Positions 1 through 39,596 of a stretch of DNA of 39,596 nucleotides are shown one piece after another. The stretch lies in the IMG/VR virus record IMGVR_UViG_2721755756_000002; one strand, written 5' to 3'. The translations under genes and the position numbers were made by a program. The stretch is from a virus (taxonomy: Duplodnaviria > Heunggongvirae > Uroviricota > Caudoviricetes). The notes under the pieces were generated by a model that was given only the letters and a program-made list of their open reading frames with translations, was not told the DNA's origin and did no database searches. Position 1 is the stretch's first letter. Every line of letters begins with the position of its first letter.

Positions 1-1
1 T

Positions 2-802
2 TGCTATATAGCAGGCGGGGCGTGTGTGAGTAATGCCACACGCCAGCCTATCCATGATGTGGATATCTATTTTAAGACAAAAGATGCAAGAGACTTGTTT
101 ATCGAGCAGGTCGGTGATGATAAATACATCACTAAAACATCAAATGAGTGGCAGGCTTTACTCATGTACGACAGCCTACTCACTGGTAAAGTTATTGAGG
201 TTGGGAACGATAAATGTTTTGATGAGCTTAAGATTAAAATTTCATCAGACAAAAGAAAAGATAACGTTATCTACCTCATTGAAGCTGACGTTAGTTTGAT
301 AGAAGTACCGGAACCATTATTTCGAAAACAAAAATGGATGTTTGACAACGGATATGATTATGTATTGCTGGAGAGAAACCATTTTGAAGTTGATGAAAAT
401 GGCTTTATGGGAAACAAAAGCATCACATTAAAGCGCAACGATATGGTTTATCAGTTTATTTTAAGATTCTACGGTGATCCGCAGGAAATGATGGATAAGA
501 CATTTGATTTCCAACACTGCAAGATTGCTTATGATTTGGCAGCAAGAGAGTATATAACCACGCAGGAAACGTGGGAAGCTCTGTCAAAGCGAGAGCTGCA
601 TTATGTTAACTCATTTTATCCAGTGTCATCACTTAAAAGGCTTTATAAGTATGGCGGCCGAGGATTTAGCTGGAACAATGATGAGTTTGTAAAGATTATC
701 CGAGATATTCATAAGGCGGACACAGACAATAAATTTGTAATGGAAGACCAGCTTATCGGATATTATGAGGATTTCGATTATAACGATGTATTCAGTGATT
801 AG
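2..802 (+). CDS. Nucleotidyltransferase (poly(A) polymerase/CCA-adding head-domain-like), 5' truncated by the window edge
   Basis: Frame is open from base 2: CYIAGGACVSNATRQPIHDVDIYF contains the GG...DxD pol-beta NTase motif. FDFQHCKIAYD resembles the DFT(I/V)N motif of class II NTases. Confidence 0.7.
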   Translation, partial: CYIAGGACVSNATRQPIHDVDIYFKTKDARDLFIEQVGDDKYITKTSNEWQALLMYDSLLTGKVIEVGNDKCFDELKIKISSDKRKDNVIYLIEADVSLIEVPEPLFRKQKWMFDNGYDYVLLERNHFEVDENGFMGNKSITLKRNDMVYQFILRFYGDPQEMMDKTFDFQHCKIAYDLAAREYITTQETWEALSKRELHYVNSFYPVSSLKRLYKYGGRGFSWNNDEFVKIIRDIHKADTDNKFVMEDQLIGYYEDFDYNDVFSD

Positions 803-815
803 GAGGAAAAATAGA

Positions 816-1139
816 ATGAATAAATACCAAGAAGCATTAAATATATTTTGTGAACAAAACACGTTCAAAGATATTTCAAAAGATGTTTTAAATGAAAACT
901 ATAAATTACTGCAAGAATTGGTTGATAATCCGCCTTTAAAATTTGAAGATTTGCATGAAGGTATGTGGATTTGGGATGATAAAAATAAAATCTATAATTT
1001 GATTTATGAAAAGAGAATAAATTGTGCAAAAGAAAAAGAAATCGAATTTCAATGGGAAATGCCAGATAGAGAATGTCAAAACTTTATGACGGATGTATAT
1101 GAAGAAAATCGTTTTTACCGCAGGGAGGTGCAGCAATGA
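816..1139 (+). CDS. Hypothetical phage protein
   Basis: AGGAGG at 801-806 precedes ATG 816, which I prefer to the track start 765. Stop overlaps the next start (ATGA). Confidence 0.8.
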   Translation: MNKYQEALNIFCEQNTFKDISKDVLNENYKLLQELVDNPPLKFEDLHEGMWIWDDKNKIYNLIYEKRINCAKEKEIEFQWEMPDRECQNFMTDVYEENRFYRREVQQ

Positions 1140-1651
1140 CGCGCAAGGAGATTACTATACTGTTAGGCGATATCCTTTATCAGCAAAGGTTTACCGGTGT
1201 CGGCAAATACTATGCCAGTGAGGTTACTACAGATTACGGTACAAAGGATATGTGTAGAGTAGACTATATGCAATTTGTGCCGCCTAATCAAATGAGTATA
1301 AGCGGTTTAGAAAAAGGAATCTTTATCTGCTATGAGATAAAAAGCTGCCTGAGTGATTTTAAAAGCGGACATGGCCAGAACTACATAGGAGAAGAAAACT
1401 ATCTGGTGATGCCGATGGAATTATACAAGAAAGTCATTCATGACATACCGCATGATATCGGAGTGCTAGTTCCAGTACCGTCTACGTTAGGAAGAAAAAA
1501 TAGTGATTGCTGGCAAGAGTTTGATAATCCGACTGAATTTAAAGGCAACAGTAACGATTGGAGACTGCATAAAATCAGAGACGCATATCCAAAACACCGC
1601 AAAAAATCTATGACAGAATTATTGTTTTGTATGCTAAGAAGCGGAAGGTGA
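1136..1651 (+). CDS. PD-(D/E)XK-type nuclease-like protein (MmcB-like)
   Basis: EV...RVDY...CYEIKSCLSDF pattern of PD-(D/E)XK/MmcB-like phage proteins. Confidence 0.6.
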   Translation: MTRKEITILLGDILYQQRFTGVGKYYASEVTTDYGTKDMCRVDYMQFVPPNQMSISGLEKGIFICYEIKSCLSDFKSGHGQNYIGEENYLVMPMELYKKVIHDIPHDIGVLVPVPSTLGRKNSDCWQEFDNPTEFKGNSNDWRLHKIRDAYPKHRKKSMTELLFCMLRSGR

Positions 1652-1659
1652 TGTAACAA

Positions 1660-1743
1660 ATGAAAAAATACAATAGCATAGACGGCCGTATACATACAAA
1701 CAGCCGGTTGTGGTTTGCTTTCCGGATGGCAGTGAGGAGTTAG
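1660..1743 (+). CDS. Small hypothetical protein (27 aa, MKKYNSIDGRIHTNSRLWFAFRMAVRS)
   Basis: AAGGTGA RBS upstream; fills the gap between operon genes; below the ORF-track cutoff. Confidence 0.4.
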   Translation: MKKYNSIDGRIHTNSRLWFAFRMAVRS

Positions 1744-1746
1744 TAT

Positions 1747-1950
1747 ATGAAGGGGTATTACAACGGAATAAATACAAGAGATGCTGAGGAGGGTGACTCT
1801 GAGAACATAAGAGTTCGATGCACAGATGAAAATGTAGTTATTCATATTGGATACTACGAATCTATTTTAAATGCCAGAGAAGTAAATGAGCTTATTAAGA
1901 TACTGAAGGAAGCAAAGAAACACAGAGTATCAAAAAGATCGGAGTGGTAA
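1747..1950 (+). CDS. Hypothetical phage protein
   Basis: GAGGAG RBS upstream; in operon. Confidence 0.65.
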   Translation: MKGYYNGINTRDAEEGDSENIRVRCTDENVVIHIGYYESILNAREVNELIKILKEAKKHRVSKRSEW

Positions 1951-1951
1951 T

Positions 1952-2266
1952 TTGTCTGAAAAGTATAATGGGTATGAAAAAGAGTTAAATATTGACGCGC
2001 CAACAAGCGTTAAACCTTATGTGTCAGCAGTTTATGGAATTGAAAAGAAACTGGATGATTTACTATCATTTAAGGTTGGCACGGTCTGTAAAGATCAACT
2101 TATGGATTACGTGGAGCAGGCTATATATTACGCTCTTCTGGCAGGTATGCAGCAACAGAAAGAGATTAACACAGGAATCATGATGGATATGCAAAGGCAA
2201 CTTGATATCTTAATTAAAAGGGATGGACAAGCTGCGAAAGAAAGGAAAGAGAAGGTAGGATGTTGA
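1952..2266 (+). CDS. Hypothetical phage protein
   Basis: TTG start with GGAG upstream; tightly packed with neighbours. Confidence 0.65.
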   Translation: MSEKYNGYEKELNIDAPTSVKPYVSAVYGIEKKLDDLLSFKVGTVCKDQLMDYVEQAIYYALLAGMQQQKEINTGIMMDMQRQLDILIKRDGQAAKERKEKVGC

Positions 2267-2451
2267 TTAGAATAACAAATGAGTTAACCGATATATCGGA
2301 GAACTTGCGGCCGATTAAAGGAAGGGTGTATGAAGTTGTCGACACAATAGCAGGGAAGTATAGGCCGAATGACAATTACCGGCATGTGATTGAGGTAAAA
2401 AGGCAGCAGATATCCATTGCTCCGGATGAGTATAAGGTGGTGAGAATATGA
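2260..2451 (+). CDS. Hypothetical phage protein
   Basis: Overlaps both neighbours by a few bases; RBS-like AGAAGG upstream. Confidence 0.65.
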   Translation: MLIRITNELTDISENLRPIKGRVYEVVDTIAGKYRPNDNYRHVIEVKRQQISIAPDEYKVVRI

Positions 2452-3293
2452 TTAAATTACCTGAAATTAAATTCCCTCCGGAGAATGTCATGGCATATAA
2501 CACATGGCTCAGAATGGTTTGTAATCCAAACAATTTTAGTTTCTGGTATGAGAGAGTTAAGGATTGCGGATTAAAAATACCGGCAAGTGCTTATTATCAG
2601 TTTACATATGATGATGTAAGAAAATATATTGGATATATCTATGGCGAAGACAAAGATATGAATGCAAAGAGAAAAGAATTTTGCCGAAAAATATTGATTC
2701 CATTGCTTGATGATTTCCTTCATATTAAAAACAGAAAGAGTGATGAAATCTTTATTAAAAATGCTGTGTTTTCAAATAAATTTACATTTTCCGACTGCCA
2801 TATTATTGATTTTGTGCCTTTGAAGGATGTGGTAAAGAAATTAGAGAATATAAATTATACAGGACTTCTTGTTGGAGCAGAAGGATTTAATGAAATTGTG
2901 TTGAGAGAGTATATTCATCCGAAATTAAACTTTGGAGAAATATATAATGGCATGGCTCTTCGTCCGGAGTTTAGAGTATTCTATGATTTTGATAAGCAGA
3001 AGTTGTTGTATACGGTGAATTACTGGAATTATCAATACTGTGAAGAACATTTAAACGTAGAGGATAAGGCTGTATTTTCAAATGCTGAAGCACAGTTAAA
3101 TAAATACTTTAAACAGTATGTAGACGAAGTTGAAAAATTGGTTATTGAGCATATGCCTCGTGCATGGCTTGAAGGTAAATGGAGTATCGACATTATGATG
3201 AATGATGAAAATGATTTCTACCTTATTGACATGGCTCTGGCAAAAAACTCAGCGTATTGGGATCCAGAACATGAAGGTAAAAGTAATGAGTAG
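2448..3293 (+). CDS. ATP-grasp protein, Cdc123/R2K-like
   Basis: Motif series FIKN...SNK, IVLREYI, EFRVFY, WSIDIM, FYLIDM parallels the Cdc123 motifs FPK, LRKW, EFRCF, D..VWLIDF. Confidence 0.6.
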   Translation: MIKLPEIKFPPENVMAYNTWLRMVCNPNNFSFWYERVKDCGLKIPASAYYQFTYDDVRKYIGYIYGEDKDMNAKRKEFCRKILIPLLDDFLHIKNRKSDEIFIKNAVFSNKFTFSDCHIIDFVPLKDVVKKLENINYTGLLVGAEGFNEIVLREYIHPKLNFGEIYNGMALRPEFRVFYDFDKQKLLYTVNYWNYQYCEEHLNVEDKAVFSNAEAQLNKYFKQYVDEVEKLVIEHMPRAWLEGKWSIDIMMNDENDFYLIDMALAKNSAYWDPEHEGKSNE

Positions 3294-3624
3294 GAACACA
3301 ATGTCACGCAAGGCGGTGATTCATAAACTGCTTGAGATAAAGCAAAGTTTAGGCCTTCCACTGAGCAAACAAAAGGCGATTGACAAGTCGATAACTGATG
3401 TTAATTACAGGATTGCGGATGATTGCCTTAAAAAAGAATTTCCGCTTGCCACATTTATCAATCATGGTGGTGCACCACATGAAATTAAAAATGAAATGGT
3501 TGAAATGTATGTATGCCCTGCATGTGGCAACACAATCCGTGCGGTGGTATTTAATGGTTTATTACAGAGACCATTTCCAAAATACTGTTCTGAGTGCGGA
3601 AAGGCATTAAAAGCTCCATCGTAG
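3286..3624 (+). CDS. Zinc-ribbon phage protein
   Basis: CPACG...CSECG; likely start ATG 3286 overlapping the upstream stop. Confidence 0.7.
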   Translation: MSRNTMSRKAVIHKLLEIKQSLGLPLSKQKAIDKSITDVNYRIADDCLKKEFPLATFINHGGAPHEIKNEMVEMYVCPACGNTIRAVVFNGLLQRPFPKYCSECGKALKAPS

Positions 3625-3711
3625 GAGTAATAAAAAAAGGACTGCCCCTCGCAAAAGCAGTCAAGAAACAATGGATAACCTATTGCTAATTATAGCATAG
3701 GAGGAAAACAA

Positions 3712-4170
3712 ATGGTAGAGATAACGACAGAAGAAATTGGCTACATGAAAAAAATCTTAGAGTGCTATTACTTTGCACAGGATCAGCAGCAAAAAGAATT
3801 AAGACATGCCCTTGAACTGCAAATTCTTCTTGAACAAGAATGCAAAGTATCCGGTATGCCTTATGATAGCTATGGGAACGGGTGCTCGGTGAGCTTCCCA
3901 GAAGGCTCATATTTGCAACAATTGAGTATCGAAATCGCAACTCATGATGTTGATGCTAAACGCTGGATGCAAAAGTTTAAAGGTCTGGACAAGACACACA
4001 AAATAAACTATCGCCTTAACCGGCTTCCAAAAGACCAGAAAGAAACTTTACTGAGCGTATACCGCCGTGGTATCAGCGTGTACAAGCTTGCAGAGAAGGC
4101 TGGAATAAGCACTCAGGCATATCATGATCGTATCAATACAGCAATCCGGCATATGCTGGAAGTAGAATAG
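3712..4170 (+). CDS. ArpU/RinA-like late transcriptional activator (C-terminal sigma-region-4-like HTH)
   Basis: AGGAGG RBS; C-terminal LNRLPKDQKETL...ISVYKLAEKAGISTQAYHDRINTA HTH; last gene before the packaging region. Confidence 0.7.
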   Translation: MVEITTEEIGYMKKILECYYFAQDQQQKELRHALELQILLEQECKVSGMPYDSYGNGCSVSFPEGSYLQQLSIEIATHDVDAKRWMQKFKGLDKTHKINYRLNRLPKDQKETLLSVYRRGISVYKLAEKAGISTQAYHDRINTAIRHMLEVE

Positions 4171-4553
4171 AGAATCAAATAATCTGAATAGAGAAAGTAG
4201 GCTAGGTGACTGGTCTGCTTTCTTGTACAAATTTTTCAGGAAATTTTCGCTGTTGCGTGGCAGGCCGGAACAGTTTTTACCTATTACACCCCCTTTTCTT
4301 CACCGCATAGGGGGTACACACATATTTTCCAAAAACCCTTTATTTAAGGCGTTTTTCGTCATTTTGAAAATGCGAAAGTTCGTGAAAAGTTGTTGACTGG
4401 ATAGCATAATGTAGGTGCAAGGCAGGAGATACCAAACCAATGACCACGAATCATACATCTGTCTTGCATCATCCAGAAGGTGGCAGAAAATCCTTAGTAT
4501 AAAGCCGTTACAAAATCCCGGGACGTGCGGACATTGTACAAGGAGGTGATGCC

Positions 4554-4634
4554 ATGACACAGCTTATCAAAGAGCTGCGGTTGTTGATCAATGCTATTGC
4601 TAGATTGATCCAGACAATAAAAAAAGAAGGCTAA
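4554..4634 (+). CDS. 26-aa amphipathic peptide (MTQLIKELRLLINAIARLIQTIKKEG), type I toxin-like or leader peptide
   Basis: Very strong RBS AAGGAGGTGA at 4540-4549; hydrophobic periodicity and basic C-terminus; not in the ORF track. Confidence 0.65.
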   Translation: MTQLIKELRLLINAIARLIQTIKKEG

Positions 4635-4702
4635 CCCACGACAGCCGCCTTCTGGGTCTATTTTATAACAATTTGCCAGTAATGGCAAGGGAGGAAAAGA
4701 AA

Positions 4703-5626
4703 ATGGAAAAAATCTATTATGAAATCAATGAGGAAATGGCAAGACAAGCAAAGGCTATGCATTCAATGGATGATTATATTGCAAATAGTGAAACAGAAAG
4801 CTATAGAAAAGTTGTTGATGAAGTACATGAAATAGGACAAGCAGCAAAGGAAAGAACAATAGAGGATAAACATGAGTACATTGATTATTTGTGTGATAAA
4901 TTTGCAAAAAAATACGCTGAGTATGTTAATAAGGGGCTTAGCATTAAGATGCAATGTCCCTCAGTGCTGGTATGCGGACCTGCGAATTTTCCTACCAGAA
5001 AAAAGGAGAAGCAGAACATTGCAAGAGATAATCACAGAAAATATTATGATGATAAGCTAGCACCAATTGTTGACAAGATCCAGAAGCTGGGAACTGGCAC
5101 AGAGGTTATCCGTGCCGGCGATCCATTGGTAATCGAAAAATTGAATGACAAGTTGGAAAGTCTGTTGGAGGAGCAGGCGAGAATGAAACAGGAAAATGCC
5201 TATTACAGAAAAAATAAAACAATGGTCGGATGTGGAGGGATCAGCGATGAAGAAGCTGAAAAGATGGATCGTTATATTGCTGAATACAACGGATCAAGAG
5301 CGCCTCACATGAGTTTCTCGCTAACCAATATCAATAACAAAATCAAGGCGGCAAGACAGCGGATTCAGGAGCTTTCCAAAATCAAAGAAAAAGGTACTGA
5401 AGAAACCAAAACAGAATATTTTAAAGTAGTTGAGAATGCAGAAATCATGCGGTTGCAATTGATATTTGACGGCAAGCCAGACGATAAGATCAGAGCTATA
5501 TTAAAATCAAACGGCTTTCGGTGGTCACCTAAAAATGGAGCATGGCAGAGGCAATTAACAAATAACGCTAGATGGAGCGTTAAACGAGTGATTAGCGCTA
5601 TCAAGGATATGGAGGCAACATCATGA
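4703..5626 (+). CDS. Conserved mobile-element protein of unknown function
   Basis: GGGAGG RBS before ATG 4703. Motifs CPSVLVCGPANFP and RLQLIFDGKPD...GFRWSP...AWQRQLT are ones I recognise from phage/plasmid/ICE hypothetical proteins. Confidence 0.8.
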   Translation: MEKIYYEINEEMARQAKAMHSMDDYIANSETESYRKVVDEVHEIGQAAKERTIEDKHEYIDYLCDKFAKKYAEYVNKGLSIKMQCPSVLVCGPANFPTRKKEKQNIARDNHRKYYDDKLAPIVDKIQKLGTGTEVIRAGDPLVIEKLNDKLESLLEEQARMKQENAYYRKNKTMVGCGGISDEEAEKMDRYIAEYNGSRAPHMSFSLTNINNKIKAARQRIQELSKIKEKGTEETKTEYFKVVENAEIMRLQLIFDGKPDDKIRAILKSNGFRWSPKNGAWQRQLTNNARWSVKRVISAIKDMEATS

Positions 5627-5862
5627 AAACAGTAAAATTACAAGGGATATACTCACCACAGAAAGCTAAACCAGCGGGTATGCTGGTTAAGGGTGATGTC
5701 GTGATGTGGAACTTTGGCTATAAAAGCGAAGTTGTAGACATCATTATGAGCAAAACCGGCAAAACGATAACCGCCTTGCTAAAAAGCGGTGATGGAATCA
5801 CCAGAACAAGGCGATTAGGCGTCAATACATCAATCGCTATTGAGGAGATGGGCAAAAAATGA
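5623..5862 (+). CDS. Small beta-rich hypothetical protein
   Basis: GGAGG RBS; ATGA overlap with the upstream gene. Confidence 0.75.
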   Translation: MKTVKLQGIYSPQKAKPAGMLVKGDVVMWNFGYKSEVVDIIMSKTGKTITALLKSGDGITRTRRLGVNTSIAIEEMGKK

Positions 5863-6119
5863 ACAAATCTAGCATAATAGGCGTTTATAACGCCTCAGCA
5901 CAAGAAATATCCATTGATTACAACGGTTTTAATTATCTGGTCGTATTTGGTGAGCATGTAAACGGCGGATATTTTGCAATCATAAATCATAGTGTCTGCG
6001 GGGATCTGGCAGGGTTAAAGGATGTTGGTTATAACGCCGAGAGTATTGGCAATGCTGTTAAAAATTATGATACCGGAAAGGTTCTGGCGCTTGCTATTGC
6101 AGCGTTTGCGGAGGTGTGA
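5859..6119 (+). CDS. Hypothetical protein
   Basis: ATGA overlap; GAGGAG upstream. Confidence 0.7.
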   Translation: MNKSSIIGVYNASAQEISIDYNGFNYLVVFGEHVNGGYFAIINHSVCGDLAGLKDVGYNAESIGNAVKNYDTGKVLALAIAAFAEV

Positions 6120-6205
6120 CATGCCATTGCAAAATATCATATTTATCTATGTGTTTTACAGAGTATGCCGCCTATTGTGGGAGGCAGGGACGGAAGGAAA
6201 AGGAA

Positions 6206-6409
6206 ATGAAAGATAAAGTGTTAATGGCTGCCGGAATCGTCATTGTAGCGGTTATCAGCTTTGTGACTGGATTATATGTGCAGCGTGAGCGTATTGCTCA
6301 CAACGCTGTTGTGACCTACGAGGAGCGCAATGGCACTGCATGGGTTTATATGTCTATTGATGGCAATGTGTACGCATACGACCCCGTAACGGGGCGCAAG
6401 GAGGAATAA
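6206..6409 (+). CDS. Small N-terminally membrane-anchored protein
   Basis: AAGGA RBS before ATG 6206; hydrophobic VLMAAGIVIVAVISFVTGLYV. Confidence 0.7.
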   Translation: MKDKVLMAAGIVIVAVISFVTGLYVQRERIAHNAVVTYEERNGTAWVYMSIDGNVYAYDPVTGRKEE

Positions 6410-6412
6410 AAA

Positions 6413-6649
6413 ATGGATAATAAAGTGATGACATGCACAGGTGGGGAAAACTGCTGCTATCCTGTGGTTGTTGATGCAAGCAAAGAAGATAACTGGTTTG
6501 AAATAATAACATGTGATATTAGGGATTTATCTATATTTGATAAAATCAATGATATGATGGATTACGTATCCTACCATTACGATATGGCATGGGATAAATT
6601 AAAAATTGAGTTATTAGCAATTTTGGGATGGGATGTTAAAAATGATTAA
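6413..6649 (+). CDS. Hypothetical protein
   Basis: GGAGG RBS; in operon. Confidence 0.7.
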   Translation: MDNKVMTCTGGENCCYPVVVDASKEDNWFEIITCDIRDLSIFDKINDMMDYVSYHYDMAWDKLKIELLAILGWDVKND

Positions 6650-6740
6650 AGTAATTTTTAAAATAATGGGATGGTGCATCTTGGCACCTGTAGCAATCGC
6701 CGTTGGCATGCTGCAATGGGTCTCAAAATCTTACAAATAG
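6642..6740 (+). CDS. 32-aa hydrophobic peptide (MIKVIFKIMGWCILAPVAIAVGMLQWVSKSYK)
   Basis: Overlaps the upstream stop; single transmembrane-like stretch; directly followed by a terminator. Confidence 0.5.
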   Translation: MIKVIFKIMGWCILAPVAIAVGMLQWVSKSYK

Positions 6741-6772
6741 TCGGCCTGATCTGGTCGGCTTTCTTTTGGTTT
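6739..6772 (+). terminator. Intrinsic terminator of the accessory operon
   Basis: AGTCGGCC-TGATCT-GGTCGGCT hairpin (with G-U pairs) followed by TTTCTTTT. Confidence 0.6.
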
Positions 6773-6812
6773 TCCACCTGATTTTACTGAGTTTTCCGCT
6801 TGACTCATCAAG

Positions 6813-6841
6813 TTGACAAATCTTCAAAATTGTGTTATTCT
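6813..6841 (+). promoter_or_regulatory. SigA-type promoter
   Basis: TTGACA (6813-6818), 17-bp spacer, TG-n-TATTCT (6836-6841). Confidence 0.65.
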
Positions 6842-6858
6842 TTGGCTAAGTTATAAAA

Positions 6859-6888
6859 GGCAGTGCTCTTGTGAGTGCTGCTTTTTTT
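6859..6888 (+). terminator. Intrinsic terminator just downstream of the promoter
   Basis: GGCAGTGCTC-TTGT-GAGTGCTGCT followed by a T-tract. Confidence 0.7.
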
Positions 6889-6974
6889 GTTACTCTCTGG
6901 TTAAACAGCTCTTAGATAGCTTTAAAACAGTGATGTATAGAGTATATAGCTACTACCTAGGCTAATAGTTTTTT

Positions 6975-7028
6975 TAAAGATTTAAAAGCTTTAAAAGATC
7001 TTTAAAAGATTAAAAGATTTAAAAAAAG
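6975..7028. repeat. TAAAAG short-repeat tract upstream of terS
   Basis: TAAAAG at 6983, 6992, 7003 and 7011, plus degenerate copies at each end. Confidence 0.75.
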
Positions 7029-7066
7029 AAAAATAACACAAAAAGAAAAAAAAGTGAGGTGAGAAC

Positions 7067-7816
7067 ATGGAGAAGCACTACAAAGGGTTTTACCAGTATT
7101 GCAAAGGCAGAGCGTTGAAGGATATTGCCAAGGATTTAAACACCACTGAGGGTACTGTTAAAAGCTGGATGACTCGGTACAACTGGGTTGATAAACGTAA
7201 CTGCTGTAGGGCAGAGGATGGATCGGTGGATCTGGAAAAAGCCAGAGGATTCCTTAAGGGGAAAGGTAATGTGGAGCCAGTGCATAGATGGGAAGCTGTG
7301 GAAGAAGACCAAGGCAAGAAGAACCTTAACGACATGTTAGCAGAATCACCTCATGATGATGATTTCAAGCTGTTTGTACAACAGACATTAACTAATTCAG
7401 TACGTAGTCTAGGAGTATCTAAAGCTACTACAGATTATGAATGCCAGTTGCGTATAGTAGAGTATTTTAAAACATGTATTCATGATGGTTATATACCAAC
7501 AATGGAGGGATTATGGCTATGTTTAGGTATTGGACAAACCTGTTTCTATGACTGGTGCAACGGAAAATCGGGAACAGTTCGTGCGGAGCTATTACAAAAT
7601 GCAAAACTTTGTATTCACGAGTTCAACACACAGCTAGCGATTGCGGGTCGTATGGACAAGGTTTTATACATGTTTATTTCCAAAAACCGGCAAGACATGA
7701 AAGACCAAGTGGACACCGTAGTAACTCACAACAACGTGCTTGGCAGCACAGCAGACAAAAACGAGATAGCAAGCCGTATAGCTGAGCAAGCTGACAATCT
7801 GCCGGAAGATGGCTGA
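7067..7816 (+). CDS. terS: Terminase small subunit
   Basis: N-terminal HTH (LKDIAKDLNTTEGTVKSWMTRYNW) typical of Firmicute TerS; IPTMEGLWLCLGI...FYDW segment like P22 gp3-type TerS; GAGGTGA RBS. Confidence 0.75.
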   Translation: MEKHYKGFYQYCKGRALKDIAKDLNTTEGTVKSWMTRYNWVDKRNCCRAEDGSVDLEKARGFLKGKGNVEPVHRWEAVEEDQGKKNLNDMLAESPHDDDFKLFVQQTLTNSVRSLGVSKATTDYECQLRIVEYFKTCIHDGYIPTMEGLWLCLGIGQTCFYDWCNGKSGTVRAELLQNAKLCIHEFNTQLAIAGRMDKVLYMFISKNRQDMKDQVDTVVTHNNVLGSTADKNEIASRIAEQADNLPEDG

Positions 7817-8206
7817 TAAATGGCAGAAAAGAGCCGAATGTTAATACATCCTTAACACAAAACACGATAAATAAAGGCTTTATAACTGTTTTTGTTAGCT
7901 TATATGCCTTGGTTTGTTAGCTTATAAAGGCTACTTGTTAACATGCTGCATCCGGTTCTGTGGTAGCTTGCTTCATGGTTCAATTCAGTTGATCCAATGG
8001 CATGACCCCACCCCCTCCCTATAGGGCAGATCGCATATACCCCCTTCTCAGTCCCACCACCAATTTTTTTGTAAAAAGGCGCATACTTTTCTCTCCATTT
8101 TAGCCCTTAAAATCTCCCATTTGAGACCTACTTGGTGTATACTTAAAACAGCAGGAAAAAGGTGGTAAATTGCATACACGACTATGCATACCGGTGGGAG
8201 GTAATT

Positions 8207-8851
8207 ATGAGTATAAAAGAATTAATATCTACTGTCATTGTGAGTGCTGGAGGTGTAGGATTTATTTTATGGTTTGCAGCAAAGTCTATTGCTAAATCTT
8301 CTTTTGATAGGTACATGCAGAAAGTGAAGAATGATTATGATAAGGAATTAGCAGGCATTAAGCACTCTTATGAATCTGAATTAGTTTTACTGAAAGCAAA
8401 ATTTGAGTCAATTACTTATATATCAAAAAAGCAATTTGAAAAAGAATTAACTATTTATCAAGAAATTTGGCAAAGTGTTGCTGAATTGATTTGCTTAATT
8501 GAGAATCCGTCATATGATGAAGTAGTTGGACATAGTGAAGTTTTTATGTCAGACTATTTTGGAGAAGAATTCAATAGATATTATTCATCTTTTATTACTT
8601 CATTTACTAAATATGAGCCATTTTTAAATGATGATATCTTAACACTCTTTAAAAATTTCAAAGAAATCGTTTCTGATTATAAAAAAGAATTGAATACAAC
8701 TATTTGGAATGGCGAAATAAATGGTGAACCACTAACAACTGAGGATGTAAAGTATTTTAATAATATTGCACCTGGAGAAATAAAAAAAGAGGCAAATGCT
8801 CTACAAATGAAGATAAGAGAATACTTACAATCCTTAAAAGTAGAATTGTGA
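8207..8851 (+). CDS. AT-rich moron: N-terminal transmembrane helix plus coiled coil, unknown function
   Basis: GGGAGG RBS before ATG 8207; hydrophobic ISTVIVSAGGVGFILWFAA; helical remainder; visibly AT-richer codons. Confidence 0.8.
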   Translation: MSIKELISTVIVSAGGVGFILWFAAKSIAKSSFDRYMQKVKNDYDKELAGIKHSYESELVLLKAKFESITYISKKQFEKELTIYQEIWQSVAELICLIENPSYDEVVGHSEVFMSDYFGEEFNRYYSSFITSFTKYEPFLNDDILTLFKNFKEIVSDYKKELNTTIWNGEINGEPLTTEDVKYFNNIAPGEIKKEANALQMKIREYLQSLKVEL

Positions 8852-8860
8852 TGCAATATT

Positions 8861-9480
8861 ATGTTTGAAAAGCGGGAACACTGGCTCACCGGTGATGCGG
8901 TGGGTGACGAAGCGTTAAGTGTTGGTGTACAAGAGGCGGTAAGGTACACGTTAGGCCTTTGATTGCGGGAGCTGCATTAGTGCCAACATAGCGGCCAAAG
9001 CGCTGATGGTAGGCTGAACACCTCTCTTCGAAGTGTCCCACTCAGCCTTGTATATGGCTTAGCTTGGTGTCTGGAAATCTTCCGGAGGTCATGTTGTCGG
9101 AGATAAATACATTCCATTGATCCACAACGCCCAAGTACACAGTCATGGAAGCTGTGTATGTTTGTTTGGTAACAGCGATAAGGAATCCTACGGGACTTAT
9201 CTGCGGCCGTGGCGGCAGGCTGAAGACCGTTGCTCTGGAGTGTATGCTGAACGCTATCCCCTCTACGGCAGGAGGAAAAGCCAATTATAAAGCACATAGA
9301 AGCCGCCCGTTATATGGGAACCGGTTGTACATGTGCTTTTCTATTTGCTCAATTTGATAGATTCCATAACCTCGGCATAAGGGGAATCGCTTACTGAAAC
9401 CGGATGCCAAAGACGATAGCAGACAGTCACCGGCTTAAAATCTGCACATACACGGAAAAAGGGAGAGAACCTCCCTTTAT
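8861..9480 (+). ncRNA. Large structured ncRNA, ROOL-like (GOLLD or a new class not excluded)
   Basis: About 620 nt, GC-richer than its flanks, no RBS-supported ORF. Many helices (e.g. 8925-30/8944-49, 9011-17/9042-48, 9136-42/9152-58, 9177-82/9196-9201 with a cUACGg loop, 9289-97/9331-39, 9458-65/9471-78). Abuts a tRNA cluster in a prophage. Ends are approximate. Confidence 0.6.
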
Positions 9481-9554
9481 ATACCTCTGGTGTAAAGGAA
9501 ACATAACGGTCTCCAAAACCGTTGCTCTCAGTTCGATTCTGAGGAGGTATGCCA
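9481..9554 (+). tRNA. tRNA-Trp (CCA)
   Basis: ATACCTC/GAGGTAT acceptor, ACGGT-CTCCAAA-ACCGT anticodon arm, CTCAG-TTCGATT-CTGAG T arm, G73 and encoded CCA. Confidence 0.92.
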
Positions 9555-9558
9555 ATAT

Positions 9559-9632
9559 TTCCGATTAGCCAAATGGAAAGGCAATGGACTTTGAATCCAT
9601 GAGTTCTGGTTCGACCCCAGAATCGGAAACCA
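9559..9632 (+). tRNA. tRNA-Gln (TTG)
   Basis: TTCCGAT/ATCGGAA acceptor, ATGGA-CTTTGAA-TCCAT anticodon arm, TCTGG-TTCGACC-CCAGA T arm, encoded CCA. Confidence 0.92.
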
Positions 9633-9890
9633 TTTAACACTTCTGAGCGGTTGTATTTGAGATTAAAGTAGCCAAGCATCAGATAGGCTTGCTTAAATAC
9701 GTAGAACGATACCACGCTCATTCGTATACACGGTTTCACTCAAATAATAGAGTGATGTGGCAGTACATGGTTTTTCTCCTCCAACTTGCGTAAATATACC
9801 TCCCTTTCTGTTTTTATCCTTTATGTTTATGTACTGCAAAATACAAAAAAGCTGCACAGTACCTATCGCCTTGTCTGTGCGGCAACATAT

Positions 9891-9964
9891 AGCGGAGTAG
9901 AGCAGTAGCAGCTCGCCACCCTCATAAGGTGGGGCGTGGGTGCAATTCCCGCCTCTCGCAACCA
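9891..9964 (+). tRNA. Atypical tRNA-Met (CAT), initiator-like
   Basis: GAGC/GCTC D-stem, CCACC-CTCATAA-GGTGG anticodon arm, GTGGG-TGCAATT-CCCGC T arm, ACCA end; 1-nt bulge in the acceptor stem. Confidence 0.75.
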
Positions 9965-9986
9965 ACAAATGAAAGCTGGTGATTCA

Positions 9987-10169
9987 ATGGTTAAAGAAAG
10001 TATAGTGAATGGGTTCTTTTGGCTTATGTCTGTATCAGAAGCGATGATGATTATAAAACCTTGGATTTATGGATTATTTTCTTGTATTATACCATTTTTA
10101 TTAGTTTCACTTTGTATATTTGCAAAGTACCGGTTCTTGTTTTGGATTTATAAAAATTTGCCATGGTAA
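9987..10169 (+). CDS. Small membrane protein
   Basis: GGTGA RBS before ATG 9987; two hydrophobic segments. Confidence 0.6.
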   Translation: MVKESIVNGFFWLMSVSEAMMIIKPWIYGLFSCIIPFLLVSLCIFAKYRFLFWIYKNLPW

Positions 10170-10181
10170 AGGAGGGATTAC

Positions 10182-10481
10182 ATGAGAGTAAGAAAGAAAC
10201 CAGTCATAGTGGAAGCGTTGCAGTGGACAGGCAAAAATCATAGAGAAATGTTTGATTTCTTGACAGGTTATCAAAAACAAAATGAATTTATGACAGCTTA
10301 CGGAGATACATTTTATATCGATCACGATAAAGTAAAGGGTGGGCTAATCATTAGAACTCTGGAAGGTGAGCATATCGCTGAAATCGGTGATTACATCATT
10401 AAGGGAGTGCACGGGGAATTTTATCCTTGCAAGTCGGATATTTTCGAGGAAACGTACAAAATAATCAATGAAGACGATTGA
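10182..10481 (+). CDS. Conserved phage protein (RKKPV..EA.QW / TLEG...GDYII.GV.GEFYPCK family)
   Basis: AAGGAGG RBS; widely recurring phage protein motif. Confidence 0.85.
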   Translation: MRVRKKPVIVEALQWTGKNHREMFDFLTGYQKQNEFMTAYGDTFYIDHDKVKGGLIIRTLEGEHIAEIGDYIIKGVHGEFYPCKSDIFEETYKIINEDD

Positions 10482-12105
10482 GTTAATCAACATCCTTCTT
10501 GAACAGCGTGATTGCAAAAGATACCAAAATCTGGATGATTTATTTGAACTTCTACGAATATATGAGCCTGAAGACATGGTGCATGCACACCGGCTTAATA
10601 AGGTAGTTCGTGATGTGTCTGTAAAGCAATCAAAAAATGCATTTTTACCGATATCAGAGAGAGAACGTTTCATACAACTGTATAAGCGTTCTCTTTTATT
10701 TGATGCGCCGATAGATTTTGATGCGTATTTACTTTATGTGGAATTTGATCGGGACCCAGATAAACGATTCTATTTACCACGGCGAAAGATTCTAAAGGAC
10801 AAGCTTATTCGGCACCTTCAGGACTTAGCCGATGATGTGATAGACATATTAACGATTTCAATGCCACCAGGTACCGGTAAATCAACTGCCGGTATTTTCT
10901 TTTTATCATGGCTGATGGGTAGGAATCCAGAAAAATGTAATCTAGCATCTGGTCATGCTGACGGATTGACCAGAGGTTTTTATGATGGTGTTATGTCTAT
11001 AATCACTGACCCCGAGTATCTTTGGCACGATGTGTTTCCCGATGTTCAATTGGTCAATAAAAGTGCAAAATATGAAACACTTGATTTGGATAAGGTTAAG
11101 CGATTTCCTTCGTTAACTTGTAGAGCTATAGATGGATCCTTGACTGGAGCAACACGATGTGAAGGAATACTTTATGTCGATGACCTTGTATCCGGTATCG
11201 AGGAAGCTTTGTCTATTGATCGTATGGACAGGCTGTGGATGAAGTACTTTAATGATTTGAAGTCGCGTAAGAAAATGAAGTGTAAAGAACTCCATATTGC
11301 TACACGATGGTCAGTACATGATCCTATCGGTCGGCTTGAAAGAGATAACGAAAATAATCCTAGAGCAAGATTTATTTGCATTCCAGCTCTGGATGAAAAT
11401 GGTGAATCCAACTTCAATTATGATTTTGGCGTAGGCTTTGATACTGAGTATTTCAAAAACATTGAAAAAGATATGGATGAAGTATCATTCTTGGCGCTTT
11501 ATATGAATCAGCCTATTGAGCGTGAAGGACTACTGTTTCCGGAAAAAGAACTCCGGTATTTTAATGGGATACTTCCGCAGATTAAACCAGATTGTATATA
11601 TTCTGCATCTGACGTTGCGTGGGGCGGTGGAGATAGCTATTCACAACCATTTGGTTATCAGTTTGGTGAAGATGTATACATCCCTGATTGGATATTCGAT
11701 AAAGGTGATAAGACAGTGACAAGACCAAGAGTAATTGGCAAAATGTCGCTACATAAACCACATCTATCAAAATTTGAAGCAAACAATGGTGGTCATGAGT
11801 ATTCAGATAAAGTGGATGAAGAATTGAGGAAGATTGGCGTTCATATGAATATCACATCCGAAGTGTCTCCGAGCAATAAGTCAAAGTTATCAAGGATAAT
11901 CAGATGGGCACCGGATATAAAACGCTTCATCTTTGTTGATAAAGCCAATAGAAGTAAGGAATACGACAAGGCAATGAAAGAATTGACAACGTTTCTTCAG
12001 ACAGGGAAATCACCACATGATGATTCTCCGGATAGCCTCGCTATGCTGGCAGAATTGATATATGAAGGTGGAACAAGTTATGAAATCGGTGATAGGCCGT
12101 TTTAG
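10468..12105 (+). CDS. terL: Terminase large subunit
   Basis: Walker A MPPGTGKST, Walker B YVDD, C-terminal nuclease motifs DVAWGGGD and HDDSPDSL. Confidence 0.95.
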   Translation: MKTIELINILLEQRDCKRYQNLDDLFELLRIYEPEDMVHAHRLNKVVRDVSVKQSKNAFLPISERERFIQLYKRSLLFDAPIDFDAYLLYVEFDRDPDKRFYLPRRKILKDKLIRHLQDLADDVIDILTISMPPGTGKSTAGIFFLSWLMGRNPEKCNLASGHADGLTRGFYDGVMSIITDPEYLWHDVFPDVQLVNKSAKYETLDLDKVKRFPSLTCRAIDGSLTGATRCEGILYVDDLVSGIEEALSIDRMDRLWMKYFNDLKSRKKMKCKELHIATRWSVHDPIGRLERDNENNPRARFICIPALDENGESNFNYDFGVGFDTEYFKNIEKDMDEVSFLALYMNQPIEREGLLFPEKELRYFNGILPQIKPDCIYSASDVAWGGGDSYSQPFGYQFGEDVYIPDWIFDKGDKTVTRPRVIGKMSLHKPHLSKFEANNGGHEYSDKVDEELRKIGVHMNITSEVSPSNKSKLSRIIRWAPDIKRFIFVDKANRSKEYDKAMKELTTFLQTGKSPHDDSPDSLAMLAELIYEGGTSYEIGDRPF

Positions 12106-12118
12106 AAAGGAAATTTGT

Positions 12119-12259
12119 ATGAAAAAGAAAAGCAGAGAGATTAGAGCAGCGCCGCCTGCACCATGCAGTAAGAAAACAGAGTGCAAAGGTAGAGTATGCA
12201 GCAATCCGGCATGTGAAGACTGGCGCATCTATAGAAACAAGTATTTAATCAAAGGGTAA
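12119..12259 (+). CDS. Small Cys-rich hypothetical protein (46 aa)
   Basis: GAAAGGA RBS before ATG 12119; lies between terL and portal. Confidence 0.5.
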   Translation: MKKKSREIRAAPPAPCSKKTECKGRVCSNPACEDWRIYRNKYLIKG

Positions 12260-12305
12260 GCAGGCACTATATGTGCTTTTTTATTACCAGAAGGGAGGTG
12301 GATGG

Positions 12306-13760
12306 ATGATAGAGATAGAATTGTTTGGCAGACAGGAAATATTCATACCACGGCAAGAAATAACGGAAGAAACACTTCCTAAAATATTGGCAAGGGCAAT
12401 GGCTATCCATTCTACCAATGCAGCGCAGATACATTATCTTTGGAATTACTATAAGGGAAAGCAACCTATTCTTGAAAGAGTAAAGAGAGTACGACCCGAA
12501 ATATGCAATAAGCTAGTAATTAATCATGCATATGAAATCATGAATTTCTACATGGGATATGTTTTTGGTGATCCTATCCAGTATGTGCAGCGAGGAATAC
12601 ACGGTGCAAAAGAAGGATACTCTGATGTAAACAATGTATCTATGCTTAATGAGCTTATGGCTGATGACGATAAAGCTTCAAAAGACCGGGAGTTAGGTGA
12701 ATGGATGCTTGCATGCGGTGTCGGATACCGGATGACTATGCCGGCAGTTGATGACGATGCAGTATTTGAAACTGAGATATTAGACCCTAGAGTTACATTC
12801 GTTGTGAAGGATACTGGCTTTGGTAAGAAGCCTTGGCTTTGTGTGACCTTCAATAAAAAGATGAACAAAGGATTTGAGTATTATGAAATGTTCGGATATA
12901 CCAAGGATGTGTTCTTCACCTGTGAGGAATTCAATTCTACTTATCGAAAATACAGAATAGAAAACCATGTTTTGAATCAATTGCCTATTGCTGAATATCC
13001 ATTAGGTACTGTCAGGCTTGGCGCTTTTGAACCGGTGCACTCTATTTTGAATGCTATTAATAATGTGGAATCAAATAGAAGTGATGGTATTGAACAAAAA
13101 ATTCAAAGTTTCTTAAAATTTTTAAATTGTGATATCGTCCCAGAAAAATTCGATGAATTCAGGGAAAAAGGCATGATAAAGATTAAGGTTCCGCAAGGCA
13201 GTAGAGGCGATGTTGAATATGTAGAGGTTGATTTAAACCAAACGGATTCACAAATATATGTAGATTCCTTATACCAAAAAATGCTGCAAATCGCAGGCGT
13301 GCCAGATAGAAATGCTTCCGCCGGTGGAAATACCGGACAAGCACTTATTATCGGGCAGGGATGGTCTAACGCCGAAGCTAGAGCGAAATCCATAGAACTT
13401 TCATTCAAGCGTAGTGAAAAATTGTTTTTGAAGATGGTGCTGAGAATTATTCAGGATACGTTGAATGTAGAGCCACAATTAAGGCAGCTGAAACTTTGGG
13501 ATATTGATATCAAGTTCACACGAAATAAAACGGACAGCATACTAGTTAAGGCACAAGCGTTACTTAATCTGTTGGAAGCAGGAGTGCATCCACGTATTGC
13601 ATTTACTATTTGTGGACTGTTTAACGACCCAGAGCAGGCGTATGTTGATTCACAGCCATACTTAAATGCCAAATGGCTAAGAGATTTGAAGACGAATGTA
13701 CAAGAAGGCGATATCAAAAATGAAAATGATGTCTTGCCAAAATTACCGGTTACCGGATAA
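12306..13760 (+). CDS. Portal protein (SPP1 gp6-like)
   Basis: GGGAGGTG RBS; YYKGKQPI...NKLVINHAYEIMNFYMGYVFGDPIQY; follows terL. Confidence 0.92.
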   Translation: MIEIELFGRQEIFIPRQEITEETLPKILARAMAIHSTNAAQIHYLWNYYKGKQPILERVKRVRPEICNKLVINHAYEIMNFYMGYVFGDPIQYVQRGIHGAKEGYSDVNNVSMLNELMADDDKASKDRELGEWMLACGVGYRMTMPAVDDDAVFETEILDPRVTFVVKDTGFGKKPWLCVTFNKKMNKGFEYYEMFGYTKDVFFTCEEFNSTYRKYRIENHVLNQLPIAEYPLGTVRLGAFEPVHSILNAINNVESNRSDGIEQKIQSFLKFLNCDIVPEKFDEFREKGMIKIKVPQGSRGDVEYVEVDLNQTDSQIYVDSLYQKMLQIAGVPDRNASAGGNTGQALIIGQGWSNAEARAKSIELSFKRSEKLFLKMVLRIIQDTLNVEPQLRQLKLWDIDIKFTRNKTDSILVKAQALLNLLEAGVHPRIAFTICGLFNDPEQAYVDSQPYLNAKWLRDLKTNVQEGDIKNENDVLPKLPVTG

Positions 13761-13880
13761 TGACCTGAATAAGTCATTACGAAAATAAACTGTTCATTTT
13801 TTATTGCCTGATCCACAGGCATATGTGGATGAATCCTACAGCGTAGCAACGCTATATAAATGCTAAGGAGAATGATATTT

Positions 13881-14459
13881 ATGGAATGGATTAAAAAGAT
13901 TATCGAAAAGCACACAGGAGAAGACGGCAAACTGAATCTCGCTGAAGCAATCAAGGAAATCAATAAAGAGGCACCTAAAAATGTAGTGCCAAAAGATGTA
14001 TACAATACCGTTGCAGCGGAGAAAAAGACTGCTGAAGCTAAGGTGAAAGAATACGAAGGAACACAATTATCTGAGGCTGAAAAACAGCAGCAGGCCATTG
14101 ACGAAGCTAATGCTGAAAAAGAAAAATATCAGAAGATGGCAAATAAACTGGAAGTTGAAAAAGTCCTGATCACTGCCGGCATGCAGGAAGATGATTATAA
14201 GGATTTTATCGACGGTATTGTTACAAGTGATAAAGATGCATCTGTATCTGTAGCAACAGCTATGGCAACGACCTTTAAAACAAAAATGGCGGCCGCTGAA
14301 GCGCAGGCAAAGAACGATCAGCTGAAAAATACACCACGCCCAGATGGCGGAGATGGTAGCAGCGGAGAAACGAAACCAAAAGATGTTCAGTTGGCAGAAC
14401 AACTGGCTGAAACTGCTAATACGCAGGGTGGATTCACAGCATATTTGAAAGGAGAATGA
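13881..14459 (+). CDS. Capsid scaffolding protein
   Basis: AAGGAG RBS; charged coiled coil with a C-terminal TPRPDGG tail; precedes the capsid genes. Confidence 0.8.
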   Translation: MEWIKKIIEKHTGEDGKLNLAEAIKEINKEAPKNVVPKDVYNTVAAEKKTAEAKVKEYEGTQLSEAEKQQQAIDEANAEKEKYQKMANKLEVEKVLITAGMQEDDYKDFIDGIVTSDKDASVSVATAMATTFKTKMAAAEAQAKNDQLKNTPRPDGGDGSSGETKPKDVQLAEQLAETANTQGGFTAYLKGE

Positions 14460-14463
14460 AATA

Positions 14464-14811
14464 ATGAAGGTGACTTATAGAGAGTTTGGTAGTGGAATCA
14501 ACGTAGTAAGTAATGAGCATTTTGTTGCTATTCCATATCATGTTGATTTTAGCAAAGTAACAGAAATAGCGTATGGTGAAGTAAAAGTAGTTAAGGCAGG
14601 AACACCAATGGCAAAGAATGGTATCAAGGCCACGGTAACTGAAGGAAAATCAAACGCTATCGGTATACTGATGCATGATGTGTATGATGATAACCCAAAT
14701 ACTTCATTGATAGTTCATGGTTTTGTCGATAAAACAAAGGCAGAGAAAAATACTGGTGAGACTTACGATGAAGCTACACTGGCGGCATTGCCGATGATTC
14801 AACTTTTATAG
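14464..14811 (+). CDS. Head decoration/cement protein
   Basis: KVVKAGTP...AIGILMHDV...LIVHGFV pattern; lies between scaffold and major capsid protein. Confidence 0.7.
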   Translation: MKVTYREFGSGINVVSNEHFVAIPYHVDFSKVTEIAYGEVKVVKAGTPMAKNGIKATVTEGKSNAIGILMHDVYDDNPNTSLIVHGFVDKTKAEKNTGETYDEATLAALPMIQLL

Positions 14812-14830
14812 GAAAGGAGATTGAAAAAAA

Positions 14831-15895
14831 ATGAGATTGATTGATGTATATAGCGCCAAAGCGTTAGCAGCTTATTTTACGCATGCGCATAGTAATGACA
14901 GACCATATCTTGGACTGACATTATTTCCGAGAAAGAAAAAGATGGGATTGGATTTAAAATGGATCAAGGGATATAAGGGGTTGCCTGTACCACTGAACCC
15001 AAGCGCATTTGATACGAAATCAAAAGGCAGAGGGAAATTGAAAATGCAGGATGTTAGCACACAGATGCCTTATTTTAAGGAGCATGTAATGGTTGATGAA
15101 GAAGATGAACAGGAAATCTTACGTGTTACTGAGGCTGGCGATCCGTATGCTCAGCAGGTACTTGACCACATCTATACTAAAGCAGATGATTTAATTATTA
15201 GCGCAGATGTCGTAGCTGAACGTATGATTTGGATGCTTCTGGCAGCAGAAAATGGTAAACCTGGTATTGATATCACAGCTGATGGTGCGAGCTATCAGTA
15301 TGATTATGATGAATCTGGAGAGTACAAGGCAGAGCACTTTGTGGAATTGACAGGCACAGATATGTGGAGTGACCATGAAAATTGTGATCCTATTGCAGAT
15401 GCTCAGATGGTAATTGATAAAGCATTGGCAAAAGGTGTTATTCTTAAGGCAATGGTCATTAGTCCTAAGACGATGAGTAATCTTGTTAAAAGTAAGAAAA
15501 TTGCTTCATATATCCTTGCTCAGAACTCAACAGCAAACATTTATATGAACAAGGCCAGAGTCAAAGAAGTCTTTAAAAACGAACTCAATATTGAAATTAT
15601 TGTTTATGAAAAGCTCTTTAAAGACTATGATGGCAAAGACAAGGCATATTACCCTGATACGATGGCCACATTCTTACCAGAAGGCGCATTAGGTAATCTG
15701 TGGTATGGAACATCCCCGATTGAGCGAAAGGCGTTGGGATCAAAAGATGCTAATGTATCTCAGGTTAATACTGGAGTAAACATTATGGTAACTCAGGAAC
15801 ATGATCCTGAAAATACAAAGACAGTGGTAGATGAAATCGTATTGCCGTCATTTGAATGTATGGATTCAGTATATTTGCTGAAGCATAGTGCGTAG
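14831..15895 (+). CDS. Major capsid protein (lambda gpE-like family)
   Basis: 354 aa; YLGLTLFPRKK...LKWIKG, MPYFKE, LGNLWYGTSP, VLPSFE motifs. Confidence 0.88.
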   Translation: MRLIDVYSAKALAAYFTHAHSNDRPYLGLTLFPRKKKMGLDLKWIKGYKGLPVPLNPSAFDTKSKGRGKLKMQDVSTQMPYFKEHVMVDEEDEQEILRVTEAGDPYAQQVLDHIYTKADDLIISADVVAERMIWMLLAAENGKPGIDITADGASYQYDYDESGEYKAEHFVELTGTDMWSDHENCDPIADAQMVIDKALAKGVILKAMVISPKTMSNLVKSKKIASYILAQNSTANIYMNKARVKEVFKNELNIEIIVYEKLFKDYDGKDKAYYPDTMATFLPEGALGNLWYGTSPIERKALGSKDANVSQVNTGVNIMVTQEHDPENTKTVVDEIVLPSFECMDSVYLLKHSA

Positions 15896-15908
15896 GAGGT
15901 AAATGAAT

Positions 15909-16247
15909 ATGGGAAGACCAACTAATGCTGAAATCGCTGCAAAGAAAGCCGCAGGAGAAGAAAAACGTAAAGCTGATGCGTTAGCTCAGCAAATTACTGG
16001 CGCTGAAGAAAGCGAGAGTGATTCTGCTAACAATGCAAATCCTGATGTCGCTCAGGATGACGGTAAAGAGGTTCCGACTGACCTGCCAGAAGATAAACCG
16101 GAGCCGGTAACAACAAAACCTGTAGAAGATATGCCAGAATCAACTATCACAGCGCCTACTTCTAAAGCAGATTATGTAACATATGATCACACGGTCAAAG
16201 TAAACGGAAAATTCTACGCAACTGGTGAAAGAGTACCAGTAGACTAG
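15909..16247 (+). CDS. Small head-associated protein with low-complexity linker
   Basis: AGGAGGT RBS; C-terminal HTVKVNGKFYATGERVPV; follows the major capsid gene. Confidence 0.7.
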   Translation: MGRPTNAEIAAKKAAGEEKRKADALAQQITGAEESESDSANNANPDVAQDDGKEVPTDLPEDKPEPVTTKPVEDMPESTITAPTSKADYVTYDHTVKVNGKFYATGERVPVD

Positions 16248-16255
16248 GATGATTC

Positions 16256-16654
16256 ATGATGACCTATGACGAGCGAAAGCAATTACTCTTCCGCCGGATA
16301 AAAGATGGTCTTCCTGCTGAGCTACTTGTGAATCAAGGAGATGTCATGCCATTGAGCATCGACACTCCTTTTGTTCCTTTTAACGCTGAATTGAGTCAGT
16401 ATCTTGATGATTTAATGCTCATGGCTAGAGAAATCATCTTTGAAAACCAGTATCCATTTGACGATCAAGAGAGACCGGCTGATGTCATGCCAAGATATCA
16501 CATGCTGCAAATACGTATCGCTATAGAAATCTTCGTCAAAGAAGGGGCGGAAGGAGAAATCGTTCATTCTGAAAGTGGTGTATCCAGAACTTACACAAGC
16601 TCAGATATTTCACCGGCATTGTTGAATCAGATAACTCCGATGTGCAGCGTATGA
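16256..16654 (+). CDS. Head-tail adaptor (SPP1 gp15-like)
   Basis: GAEGEIVHSESGVSRTY motif; position in the gene order. Confidence 0.8.
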   Translation: MMTYDERKQLLFRRIKDGLPAELLVNQGDVMPLSIDTPFVPFNAELSQYLDDLMLMAREIIFENQYPFDDQERPADVMPRYHMLQIRIAIEIFVKEGAEGEIVHSESGVSRTYTSSDISPALLNQITPMCSV

Positions 16655-17013
16655 GGATGTTGAGCAGAAACAAGCAGCGGTTATATATTGCATCACAAAT
16701 CATGGATGATGAGCTTGTAGATTCACATGGAAATCGACCATTTGATAAACCGTTTTTATTTTGTGAAAATCTGGCCAGTGTAGATGGGAAATCTGAAAAA
16801 GAAGAATATGGTGATCGTGTGAGAAATATGTATAAATCGGTTGTCATGCGTAAGAAGTGGGCTGGCAGCATCAAAGAAAACGATGTAGCTTATCTGGATG
16901 GAATTACACCTGATGGAGAAGCTCAGAACGGTGCATATGCAAATTATCGTGTTGAATCTGTAAGAAATACATCATTGAACATGATGACGATTTATTTTGA
17001 GAAGCTGCCATAA
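16642..17013 (+). CDS. Head closure/stopper protein
   Basis: Size and synteny; beta-rich. Confidence 0.65.
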   Translation: MQRMRMLSRNKQRLYIASQIMDDELVDSHGNRPFDKPFLFCENLASVDGKSEKEEYGDRVRNMYKSVVMRKKWAGSIKENDVAYLDGITPDGEAQNGAYANYRVESVRNTSLNMMTIYFEKLP

Positions 17014-17029
17014 AGAGAGGGGTGATGCA

Positions 17030-17197
17030 ATGAAATTGGTAAATGTTAAGGATCCGAACATTGAAATTGATGTTTGTGATTATATGGTGCCGGACTATCT
17101 TGGCACCCATGAATGGAAGTTGCCTGATAAAAAGGTGAATAAGAAACAGTCAAGCAAGCAATTTGATATTCAGAAGGATAAGAAAGAAGATAAATAA
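17030..17197 (+). CDS. Small hypothetical structural-region protein
   Basis: GAGGGGTGA RBS before ATG 17030. Confidence 0.6.
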   Translation: MKLVNVKDPNIEIDVCDYMVPDYLGTHEWKLPDKKVNKKQSSKQFDIQKDKKEDK

Positions 17198-17706
17198 TGT
17201 CTGTAATCAAAAGACACTTTCAAGTCAATTTGAAAGGTATGAAGCTCATGCAGAAGAAAATTGATAATCTGCAAAATGCTATGCCGCAACTTGGTCAGAG
17301 ATTCATAGAAATGTCACTTGATTATCTTTATGAGAGAGCCGCTTTTTACATTGAATCTTCTACTGGTAACGGTGGATATGAGCCAACTGGTGAGTTATTA
17401 GCCGGTTTGAAAAAGGATTATGAGTTAGGAAAAGTATTTAATGACTGCGTTCATGCGGCATGGGTTGAATATGGTACTGGAATGATTGGCACTGGTACAC
17501 ATCCAAATCCTCCGACCGGTTATCAGTATGATGTCAATGCACATGGTGAACAAGGATGGACATATCTAGGTGATGACGGTAAGTTTTATCATACTCAGGG
17601 ATTAACCGCACACCGGTTTATGTATAACGCTATAACTGATTATCGAATGAACTACAAAAAGATTTTCAGCCAAGCATTTAATGAAGTAGTGGGAGGTGCT
17701 ATCTAA
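17197..17706 (+). CDS. Tail completion/neck protein (HK97 gp10-like)
   Basis: TGEL...AAWVEYGTG...FYHTQGLTAHRFMYNA motifs. Confidence 0.8.
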   Translation: MSVIKRHFQVNLKGMKLMQKKIDNLQNAMPQLGQRFIEMSLDYLYERAAFYIESSTGNGGYEPTGELLAGLKKDYELGKVFNDCVHAAWVEYGTGMIGTGTHPNPPTGYQYDVNAHGEQGWTYLGDDGKFYHTQGLTAHRFMYNAITDYRMNYKKIFSQAFNEVVGGAI

Positions 17707-18116
17707 TGAATCAGAAATACTTTGATATCGTCTTCCAAGGATTGAATGATCATATCATCATGCACAGCGAAATTAAAGCAAAGGTATTAGACAGGCCGAA
17801 CACGGAAATATATCCGAAAATCGTTGTAACTGAAATAACGAATACATCTAAATTAAATCTTGGTAGGATGGAGTCATATTCGTTTTTGGGGTATGAAATA
17901 GGTATTTATGCAAAAAACACAACTATCAATGGAAAGGCTATGGATGCTATGGATATCGCTCGCTATCTGCAAGGTGTAGTGGCTGATTATATGGATTATG
18001 AATTGCATATGAAGCGAGCTATGTCAGACTATAAAGATAACGTTGATAATTCGCTATACTGCATCATTATGCGATATAACGCAAATGGAAGCGACTATCG
18101 AAGTCGCTTCTTTTAA
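17706..18116 (+). CDS. Tail terminator protein
   Basis: YPKIVVTEI motif; position before the tail tube gene. Confidence 0.7.
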   Translation: MNQKYFDIVFQGLNDHIIMHSEIKAKVLDRPNTEIYPKIVVTEITNTSKLNLGRMESYSFLGYEIGIYAKNTTINGKAMDAMDIARYLQGVVADYMDYELHMKRAMSDYKDNVDNSLYCIIMRYNANGSDYRSRFF

Positions 18117-18134
18117 GGAAAGGAGTTCATTATT

Positions 18135-18869
18135 ATGAATGGTTTGGATTTTGGAATTCAAAAAATGACAGAACGCTTTTTTTCAGGAATGGGTTCATGT
18201 CTTTGTTACAAAAATGAAAGTGGTAAATTTTCTGTTCTAGTATTAACAGAAACGGTACCGGCTTTTGCTTCAACACCTGAAGCTATTGAAGCAAAATATA
18301 CTACTTCTGATACAACGACAAAAATCGAGGGTATGAAAACATTGGAGGACAAGGAATTTGAATTTTTTGTTCACCGTGATTCAATCAATCGTTTAGAGAA
18401 ACTTAAAGGGAAAGAATTAGAATTACTGCGTGTTAACGCTGATCTAACTGGTGAACGTGTCAATGGTACATTGTCTTATACTATGTCTGATAGTCAGAAT
18501 GGCGAAGCTCAAAAAGGTAATATCAAGATTACTCCTACGGACTATATTGGTTATGTTGAGAATGTATTACCTCTGGTACAGGCTACTGTCACCTTTAAAA
18601 CACCGATTGATTGGAAATGTGAGTTGGATAAAACGGATGGTACGTATACAAAGGATATCGAATTGAATTTTGCCGAAGGAACATTCACAGCTACAGTAAA
18701 AGATTCAACTATTGCTACAGCTGCTGTTTCAGATAATAAATTGACAATCACAGGTAAGGCAGAAGGCTCTACGATTGTTACCCTGAAAGCTTCTTGTGAA
18801 GGTTATGCATCATGGGAAACTACAATCTTAGTTATCGTTCCAAAGGCAGTCGTAGCACCTGGATCGTAA
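18135..18869 (+). CDS. Major tail (tube) protein with C-terminal Ig-like domain
   Basis: AAGGAG RBS; C-terminal VKDSTIATAAV...LTITGKAEGSTIVT Ig-like fold. Confidence 0.8.
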   Translation: MNGLDFGIQKMTERFFSGMGSCLCYKNESGKFSVLVLTETVPAFASTPEAIEAKYTTSDTTTKIEGMKTLEDKEFEFFVHRDSINRLEKLKGKELELLRVNADLTGERVNGTLSYTMSDSQNGEAQKGNIKITPTDYIGYVENVLPLVQATVTFKTPIDWKCELDKTDGTYTKDIELNFAEGTFTATVKDSTIATAAVSDNKLTITGKAEGSTIVTLKASCEGYASWETTILVIVPKAVVAPGS

Positions 18870-18932
18870 GAATCGAAACAATAGCGCTCGGTCAATGCCG
18901 GGCGCTTGTAATTAAATAGGAGGAAAACAAAA

Positions 18933-19529
18933 ATGAATATTTGGACATATAAGTATAACGGAAAGGACTATCCTTTCAAATTGACTCGTGCCGCTCGAAA
19001 GGCCATCAATGAATTACAGTTTAAAATCTTTGATGAATTGCAGAATCCTGAAATCCTGACAATGGCAGGTGAACTTAGTGAAATCCAGCAGAAACTAAAT
19101 GCTGCTAAAATGGAAGATAACAAGAGTGAAATGGAAGATAACAAGAGTGAAATGGAAGATAACAAGAGTGAAATGGAAGATAACAAGAGTGAAATAGCTC
19201 AGTATGAAGCAGAATTGAATGCTCTTTCTATCAAAATGATGCCACTAATGAAAGACTTTGTTAAGTTGCAGTCGAACGACATTGATCCTGAAGAAATTGC
19301 AGCTATCCTGCTGAAAGAAAATAAAGACCTGAAAGGGGAAATGACGGATCAGTTCATTGATGACATGTTCGATGATATGGTGAACACTCTTGGTATGGAG
19401 AAATTCGATGAAAAGATGGTTGAGATTACCGCTAGAGTTTTTACAGTAATCCAGTTACTGAAAGACAAACTGGAAGCAATCAACACTGTGAAAAAGGAGA
19501 AAACCAAGAATCCTCTGCCGATGTCGTAG
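18933..19529 (+). CDS. Tail assembly chaperone (gpG-like) with MEDNKSE x4 insert
   Basis: AGGAGG RBS; lies between tail tube and tape measure. Confidence 0.75.
   Translation: MNIWTYKYNGKDYPFKLTRAARKAINELQFKIFDELQNPEILTMAGELSEIQQKLNAAKMEDNKSEMEDNKSEMEDNKSEMEDNKSEIAQYEAELNALSIKMMPLMKDFVKLQSNDIDPEEIAAILLKENKDLKGEMTDQFIDDMFDDMVNTLGMEKFDEKMVEITARVFTVIQLLKDKLEAINTVKKEKTKNPLPMS
19110..19195 (+). repeat. Perfect 21-bp tandem repeat x4 (ATGGAAGATAACAAGAGTGAA)
   Basis: Copies at 19110, 19131, 19152 and 19173, in frame. Confidence 0.97.
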
Positions 19530-19564
19530 TTTATAAGAGCTATGAAGAATACTGCTATGCAGTA

Positions 19565-19891
19565 ATGATTCCAATAGCTATCGAAGCAGGTATGCCATTG
19601 GATGAATTTTGGTACGGCGAAGAAGAATTATTCTATTCTTATGTAAAGGCGTATCGTAATCGTGTCAATTACACGTCCTGGATGAATAATCTCTATGCCA
19701 TGAAAGCATTAGAGGTTGTTGTGAATAATCTAATGCCTAACGCTGTAAATATTGGATTTGGTGGCGGAAAAATAACTCCGGTTCAATACTATGAGAAGCC
19801 GATCGACTTTGAGGCTGAAGCAGAGAAGCAGAAACCTGTTACTGAAGAAGACCTTGAATCAGAGTTTAGGCGGAGAATGAGTGTATTTTGA
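19565..19891 (+). CDS. Tail assembly chaperone C-terminal part (gpT-like, probably expressed by -1 frameshift)
   Basis: No RBS before ATG 19565; this -1 frame is open back to 19436; AIEAGMPLDEFW motif. Confidence 0.7.
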   Translation: MIPIAIEAGMPLDEFWYGEEELFYSYVKAYRNRVNYTSWMNNLYAMKALEVVVNNLMPNAVNIGFGGGKITPVQYYEKPIDFEAEAEKQKPVTEEDLESEFRRRMSVF

Positions 19892-19903
19892 TAGAAAGAG
19901 ATA

Positions 19904-19932
19904 TTCAGTATTTCTACTACCTGTGCTATGAT
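19904..19932 (+). promoter_or_regulatory. SigA-type promoter of the tail-module moron
   Basis: TTCAGT, 17-bp spacer, TG-n-TATGAT. Confidence 0.5.
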
Positions 19933-19957
19933 ATTGGTATCTAGGGAGGGAACGGAA

Positions 19958-20965
19958 ATGGAAGCAAAAGAATTAAATAAAATTTATGATGGAGATGAAG
20001 CGATAAAATGTTGTGAATTAGAAGAGCAACTTAATTTTTTTTCTTTACATGAAAACAAAGCAGATGTATTATACTGGTTTCCTAAAACAAATGCTAAATC
20101 ACTGTTGATAACAAAAGACTATATCTATGATTTATCTTATTATAAGAAAACGAGCAGCTTAAATAATTTTATCAAAATTCCTACAAGGAACATTTTACAA
20201 GCTTTTGTAGTAAATACATCTTTCGGTTTTACTCTTTTACTGGATCTGATTTTGAATGCGGAGGGATTTGTTTATTCTTGGCAAATAGGGGCTATTGATA
20301 AATTAGTTTTAGAACAATTGACTTCATATATCAATTGCAATCTTCATAAAGATATATGTGATGAAAAAATAAGTTTTTATCACAATGGCACGTTTAGTTC
20401 ATTAGACCGTAATTCACCATATTTGACAAATGGAGCTGGAAGAAAAGGGGCAATAAAAAAAGCTAAAGTTGAATATGATGAATGGTTCTCTATGTCGTTA
20501 CACGACAAAATACAAGAAGTCAAAAATTGTGGTTTAGCATCTAAACAATGTGATTCTTTAAAAAAATGCCCTCATTGCAGTAAGGAACTTAATTCAGATT
20601 TTAGCTACTGTCCTTTCTGTGGGAAAGCGTTATTAGAACAAGGCGAAGAAGTTAAATCACATACGGTGTATACTGCTCCTGAAGAAAAACAGACTTTCAC
20701 ACCAACGTATAAAGCCCACACAGTCTCTCCTAAAAAACAGTATAAAGCAAACAAAAAGGCTGGAATTGTATCTTGTCCTAAATGCGGTAGTGCTTCTATA
20801 ACAACGACTAATAAGAAAATCTCCTTAGGGAAAGGTATGGCAGGTGCAGCGGTAGGAGCGCTTGTTAATCCGGTAGGAACAGTTGTAGGTGCAGCAGTTG
20901 GCGCTACACACAGTAAAAAAATATACAATGTCTGCATGAACTGTGGGCATAAATGGAAACCATAA
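19958..20965 (+). CDS. Moron: AT-rich protein with two zinc-ribbon motifs and a glycine-zipper-like segment
   Basis: GGGAGG RBS before ATG 19958; CPHC..CPFCG and CPKCGS...CMNCGHKW; own promoter and terminator. Confidence 0.8.
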   Translation: MEAKELNKIYDGDEAIKCCELEEQLNFFSLHENKADVLYWFPKTNAKSLLITKDYIYDLSYYKKTSSLNNFIKIPTRNILQAFVVNTSFGFTLLLDLILNAEGFVYSWQIGAIDKLVLEQLTSYINCNLHKDICDEKISFYHNGTFSSLDRNSPYLTNGAGRKGAIKKAKVEYDEWFSMSLHDKIQEVKNCGLASKQCDSLKKCPHCSKELNSDFSYCPFCGKALLEQGEEVKSHTVYTAPEEKQTFTPTYKAHTVSPKKQYKANKKAGIVSCPKCGSASITTTNKKISLGKGMAGAAVGALVNPVGTVVGAAVGATHSKKIYNVCMNCGHKWKP

Positions 20966-20968
20966 AAT

Positions 20969-20998
20969 AAAAGACCTCATTCGTTGGGGTCTTTTATT
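20969..20998 (+). terminator. Intrinsic terminator after the moron
   Basis: AAAAGACCTC...GGGGTCTTTT hairpin. Confidence 0.65.
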
Positions 20999-21045
20999 TA
21001 CATCCAAGGATGCTGTTATTTTTTATAGAAAGGCAGGTGATATGA

Positions 21046-24000
21046 ATGAGTGAAGAAAATAAAGTCGGATTTGAATTAGAAGTTGAAACCAGAACTGCAC
21101 AAGAAAATTTAAAGGCATTTAATAAAGTACTTGGTGATTATACTAATATGATAGTTAATATGGCTACAAACAGTAAATCTATTAGCAACGTAACAAGAAT
21201 GATAGAAAGGTTAGGAAATATTAGCACTAAGAGAGCACAGGATAATCTTAAAGATATAAGCAAAGTCATGCGAGATATGGATTCTGCTTTCAATACTGAT
21301 ATTTTCAAATTACTATCAGGACAGATTAACACAATGGATTTAGCTGCTAAATCGTTCTTAAAAACTGCTTCCAGATTCAATAAAACAGATATGTCAGGGT
21401 TAGAAAATTTCAATCTTAATCCAATCGTAAAGCAGCTAGATTTGATTAAGAATGCTGATGTATCTGCCTTGGATAAATTTAAAAGCTTATCAAGCTCCGT
21501 TAATGAAATCACATCAGGAATGAAACGATTGAATGATATGGAGATATCTACAGCCACAAATAATGGTCTTACTACTAAAATGAGTAAGATTACTGAAATG
21601 GTTACTCAATTCACAACCGCTTTTGAAAACGTTAAAACCGAAGGTGTGAGCGCTATTGTCAAAGCTTTAACTGAGCTTCCCAAGGCTATGCAGGCTATGG
21701 AAAAGCTTGACCATAGCAAGGTTGGCCAATCATTCGACACATTAACTCAGAAACTTCACAAATTCTTGGCTGAATTAAGAGAGAGTTCTTCTGAGATTCA
21801 TGCGTTTTCAAACATTGTATCTACACTCGGCAAGGGAACGAATACCAACCCTTTAACTAGTGGATTGCGAAATGTACAGCGTGAAATAAAAAATACCGGT
21901 ACTGAGAGTGATAAAACAAATAGAAAATTGAGTAATATGCTTTCATTTGGGAAGGTCTATGCTTTTTACAACCAACTTCGCCATTATGGTACTGGTTTCG
22001 CTAACATGCTGAATAAAGCTATAGATTTCACTGAGATTGAGAACTACTTCAGCCGTGCAATGGGAAATATGCGTAGTGAGGCTATGAAGTTCCAGAATCA
22101 GCTATCTGACATGTACGGACTAGCAATGCCATCTATGATGCAGGCTCAGGCTACTTTTAAAAATCAGCTTGGGGCGCTTGGTGATTTGTCTGAAGATATG
22201 TCATATATGCTGTCTGAGCGATTAACAAAAATGTCTCTTGACTATGCATCGTTGTATAATGTTTCTGTTGACTCTGCTGTTACAAAGTTTCAGGCTGCTC
22301 TGAGTAAGCAAGTAAGACCTATACGCAGTCAATCTGGCTATGATATAACACAAAGTGTACTAGGTGGAACGCTCGAAAGCATAGGAATCTATGACAGGCA
22401 GATACGTGATTTGAGTGAAGTAGAAAAACGTTTAATTATCATCCTTACGTTACAGCAGCAAATGGCTCGATCAGCAGCAATGGGGGATTTTGCCAGGACT
22501 ATCGAGCAGCCGGCAAACCAGCTTAAAATACTACAGCAGCAGATTGCCGAAGTAGGCCGTTGGATATCTGCTGTTTTTTATGGCGTGATTGGAAAGGTTT
22601 TACCGTATATTAACGGTTTTGTGATGGCGATAAAGTCATTGATTCAAATGTTTGCTTCATTCCTCGGCTATGAACTGCCTGATTCATCCGGATCTACAGG
22701 CAGTATTTTGGACAGCATGGATGATTCGCTCGGTGGCGTATCTGATGGCATGGATGATGTAAATGCAGGTATTGACGATGCCAATAAAGGATTAGATAGC
22801 GCAAAGAAAAAGACTAAGGAATGGAAGAATTTTCTTGCAGGTTTTGATGTTGCGAATGTAATCCCCGATCAAAGTACTGATGATTCTTCTTCAGGATCTG
22901 GTGGTGGAGGTTCAGGCGCTGGTGGTATGTCTATTGATCCACGATTATTAAAAGCGTTACAGGATATGGATTATATATTTGACAATATTAGAATGAAAGC
23001 TATGGACATTCGTGACCGGCTGCTTGAATGGGCGAGTATTCTTGGTAAGGTGGTTGATGATAATATCTTTGAACCTATCCGCAATAGTTGGAATAAATAT
23101 GGTTCTGGTATATTGAAGAACATTACTGAAACCAGAGATAACATTGTGCATATTTTAGGCGGGGTTTTTGATGTTGTAGCAAAGAAATGGAAACCATTTT
23201 TTCAGGCTGCATCTGATTTGTTCTTTAGCCTACTAGATACAGCTTCACTCGTTACAGATACGATATCGACATTCTTCCGACATGTATGGGATTCTGGCGG
23301 AAAGTATTTATTTGAATCATTGTGGGATTTAGCTACAGCGTTTTTGGAATTAGCAACTAGTATAAATGATAATTTTGTTAAACCAGTAGTAAACTGGTTT
23401 AAAAGAAGTATTGCACCAGTATTCGGTGATCTTGTTGGCACTATTCTTAAAGGCGCAGGGAAAATTGTAAAAGGTTTTGCAAACGTTATAACATGGATAG
23501 CAAAATGTAAGCCAGTTGTTATAACTCTCGGCTCTGTTTTTACAGCTATGTTCTTAGCTATTAAAATTGGTAAACTCTTAGAATTTGTATCGGTAATTAA
23601 AAACACAATTACATCATGTGGTGGATTAACCGCCATGATAAGGACTGTTATATCGAATTTTGTTAGCAATAATAAAGCAATATCTACTTCATTATCTGCT
23701 TTTGGAACTCTTAATGCTGCGTTATCAAATACCAGAGCGTGGATGTCTTTATCAACATTTATAACAGGAGCAGCCACAAAACTGCAACTATTTGGTACAC
23801 AGCTATTAGCTTCAAATACAATGGCAGGAACATTAGCAGGTACAGTTTTAAGCAAACTTGGCGCAGCTTTGACTTGGCTTGCAGCAAATCCAGTAGTGGC
23901 TGTAGTGGCAGGTTTAACTGCTGTAATAGCGGCCGTCGCTTTACTTGGTTCAACTCAAAAAGAGAAGAAGTATGAAATGGATGATTATTCCAAATCTGTA

Positions 24001-25830
24001 CAGGATCAGATTAATGCTCTTGATGAATTGAAAAAGTCTATGGATGATGCTAAAGCTTCAACAGATAAAGAAATTTCTTCAAAGATGGCTGAATACAAAC
24101 GACTTGAACAAAACGTAGATATATTGCGCCGTATGGCTGGAGAAACAGGCTATGTGGATAGTATCGAGCAAGCTAAGCAAAAAGTAGAAGCTATCAATAA
24201 GGAACTTCCGGGAACAGTAAAACTGACTAAAGAAGGACGTATTGAATGGCTGAAAACACCTGATGCTATTCAGAAGAATATTGATAAGCTTAAGGAAAAG
24301 GCCAGACAAGAAGCATATGAGAAGCTCTATGTTCAGTATATCCAAGCTCAGATTGAAGCAGAAGCAAAACAGGCTGAATCAAGGGATAAGTTGAATAAAT
24401 TAAGTGAACGTAAACTTGAATTGTCTAAGCAGATTCAACAGGCAGCAGCTGATGGTGACAGTGAAAAACTTGGGAAATTGAGTGATGATTTAAACCAAGT
24501 GAATGCTGATTTAGATGGAACTGAAAAAGCTCTAAAAAAAGCGAATGATGCTGTAGATGCCGCAAAGAAAAAGCAAGATGGTCTTGATAAGACCTTAGGA
24601 AATGTTTCCTCTTCTACAAATGGACTCACTGAGGAACTTGGTAAATTCTACGCACAGTTTGGTTTGAGTGATAAAAAAGCGGCTGAGTTTGAAAAACTTG
24701 CTACTAAGATGAAAGAAACCAATAAAGTAATGGATTCTTGTATGAAGGATGGCAAGGTAATAAACAAGAAAGAGTATGACGATACAAAAAAGACACGGCA
24801 AAAGCTTGTTAAGGAATATGCAGAGAAAGCAAAAAAGTATAAGTTATCATCTAAAGATATCATTGATATTGCTAAAAAGAATGGTGTTAATTTATCCAAA
24901 GAAGAATTAGAGCAAGCTAGAAATTCTTTAAAGAATGCAGAGCAATCAAAGAAAGATATTACTAAGGTCAAAAAGCAGCAGAACGCAGAGCTGTTATCGC
25001 TGTTAGACAAACTTGGCATTGACAAGGATTCTAAGCTGGGTAAACAGTATCAGGCTGAACTGAAAAAAGCGCAGGAAAATGGTACGAAATCCGGTGAGGA
25101 CTATATCAAGAATATCAAAAAGGGAATCAGCAATGGTGATATATCTCCAGATGCTCAGGCACAATGGAATAAAGGTCAGAAGATTTTCGATAATCCATTG
25201 ACTGTTCTTGCTAAAGTTATGGGTGCTGATTCTGCGGGTAATAATGCATGGCAAACAATGAACAGGATACTGTCAAAAACAATATGGGGTAAAGCTGAGA
25301 TTGGTAATAAATCCAATGCTGCATGGGATGCATATAATTGGTTTGATAGTTGGTTCAAGGCAGGATCACACACAATATGGGGGCAGTCAGCACTTGGAAA
25401 TAAATCTAATGCAGCAAATGAAGCTCTTGAATGGTTCCAACAATATTTTAGGAAGCACCCTATTGAAGCAACCCTTTCTATTGTTTCCGGATCAATAGAT
25501 TTAGCACTTGGAAAAGTCACAGGTTGGATGCAAAAAAAGGCTGAAGGTGGATTTGTTGATACAGGACAAATGTTTATTGCTCGTGAAGCGGGACCGGAGC
25601 TTGTCGGTACTATGGGTGGGCGTACAGCCGTTGCAAATAACGATCAGATTACATCCGGTATCTACAGGGCGGTTCTGCAAGCTTTACGTGACGGTGGTGG
25701 ATTCCAAGGCCGTGGAGGTGACTTATACATCACTATTCAGAATGAAGATGGTTCTAAGACCACTAAAATCATTAAGGACTACAAAAAACAAATGATATTT
25801 TCCGGAGGTAAAGGAGGAGTGCCAGTATGA
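21046..25830 (+). CDS. Tape measure protein
   Basis: 1594 aa, helical and Ala/Ser-rich; C-terminal AEGGFV...FIAREAGPELVG...TAVANNDQI motif. Confidence 0.95.
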   Translation: MSEENKVGFELEVETRTAQENLKAFNKVLGDYTNMIVNMATNSKSISNVTRMIERLGNISTKRAQDNLKDISKVMRDMDSAFNTDIFKLLSGQINTMDLAAKSFLKTASRFNKTDMSGLENFNLNPIVKQLDLIKNADVSALDKFKSLSSSVNEITSGMKRLNDMEISTATNNGLTTKMSKITEMVTQFTTAFENVKTEGVSAIVKALTELPKAMQAMEKLDHSKVGQSFDTLTQKLHKFLAELRESSSEIHAFSNIVSTLGKGTNTNPLTSGLRNVQREIKNTGTESDKTNRKLSNMLSFGKVYAFYNQLRHYGTGFANMLNKAIDFTEIENYFSRAMGNMRSEAMKFQNQLSDMYGLAMPSMMQAQATFKNQLGALGDLSEDMSYMLSERLTKMSLDYASLYNVSVDSAVTKFQAALSKQVRPIRSQSGYDITQSVLGGTLESIGIYDRQIRDLSEVEKRLIIILTLQQQMARSAAMGDFARTIEQPANQLKILQQQIAEVGRWISAVFYGVIGKVLPYINGFVMAIKSLIQMFASFLGYELPDSSGSTGSILDSMDDSLGGVSDGMDDVNAGIDDANKGLDSAKKKTKEWKNFLAGFDVANVIPDQSTDDSSSGSGGGGSGAGGMSIDPRLLKALQDMDYIFDNIRMKAMDIRDRLLEWASILGKVVDDNIFEPIRNSWNKYGSGILKNITETRDNIVHILGGVFDVVAKKWKPFFQAASDLFFSLLDTASLVTDTISTFFRHVWDSGGKYLFESLWDLATAFLELATSINDNFVKPVVNWFKRSIAPVFGDLVGTILKGAGKIVKGFANVITWIAKCKPVVITLGSVFTAMFLAIKIGKLLEFVSVIKNTITSCGGLTAMIRTVISNFVSNNKAISTSLSAFGTLNAALSNTRAWMSLSTFITGAATKLQLFGTQLLASNTMAGTLAGTVLSKLGAALTWLAANPVVAVVAGLTAVIAAVALLGSTQKEKKYEMDDYSKSVQDQINALDELKKSMDDAKASTDKEISSKMAEYKRLEQNVDILRRMAGETGYVDSIEQAKQKVEAINKELPGTVKLTKEGRIEWLKTPDAIQKNIDKLKEKARQEAYEKLYVQYIQAQIEAEAKQAESRDKLNKLSERKLELSKQIQQAAADGDSEKLGKLSDDLNQVNADLDGTEKALKKANDAVDAAKKKQDGLDKTLGNVSSSTNGLTEELGKFYAQFGLSDKKAAEFEKLATKMKETNKVMDSCMKDGKVINKKEYDDTKKTRQKLVKEYAEKAKKYKLSSKDIIDIAKKNGVNLSKEELEQARNSLKNAEQSKKDITKVKKQQNAELLSLLDKLGIDKDSKLGKQYQAELKKAQENGTKSGEDYIKNIKKGISNGDISPDAQAQWNKGQKIFDNPLTVLAKVMGADSAGNNAWQTMNRILSKTIWGKAEIGNKSNAAWDAYNWFDSWFKAGSHTIWGQSALGNKSNAANEALEWFQQYFRKHPIEATLSIVSGSIDLALGKVTGWMQKKAEGGFVDTGQMFIAREAGPELVGTMGGRTAVANNDQITSGIYRAVLQALRDGGGFQGRGGDLYITIQNEDGSKTTKIIKDYKKQMIFSGGKGGVPV

Positions 25831-26198
25831 TAAAGACAGTTGTTCCTATTCTGTATCTTGGCGGTGTTAAAGTCAAAGACCCTTCCAGTATTACGATTCA
25901 GCGTAATAAGCTATGGTCGCAAGGCTCTGGACGGTCACGCAGTGGTAATTTCTGTGGTAAAGTGCAGGCACTCAAATACCGTATTGATGTGCAGTGGTCA
26001 TGGCTGACGGAGGCTGAAGCTGCTCAAATTTGCGCTTTACTTGAACCAGATTATATCGACGTGAAATTCCGTGATCCTAAAACAAAACAAATGAAAACGA
26101 TTCGTGCATATGCCGGCGATGAAGTTTACAGCGTGTACAGTTATGCTATTGAAAAGGCAGTCTATGAAGGGCTGCCTATTTCTTTGGTTGAGAAATAA
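25827..26198 (+). CDS. Distal tail (Dit-like) protein
   Basis: Directly after the tape measure gene; SGRSRSGNF...K.RIDVQWSWLT motif. Confidence 0.7.
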   Translation: MIKTVVPILYLGGVKVKDPSSITIQRNKLWSQGSGRSRSGNFCGKVQALKYRIDVQWSWLTEAEAAQICALLEPDYIDVKFRDPKTKQMKTIRAYAGDEVYSVYSYAIEKAVYEGLPISLVEK

Positions 26199-26213
26199 GG
26201 AAGGGGTGTCATT

Positions 26214-26480
26214 ATGACAACAACGATTACAGAAAAAGAAGAAGTGAGAAAGACATTGAAATCTGAATCTAAGAATACTGATGGTGTTACTGTGGTGACT
26301 ATGGAAGCATCCGTGACAAATATGGATTATAACACAATCAGTTATCATGTAAATATCGTGAATATTGCTGAATATGCAAAAGATAAGGTGAAGTATGATA
26401 CTGATATCGCAGCTTTTAAGAAGCGTTACGATGAGGCTGTTAACGAGCTTGTAGTAACCACAGAAGGGAGTGCTGAATAA
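26214..26480 (+). CDS. Hypothetical tail-region protein
   Basis: AAGGGGTG RBS; in operon. Confidence 0.7.
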   Translation: MTTTITEKEEVRKTLKSESKNTDGVTVVTMEASVTNMDYNTISYHVNIVNIAEYAKDKVKYDTDIAAFKKRYDEAVNELVVTTEGSAE

Positions 26481-26872
26481 TGAAGTTAAGAAGTGGCGAG
26501 CTTATTATGCTTATGAATGGGTTGTCAAACGTGCAGACTGCAATCAGTCCTAAGGTCAATTATAATGTGAGTCGTAACAAGAAAATTCTTATGGATGAAA
26601 TCAAAGAATATCAGGATGAAATCACAAAGTTGCAGAAGAAACACTGTAAACTTGATAAAAATGGTGAACTGGTAACAAAAGAAAAAAGTAATGAAATCAC
26701 ATTTAAGAGCAAGGAAGATAAAACGGCTCTAACTACTGCAATCAATGAAATCAATAATACAGAGTGCGAATTGCCAATCAGGATGATCAAGCTTGATGAT
26801 ATCTCTGTGTCTATTTCTCAGGCTGAAATGGATGCTTTAGAATTTATGATTGAAGAAGAATCTGATAAATAA
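26480..26872 (+). CDS. Hypothetical tail-region protein (DUF1617-like helical)
   Basis: NYNVSRNKK..L pattern; in operon. Confidence 0.65.
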   Translation: MKLRSGELIMLMNGLSNVQTAISPKVNYNVSRNKKILMDEIKEYQDEITKLQKKHCKLDKNGELVTKEKSNEITFKSKEDKTALTTAINEINNTECELPIRMIKLDDISVSISQAEMDALEFMIEEESDK

Positions 26873-26890
26873 GAGAGCGAGGTGGTGTAA

Positions 26891-29800
26891 ATGTATAGCA
26901 CCTCAGAAAGATATAAGAAAGCTATAGCAAGAGATATACAATGGTGGGAATCAAAGCTAGTCATAGACGGTACAGAGTATTTTGACTTTATGAAGTTGGA
27001 TGGTAAGCTTGGGATTTGCGCTGAAGAACACCTTTCCTTCGGAGGAACTGTTTCTGGATACCTGGATGTACAGATTCCAGAAATGACTTCTTCTGTGCAA
27101 TTTATAGGGCGAAAGGCCATTTATTATATTGGATTACATCTGGAGGATTACAATATTGGTGAAGAACCAGACATTGAATGGATCAAAATGGGGGTCTACA
27201 ACATTGTCGATCCTCAACTTAATGATGATGTCGTAACATTTACAGCATATGACAATATGTATAAGACACAGCAGGGATTTTTTAGCAGTCTTTCAAATAG
27301 TAAGCCTGTAGCGGCTGTTCTGAGAGAGCAATGTGCCAAGATAGGTATTACATATGCTGGCGGTGATTCTGGTGAATCTATCAACGTAGAAAAGCTACAG
27401 GGACTGCAAATGCGTGATGCTATCAGCTATATAGCATCATTTTGCGGTAAAAACGCAGTTATGGATCGTGATGGTAACTTGGAGTTAAGATGGTTCTCTG
27501 CTGTTGAATTCACAGCAAGTCCAGATATATGTTCATCAACTTTCAGCGCAGGACAGGAAGATACAATAATCAGAAGAATCACTTGTGCCGTCGATTCTGA
27601 AACAAACCTTAATGCTGGCGGAGATACTGGAAGTCGAATCACTCTATCAAATCCATGTATGACACAAGCACAGCTGAATGCGATATACAACAAAGTGAAC
27701 GGATTTTCCTACCGTTCATGTTCTGTGAATATCATTATGGGACATCCTGAGCTTGATGTAGGTGATATTATTTCTGTGCAAGACTTAGATGGATCCATTT
27801 ATAAAGTGCCCATCATGATTATGGATATCATAGATGATAGTGGAATTCAACAGACAATAACATCTAGCGCAAAAACAGAGCAGCAAGAGCAGTATTCTTT
27901 TCAGGGGAATATCTCACAACAAGTACAAACAAATTACAGTGAGTACATAGCCACAAAGCGGTTGCTTGCAGACACAATCATTGCATATGATGGTAAGTTT
28001 GGAACCATTACTACTGATTTTCTTACTGTAAATCAAAAAATTACAGCACATGAAGGTGAGTTCAGTACATTTAAAGCTGATACAGCGGCTTTCAAGATTG
28101 CGACAGCTGAAGAATTTACAGCTATTCATGCTGCAATAGATAATCTGGATGTTAATACAATCAATGCAGCTCTAGCTAAAATAAACGTTATGGAAGGAAA
28201 TCTAGCCACTATTGATACCATCATAAATGGCCATTTTACTTCTGATAGCGTTCACTCACTGATAATCAATGCAGAAAACACCGTATTCTCTAACTCAGTT
28301 ATAAAGTCGGCCATGATTGACAGTGTAGCAGCTGATAAAGTAACTGCCGGTACGATTGATGCTAGCAGCATACACTTTAAGTCACAGTCAGGTCGATTAG
28401 ATATCTTTGGTGAGACCCTCCAGATTAAAGATATCACAAGGCCAAGAGTACAAATTGGTAAAGATGCATCCGGAGACTACAACATGTATGTCTGGGATGC
28501 CGCCGGGAAGCTGATGTTTGATGCAACTGGCATCACCGCATCCGGTATACAGCGGCCAATTATCGTGGATAGCATGGTGGCTGATAATGCCAATATATCC
28601 GGAGATAAAATAAACATCACCTCATTGGTAAAAGAGATTAACGACGGTACAGAGGTGATAAAGTCTAGCCATATTTTGGTGGATGGAGCTAACCAGTCTC
28701 TATCTGTGGTGTATAATACTATAACCGGTGACATAAGCACGCTGAGCACGGCGTTGTCTGTGGAGCAAGGCAAAATCTCATCATTGATTACTGACGTATC
28801 ACAGGCTAAAGGTGATGTGTCAACCTTGCAGACCAATTACAGCAGCCTCACACAGACTGTATTAGGCATTAACAGTACGGTGTCAAGCCACTCCACTAGC
28901 ATAGATAATCTCAATAACATGGAGATAGGCGGACGGAATCTCATCACTAATACAAGACCGGATAAGGCTGCGGTTAACCATGTAACTAGCAAATGGTCTG
29001 TACAAATTGTTGATGAGGCTACAGCAATCAGCGGTAAGGCGATGCAGGAGACTTGTACGCAAGCAGGAACCGGTGGCTTTTATCATGTTATTCCTCGTAA
29101 ATTAGATCCTGGAAAAAGATATACGTGGGCAGTATATATTAAATCCTCAAAAAATGTACGACTTAGTACTGGCAGTGAACAAGGGGGACAACGCAATTGT
29201 GAAATCACAACCGAGTGGAAAAGGTTTGTGCATACCTTCACAGCTTTAGAAAGCGCGCATTATCAATTTACGTTTTATACAGCTGATTCCACCGTTCCTT
29301 GGGCAGTTGGGGATATCGTATGGTACCACAGTCTTATCTTAGTTGAAGGAGACAAAGCTCAAACATGGGTACCAGCCCCTGAGGATATGGATGCATCTAT
29401 CAAGACAGTATCAGATAAAACATCAACGTTGGAGCAGACGGTCAATGGATTTGATGCTCGTATTACATCAGCAACAAGTACAGCCAGTAATGCTCTTACT
29501 AAGGCTACAGAGCTGTCAGCTACCGTTGACGGATACAATATCCGAATAACAAATGCTGAATCTAATGCAAACACCGCTCTCAGCAAAACCAACACGTTAG
29601 AGCAAAAAGTTACGGCAACATCCTTAATCACTACCATATCATCCGGCATCAGCGGAGGCACAGCATTATCAACGACAAAATTTGTAATGGATGCATCTGG
29701 ATTACATATCAAAAACGGCGGCTTTGACATCAGCAATAACGCTGGTACAAAGGTGTTTAGCGCAGATACAGCCGGTAATCTGAGTATTACAGCTGCTATA

Positions 29801-31066
29801 AATGCTGCCAGCGGTAAAATAGGCAAGTTTACGCTTAATGATGGGTTGATCTATGAAGGGCAATCAACATATAAAGGTATAAGTGGTCAAGTAACCGAGA
29901 AATACTATTTCAATATTAGTCCTAATTCTGCACATAAAGATGTTGGGAATGTAGAACGCAATTTTGTTAGTAGCTGGACTCTACCTTTATTAAAAGTAAA
30001 TACCTCTGGTGAAAATAGTTTCGAGGTATATCCAGATGGATTTTTGCAATCTAGACAAATCAAAATGGGGGATGGAGTTGTTGAGGGGACATTGTATTTT
30101 GGATCATCACAGTATTCAAACAGTGCATTTATAAATTCTGGAGGTAATATCTGGGCTGCTGGGGGTGTACAAGCCAAAAATTTTGTTGCTGCTAATGGTC
30201 AGGGGCTAAGAGTCTTGAATTCTTCTGGAGTCCCAACAACTCTTATTTATACAGATAGCAGCGATAACGCGCGAATCCCTAATAATAATTTTATTGTATC
30301 TAAAGCCATGACGGTTAACGGCTCACTTCATGCAAAAGCGGCATCTTGGATAGGCTCGAATTATTCAACTGGTGGTTGGATTGGAATATATGATTCTTAT
30401 GGTGGTACACGAAAAGGCTATATTGGTTACGGAACCGCCACTGAAACTCAGTTTAACATTTATAACAACGAGGGTGCTCATAATGGCGTAGCTCTGGATG
30501 CTACCGCGAATGGTAACTGGACACATGGGCGATTTATACCACTTTATGGCGGCATGGCACTTGGTTCATCCAGTAATCGTTGGTACAGGCTCTACTCCTC
30601 AGCGGGATGTGATACATCATCGGATATACGACTAAAAAACAGCATAAGAGGGTACGATGATCGTTACGAAGCAATGTATATGGATATGCAGCCGGTCACT
30701 TTCGAGCTTAATGCAGTACCCGGTCAACGGCAAGGCGGTTTAATAGCACAATGGACAAAAGATGCCATGACCAAGCACGGTATAACCGATAGCGAATTCG
30801 GCGCATACAATTACCATCCAGAGGATGATACGTATGGAATCATCTATGAGCAATTAACCTCCCTAAACATGCACATGGTGCAAAAGACCATAAAGCGAGT
30901 GGATAAACACGATGAAGAAATTATGTCAATTTGTCATAGTATGAGCAACCACGAAAATGAAACTGAACAATTGCGAAGGGAAGTGAGAGAGTTGAAGGGC
31001 GAAGTATTCCGTTTAAACAATGAGTTATTTGATGCAAAATCCGCTTTATCTGCTTTACGGAGTTGA
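26891..31066 (+). CDS. Tail tip/fibre protein with carbohydrate-binding-like module and C-terminal S74 chaperone
   Basis: N-terminal baseplate-hub-like part; coiled coils; IGGRNLI...EWKRFVHTF...LVEGDKAQTWVPAPED module; SDIRLKNSIRG S74 motif. Confidence 0.88.
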   Translation: MYSTSERYKKAIARDIQWWESKLVIDGTEYFDFMKLDGKLGICAEEHLSFGGTVSGYLDVQIPEMTSSVQFIGRKAIYYIGLHLEDYNIGEEPDIEWIKMGVYNIVDPQLNDDVVTFTAYDNMYKTQQGFFSSLSNSKPVAAVLREQCAKIGITYAGGDSGESINVEKLQGLQMRDAISYIASFCGKNAVMDRDGNLELRWFSAVEFTASPDICSSTFSAGQEDTIIRRITCAVDSETNLNAGGDTGSRITLSNPCMTQAQLNAIYNKVNGFSYRSCSVNIIMGHPELDVGDIISVQDLDGSIYKVPIMIMDIIDDSGIQQTITSSAKTEQQEQYSFQGNISQQVQTNYSEYIATKRLLADTIIAYDGKFGTITTDFLTVNQKITAHEGEFSTFKADTAAFKIATAEEFTAIHAAIDNLDVNTINAALAKINVMEGNLATIDTIINGHFTSDSVHSLIINAENTVFSNSVIKSAMIDSVAADKVTAGTIDASSIHFKSQSGRLDIFGETLQIKDITRPRVQIGKDASGDYNMYVWDAAGKLMFDATGITASGIQRPIIVDSMVADNANISGDKINITSLVKEINDGTEVIKSSHILVDGANQSLSVVYNTITGDISTLSTALSVEQGKISSLITDVSQAKGDVSTLQTNYSSLTQTVLGINSTVSSHSTSIDNLNNMEIGGRNLITNTRPDKAAVNHVTSKWSVQIVDEATAISGKAMQETCTQAGTGGFYHVIPRKLDPGKRYTWAVYIKSSKNVRLSTGSEQGGQRNCEITTEWKRFVHTFTALESAHYQFTFYTADSTVPWAVGDIVWYHSLILVEGDKAQTWVPAPEDMDASIKTVSDKTSTLEQTVNGFDARITSATSTASNALTKATELSATVDGYNIRITNAESNANTALSKTNTLEQKVTATSLITTISSGISGGTALSTTKFVMDASGLHIKNGGFDISNNAGTKVFSADTAGNLSITAAINAASGKIGKFTLNDGLIYEGQSTYKGISGQVTEKYYFNISPNSAHKDVGNVERNFVSSWTLPLLKVNTSGENSFEVYPDGFLQSRQIKMGDGVVEGTLYFGSSQYSNSAFINSGGNIWAAGGVQAKNFVAANGQGLRVLNSSGVPTTLIYTDSSDNARIPNNNFIVSKAMTVNGSLHAKAASWIGSNYSTGGWIGIYDSYGGTRKGYIGYGTATETQFNIYNNEGAHNGVALDATANGNWTHGRFIPLYGGMALGSSSNRWYRLYSSAGCDTSSDIRLKNSIRGYDDRYEAMYMDMQPVTFELNAVPGQRQGGLIAQWTKDAMTKHGITDSEFGAYNYHPEDDTYGIIYEQLTSLNMHMVQKTIKRVDKHDEEIMSICHSMSNHENETEQLRREVRELKGEVFRLNNELFDAKSALSALRS

Positions 31067-31096
31067 GAAAGGAAGTGATCAAAAGTATCTCGTTTT

Positions 31097-31122
31097 AAAG
31101 GGTGTACGTCAACACCCTTTTA
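31097..31122 (+). terminator. Terminator after the tail fibre gene
   Basis: AAAGGGTGT-ACGTCA-ACACCCTTT(T). Confidence 0.65.
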
Positions 31123-31153
31123 ATTTGCTCAAGAGAGTGAAAGGAGAAGAAAT

Positions 31154-31564
31154 ATGGATATGCTTTACACTGTTTTACTGGCAGATCTCAGCATGGTGCT
31201 GGTCTGCTACGCTATTTTACTGCTGGCTTTTGCAGCCAACGTGGTGCTGAGCCTGTACCACAACATCAATATCACAGGGGAGCATTTTGATGCCAAGCGA
31301 TTGTGGCAGGGAGTCAAAAAAGCTTTGGTGCTGGTCTTTGGCACTATGCTGATGGTTGCCGCCGTAGATGCAGCCACAACGCTGCTCACACAGTATGTGC
31401 CAGATATCAATGAGCAGGTGCATGACCTCATCACCGTGGCTATGATTGCAGCCACAATCGGTGTAGCAGCATGGCGATATATCAAGGATGCATACAGTAC
31501 GTTTATCAATATCCTTAATGGCAAGCCCTCTGAGGTCGCAGCTGCGGTGGATACAAAGGAGTAA
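31154..31564 (+). CDS. Holin
   Basis: Three hydrophobic segments; AAGGAG RBS; upstream of the endolysin. Confidence 0.75.
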   Translation: MDMLYTVLLADLSMVLVCYAILLLAFAANVVLSLYHNINITGEHFDAKRLWQGVKKALVLVFGTMLMVAAVDAATTLLTQYVPDINEQVHDLITVAMIAATIGVAAWRYIKDAYSTFINILNGKPSEVAAAVDTKE

Positions 31565-31567
31565 GAC

Positions 31568-31795
31568 ATGTCGGATGTAATTATTGTGGCTCTGATTGGA
31601 GGCGTATGCACAGCCATACCGTCATTGATAGCAACGGTAGTGATCAACAACAAATCGACAGCTGTCATGCAGTATAAAATAGACGACCTTACAAAAAAAG
31701 TGGAAAAACACAACAATGTTGTAGAACGTATGGCGGTTGCAGAAAACAGTATCAAATCGGCTCATCATAGAATCGATGACCTTATGGAAAAATAG
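31568..31795 (+). CDS. Holin-like/lysis accessory protein (single TM plus coiled coil)
   Basis: MSDVIIVALIGG...KHNNVVERM...SAHHRID pattern common in Firmicute lysis cassettes. Confidence 0.75.
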   Translation: MSDVIIVALIGGVCTAIPSLIATVVINNKSTAVMQYKIDDLTKKVEKHNNVVERMAVAENSIKSAHHRIDDLMEK

Positions 31796-31807
31796 GAGGA
31801 AACAAAA

Positions 31808-32635
31808 ATGGCATTTAAGAAAAGAACAAGCCTGTCCGGATTAACAGGCAGTAATTGGATGGATTGGGCGCTACGGCGTACAGGAGTGGCAATGCCAAAC
31901 TGCTTTACCTATGCTACAGCTCGTATCAGCGAGATTTTAGGGCGAGAGGAGTATTTGGATAGCCCACGGGTAAACGGCGCACAGGAGCTGTGGGATAACT
32001 ACTCAGACGGCTTTAAACGCTCAAAATATGCTGTAGAGGGTGCACTCATGATCTGGCAGTCAGGACAGTGGGGGCATGTAGCAGTTTGTGAGGAACTTAT
32101 TGACACCAACACGATCGCATGGAGCCAGTCCAACTACGGCGGGGCAATGTTTGAATATGTGAAAGGAAATCCGAACGGGTACAAAGGCATGAAATTTTTA
32201 GGATATCTGGTACATGATAAACTGCCGAAAGCAGAGGCAGCAAAACCATCTACTAGTAAGCCGACTACTACTGGCATTAAGGCGGGCAATAAGGTCAAAA
32301 TCAAGTCCAGCGCTAAAAAGTACGCTACTGGTCAGACAATCCCCGCATGGGCTAAAGGCAAGACATATACCGTACAGCAGGTATCTGGCAGTAAGGCGCT
32401 GATTAAAGAGCTTGTGTCATGGGTTAAAACATCCGATTTACAGATGACCGGCGCAGCTGCGGTGATTGCAGTCGGCAAAAAGGTCAAAGTTAAAAAGACG
32501 GCCAAGACCTATGCAACAGGGCAGAGCATTCCGGCGTTTGTAAAAGGTACGACTTACACAGTCATGCAGATCAGCGGGGATAAGGTACTACTGAAAGAAA
32601 TCATGAGCTGGGTACGTAAATCTGATTTGGAATAA
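31808..32635 (+). CDS. Endolysin: CHAP domain plus two SH3-like cell-wall binding repeats
   Basis: PNCFTYA (Cys) and GHVAV (His); two ~55-aa repeats G.KVK.K..AK.YATGQ.IPA..KG.TYTV.Q.SG.K.L.KE..SWV..SDL. Confidence 0.9.
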   Translation: MAFKKRTSLSGLTGSNWMDWALRRTGVAMPNCFTYATARISEILGREEYLDSPRVNGAQELWDNYSDGFKRSKYAVEGALMIWQSGQWGHVAVCEELIDTNTIAWSQSNYGGAMFEYVKGNPNGYKGMKFLGYLVHDKLPKAEAAKPSTSKPTTTGIKAGNKVKIKSSAKKYATGQTIPAWAKGKTYTVQQVSGSKALIKELVSWVKTSDLQMTGAAAVIAVGKKVKVKKTAKTYATGQSIPAFVKGTTYTVMQISGDKVLLKEIMSWVRKSDLE

Positions 32636-32642
32636 GAAAAAT

Positions 32643-32677
32643 AACCACTCATTCCTTCGGGGATGGGTGGTTTTTTT
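32643..32677 (+). terminator. Terminator of the late/lysis operon
   Basis: AACCACTCATTCC-TTCG-GGGATGGGTGGTT followed by a T-tract. Confidence 0.85.
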
Positions 32678-32686
32678 ATGTATAGT

Positions 32687-32715
32687 TTGACAAAAAATTA
32701 CAAAAAATGTATTAT
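32687..32715 (+). promoter_or_regulatory. SigA-type promoter of the post-lysis moron operon
   Basis: TTGACA, 17-bp spacer, TATTAT. Confidence 0.7.
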
Positions 32716-32743
32716 TTAGGTGTGATAATCATGAGGTGAGGGT

Positions 32744-33007
32744 ATGGATTGGACGGGTTTAAATCAAATAAATACTATTTTAGGTATAATCAATGGTGTG
32801 GTTGGTATCATTAATATAGGAACAGCTTTTTGGGGGTGGCTAAATCATAAAAATAAGAAACAGTTTATGGAAAAGCTAGAAAAAGAGCGTATATCTGCTC
32901 AAAAAGAAAATGCAAGAGTATGCCGTACTTGCAAAAGCAATTTCAAGGCACGTATCACCTCACTAGAACAGACCAATAATAAGTTATTAGAAAAAGTTTC
33001 AGGATAG
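32744..33007 (+). CDS. Moron: small TM plus coiled-coil protein
   Basis: GAGGTGAGGG RBS; hydrophobic N-terminus ILGIINGVVGIINIGTAFWGWL. Confidence 0.8.
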   Translation: MDWTGLNQINTILGIINGVVGIINIGTAFWGWLNHKNKKQFMEKLEKERISAQKENARVCRTCKSNFKARITSLEQTNNKLLEKVSG

Positions 33008-33018
33008 GAGGGGGTTTT

Positions 33019-33585
33019 ATGATATACATCATTATAATAAGCTTGATTATAATTATTGTTCCGCCTATTTTTATAATACTCAGTAATTTAGATTATAGGA
33101 AAACGATTATAAGTGAATGTTCACAAGTTTACGGTATAGAATTAAATACCATAAGTGTAAAATATACAATATTAGAAGACAGGGTAGCTAAATATCCTAT
33201 GATGAATAAAGAAATAAAAAGACTCATCAAACTGGAAAAAGATAAATATGTAGATATAAATAAGCTAGTAGTTGGTAAATTTAAAATATCTGATTTGGTA
33301 CCTTTGTGTAAAAGTATACAGTTGTTTAATGAAATTGAAGAGTGTAAGGATAAGGGCGTTATTGATTTATTTGATGATGTGAGAGAAATGAATCATAAGA
33401 TAGCAACAGTAAGGTCGCCTTTAAAATGCAAGATTAATGGTATGAAATCAAAAATACAATTCTTTATTATATTGATTATAGTTAAGCTATTTAACAAATT
33501 TAAGGATTTTACCCGGCAAGATATAGAACAAGTTGAGAAAGATAACGATTTTACAGTTGATTCAAATTTAGGTTTACTTAATTAG
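33019..33585 (+). CDS. Moron: membrane protein with N- and C-terminal hydrophobic segments
   Basis: AGGAGGGGG RBS; very AT-rich. Confidence 0.8.
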   Translation: MIYIIIISLIIIIVPPIFIILSNLDYRKTIISECSQVYGIELNTISVKYTILEDRVAKYPMMNKEIKRLIKLEKDKYVDINKLVVGKFKISDLVPLCKSIQLFNEIEECKDKGVIDLFDDVREMNHKIATVRSPLKCKINGMKSKIQFFIILIIVKLFNKFKDFTRQDIEQVEKDNDFTVDSNLGLLN

Positions 33586-33615
33586 CTACTCTCCACACAA
33601 GAGAGTGGCTTTTTT
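33584..33615 (+). terminator. Terminator of the moron operon
   Basis: AGCTACTCTC-CACACAA-GAGAGTGGCT followed by a T-tract. Confidence 0.75.
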
Positions 33616-33616
33616 A

Positions 33617-33735
33617 TTTACATTTCAACATATAAGTAGTATAGTATATAAGCAATCACTTAATGATTGTATCGCCCTTTTTCCCCCATTATTTGTTCAT
33701 GAGGACGATAAGCCGGCTTTATGTCGGCTTTTTTT
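33617..33735 (+). ncRNA. Candidate sRNA unit 1 (promoter, hairpin, C-rich tract, terminator)
   Basis: TTTACA-17-TATAGT; CAATCA/TGATTG hairpin; CCCTTTTTCCCCCA; AAGCCGGC-TTTAT-GTCGGCTT followed by a T-tract. Confidence 0.5.
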
Positions 33736-33775
33736 GTTAAACATGGAACTTCCAATATTTTACTACGATAATGAT

Positions 33776-33875
33776 TTGCAATTTTTGAAGAAATGCTATA
33801 TAATTTCGTAGTCACTCTTTCATACAGTTTATGCAGTGACAATGGGACAAAAGCCAGCTTATAGCCGGCTTTTTA
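33776..33875 (+). ncRNA. Candidate sRNA unit 2
   Basis: TTGCAA-17-TATAAT; GTCACT/AGTGAC hairpin; AAAAGCC...GGCTTTT terminator. Confidence 0.55.
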
Positions 33876-33914
33876 TTATCGGATTAAAATTAAGGAAAAT
33901 TAAATAATTTAGAA

Positions 33915-34030
33915 TTTACATACGGAGGAAATATGATAGAATGATATTGGCATAATTATATGCTTCTGCCTAGGTATCTTTATGCTATCCATCTAAAAAG
34001 ATGGGGAACCGGTTCTATACCGGTTTTTTT
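33915..34030 (+). ncRNA. Candidate sRNA unit 3
   Basis: TTTACA-16-(TG-n)TAGAAT; GCATA/TATGC and CCATCT/AGATGG hairpins; AACCGGT-TCTAT-ACCGGTT followed by a T-tract. Confidence 0.5.
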
Positions 34031-34069
34031 GTAAAGTTTTATAACATTTAATAAAATAGTATCAATGTA

Positions 34070-34180
34070 TTTACAAATAGTTGATTGAGGTATATAATGA
34101 TTACGTTGCCGCCCATTAAAAAGAAAGGGATACCTAGGCAGTATTTTGCGGCACTTGACCACCTTAATGGTGGTTTTTCA
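34070..34180 (+). ncRNA. Candidate sRNA unit 4
   Basis: TTTACA-17-TATAAT; TGCCGC/GCGGCA long hairpin; GACCACC-TTAAT-GGTGGTT followed by TTT. Confidence 0.55.
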
Positions 34181-34237
34181 TTTATTTTATAAAAAATCCC
34201 GTATTTGATGATTTATTTCCTTTTTTAAATTTTTATG

Positions 34238-34337
34238 TGAGATAATGTGCACGGCAGCATAGATATCTTACTCTCCCCCAAGTCCGTATCATATCTTCCG
34301 AGCGCTGCCAGCTCCTGTCTATGCGCAGGAGTTTTTA
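34238..34337 (+). ncRNA. Candidate sRNA unit 5 (or 3' UTR structure of the convergent gene)
   Basis: TG-n-GATAAT with a weak -35; GGCAGC/GCTGCC and AGATAT/ATATCT helices enclosing CTTACTCTCCCCCA; CTCCTG/CAGGAG followed by T5. Confidence 0.4.
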
Positions 34338-34598
34338 TGGTCTTAAGCTCTCAATAAACCACCTGAATTTTCCGGGACCCATATACTCGTAGTATATAGT
34401 TCTGGTCGCTGCTCCAACCTGCACAACAAACATTTCACCACCACCACCGCAGTTTTTGCTATGGCATTGTGGTTTATGGCGTATGATCTTGTCCACCTCA
34501 TAGCGCTCCCCATCCCATATTAACGCCAGGGGAGTGATATCGCCCATTTTATCGACGAGCATTTCTACTTCTATATATTTTTTGTACATTCTTTGCAT
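34335..34598 (-). CDS. Small beta-rich protein of the family usually found beside Y-family (DinB/UmuC-like) polymerase genes in Firmicute elements
   Basis: KYIEV...DKMGDITPLAL.W.GERYEVDKI...GGGG..F.V.VG...R.IYYE pattern; GAGGTGA RBS. Confidence 0.65.
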   Translation of the reverse strand: MQRMYKKYIEVEMLVDKMGDITPLALIWDGERYEVDKIIRHKPQCHSKNCGGGGEMFVVQVGAATRTIYYEYMGPGKFRWFIESLRP

Positions 34599-34681
34599 AC
34601 TGTCACCTCATTGTTTATGATGATACCACTATTTTTTATAGATACAATAGGTAATGTATTACCATTATTTACCAGACCTTT

Positions 34682-34709
34682 TTGACATCGTTTTATATTA
34701 CAATATTAT
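34682..34709 (+). promoter_or_regulatory. SigA-type promoter
   Basis: TTGACA, 16-bp spacer, TATTAT, upstream of an AAGGAGG RBS. Confidence 0.5.
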
Positions 34710-34728
34710 CCTGCAAGGAGGAACTGTA

Positions 34729-35244
34729 ATGAGAAGATTAAGCAGGAAAAAGGCTTGGAGTATACTGTCGAGTCATAGCATAGTAATTTTGGGACACGGG
34801 GGAGCTACAATTAAAGAGACGAAGGAGGTTATAAAAAACACAGTTGAATTAGTACCGGATGTGATTGAAAGCATGATCGAAAAAAGTAGCATCTACGCAG
34901 CGCAGCACACTGATCAAGCAATTATCTGGAATGATGGCAATGAATTAGAATTTAGATTTTTATTAGACGCTTTCTTAGATGGTGATATTTTATATTTTCG
35001 AGAATACGATGGTAAGCATCCAACCACAACAGCAGTACGAGTGATAATGCTAGAAGAAATAAAGGACACCACAGAACTAGATAACGGGGAAGTAATACAG
35101 CTTTTGATTGAAATGATGGATATAGAAAATGATTATGATGATCTAATATCGCTGAATGAATACATAGAGAACGAGGGCATGGCAGAGGTACTGTTAAAGT
35201 TAGCAAGAGTCTACTGCATGAATATATTAAATGTTAACGGATGA
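34729..35244 (+). CDS. Acidic hypothetical protein
   Basis: AAGGAGG RBS before ATG 34729, which I prefer to the track start 34654. Confidence 0.75.
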   Translation: MRRLSRKKAWSILSSHSIVILGHGGATIKETKEVIKNTVELVPDVIESMIEKSSIYAAQHTDQAIIWNDGNELEFRFLLDAFLDGDILYFREYDGKHPTTTAVRVIMLEEIKDTTELDNGEVIQLLIEMMDIENDYDDLISLNEYIENEGMAEVLLKLARVYCMNILNVNG

Positions 35245-35542
35245 TTTTCTAAAAGAAGTAAATGGAAAGCAAATTGCTATTATATTCTTTTTTTGGAAAA
35301 AAATGGATATAAAATCAGCTCGATTATTAGGTTATAAAACTGAAAAACAGATAAAAGCGATAGATATGACCAGAAAATGCACTGCAAAAGTTAAAAATGG
35401 AAAAATATACCTGCAAAATAGGAAAATATTGGAAAATAAAATATTGAATATTTATCGAGATTGCCATATCCACAATCTTATTTATATCTTGGGAGTGGAT
35501 TTTACATGCACTTTATACATTTTTGATAGCAAGAAGAGGTAA
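35231..35542 (+). CDS. Basic hypothetical protein (uncertain)
   Basis: Overlaps the upstream gene end; no clear RBS. Confidence 0.35.
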   Translation: MLTDDFLKEVNGKQIAIIFFFWKKMDIKSARLLGYKTEKQIKAIDMTRKCTAKVKNGKIYLQNRKILENKILNIYRDCHIHNLIYILGVDFTCTLYIFDSKKR

Positions 35543-35797
35543 AATGCCTCTTTTTTTCTTAGCAAAAGTATATACTTACCTAAAAATAGTTGATTGCAAA
35601 AAACCGGGTTTCTGATTTTGTGTGAATTTTGTGTGATGATTGCGATAAATAAAGGCTTTTTTGCATGTCAATACCTCTTGAAAAATTAACTGTTCGTAGA
35701 CCGTCAACTTGTCCTGCGGTTCCCAAAAGTAATTATAAAAGGTATATAATATAGGTACAACATGTTGGTAAATATTATAAAGAAAGGATAATATCAC

Positions 35798-35977
35798 ATG
35801 AATATCATAAAATTAAACAGAAGAATCAAGGGGATTAGTGTATCAGATTTAGCAAAGGAGTTAGGGATGCCATTATTGCTGTACATATTTCATGAAAGGC
35901 GTATGGACTTCACAGTTGAACAATATTATTTATTATGTAGTTTACTAGGAATAGAATTTGATGATGCAATTTTTTGA
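35798..35977 (+). CDS. Small XRE/Cro-like HTH protein (59 aa)
   Basis: AAAGGA RBS; MNIIKLNRRIKGISVSDLAKELGM...; below the ORF-track cutoff; converges on the integrase. Confidence 0.7.
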   Translation: MNIIKLNRRIKGISVSDLAKELGMPLLLYIFHERRMDFTVEQYYLLCSLLGIEFDDAIF

Positions 35978-35982
35978 AATAG

Positions 35983-36009
35983 AAAAAGAGGAAATCTGCT
36001 CCTCTTTTT
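35983..36009. terminator. Bidirectional terminator between the HTH gene and the integrase
   Basis: AAAAAGAGGA-AATCTGC-TCCTCTTTTT. Confidence 0.75.
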
Positions 36010-37227
36010 CTATATTTTGATTTTTTCAATTTCATGTAATAGATATTCTAATGGCTCGTGGGTATATATATCATCTGTAATATCGTTACATACATGTCCC
36101 ATTATCTTTTTGTGAGCGGCTGTATCTACATGGTAAACTTTGGCTAATGTTGAAAATGTATATCGTGTATCATACGGCTCTGTATGGTCTAATTTTAATC
36201 GGATCATGCATTCCTTAAATTCTTTGTTATACTTTATATAATCCATTTCTGTATATGATTCAGAAAAAAAGTATGTATAACGATATCGGTCATTGAAATA
36301 TTCAATATATTGTTTAATATATGAATGAATAGGGATAATTCGCATTTTGCCAGCTTTTGTTTTAACTCCACCTATCATATAATTTTCATCTAAATGTATA
36401 TCACATCGCTTCATTGTTATTAATTCGATAGGTCGTGCTCCTGTGAATATATAAATTAAAATTTTTTTAGCTATATCAGTTTCATCAGCAATTAGTGTTT
36501 TGATTTCTTCAACTGTAAAAGGTTTTCTTTTGTTTCTTGGCTCTGAAGTTGGAACTGTATTGATGAATTGTGTATAGTCCTTTTCTATATAATCCATTTT
36601 TATTGCGTACTTTATGATTAAACGGCAAACATGAAGCATATTATTAAGTGTACTTTTACCGCAATATCTTTTTTTACTTCTTATATCGAATGCATTTTGA
36701 AACTCATTAGTTTTTATTTGATTTACAGGTAAATCATGTAAAGACTTAAGGCTTTTAAATGCAGCAGACATTGATCTTTTCCAACTGTCAGAATTAACTC
36801 TGGATAATCGTTCAAATTCTATTTCCCAAATTTCAGAAAATGATGGAATATCTGACAAAATTAACTCTTGCTTTGTATCAATATTCAATAAAGTGTTTCC
36901 CATTAAAATCATTCTGTCTTTGAAAAGATTATTGTAAAAGTCAATGTCCTTAAGATTATTAACAAGCATATCAAGAGTACCTTTCTTCTGGAATTCAAAC
37001 AAAAATCTTGCATATTCTGTTTTTAGGAAATCTACTTCACCTAAAAATGTTGGGTAGGATTTAGATATTTCTAATTGATGTTTTAAAAGTGCAAGTTCAG
37101 CTTCTTCAGCAAACTGGAATGTTCCAATACACTTTTTTTCATAAGTCGCTACATAGGGTTTCCTACGCCCTTCTCCTAGATATGACACTGAACCTGATCC
37201 TTTTACTCTGCGCCTCTTTTTTTTCAT
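36010..37227 (-). CDS. int: Tyrosine recombinase/integrase
   Basis: AAGGAG RBS before ATG 37227; N-terminal arm-binding GSGSVSYL...RKPY; catalytic TGARPIE (R), KTKAG (K), YDTRYT, MGH, DIYTH (Y). Confidence 0.92.
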   Translation of the reverse strand: MKKKRRRVKGSGSVSYLGEGRRKPYVATYEKKCIGTFQFAEEAELALLKHQLEISKSYPTFLGEVDFLKTEYARFLFEFQKKGTLDMLVNNLKDIDFYNNLFKDRMILMGNTLLNIDTKQELILSDIPSFSEIWEIEFERLSRVNSDSWKRSMSAAFKSLKSLHDLPVNQIKTNEFQNAFDIRSKKRYCGKSTLNNMLHVCRLIIKYAIKMDYIEKDYTQFINTVPTSEPRNKRKPFTVEEIKTLIADETDIAKKILIYIFTGARPIELITMKRCDIHLDENYMIGGVKTKAGKMRIIPIHSYIKQYIEYFNDRYRYTYFFSESYTEMDYIKYNKEFKECMIRLKLDHTEPYDTRYTFSTLAKVYHVDTAAHKKIMGHVCNDITDDIYTHEPLEYLLHEIEKIKI

Positions 37228-37253
37228 ATTCTTTACTCTCCTTAAATTAGTAT

Positions 37254-37276
37254 AAATTTGGTGTAAATTTGGTGTA
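37254..37276. repeat. Direct repeat AAATTTGGTGT x2 (probable integrase arm-type sites)
   Basis: Perfect 11-bp tandem at 37254 and 37265, between the int RBS and the att-like core. Confidence 0.6.
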
Positions 37277-37361
37277 ACCAATAAAACACAACATTGCTAA
37301 TTGAAAATCTATATTGCTGATATTAACTGTTATTGCTATTGTTTTGATACATTAACTATAT

Positions 37362-37389
37362 ATATGGTATCCCGTACGCGATACCATAT
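37362..37389 (+). other. Probable attR core: inverted repeat around an 8-bp overlap, containing a tRNA 3'-end-like fragment
   Basis: ATATGGTATC-CCGTACGC-GATACCATAT. CCCGT-ACGCGAT-A-CCA has T-stem/acceptor/discriminator/CCA geometry. A + strand terminator follows. Confidence 0.55.
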
Positions 37390-37399
37390 GAAAATCGTG

Positions 37400-37423
37400 G
37401 ACACTGTGATCAGTGTCTTTTTT
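37400..37423 (+). terminator. Terminator downstream of the att-like fragment
   Basis: GACACTG-TGAT-CAGTGTC followed by a T-tract. Confidence 0.65.
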
Positions 37424-37782
37424 ATATTTGAAAGCAACATACTGTATCTGTGCAATAAGGATACTGTGAGAAGAAAACACCGCATGTTAAAAGTTTAAGG
37501 CTTACAATCCGCAATTTGTTAAGTTTCTCCCGCAATTGCTGAAATATATGCTATGATTTCTTTGTGGGTGACATAAAAAAAGGCGATCCTTTGTTAATTA
37601 TTGAAATGTAAATTATAAAGCTGAGCAATATGTATTGCTAAAATGATAACACTATATGACAAATTTTGTTAAATTTCTCATATATCAAGGCGTGTTCGAC
37701 AAAATATCACAAAATTTGCATTCTATACATAGTAAGATACAGGTGGGAAGAAAAAATGGGGAAATCGTAAGGAGGTAGTAGT

Positions 37783-38271
37783 ATGGAATTGACACACAGC
37801 ACAAGGCGATTTCTCAAAACAGCTGCTCCGGTGATTGGTAGTGCCGGGATGCTTTTTGCCTTTTACCAGTGGATGGTAAGCCGGAAGGGGCAGGCAGTTG
37901 AAGAGATGGAGTATGTACAAATACAGGAGCGGGAGCTTCTCAAAGACCTGTGGAATCGCTACGATATGTATCGGTCGGTATATCAAATCTGTGATGATTA
38001 TCTGGATAATGACATGATGATGACCTCGCAGATGATCGATACGCTTAAAGAACGTCTAACGGATTGTCAGTCGTTATTGAGATTGAACAAGCCGTTCATA
38101 AGAAAGAGTGTGTGGGATGCATATGATGGACTGTTAAAGGTGCATAACCATTTTGTTGAAGTGGTCATGTGGGAGATGTGCGAACCAGAGGGGATGAATG
38201 CCTTTCTGCGTGACAGTCACAGCGATATCTATGAAAGTGAAGCACTGCTGATTGAGCTATTGCGGGGATAA
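37783..38271 (+). CDS. Host hypothetical protein (helical, N-terminal hydrophobic segment)
   Basis: AAGGAGG RBS; GC-richer, host-like codon usage. Confidence 0.8.
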   Translation: MELTHSTRRFLKTAAPVIGSAGMLFAFYQWMVSRKGQAVEEMEYVQIQERELLKDLWNRYDMYRSVYQICDDYLDNDMMMTSQMIDTLKERLTDCQSLLRLNKPFIRKSVWDAYDGLLKVHNHFVEVVMWEMCEPEGMNAFLRDSHSDIYESEALLIELLRG

Positions 38272-38281
38272 CATACATAAA

Positions 38282-38327
38282 AAGCATTGTTTCAAACCGG
38301 TGGGGTGCGGTGAATGAAACAATGCTT
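38282..38327. terminator. Bidirectional terminator between convergent host genes
   Basis: 13-bp inverted repeat AAGCATTGTTTCA / TGAAACAATGCTT. Confidence 0.7.
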
Positions 38328-38330
38328 CTC

Positions 38331-38621
38331 TTAATTGAAATCTATGGTTGCCTGTGGATCGTGTTCCTTTAAAAGCTGGATCATTTCCTTACGTTTATCC
38401 TCAAAGCATTCATTCTGCGTGCGAAAGCAGGTACAGTGATGCTCGAAGATATCCAGCAGCTGCTCTACGGTGATCGTTTTATTCTTGCAGCCGGTGTTCT
38501 GTGAATTGATATTGATATTCCAGGTGCCGATATCATTAAGATAGGCAAAGCCAAGCTCTGTTATGGATAACGGATCGGCGCCGGCAATCACTGCTTTCTT
38601 AAAAATTTCCTTTACTGTCAT
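38331..38621 (-). CDS. Host hypothetical protein
   Basis: GGAG RBS upstream; ends at the shared terminator. Confidence 0.7.
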   Translation of the reverse strand: MTVKEIFKKAVIAGADPLSITELGFAYLNDIGTWNININSQNTGCKNKTITVEQLLDIFEHHCTCFRTQNECFEDKRKEMIQLLKEHDPQATIDFN

Positions 38622-38956
38622 AGCTCTACTCCAATCTTGCTGTGCTTACAGCCAACTGTTTAATATCATAGCGCGATATACTGTAAAATGCAAATGGAGA
38701 ATAGTGTATTCTGACGCTTTTTTACGAGTCACTATACTGCATGACAGAAAAGGGCTGCGCTCCTGAAGCAGGCGGTTGTATTCTCGGGCTTTGATGTTCG
38801 ATGTTCGTTTTAATAGGAAGCTGTTAGATGGAGATTGAAATTTCGGATATCACCGCTTGGAAAAGAAGAGGTGAACAGCCGCTGCAGAAGTTCAAGGCTG
38901 TATTGCGGAAGATCTGAAAAGGCAGGCGGGTAAGTCGATATCATAGAAATGAAATG

Positions 38957-38998
38957 AAAACAGATACTGTAGGTGTAATTCCGGCAGTATCTGTTTTT
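38957..38998 (-). terminator. Terminator of the lipoprotein gene
   Basis: 13-bp inverted repeat AAAACAGATACTG / CAGTATCTGTTTT. Confidence 0.75.
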
Positions 38999-39008
38999 AC
39001 GTATTTGT

Positions 39009-39596
39009 TTAGCGGCTGCTATTCGTGGGCATGATGTTTTTGAAGCGGGTCATAATATCCAGATTGACAAGTGCTGTGTCCTGATTGTTTTTCAGGTAGC
39101 TGCGCCCGTAGGAGAAGGCATCCTGCGGTGTAATGCCATATGCAGCCAGCCGCTTTCGTATTTCTGCCTCATAGGTCCTTGCCTCCTGCAGGGCAGCTCC
39201 TGTGCATGTTTTCTTAGAATCAAAAGCATGGATGGCATCATCCATCATAACATCACAATCTCCGTTTTTAATTTTTTTCAGCGTGTTATTTTGATAGGCA
39301 GCTGCCTGTACCCACTGAAAGCTCATGGCATCCGTTTTCTTTGTGGTGATTTCCATTGTATAATAGCTTCCGCCTTCTTTGTTTTTGTCGGTTTCCATAA
39401 GATAATCGAATATCAGATCCTGATTCTCCAGGCTTAGATAGAAGCATTTTTCATTCAGTGCTACAATACTGTATGTTACATCCCTGTCCTGCAACGCCTT
39501 ACTCATAGCCTCGTTTTCCGGTGGTATCCCCTTGCAGCCGCTGCAAAGAAAAACGGCTGCCGAAGCTGTGAAAAAGCCTCGTAACAATTTATTCAT
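39009..39596 (-). CDS. Host lipoprotein
   Basis: Signal peptide MNKLLRGFFTASAAVFLCSGC with a lipobox-like Cys. Confidence 0.8.
   Translation of the reverse strand: MNKLLRGFFTASAAVFLCSGCKGIPPENEAMSKALQDRDVTYSIVALNEKCFYLSLENQDLIFDYLMETDKNKEGGSYYTMEITTKKTDAMSFQWVQAAAYQNNTLKKIKNGDCDVMMDDAIHAFDSKKTCTGAALQEARTYEAEIRKRLAAYGITPQDAFSYGRSYLKNNQDTALVNLDIMTRFKNIMPTNSSR

Follow-up and report, generated by a model that had tools for sequence, protein, structure and literature searches.

Comparison with related phages supports the view that a conserved locus for structured, non-coding RNA lies between terS and terL in the window (the whole stretch of DNA analysed here, 39,596 nt, virus record IMGVR_UViG_2721755756_000002 of the Caudoviricetes), and no Rfam family covers the modules of this locus. 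Its 610 nt appear to be pieced together from four or more separable modules, denoted A, B, E1 and E2 (Table 1). We regard it as probable, though by a long way not certain, that the locus is a cassette with its own promoter and leaky terminators, made up of separable structured RNA modules and lodged in an accessory slot between the two terminase genes.

A non-coding stretch beside three tRNA genes

All genes of the region, which is a prophage, point rightward. The host was taken to be C. innocuum I46 of the OMM12 mouse consortium, with the inducible prophages Amboise and Maintenon, in agreement with published work (PMC10197239); strain and prophages are used in the laboratory. The original prediction had placed one ornate RNA of about 620 nt at 8861-9480, inserted with tRNAs between terS and terL and ending immediately before tRNA-Trp. 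This setting was borne out: the terS-like gene, terL and three tRNA genes are all in place in a Firmicute prophage, and the gap to tRNA-Trp is 2 nt. The stretch itself is also real, although it does not start at 8861, as homology with relatives runs from 8869 to about 9478.

The claim of a GC-richer sequence with no supported ORF held as well. The GC content is 0.45-0.52 across 8850-9500 compared with about 0.26 in the upstream ORF, and a check for conserved overlapping ORFs found only short ones within 8869-9478, none of them both substantial and conserved. The longest, of 106 aa (8977-9297, minus strand), matched just two database proteins, each over 30% of the ORF. Variants of the element are distinguished by indels of 1, 2, 8 and 12 nt. 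Coding potential is unlikely, and the stretch is non-coding.

Table 1. Features of the terS-terL region in the window.
Feature	Position	Strand	Remarks
Strong promoter TTGACA-17-TATTCT with upstream TG	6813-6841		10/12 matches; about 180 nt before terS
14-bp terminator hairpin with U-tract	6855-6886		within about 15 nt of the 6813-6841 promoter
terS-like gene	7067-7816	+	Pfam Phage_terminase, Terminase_5, GP3_package
AT-rich ORF, no assigned function	8162-8851	+	just upstream of RNA stretch
Sigma-70-like promoter TTAAAA-17-TATTAT	8834-8862	+	9/12 matches; ends 6 nt before RNA start
Non-coding RNA stretch	8869-9478	+	610 nt, no gene
Module A	8869-9001	+	relatives are homologous from 8869 onward
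A: conserved 5' strand AAAGCGGGAACAC	8869-8881	+	
A: hairpin	8884-8905	+	
A: hairpin GUGUAC/GUACAC	8925-8949	+	loop AAGAGGCGGUAAG
A: hairpin UGCGG/CUGCA	8964-8976	+	
Module B	9002-9170	+	absent from L029 and L028; nearly identical in paralogue
B: helix	9011-9021/9033-9049	+	
B: helix	9063-9068/9131-9135	+	
B: hairpin	9070-9086	+	
B: helix	9092-9100/9122-9129	+	
B: candidate loop-loop pairing UUCCAU/AUGGAA	9112-9117 with 9145-9150	+	
B: hairpin, then GUUUGUUUGG	9136-9158	+	scanner flags 9135-9159 as terminator-like
Module E1	9171-9348	+	72% identical copy in L029, L032, L033
E1: P1 hairpin GCGAUAAG...CUUAUCUGC	9175-9204	+	
E1: hairpin GGCGG/CCGUU	9211-9231	+	
E1: hairpin	9239-9255	+	
E1: hairpin CCUC/GAGG	9260-9275	+	
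E1: P5, long three-tier hairpin, then UCUAUUU	9289-9339	+	
Module E2	9349-9478	+	
E2: hairpin GAUUCC/GGAAUC	9360-9388	+	
E2: helix P7 CCGG/CCGG	9400-9403 with 9430-9433	+	
E2: pseudoknot candidate (P8) GCAGA/UCUGC	9419-9423 with 9441-9445	+	
E2: terminal hairpin GGGAG/CUCCC, then UUU	9461-9475	+	
tRNA-Trp (CCA)	9481-9554	+	starts 2 nt past end of RNA stretch
tRNA-Gln (UUG)	9559-9632	+	abuts RNA stretch together with tRNA-Trp
tRNA-Met (CAU)	9892-9960	+	41 bits against tRNA model
99-aa ORF	between tRNA-Met and terL		
terL	10468-12105	+	
Portal gene	12273-13760	+	

Several observations concern the surroundings of the element. tRNA-Met scores below both neighbouring tRNAs, and one non-standard acceptor-stem pair is marked in its alignment. 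The gene-free 260 nt between tRNA-Gln and tRNA-Met (9633-9891) are 97-99% conserved among close relatives and have a counterpart, conserved at 68-78%, just 5' of tRNA-Met in contigs L028, L029 and L032-L034; in L021 the segment is placed after tRNA-Tyr. The segment may be a further RNA module, or a promoter region for tRNA-Met and terL. The gene-free 7817-8161, 3' of terS, has a C-rich motif, CCCCACCCCCTCCCTATAGGGCAGATCGCATATACCCCCTTCTCAGTCCCACCACC, at about 8006-8060, which is 74-84% conserved in L028-L034 and has a similar motif in the long leader of L049-type phages. Its role may be that of a packaging site or of a further RNA element.

Relatives and limits of the element

Ten distinct close variants were obtained from IMG/VR, JGI/ENA metagenomes and Logan assemblies by exact-motif scans, a spurious-ORF look-up and terL-anchored look-ups. 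The exact-motif scans often returned just the same four IMG/VR contigs, and some of their matches were discarded as chance, namely L012-L015 (high-GC coding DNA) and L016 and L018 (17-mers). Relatives of terL at 81-87% identity were accompanied by gene-free terS-terL gaps of 570-1360 nt with diverged copies, and three diverged lineage types, those of L029, L028 and L030, were distinguished besides the ten close variants.

The upstream genes differ among the relatives, yet all converge on the conserved 5' strand of module A, with its AAAGC start, at 8869. The 3' boundary was set at the terminal hairpin, at about 9478, because in L021 ORFs, in place of tRNA-Trp and tRNA-Gln, come directly after this hairpin; the same tRNA pair is also found 3' of the element in L002, L004, L005, L006, L020 and L024. 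Identity among the close variants is 86-93% over the 5' half and 97-99% over the 3' half. Since the adjoining tRNAs and terL are equally conserved, the high value of the 3' half reflects how closely related the phages are and not a special constraint.

The window copy is a short form, relatives being 885-896 nt long, and every close variant but the window's has about 290 extra nt inserted at window 9160-9171. This insert (L006:7300-7586) consists of two hairpins and a degenerate tRNA-like element, in which a 7-bp acceptor stem, a D-arm-like stretch and a T-loop (GGTTCAAATCC in L002) are accompanied by about 70 nt replacing the anticodon arm. A tRNA identity of this linker was weakly supported in L002 and unsupported in L006: ARAGORN called a tRNA only in L002, and only when a 30-nt intron was allowed, and the Rfam tRNA model did not recognise the element.

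A paralogue in the same genome is near-identical to window 9011-9165, with 56 of 62 words in common, and shares none of the 29 words of 8866-9010 and 16 of the 113 words of 9171-9480. Since the paralogue-like stretch coincides with the one in which the window departs from its other relatives, the window copy is probably a recombinant with this paralogue. Scans of genome contigs, and a viral scan for the paralogue-type block, returned no matches.

Compensatory changes in the helices

All seven helices listed in the original prediction are present in the sequence. The folding energy of 8852-9480 is no better than chance (z = -0.49 on the plus strand and -0.93 on the minus strand), and for the 3' half alone z = -2.0. 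Folding energy is uninformative here; the structural support comes from comparison with relatives, in which the structure of many helices is conserved via compensatory changes.

For the 5' half, the consensus structure, including the UUCCAU/AUGGAA loop-loop candidate, is paired in 98.3% of cells over ten variants. Double-sided changes were counted at 9 pairs, spread over five separate helices of module B, compared with 4.7 ± 1.4 pairs in column shuffles (1/500), in a set of close variants that are mosaics of a few haplotype blocks and hold few independent compensatory events. Only 0-2 such pairs were left when the partners were slid by 1-3 columns, and the covariation score was 0.106 against 0.069 in shuffles (0/500). 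Many of the 5'-half pairs alternate G-C or A-U with G-U and are compatible with the plus strand alone. The close variants hardly differ in the first 130 nt or in the 3' half, the 3' domain having too little variation for covariation.

When homologues are considered, five of the seven listed helices keep their pairing through changes. GTGTAC/GTACAC becomes GCGTG/CACGC in L029, the AGGCTGA/TCAGCCT and TACACAG/CTGTGTA stems covary, the GATAAG/CTTATC stem (P1) has an A-U to G-C change, and AAAGCACAT/ATGTGCTTT, the outer 9 bp of P5, becomes AAAGYACGT/ACGTGCTTT in L028 and 36 other contigs. The other two are without a double-sided change: GATTCC/GGAATC has a single one-sided compatible change, and the terminal AAAGGGAG/CTCCCTTT stem is invariant while its loops vary.

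In P5, the lineages keep the 9-bp outer stem, in which an A-U pair is swapped for G-C and a C-G pair is changed to U-G; the AGAA internal loop of P5 is also kept, and the inner stems are rewritten (CUG/CAG, CCG/CGG, ACUUC/GGAGU, CUC/GAG). P7 reads CCGG/CCGG in the window, CCGG/CUGG in L021, CCAC/GUGG in L029 and CCUC/GAGG in L030. The UAGCAGA enclosed by P7 can pair with a downstream UCUGC (UCUGU in L029, giving one G-U), and this pairing, P8, is kept; it would form a candidate pseudoknot. The pairs of P7 and P8 were read from an explicit pair table, MAFFT shifting L029 by one column. Every hairpin of module A is rewritten yet paired in L029, L032 and L033: in the L029 type, CUCACCG/CGGUGGG is replaced by UCCAUU/AAUGGA and UGCGG/CUGCA by CGUGG/CUACG, and the GCGUG/CACGC hairpin has a similar loop, GGYGGUA.

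These changes bear on the very unlikely reading in which there is no functional RNA at all, and the stretch is a packaging or recombination site at the level of DNA, or the decayed remnant of tRNAs and terminators in a recombination hotspot. The location between terminase genes and the strongly mosaic region would suit such an origin, as would the degenerate tRNA in the linker of relatives and the possibility that several hairpins are simply terminators. However, the compensatory changes, some of which pass through G-U and so fit one strand only, are evidence that RNA pairing is under selection. No tRNA remnants inside 8869-9480 were detected by the tRNA model or by ARAGORN, and lineages with about 72% identity elsewhere have kept the loops and junctions (the 5' strand of module A, the P1 loop, the AGAA loop of P5 and UAGCAGA).

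Comparison with ROOL, GOLLD and other known families

The original prediction described the stretch as ROOL/GOLLD-like, with a length that fits ROOL best. ROOL and GOLLD are indeed comparable to the element in size and in placement beside phage tRNAs (PMC5737381, PMC12286853), and both assemble into RNA-only homo-oligomeric cages (PMC12286853). Membership in either family found no support in the covariance models. A cmscan of the whole window with the 4227 families of Rfam 15 at the gathering score matched the three tRNAs only; with permissive filters at E ≤ 10, no ROOL, GOLLD or other large RNA was detected in 8600-10100, and the 890-nt form (L006:6950-7900) gave no ROOL or GOLLD match at the same threshold. 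The ROOL model RF03087 (574 positions, gathering score 99.1 bits) run directly on G001, the nearest virus record, gave no match, but control genomes gave none either, so that this run is uninformative alone. The GOLLD model RF02032 (416 positions, gathering score 150 bits) scored five candidates in G001, none at E ≤ 10. A blastn search against 50,697 phage records returned no match. Membership in ROOL or GOLLD was rejected for the short and the long form alike.

Like ROOL, the element is about 600 nt long, lies in a Firmicute prophage beside tRNAs, and has many helices as well as candidate pseudoknots. It differs in matching neither the 574-position model nor any detectable common consensus, and in being modular, whereas ROOL is a single fold with six multistem junctions. 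Two pseudoknot candidates and separable modules were found here, and no covarying long-range helix closing the whole RNA. Like GOLLD, the element is borne by phages or prophages next to tRNA genes, and the long form of its relatives, in contrast to the 610-nt form of the window, combines a 5' part of lower conservation and a well-conserved 3' part, joined by a linker with a tRNA-like element. This is similar to the GOLLD layout of a conserved 3' part, a variable 5' part and sometimes a linker tRNA, but the 3' conservation is that of the flanking genes. Unlike GOLLD, the element has no covariance-model match at E ≤ 10, its parts are found separately in other phages, and it contains internal terminator-like hairpins.

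That the element is a highly divergent true member of ROOL or GOLLD, missed by the Rfam models, is in our opinion extremely improbable. The prophage and tRNA context and the size speak for it, and nothing else does, whereas neither RF03087 nor RF02032 matched at E ≤ 10 under permissive filters on short stretches of both forms; the cmscan runs covered the full Rfam library, which offsets the ROOL run with blank controls. The reservation in the original prediction that a divergent or new class was possible fared better, in that a new class stands in part, although the evidence favours separable modules over a single 620-nt RNA.

Modules alone and recombined in related phages

Comparison of the lineages indicates that the modules are shuffled among related gut phages by recombination. 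The order is A, B, linker, tRNA-like element and E in the L006 type, A, B and E in the window, and A', part of the linker and E' in L029. In L029, L032 and L033, module B is absent, the first part of the linker is kept without the tRNA-like element, and the 3' domain is about 72% identical to that of the window. L028 has only the first 95 nt or so of module A, where a CUCACU/AGUGAG hairpin shows a C-G to U-A swap; directly 3' of this part stands a strong terminator, AGCUGA-CUUGU-UCAGCU followed by U7, and after it an unrelated RNA that ends in a P5-type hairpin. In L030 just the end of the 3' domain (E2) is present, behind two other terminator-ended units, and the same-genome paralogue has B almost exactly and nothing of A. 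A mosaic, whose modules recur alone or recombined and of which three end in terminator-like hairpins, is thus the more probable reading than one ornate RNA of about 620 nt.

As a separate observation on these phages, the cis-regulatory RNA GP20-b (RF03003) lies just 3' of the portal gene in L028 (8299-8362) and L030 (8317-8382), and it was not detected at the corresponding position of the window.

We consider it unlikely that the locus encodes one large ornate RNA of a new class working like GOLLD or ROOL, 610 nt long here and 885-896 nt in relatives, made together with the tRNAs and perhaps assembling into RNA-only multimers. Its length and site beside phage tRNAs match those of ROOL and GOLLD (PMC5737381, PMC12286853), and its domains are GOLLD-like, a 5' half at 86-93% and a 3' half at 97-99% identity having the tRNA-like insert of about 290 nt between them. 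Two pseudoknot or loop-loop candidates are also present, and in L029 the scanner flags the final hairpin only, so that 560 nt there could be one RNA. An obligatory global fold is, however, hard to reconcile with modules that occur alone or recombined in L028, L030, IMG/VR contigs and the paralogue, or with the closure of the L028 part by a strong terminator, and the 3' half is no more conserved than the neighbouring tRNAs and terL. No covarying pairs joining the domains were found. A loop-loop contact of the 5' with the 3' domain, GGCGG/CCGCC, was given up because it is not maintained in L029, and the long-range module A helix GUGUUGGUG/UGCCAACAU is unconfirmed, with 6-7 of its 9 pairs kept there. 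It is distinctly unlikely that the element and its 885-896-nt relatives would constitute a third giant-RNA class of phage tRNA islands, with the domain logic of GOLLD, unrelated sequence and a single, perhaps self-assembling, fold.

Promoter-like sites, terminator-like hairpins and the accessory slot

Promoter-like sites precede the element in three of five upstream contexts, L006 and L028 being without a good match. In L021 the site is TTGCAA-17-TATAAT (10/12) and in L029 the -10 hexamer TAAAAT; each lies 2-6 nt before AAAGC, and the contexts are unrelated. Inside the element the scanner found no promoter-like sites, and thus no separate promoter per module.

Modules B, E1 and E2 each end in a terminator-like hairpin. 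In the window these terminators are weak by consensus: their tails are GUUUGUUUGG, UUUUCUAUUU and UUUAUAU, and the first alone (9135-9159) is flagged by the scanner. A G+C hairpin followed by a U-tract, as expected of an intrinsic terminator, is found at 9135-9159, in P5 and in the terminal hairpin of relatives. A run of U4-6 comes after P5 in each of the four lineages, and one of U4-5 after the terminal hairpin in L021, L026, L029 and L030; the scanner calls this hairpin a terminator in L029 and L030.

The promoter and the terminator hairpin ahead of terS suggest that late transcription in this phage must read through terminators, that is, depend on antitermination, in which case terminator-ended inserts would do the operon no harm. 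In phage lambda, PR'-6S RNA-tR' is a leader-terminator unit read through by antitermination. The arrangement of promoter and terminator just before terS resembles PR' and tR', as does the P1-P5 unit, whose terminal terminator separates a promoter from late or accessory genes in 36 phages. The differences are that the P1-P5 leader is long and structurally conserved, that no Q-like factor or qut-like site was identified, and that P1-P5 in the window is inside the operon and not at its head.

The slot between terS and terL is variable: it holds Tad2-like, Sequestin-family or DUF4406 genes, other tRNAs, or protein genes without RNA or tRNA, and the cassette is absent from L011 and L035. From its gene content it looks like a hotspot of accessory genes, possibly for counter-defence. 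In L030 the slot (3601-4209) has a Tad2-like gene, and in L032 (3561-4116) a Sequestin-family gene beside a DUF4406 gene.

From these results, the following course of events may be proposed for the cassette of separable modules. It would sit with three tRNA genes in the variable slot of a Maintenon-type Clostridium innocuum prophage and be transcribed rightward, most likely from its own sigma-70-type promoter (8834-8862), with a start at about 8869. The polymerase would then meet three successive terminator-like hairpins, at the end of B (about 9160), at P5 (about 9340) and at the terminal hairpin (about 9478), and their use would yield a nested, 5'-co-terminal series of RNAs, about 300, 480 and 610 nt long. 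Transcripts reading past the last hairpin would extend into tRNA-Trp and tRNA-Gln, and their 3' end would be made by RNase P cutting at 9480/9481.

As for function, we suppose that the cassette may be an RNA moron, running as an independent unit from promoter to terminator within a late operon. Phage morons are autonomous promoter-gene-terminator units inserted in late operons. Like them, the cassette has a promoter-like site, terminator-like ends and a slot between late genes that varies among close relatives; the cargo differs, being structured RNA and tRNAs and not a protein gene.

P1 and P5 in other phages

A degenerate P5 pattern retrieved 36 further IMG/VR contigs with one common P5 variant, a fourth lineage, which share with the window only P5 and sometimes P1. 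Many of them have a P1 homologue, GCGGUAAGGAAUCCUAAGCGGACUUACCAGC, about 215 nt upstream of P5; because others have unrelated sequence at this position, P1 and P5 are separable. In these contigs the P1-P5 unit stands at the end of a non-coding leader about 600 nt long, which begins with an extended -10 promoter just after a transcriptional regulator gene (phrog_36; Pfam sigma-70 region 4 match at E = 0.066, below cutoff). P5 with its U4-6 precedes by 10-20 nt the RBS of accessory genes of various kinds; terS and terL come after these genes. Neither tRNAs near these leaders nor Rfam families within them were found. The core beside P5 is invariant in the L063 type, and no covariation is measurable there. 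In the long leader of L070, a tRNA-like 3' half, GGTAGCGCCCTAGAAGTTGGTTCGATTCCAACTGTGCC, which ARAGORN did not call as a tRNA, precedes the P5 motif by about 390-330 nt when read in the orientation of the motif.

Its position in the 36 other phages, taken by itself, suggests that the P1-to-P5 unit may act in cis as a terminator or attenuator. Since P1 and P5 close promoter-to-gene leaders before packaging genes in at least 36 contigs, they are, together with the conserved AGAA internal loop of P5, a candidate conserved transcription-control element in phages of this group. Large non-coding stretches by phage tRNA genes tend to be taken for ROOL or GOLLD; the present case suggests that such a stretch can consist of recombining smaller structured RNA modules outside every Rfam family.

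Follow-up and report, generated by a model that had tools for sequence, protein, structure and literature searches.

A predicted small-RNA cargo array with an sRNA/anti-sRNA pair in a prophage of the gut Clostridium innocuum group

What does a prophage carry in ~750 bases that hold no gene? In the 39,596-nucleotide stretch of viral DNA analyzed here (the window), which belongs to a prophage of a gut Clostridium-innocuum-type host, such a gene-free region is flanked by the lysis genes and the integrase and has the makeup of a small-RNA array. Its left border is the terminator (33584..33610, + strand) of an upstream 188-aa ORF (33019-33585), and a hairpin related to this terminator sits before unit 2 in arrays that have no unit 1. 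Each of the first four units (33617-34179, + strand) consists of a near-consensus promoter followed 65-85 nt on by an intrinsic terminator, and the promoter of the fifth unit (34236-34338) is an extended -10 box. An earlier note on this DNA had listed promoters at 33617, 33776, 33915 and 34070 and a weaker one at 34238; a consensus scan recovered the first four on the + strand, and inspection of the fifth identifies an extended -10 box alone. The promoter-to-promoter spacings of 159, 139, 155 and 168 bp agree with the ~140-170 bp that had been given. Terminators at 33710, 34157 and 34310 were recovered by consensus scan, and those of units 2 and 3 (33851 and 34006), which contain one mismatch or wobble pair, by an energy-based scan. 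The terminators of units 1, 2 and 3 are 71-79% similar to one another. The units of the window are referred to as U1-U5, while UA, UB, UC and further U3 and U4 variants denote families known solely from relatives.

Could this arrangement be fortuitous, or conceal short genes? When a unit is defined as a promoter scoring at least 10/12 followed by a short body and a terminator, the 39.6-kb window contains six on both strands, four of which lie within the array, and 300 dinucleotide shuffles of the array region yielded 0.04 ± 0.19 units (maximum 1) compared with the four observed. Every predicted RNA folds into a 5' stem-loop and a terminator, with z-scores of -2.0 to -4.2 relative to shuffles, and the strong 5' stems begin at +1 or +2. 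The longest ORF in the array does not exceed 68 aa and none of the array ORFs has a conserved Shine-Dalgarno sequence or reading frame, in keeping with the earlier impression that no credible ORF is present. Three coding readings, namely the 31-aa ORF of unit 4, an MLLPRY frame in U3 and a minus-strand 60-aa ORF, were rejected because their frames are unconserved. A scan of the window against Rfam 15, RsaE/RoxS, LhrC and csRNA included, returned nothing at the gathering threshold save three tRNAs, all outside the array region; a permissive scan of the region gave best scores of 14-23 bits versus thresholds of 37-90, and the search of related arrays and stand-alone U4 loci returned one tRNA only. 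None of the array's families, the U4 family among them, is present in Rfam. Judged by sequence, the units nevertheless have the generic attributes of candidate stand-alone sRNA genes: an own promoter, a terminator, covarying structure and no conserved frame.

We hypothesize that the region carries trans-acting sRNAs arrayed as 'moron' cargo, two of them forming an sRNA/anti-sRNA pair, a reading that is probably correct and in which expression is a prediction. The slot between the lysis genes and integrase of this C. innocuum-group temperate phage would then hold five independent small-RNA genes, each with a housekeeping-type promoter and an intrinsic terminator that would produce a 65-85 nt RNA with a protective 5' stem, and these RNAs would act in trans via base pairing. 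The array would be drawn from a repertoire comprising at least nine families of cassettes, exchanged among related prophages at similar terminators.

Comparison of 30-plus related viral, genomic and metagenomic loci bears on this model. Across these loci the order of the recurring units is constant, their identity is 84-100%, and their combinations vary (U1-U2-U3a-U4-(1.2 kb)-U5, U2-UA-U3b-U4, U2-UA-U3c-U4-U5 and U2-U3a-U4), and the breakpoints between arrays fall at unit borders. The modular gain and loss that the earlier note had proposed to look for among related prophages is therefore seen, with units recombining as cassettes. Its second comparison, of hairpins with spacers, had an equally positive outcome: variable columns make up 6-7% of promoter plus RNA body versus 23% of the spacers, and the stems of U2, U3 and U5 show compensatory or wobble-preserving changes. 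The strongest covariation lies in the terminators, and the 5' stems of U2, U3 and U4 contribute a single compensatory pair apiece. The promoters of units 1-3 score 10-11/12 and are kept in relatives. UA, as found in relatives, carries three C-runs. BLAST of the array region against GenBank phages gave no match, and the nearest virus record examined is without the array region.

The first two units illustrate the general plan. The unit 1 promoter (TTTACA-17-TATAGT; 33617..33645, + strand), found by consensus scan, would give an RNA of ~84 nt (33652..33735, + strand) with a 5' hairpin, a second stem whose loop contains a C-run (33682-33688) and a terminator; only three variants are known, and they differ by T/C run length. 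The promoter of unit 2 (TTGCAA-17-TATAAT; 33776..33804, + strand), found by the scan and in relatives, precedes a predicted ~65-nt RNA (33811..33875, + strand) made up of a 5' hairpin, a single-stranded AAUGGGAC stretch and a terminator. One pair of the 5' hairpin of unit 2 passes through an A-U to G.U to G-C series across variants, and its terminator hairpin is exactly inverted in other variants. Because overall divergence among the arrays is low, conservation alone is weak evidence for units 1 and 2.

The most informative feature of the array is the complementarity between units 3 and 4. The promoters of unit 3 (TTTACA-16-TGnTAGAAT; 33915..33942, + strand) and unit 4 (TTTACA-17-TATAAT, 11/12; 34070..34098, + strand), both recovered by consensus scan, lead into predicted RNAs of ~81 nt (U3a; 33949..34029, + strand) and ~75 nt (U4 family, model R1; 34105..34179, + strand), respectively. 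The unit 3 RNA would consist of a short 5' hairpin, the exposed seed CTGCCTAGGTATC (33966..33978, + strand), a second hairpin and a terminator, and the unit 4 RNA of a 6-bp closing stem, a large A-rich loop in which the core GATACCTAGGCAG (34129..34141, + strand) is positioned, and a terminator; the seed is the exact reverse complement of the core. Each of five U3 scaffolds (a, b, c, e and d) retains a 13-17 nt complement of the U4 loop in the antisense sense, the changes in this core being solely C-to-U opposite G, and a 13-17 nt duplex is predicted between every U3 scaffold and U4, stand-alone U4 copies included. Predicted dimerisation ranges from -6 to -23 kcal/mol net across all five scaffolds, and the corresponding values for U1, U2, UA and U5 with U4 are ~0, such that only U3 and U4 are predicted to dimerise. 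Moreover, the 13-mer occurs five times in a 4.8-Mb genome versus 0.14 expected, and a gapped inverted-core scan of viral contigs gained only two chance matches (L074 and L075). Complementarity to the functional region of a putative host-encoded sRNA, as expected of an anti-sRNA, is found in silico for U3 and U4. In our model, unit 4 would belong to a multicopy sRNA family with stand-alone host-chromosome copies and would display its conserved core in a large loop, while unit 3 would be an anti-sRNA whose exposed seed pairs with 13-17 nt of that core. Such pairing would result in mutual titration or co-degradation of units 3 and 4, and likewise with the host copies of the unit 4 family. One observation was counted against the array reading, namely that a phage has no obvious reason to carry an sRNA beside its own antagonist.

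Does the U4 family behave as a set of RNA genes outside the array? The family comprises 94 copies and 43 distinct sequences, and 97.3% of the cells of its alignment are paired compared with 28-62% in slid-register controls. Seven pairs are changed on both sides versus 2.8 in shuffles, a number that 1 of 500 shuffles reached and that derives mostly from the terminator helix of an alignment that had been fitted to the model. Among 25 distinct upstream sequences, not all of them homologous, 22 have a TATAAT-like -10 box that ends 7-8 nt before the U4 5' stem, which argues for independent transcription starting at the stem. The stand-alone copies occupy unrelated intergenic contexts in C. innocuum-group genomes and occur without U3; one complete genome contains six copies, and matches to U4 were found in 3 of 151 genomes of the taxonomic family.

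An alternative hypothesis is that the units are empty moron shells, in which promoter, leader and terminator were left after gene loss and have been kept by close kinship with no RNA function. The slot does show clear insertion and deletion: relatives contain ~1.2 kb at a site where the window has a deletion scar (34185..34210). Besides two genes, this insert has a further U4-like unit and a 34-aa ORF, and all that is left of it in the window is the 3' half of its last, bidirectional terminator. Promoter-leader cassettes with swapped cargo genes occur in the phage group, identity among the arrays is high, and some copies look decayed, among them the UA variant in G002, a U4c copy with a misplaced -10 box and the U5 variant that lacks a C-run. 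However, the U4 body is conserved, with compensatory changes, among copies whose promoters, terminators and surroundings are unrelated, and the five U3 scaffolds share just a 13-nt core. The strong 5' stems at +1 or +2 are also retained and no homologous gene-bearing promoter-terminator cassette is present among 152 loci, so that this explanation appears unlikely.

A further hypothesis is that the RNAs are decoys against host defence or RNA-binding proteins, acting as CRISPR-repeat mimics, tRNA-like baits or protein sponges and not as pairing regulators. This we consider distinctly improbable, since the conserved U3-U4 complementarity fits a base-pairing role, none of the units corresponds to a multicopy repeat of three related genomes, and the neighbouring proteins match no defence or anti-defence model; the earlier suggestion of RNA-based anti-defence found no backing in these last two results. 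Pfam, PHROG and PADLOC assigned no function to the neighbouring proteins. The points in favor of decoys are the accessory genes nearby, with a HicAB pair in one relative, a search for mRNA targets within the phage that gave none, and the inner hairpin of U4, which has a 5-bp stem and a 7-nt loop. That loop has C where tRNAs carry a purine. An anticodon-arm mimic was dropped because the motif is unconserved, as were CsrA-type GGA motifs, which are missing in many U4 variants. CRISPR-repeat mimicry was rejected in view of a single occurrence of the unit 2 hairpin in a complete related genome and a BLAST of the array against the three related genomes that returned arrays and U4 copies only.

The two 13-mers of units 3 and 4, separated by 150 bp with a CCTAGG palindrome between them, make up a perfect inverted repeat, and it might be argued that they act at the DNA level as a protein site, for operator binding or looping, with the promoters and terminators serving as insulators. 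Terminators after a late operon would be expected anyway. The motif, however, is missing from the remaining phage sequence, the lysogeny-control region included, whereas in stand-alone U4 genes the core lies at a fixed place in a covarying RNA stem-loop. All independent U3 scaffolds hold the core antisense relative to their own promoter and terminator, and the core changes only in ways that preserve pairing. A DNA-level role is for these reasons very unlikely.

Beyond the pair, and downstream of the deletion scar, unit 5 raises a question of its own, since it faces a gene. Its promoter TGTGAGATAAT (34236..34246, + strand) has a weak -35 and the extended -10 box TGaGATAAT (34238-34246), and the unit 5 promoters of relatives score at least 10/12. 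The predicted RNA of ~85 nt (34254..34338, + strand) has an outer stem (GCAGC/GCUGC), an inner stem (AGAUAU/AUAUCU), a loop with CUCUCCCCCA and a terminator. The 12 variants of U5 bear four different terminators, and one variant is without its C-run. Convergent with unit 5 is orf87 (34335..34598, - strand), which encodes a conserved 87-aa all-beta protein. The orf87 stop codon lies inside the unit 5 T-tract, so the orf87 3' UTR would be antisense to unit 5, and unit 5 in turn to the 3' end of the orf87 message. This convergence is kept at a fixed distance in 10 contigs, no minus-strand terminator was seen between orf87 and U5, and four U5-type copies occur without orf87. The homologues of orf87 are all without names, a PDB fold search gave no match, and AFDB yielded matches to uncharacterised proteins, including one labelled DUF6504.

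The geometry of unit 5 and orf87 resembles that of bsrG/SR4 and txpA/RatA, the 3'-overlapping type I toxin-antitoxin pairs of Bacillus subtilis prophages, in which an sRNA is likewise antisense to the 3' end of a message. Yet the proposal that the units are small-peptide genes or type I systems (the 31-aa unit 4 peptide versus unit 3, or orf87 as toxin versus unit 5) is most improbable, given that, despite a GAGG-6-ATG start at 34087-34099 and the overlap of unit 5 with orf87, the -10 box and the unit 4 start codon overlap, relatives lack the Shine-Dalgarno sequence of this ORF, the 31-aa frame is shifted by an indel in the terminator loop, the peptide is not hydrophobic, U4 copies occur without U3 and U5-type copies without orf87, and orf87 is predicted to be a soluble all-beta protein and not a small membrane peptide. 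The antisense overlap of a type I pair is present in geometry only, for U5 and orf87, and neither the unit ORFs nor orf87 is a small hydrophobic toxin ORF with a ribosome-binding site. The antitoxin role that had been put forward for the array found no support.

What might the trans-acting RNAs proposed here pair with? Five C-runs of at least 5 nt occur in the window and two of them are in the array, where TCCCCCA is found at 33682-33688 and 34274-34280; as had been noticed earlier, units 1 and 5 share this motif, and both sites fall in predicted loops. The C-rich motif is conserved across diverged U5 variants. In low-GC Gram-positives, loops of this UCCC type can occlude G-rich ribosome-binding sites, and units 1 and 5 may act in this way; the model assigns no partner to unit 2. 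Within the phage, matches of the C-rich loops to Shine-Dalgarno sites are at chance level only, 9-12 nt matches and translation-start duplexes with phage messages are no better than chance, and the best translation-start matches (z from -2 to -3, with 53 sites compared against each of 6 RNAs) also correspond to chance level. One moron leader (19936) has an apparent U3 site, which ranks only about 9th among + strand sites and is therefore treated as no more than a lead.

How does such an array compare with known systems? The earlier note knew of no phage system with such a multi-unit layout, which was overstated: Listeria monocytogenes has the five-copy sRNA family LhrC1-5 (Sievers et al. 2014, PMC4132741), and EHEC prophages encode sRNA and anti-sRNA pairs in a moron site (Tree et al. 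2014, PMC4104026). The array's layout has precedents, both in sRNA genes that occur in tandem or in multiple copies and in the anti-sRNAs of prophages. As in the EHEC pair AgvB/AsxR (PMC4104026), the RNAs of the array lie in a temperate-prophage moron slot, are encoded as an sRNA pair, combine a conserved with a variable part, and include a target mimic that would pair with the seed of another, also host-encoded, sRNA. The two differ in that the host of the array is a Gram-positive anaerobe with no known Hfq dependence, the AgvB/AsxR pairs are convergent whereas the array units are co-directional, five units replace two, and the array carries the targeted sRNA family (U4) next to its antagonist; no sequence homology to AgvB/AsxR was found, with no Rfam match and a different phylum. 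LhrC (PMC4132741) likewise consists of several separately transcribed ~100 nt sRNA genes in a low-GC Gram-positive. It too has UCCC motifs in loops or single-stranded stretches, and those of LhrC pair with G-rich ribosome-binding sites. Some LhrC copies reportedly adjoin one another. The LhrC copies, however, are chromosomal homologues of one another controlled by a single regulator, whereas the units of the array, carried by a prophage and shuffled as cassettes, have unrelated sequences, and the LhrC Rfam model gave no match in the array region. As cited in PMC12197685, SprY of the S. aureus prophage phi12, an RNAIII sponge, is similarly a Firmicute prophage sRNA that pairs with a regulatory RNA; it is a single gene whose partner is a chromosomal master regulator, and it bears no sequence relation to the array. 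The PasA-D sRNAs of pathogenic E. coli prophages (bioRxiv 10.64898/2026.05.13.724894) are comparable in their variable copy number and repeated acquisition.

If expressed, the units would form a compact cargo array of heterologous sRNAs within a Gram-positive prophage. They would then also include a new family of multicopy sRNAs common to host and phage, and a built-in sRNA/anti-sRNA pair, a form of phage-host RNA cross-talk documented so far mainly in pathogenic E. coli. To our knowledge, hardly any work exists on regulatory RNAs in gut Firmicutes or in their phages. A more far-reaching and tentative hypothesis, which we regard as possible but doubtful, is that U4 serves hosts of the C. innocuum group as a riboregulator, maybe tied to stationary phase or sporulation, that phages carry a constitutively promoted U4 together with a cognate anti-sRNA, U3, evolved on five scaffolds, and that a library of sRNA cassettes exchanged at terminator microhomologies lets the prophage rewire the host RNA network. 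In some of the chromosomal U4 copies a Spo0A-box-like site replaces the -35 box.

The stretch at 33617-34338 on the plus strand holds five promoter-to-terminator units, here numbered U1 to U5 from 5' to 3', that would probably function as independently transcribed sRNA genes and would include an sRNA/anti-sRNA pair. Most of the remaining probability falls to the alternative that the array consists of empty cargo shells. The array of small-RNA units reported in the earlier note was confirmed as an observation and its sRNA-cassette reading is backed by the comparative evidence, while the mechanisms are what we infer. A consensus scan recovered four plus-strand promoters (10-11/12) at 33617, 33776, 33915 and 34070 and terminators at 33710, 34157 and 34310, and the slightly imperfect U2 and U3 terminators were picked up by an energy-based scan. 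A fifth claimed promoter, that of U5, consists of an extended -10 box only; the previously described unit spacing, terminator likeness and TCCCCCA motifs at 33682 and 34274 all agree with the sequence. Six units combining a strong promoter, a short body and a terminator were found on both strands of the 39.6-kb window, four of them inside the array stretch, compared with 0.04 ± 0.19 units per stretch in 300 dinucleotide shuffles. The predicted RNA of each unit comprises a 5' stem-loop from +1 or +2 followed by the terminator, with fold z-scores of -2.0 to -4.2.

The window represents the genome of a temperate phage. Upstream of the array lie a holin-like pair and a CHAP endolysin (31154-32635) and then two small unknown ORFs, and downstream lie an 87-aa minus-strand ORF, two further plus-strand ORFs and a minus-strand tyrosine integrase (36010-37281). 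The array is therefore placed in an accessory ('moron') slot, with lysis genes on one side and integration genes on the other. Related loci (152) were fetched with the upstream ORF and the endolysin as queries and by DNA patterns specific to single units; some derive from Clostridiaceae bacterium OM02-2AC, one stems from a metagenome-assembled genome labelled Streptococcus, and human-gut metagenomes account for nearly all the rest. Prophages of C. innocuum I46 are known to be inducible (PMC10197239). Units in these relatives are 84-100% identical and always follow the order U1 < U2 < UA < U3 < U4 < U5, with differing sets, which bears out the proposal that units are gained and lost as modules. 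The architectures include U1-U2-U3a-U4-[1.2 kb]-U5, U2-UA-U3b-U4, U2-UA-U3c-U4-[34-aa ORF]-U5, U2-U3a-U4 and U5 alone, where letter suffixes denote family variants. The families UA (one loop with three C-runs), UB and UC occupy the same slot in relatives and are missing from the window. The window corresponds to the first of these architectures minus its 1.2-kb insert, and a scar at ~34185-34210 is half of the last terminator of that insert. In the related locus L001 (5165-6366) the insert separates units 4 and 5 and carries two genes, one Cys-rich (77 aa) and one on the minus strand (129 aa), together with a second U4-like unit (U4c), in which the -10 box directly adjoins the stem, and an ORF of 34 aa that has a good ribosome-binding site; the deletions look like events at U4 and U4c acting as repeats. 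Breakpoints fall at terminators, which are mutually alike (CCGG...CCGGCTTTTT), and recombination at such short homologies would be a plausible route of shuffling. A same-slot array is also present in a distinct phage whose lysin differs; there a HicAB pair (L040 778-1459), which we take from sequence to be HicB-like and HicA-like genes, is flanked by the lysin and a U5-type unit.

Positions 33966-33978 in U3 are the exact reverse complement of 34129-34141 in U4, and this 13-mer has no further occurrence anywhere in the window. In a 4.8-Mb related genome it occurs five times against 0.14 expected, and all eight occurrences of the 11-mer in a 4.5-Mb complete genome lie in U4-type or U3-type genes. 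The five U3 scaffolds (a, b, c, e and the stand-alone d) have little in common beyond this core, which, judged by the promoter and terminator of its own unit, always runs antisense to the U4 core. The stand-alone U3d genes (L050, on contig G002:C88, and L120) combine a long 5' hairpin, the core CTGCCTAGGTATC and their own terminator, with no U4 copy nearby. Core changes, seen in U3c and U4c, are solely C to U opposite G, and pairing is therefore kept by wobble; the predicted duplex reaches 17 bp in U3c and U3e. Among all unit pairs U3-U4 alone stands out (-31.8 kcal/mol, z = -3.6), and net of unfolding cost each U3 scaffold gains 6-23 kcal/mol with U4, where U1, U2, UA and U5 gain none. Aligned jointly, U3a and U3b appear to share a short conserved 5' hairpin, which would leave the seed single-stranded. 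This pattern fits that of an sRNA and its putative anti-sRNA. The alternative that the core is a DNA operator fits poorly, as the site is missing from the phage control region, the core holds a fixed place within a covarying RNA stem-loop, and its changes are strand-consistent and preserve pairing.

U4 belongs to a multicopy family, of which 94 copies (43 distinct) were retrieved from the related loci by a covariance model based on 14 variants. In the alignment, whose fitting to the model makes the pairing figures lean towards structure, 97.3% of cells are paired, compared with 28-62% in slid-register controls, and seven two-sided pair changes are seen versus 2.8 in shuffles (1/500 shuffles reached seven). 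Covariation falls mostly in the terminator, a part exchanged among copies, and the 5' stem shows a G-C to A-U change at one pair. A more telling pointer than these figures is promoter geometry: a TATAAT/TATGAT box ends exactly 7 nt before the first model position in 18 of 25 distinct upstream sequences, representing several unrelated classes, and 8 nt before it in a further four. This would be hard to explain unless transcription started at the U4 stem. The model matches 3/151 genomes of the same family, and Rfam holds no family matching the array or the stand-alone U4 loci. One complete genome carries six copies, of which two belong to prophage arrays and four are solitary, in unrelated intergenic regions. 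Prophage copies have TTTACA-17-TATAAT, whereas seven distinct promoters of stand-alone copies (L044, L062, L076, L082, L110, L125 and L141) have (T)TCGACA where the -35 box is expected, 43-52 nt upstream of the gene. A second CGACA often follows 10-11 nt downstream of the first, and the sequence further upstream is unrelated among these promoters. On the opposite strand TTCGACA reads TGTCGAA, the Spo0A box.

Among the remaining units, U5 is represented by 12 variants; four different terminators occur among them, both stems are invariant and the loop C-run is kept in 11/12. A convergent ORF, orf87 (34335-34598, minus strand), follows at a fixed distance in ten contigs and never occurs without U5, and four U5-type copies lack it. 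Its stop codon lies inside the U5 T-tract and no minus-strand terminator separates it from U5, the next one in relatives being a bidirectional hairpin upstream of U5; therefore, the orf87 3' UTR should be antisense to U5. The product is a conserved all-beta 87-aa protein of narrow range (mean pLDDT 84.6) whose structural relatives are uncharacterised proteins only, one labelled DUF6504. A type I toxin seems an unlikely identity for it. In U2, one 5' stem pair runs through A-U, G.U and G-C across variants, and roughly half of them carry the terminator hairpin as its exact reverse complement (33851-33873 versus L011 7922-7944), a quasi-palindrome inversion that preserves the hairpin. A comparison of eight variants found 23% of columns variable in the spacer upstream of -35, against 6% in the promoter and 7% in the RNA 5' domain; of the three variable columns in that domain, two form the compensatory pair. 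The U2 hairpin is conserved relative to spacer, as the first reading of this DNA had anticipated. Support is weakest for U1, whose three variants differ solely in T/C run length.

The earlier view that no phage system of this layout had been described was overstated. E. coli prophages are established carriers of sRNAs and anti-sRNAs in their moron slots: AgvB and AsxR, which lie in sRNA pairs and combine conserved and variable parts, are anti-sRNAs acting by mimicry (PMC4104026), and the Pas sRNAs are also prophage-encoded (bioRxiv 10.64898/2026.05.13.724894). SprY, as cited in PMC12197685, is a Firmicute prophage RNA that sponges RNAIII, and multicopy Listeria sRNAs with UCCC loops block ribosome-binding sites (PMC4132741). 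With these precedents, this kind of system is already known. The RNA families appear to be new, as do a gut Firmicute phage array built of heterologous, shuffled cassettes, the placement of an sRNA beside its own complement, and a family common to prophage and chromosome.

Within the phage, both 9-12 nt complementary stretches to the units and unit duplexes with 53 translation-start regions were at chance level. A 31-nt element at 19922-19952, comprising an extended -10 promoter, a leader and a strong ribosome-binding site, is 100% conserved in the tail module of related phages (L148, L149, L151, L152) before four different cargo genes (a 335-aa protein, a zinc-ribbon protein, a lipoprotein and another), and forms a cassette for moron expression in which the cargo can be swapped. 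The element contains GGTATCTAGGGAGG, through which its leader could conceivably pair with the U3 seed across the ribosome-binding site, an unproven pairing whose energy ranks only about ninth among plus-strand sites in the window, at chance level. The element can be missing from phages with U3 arrays. Elsewhere in the window, the packaging region carries three phage tRNA genes (Trp, Gln and Met; 9481-9960).
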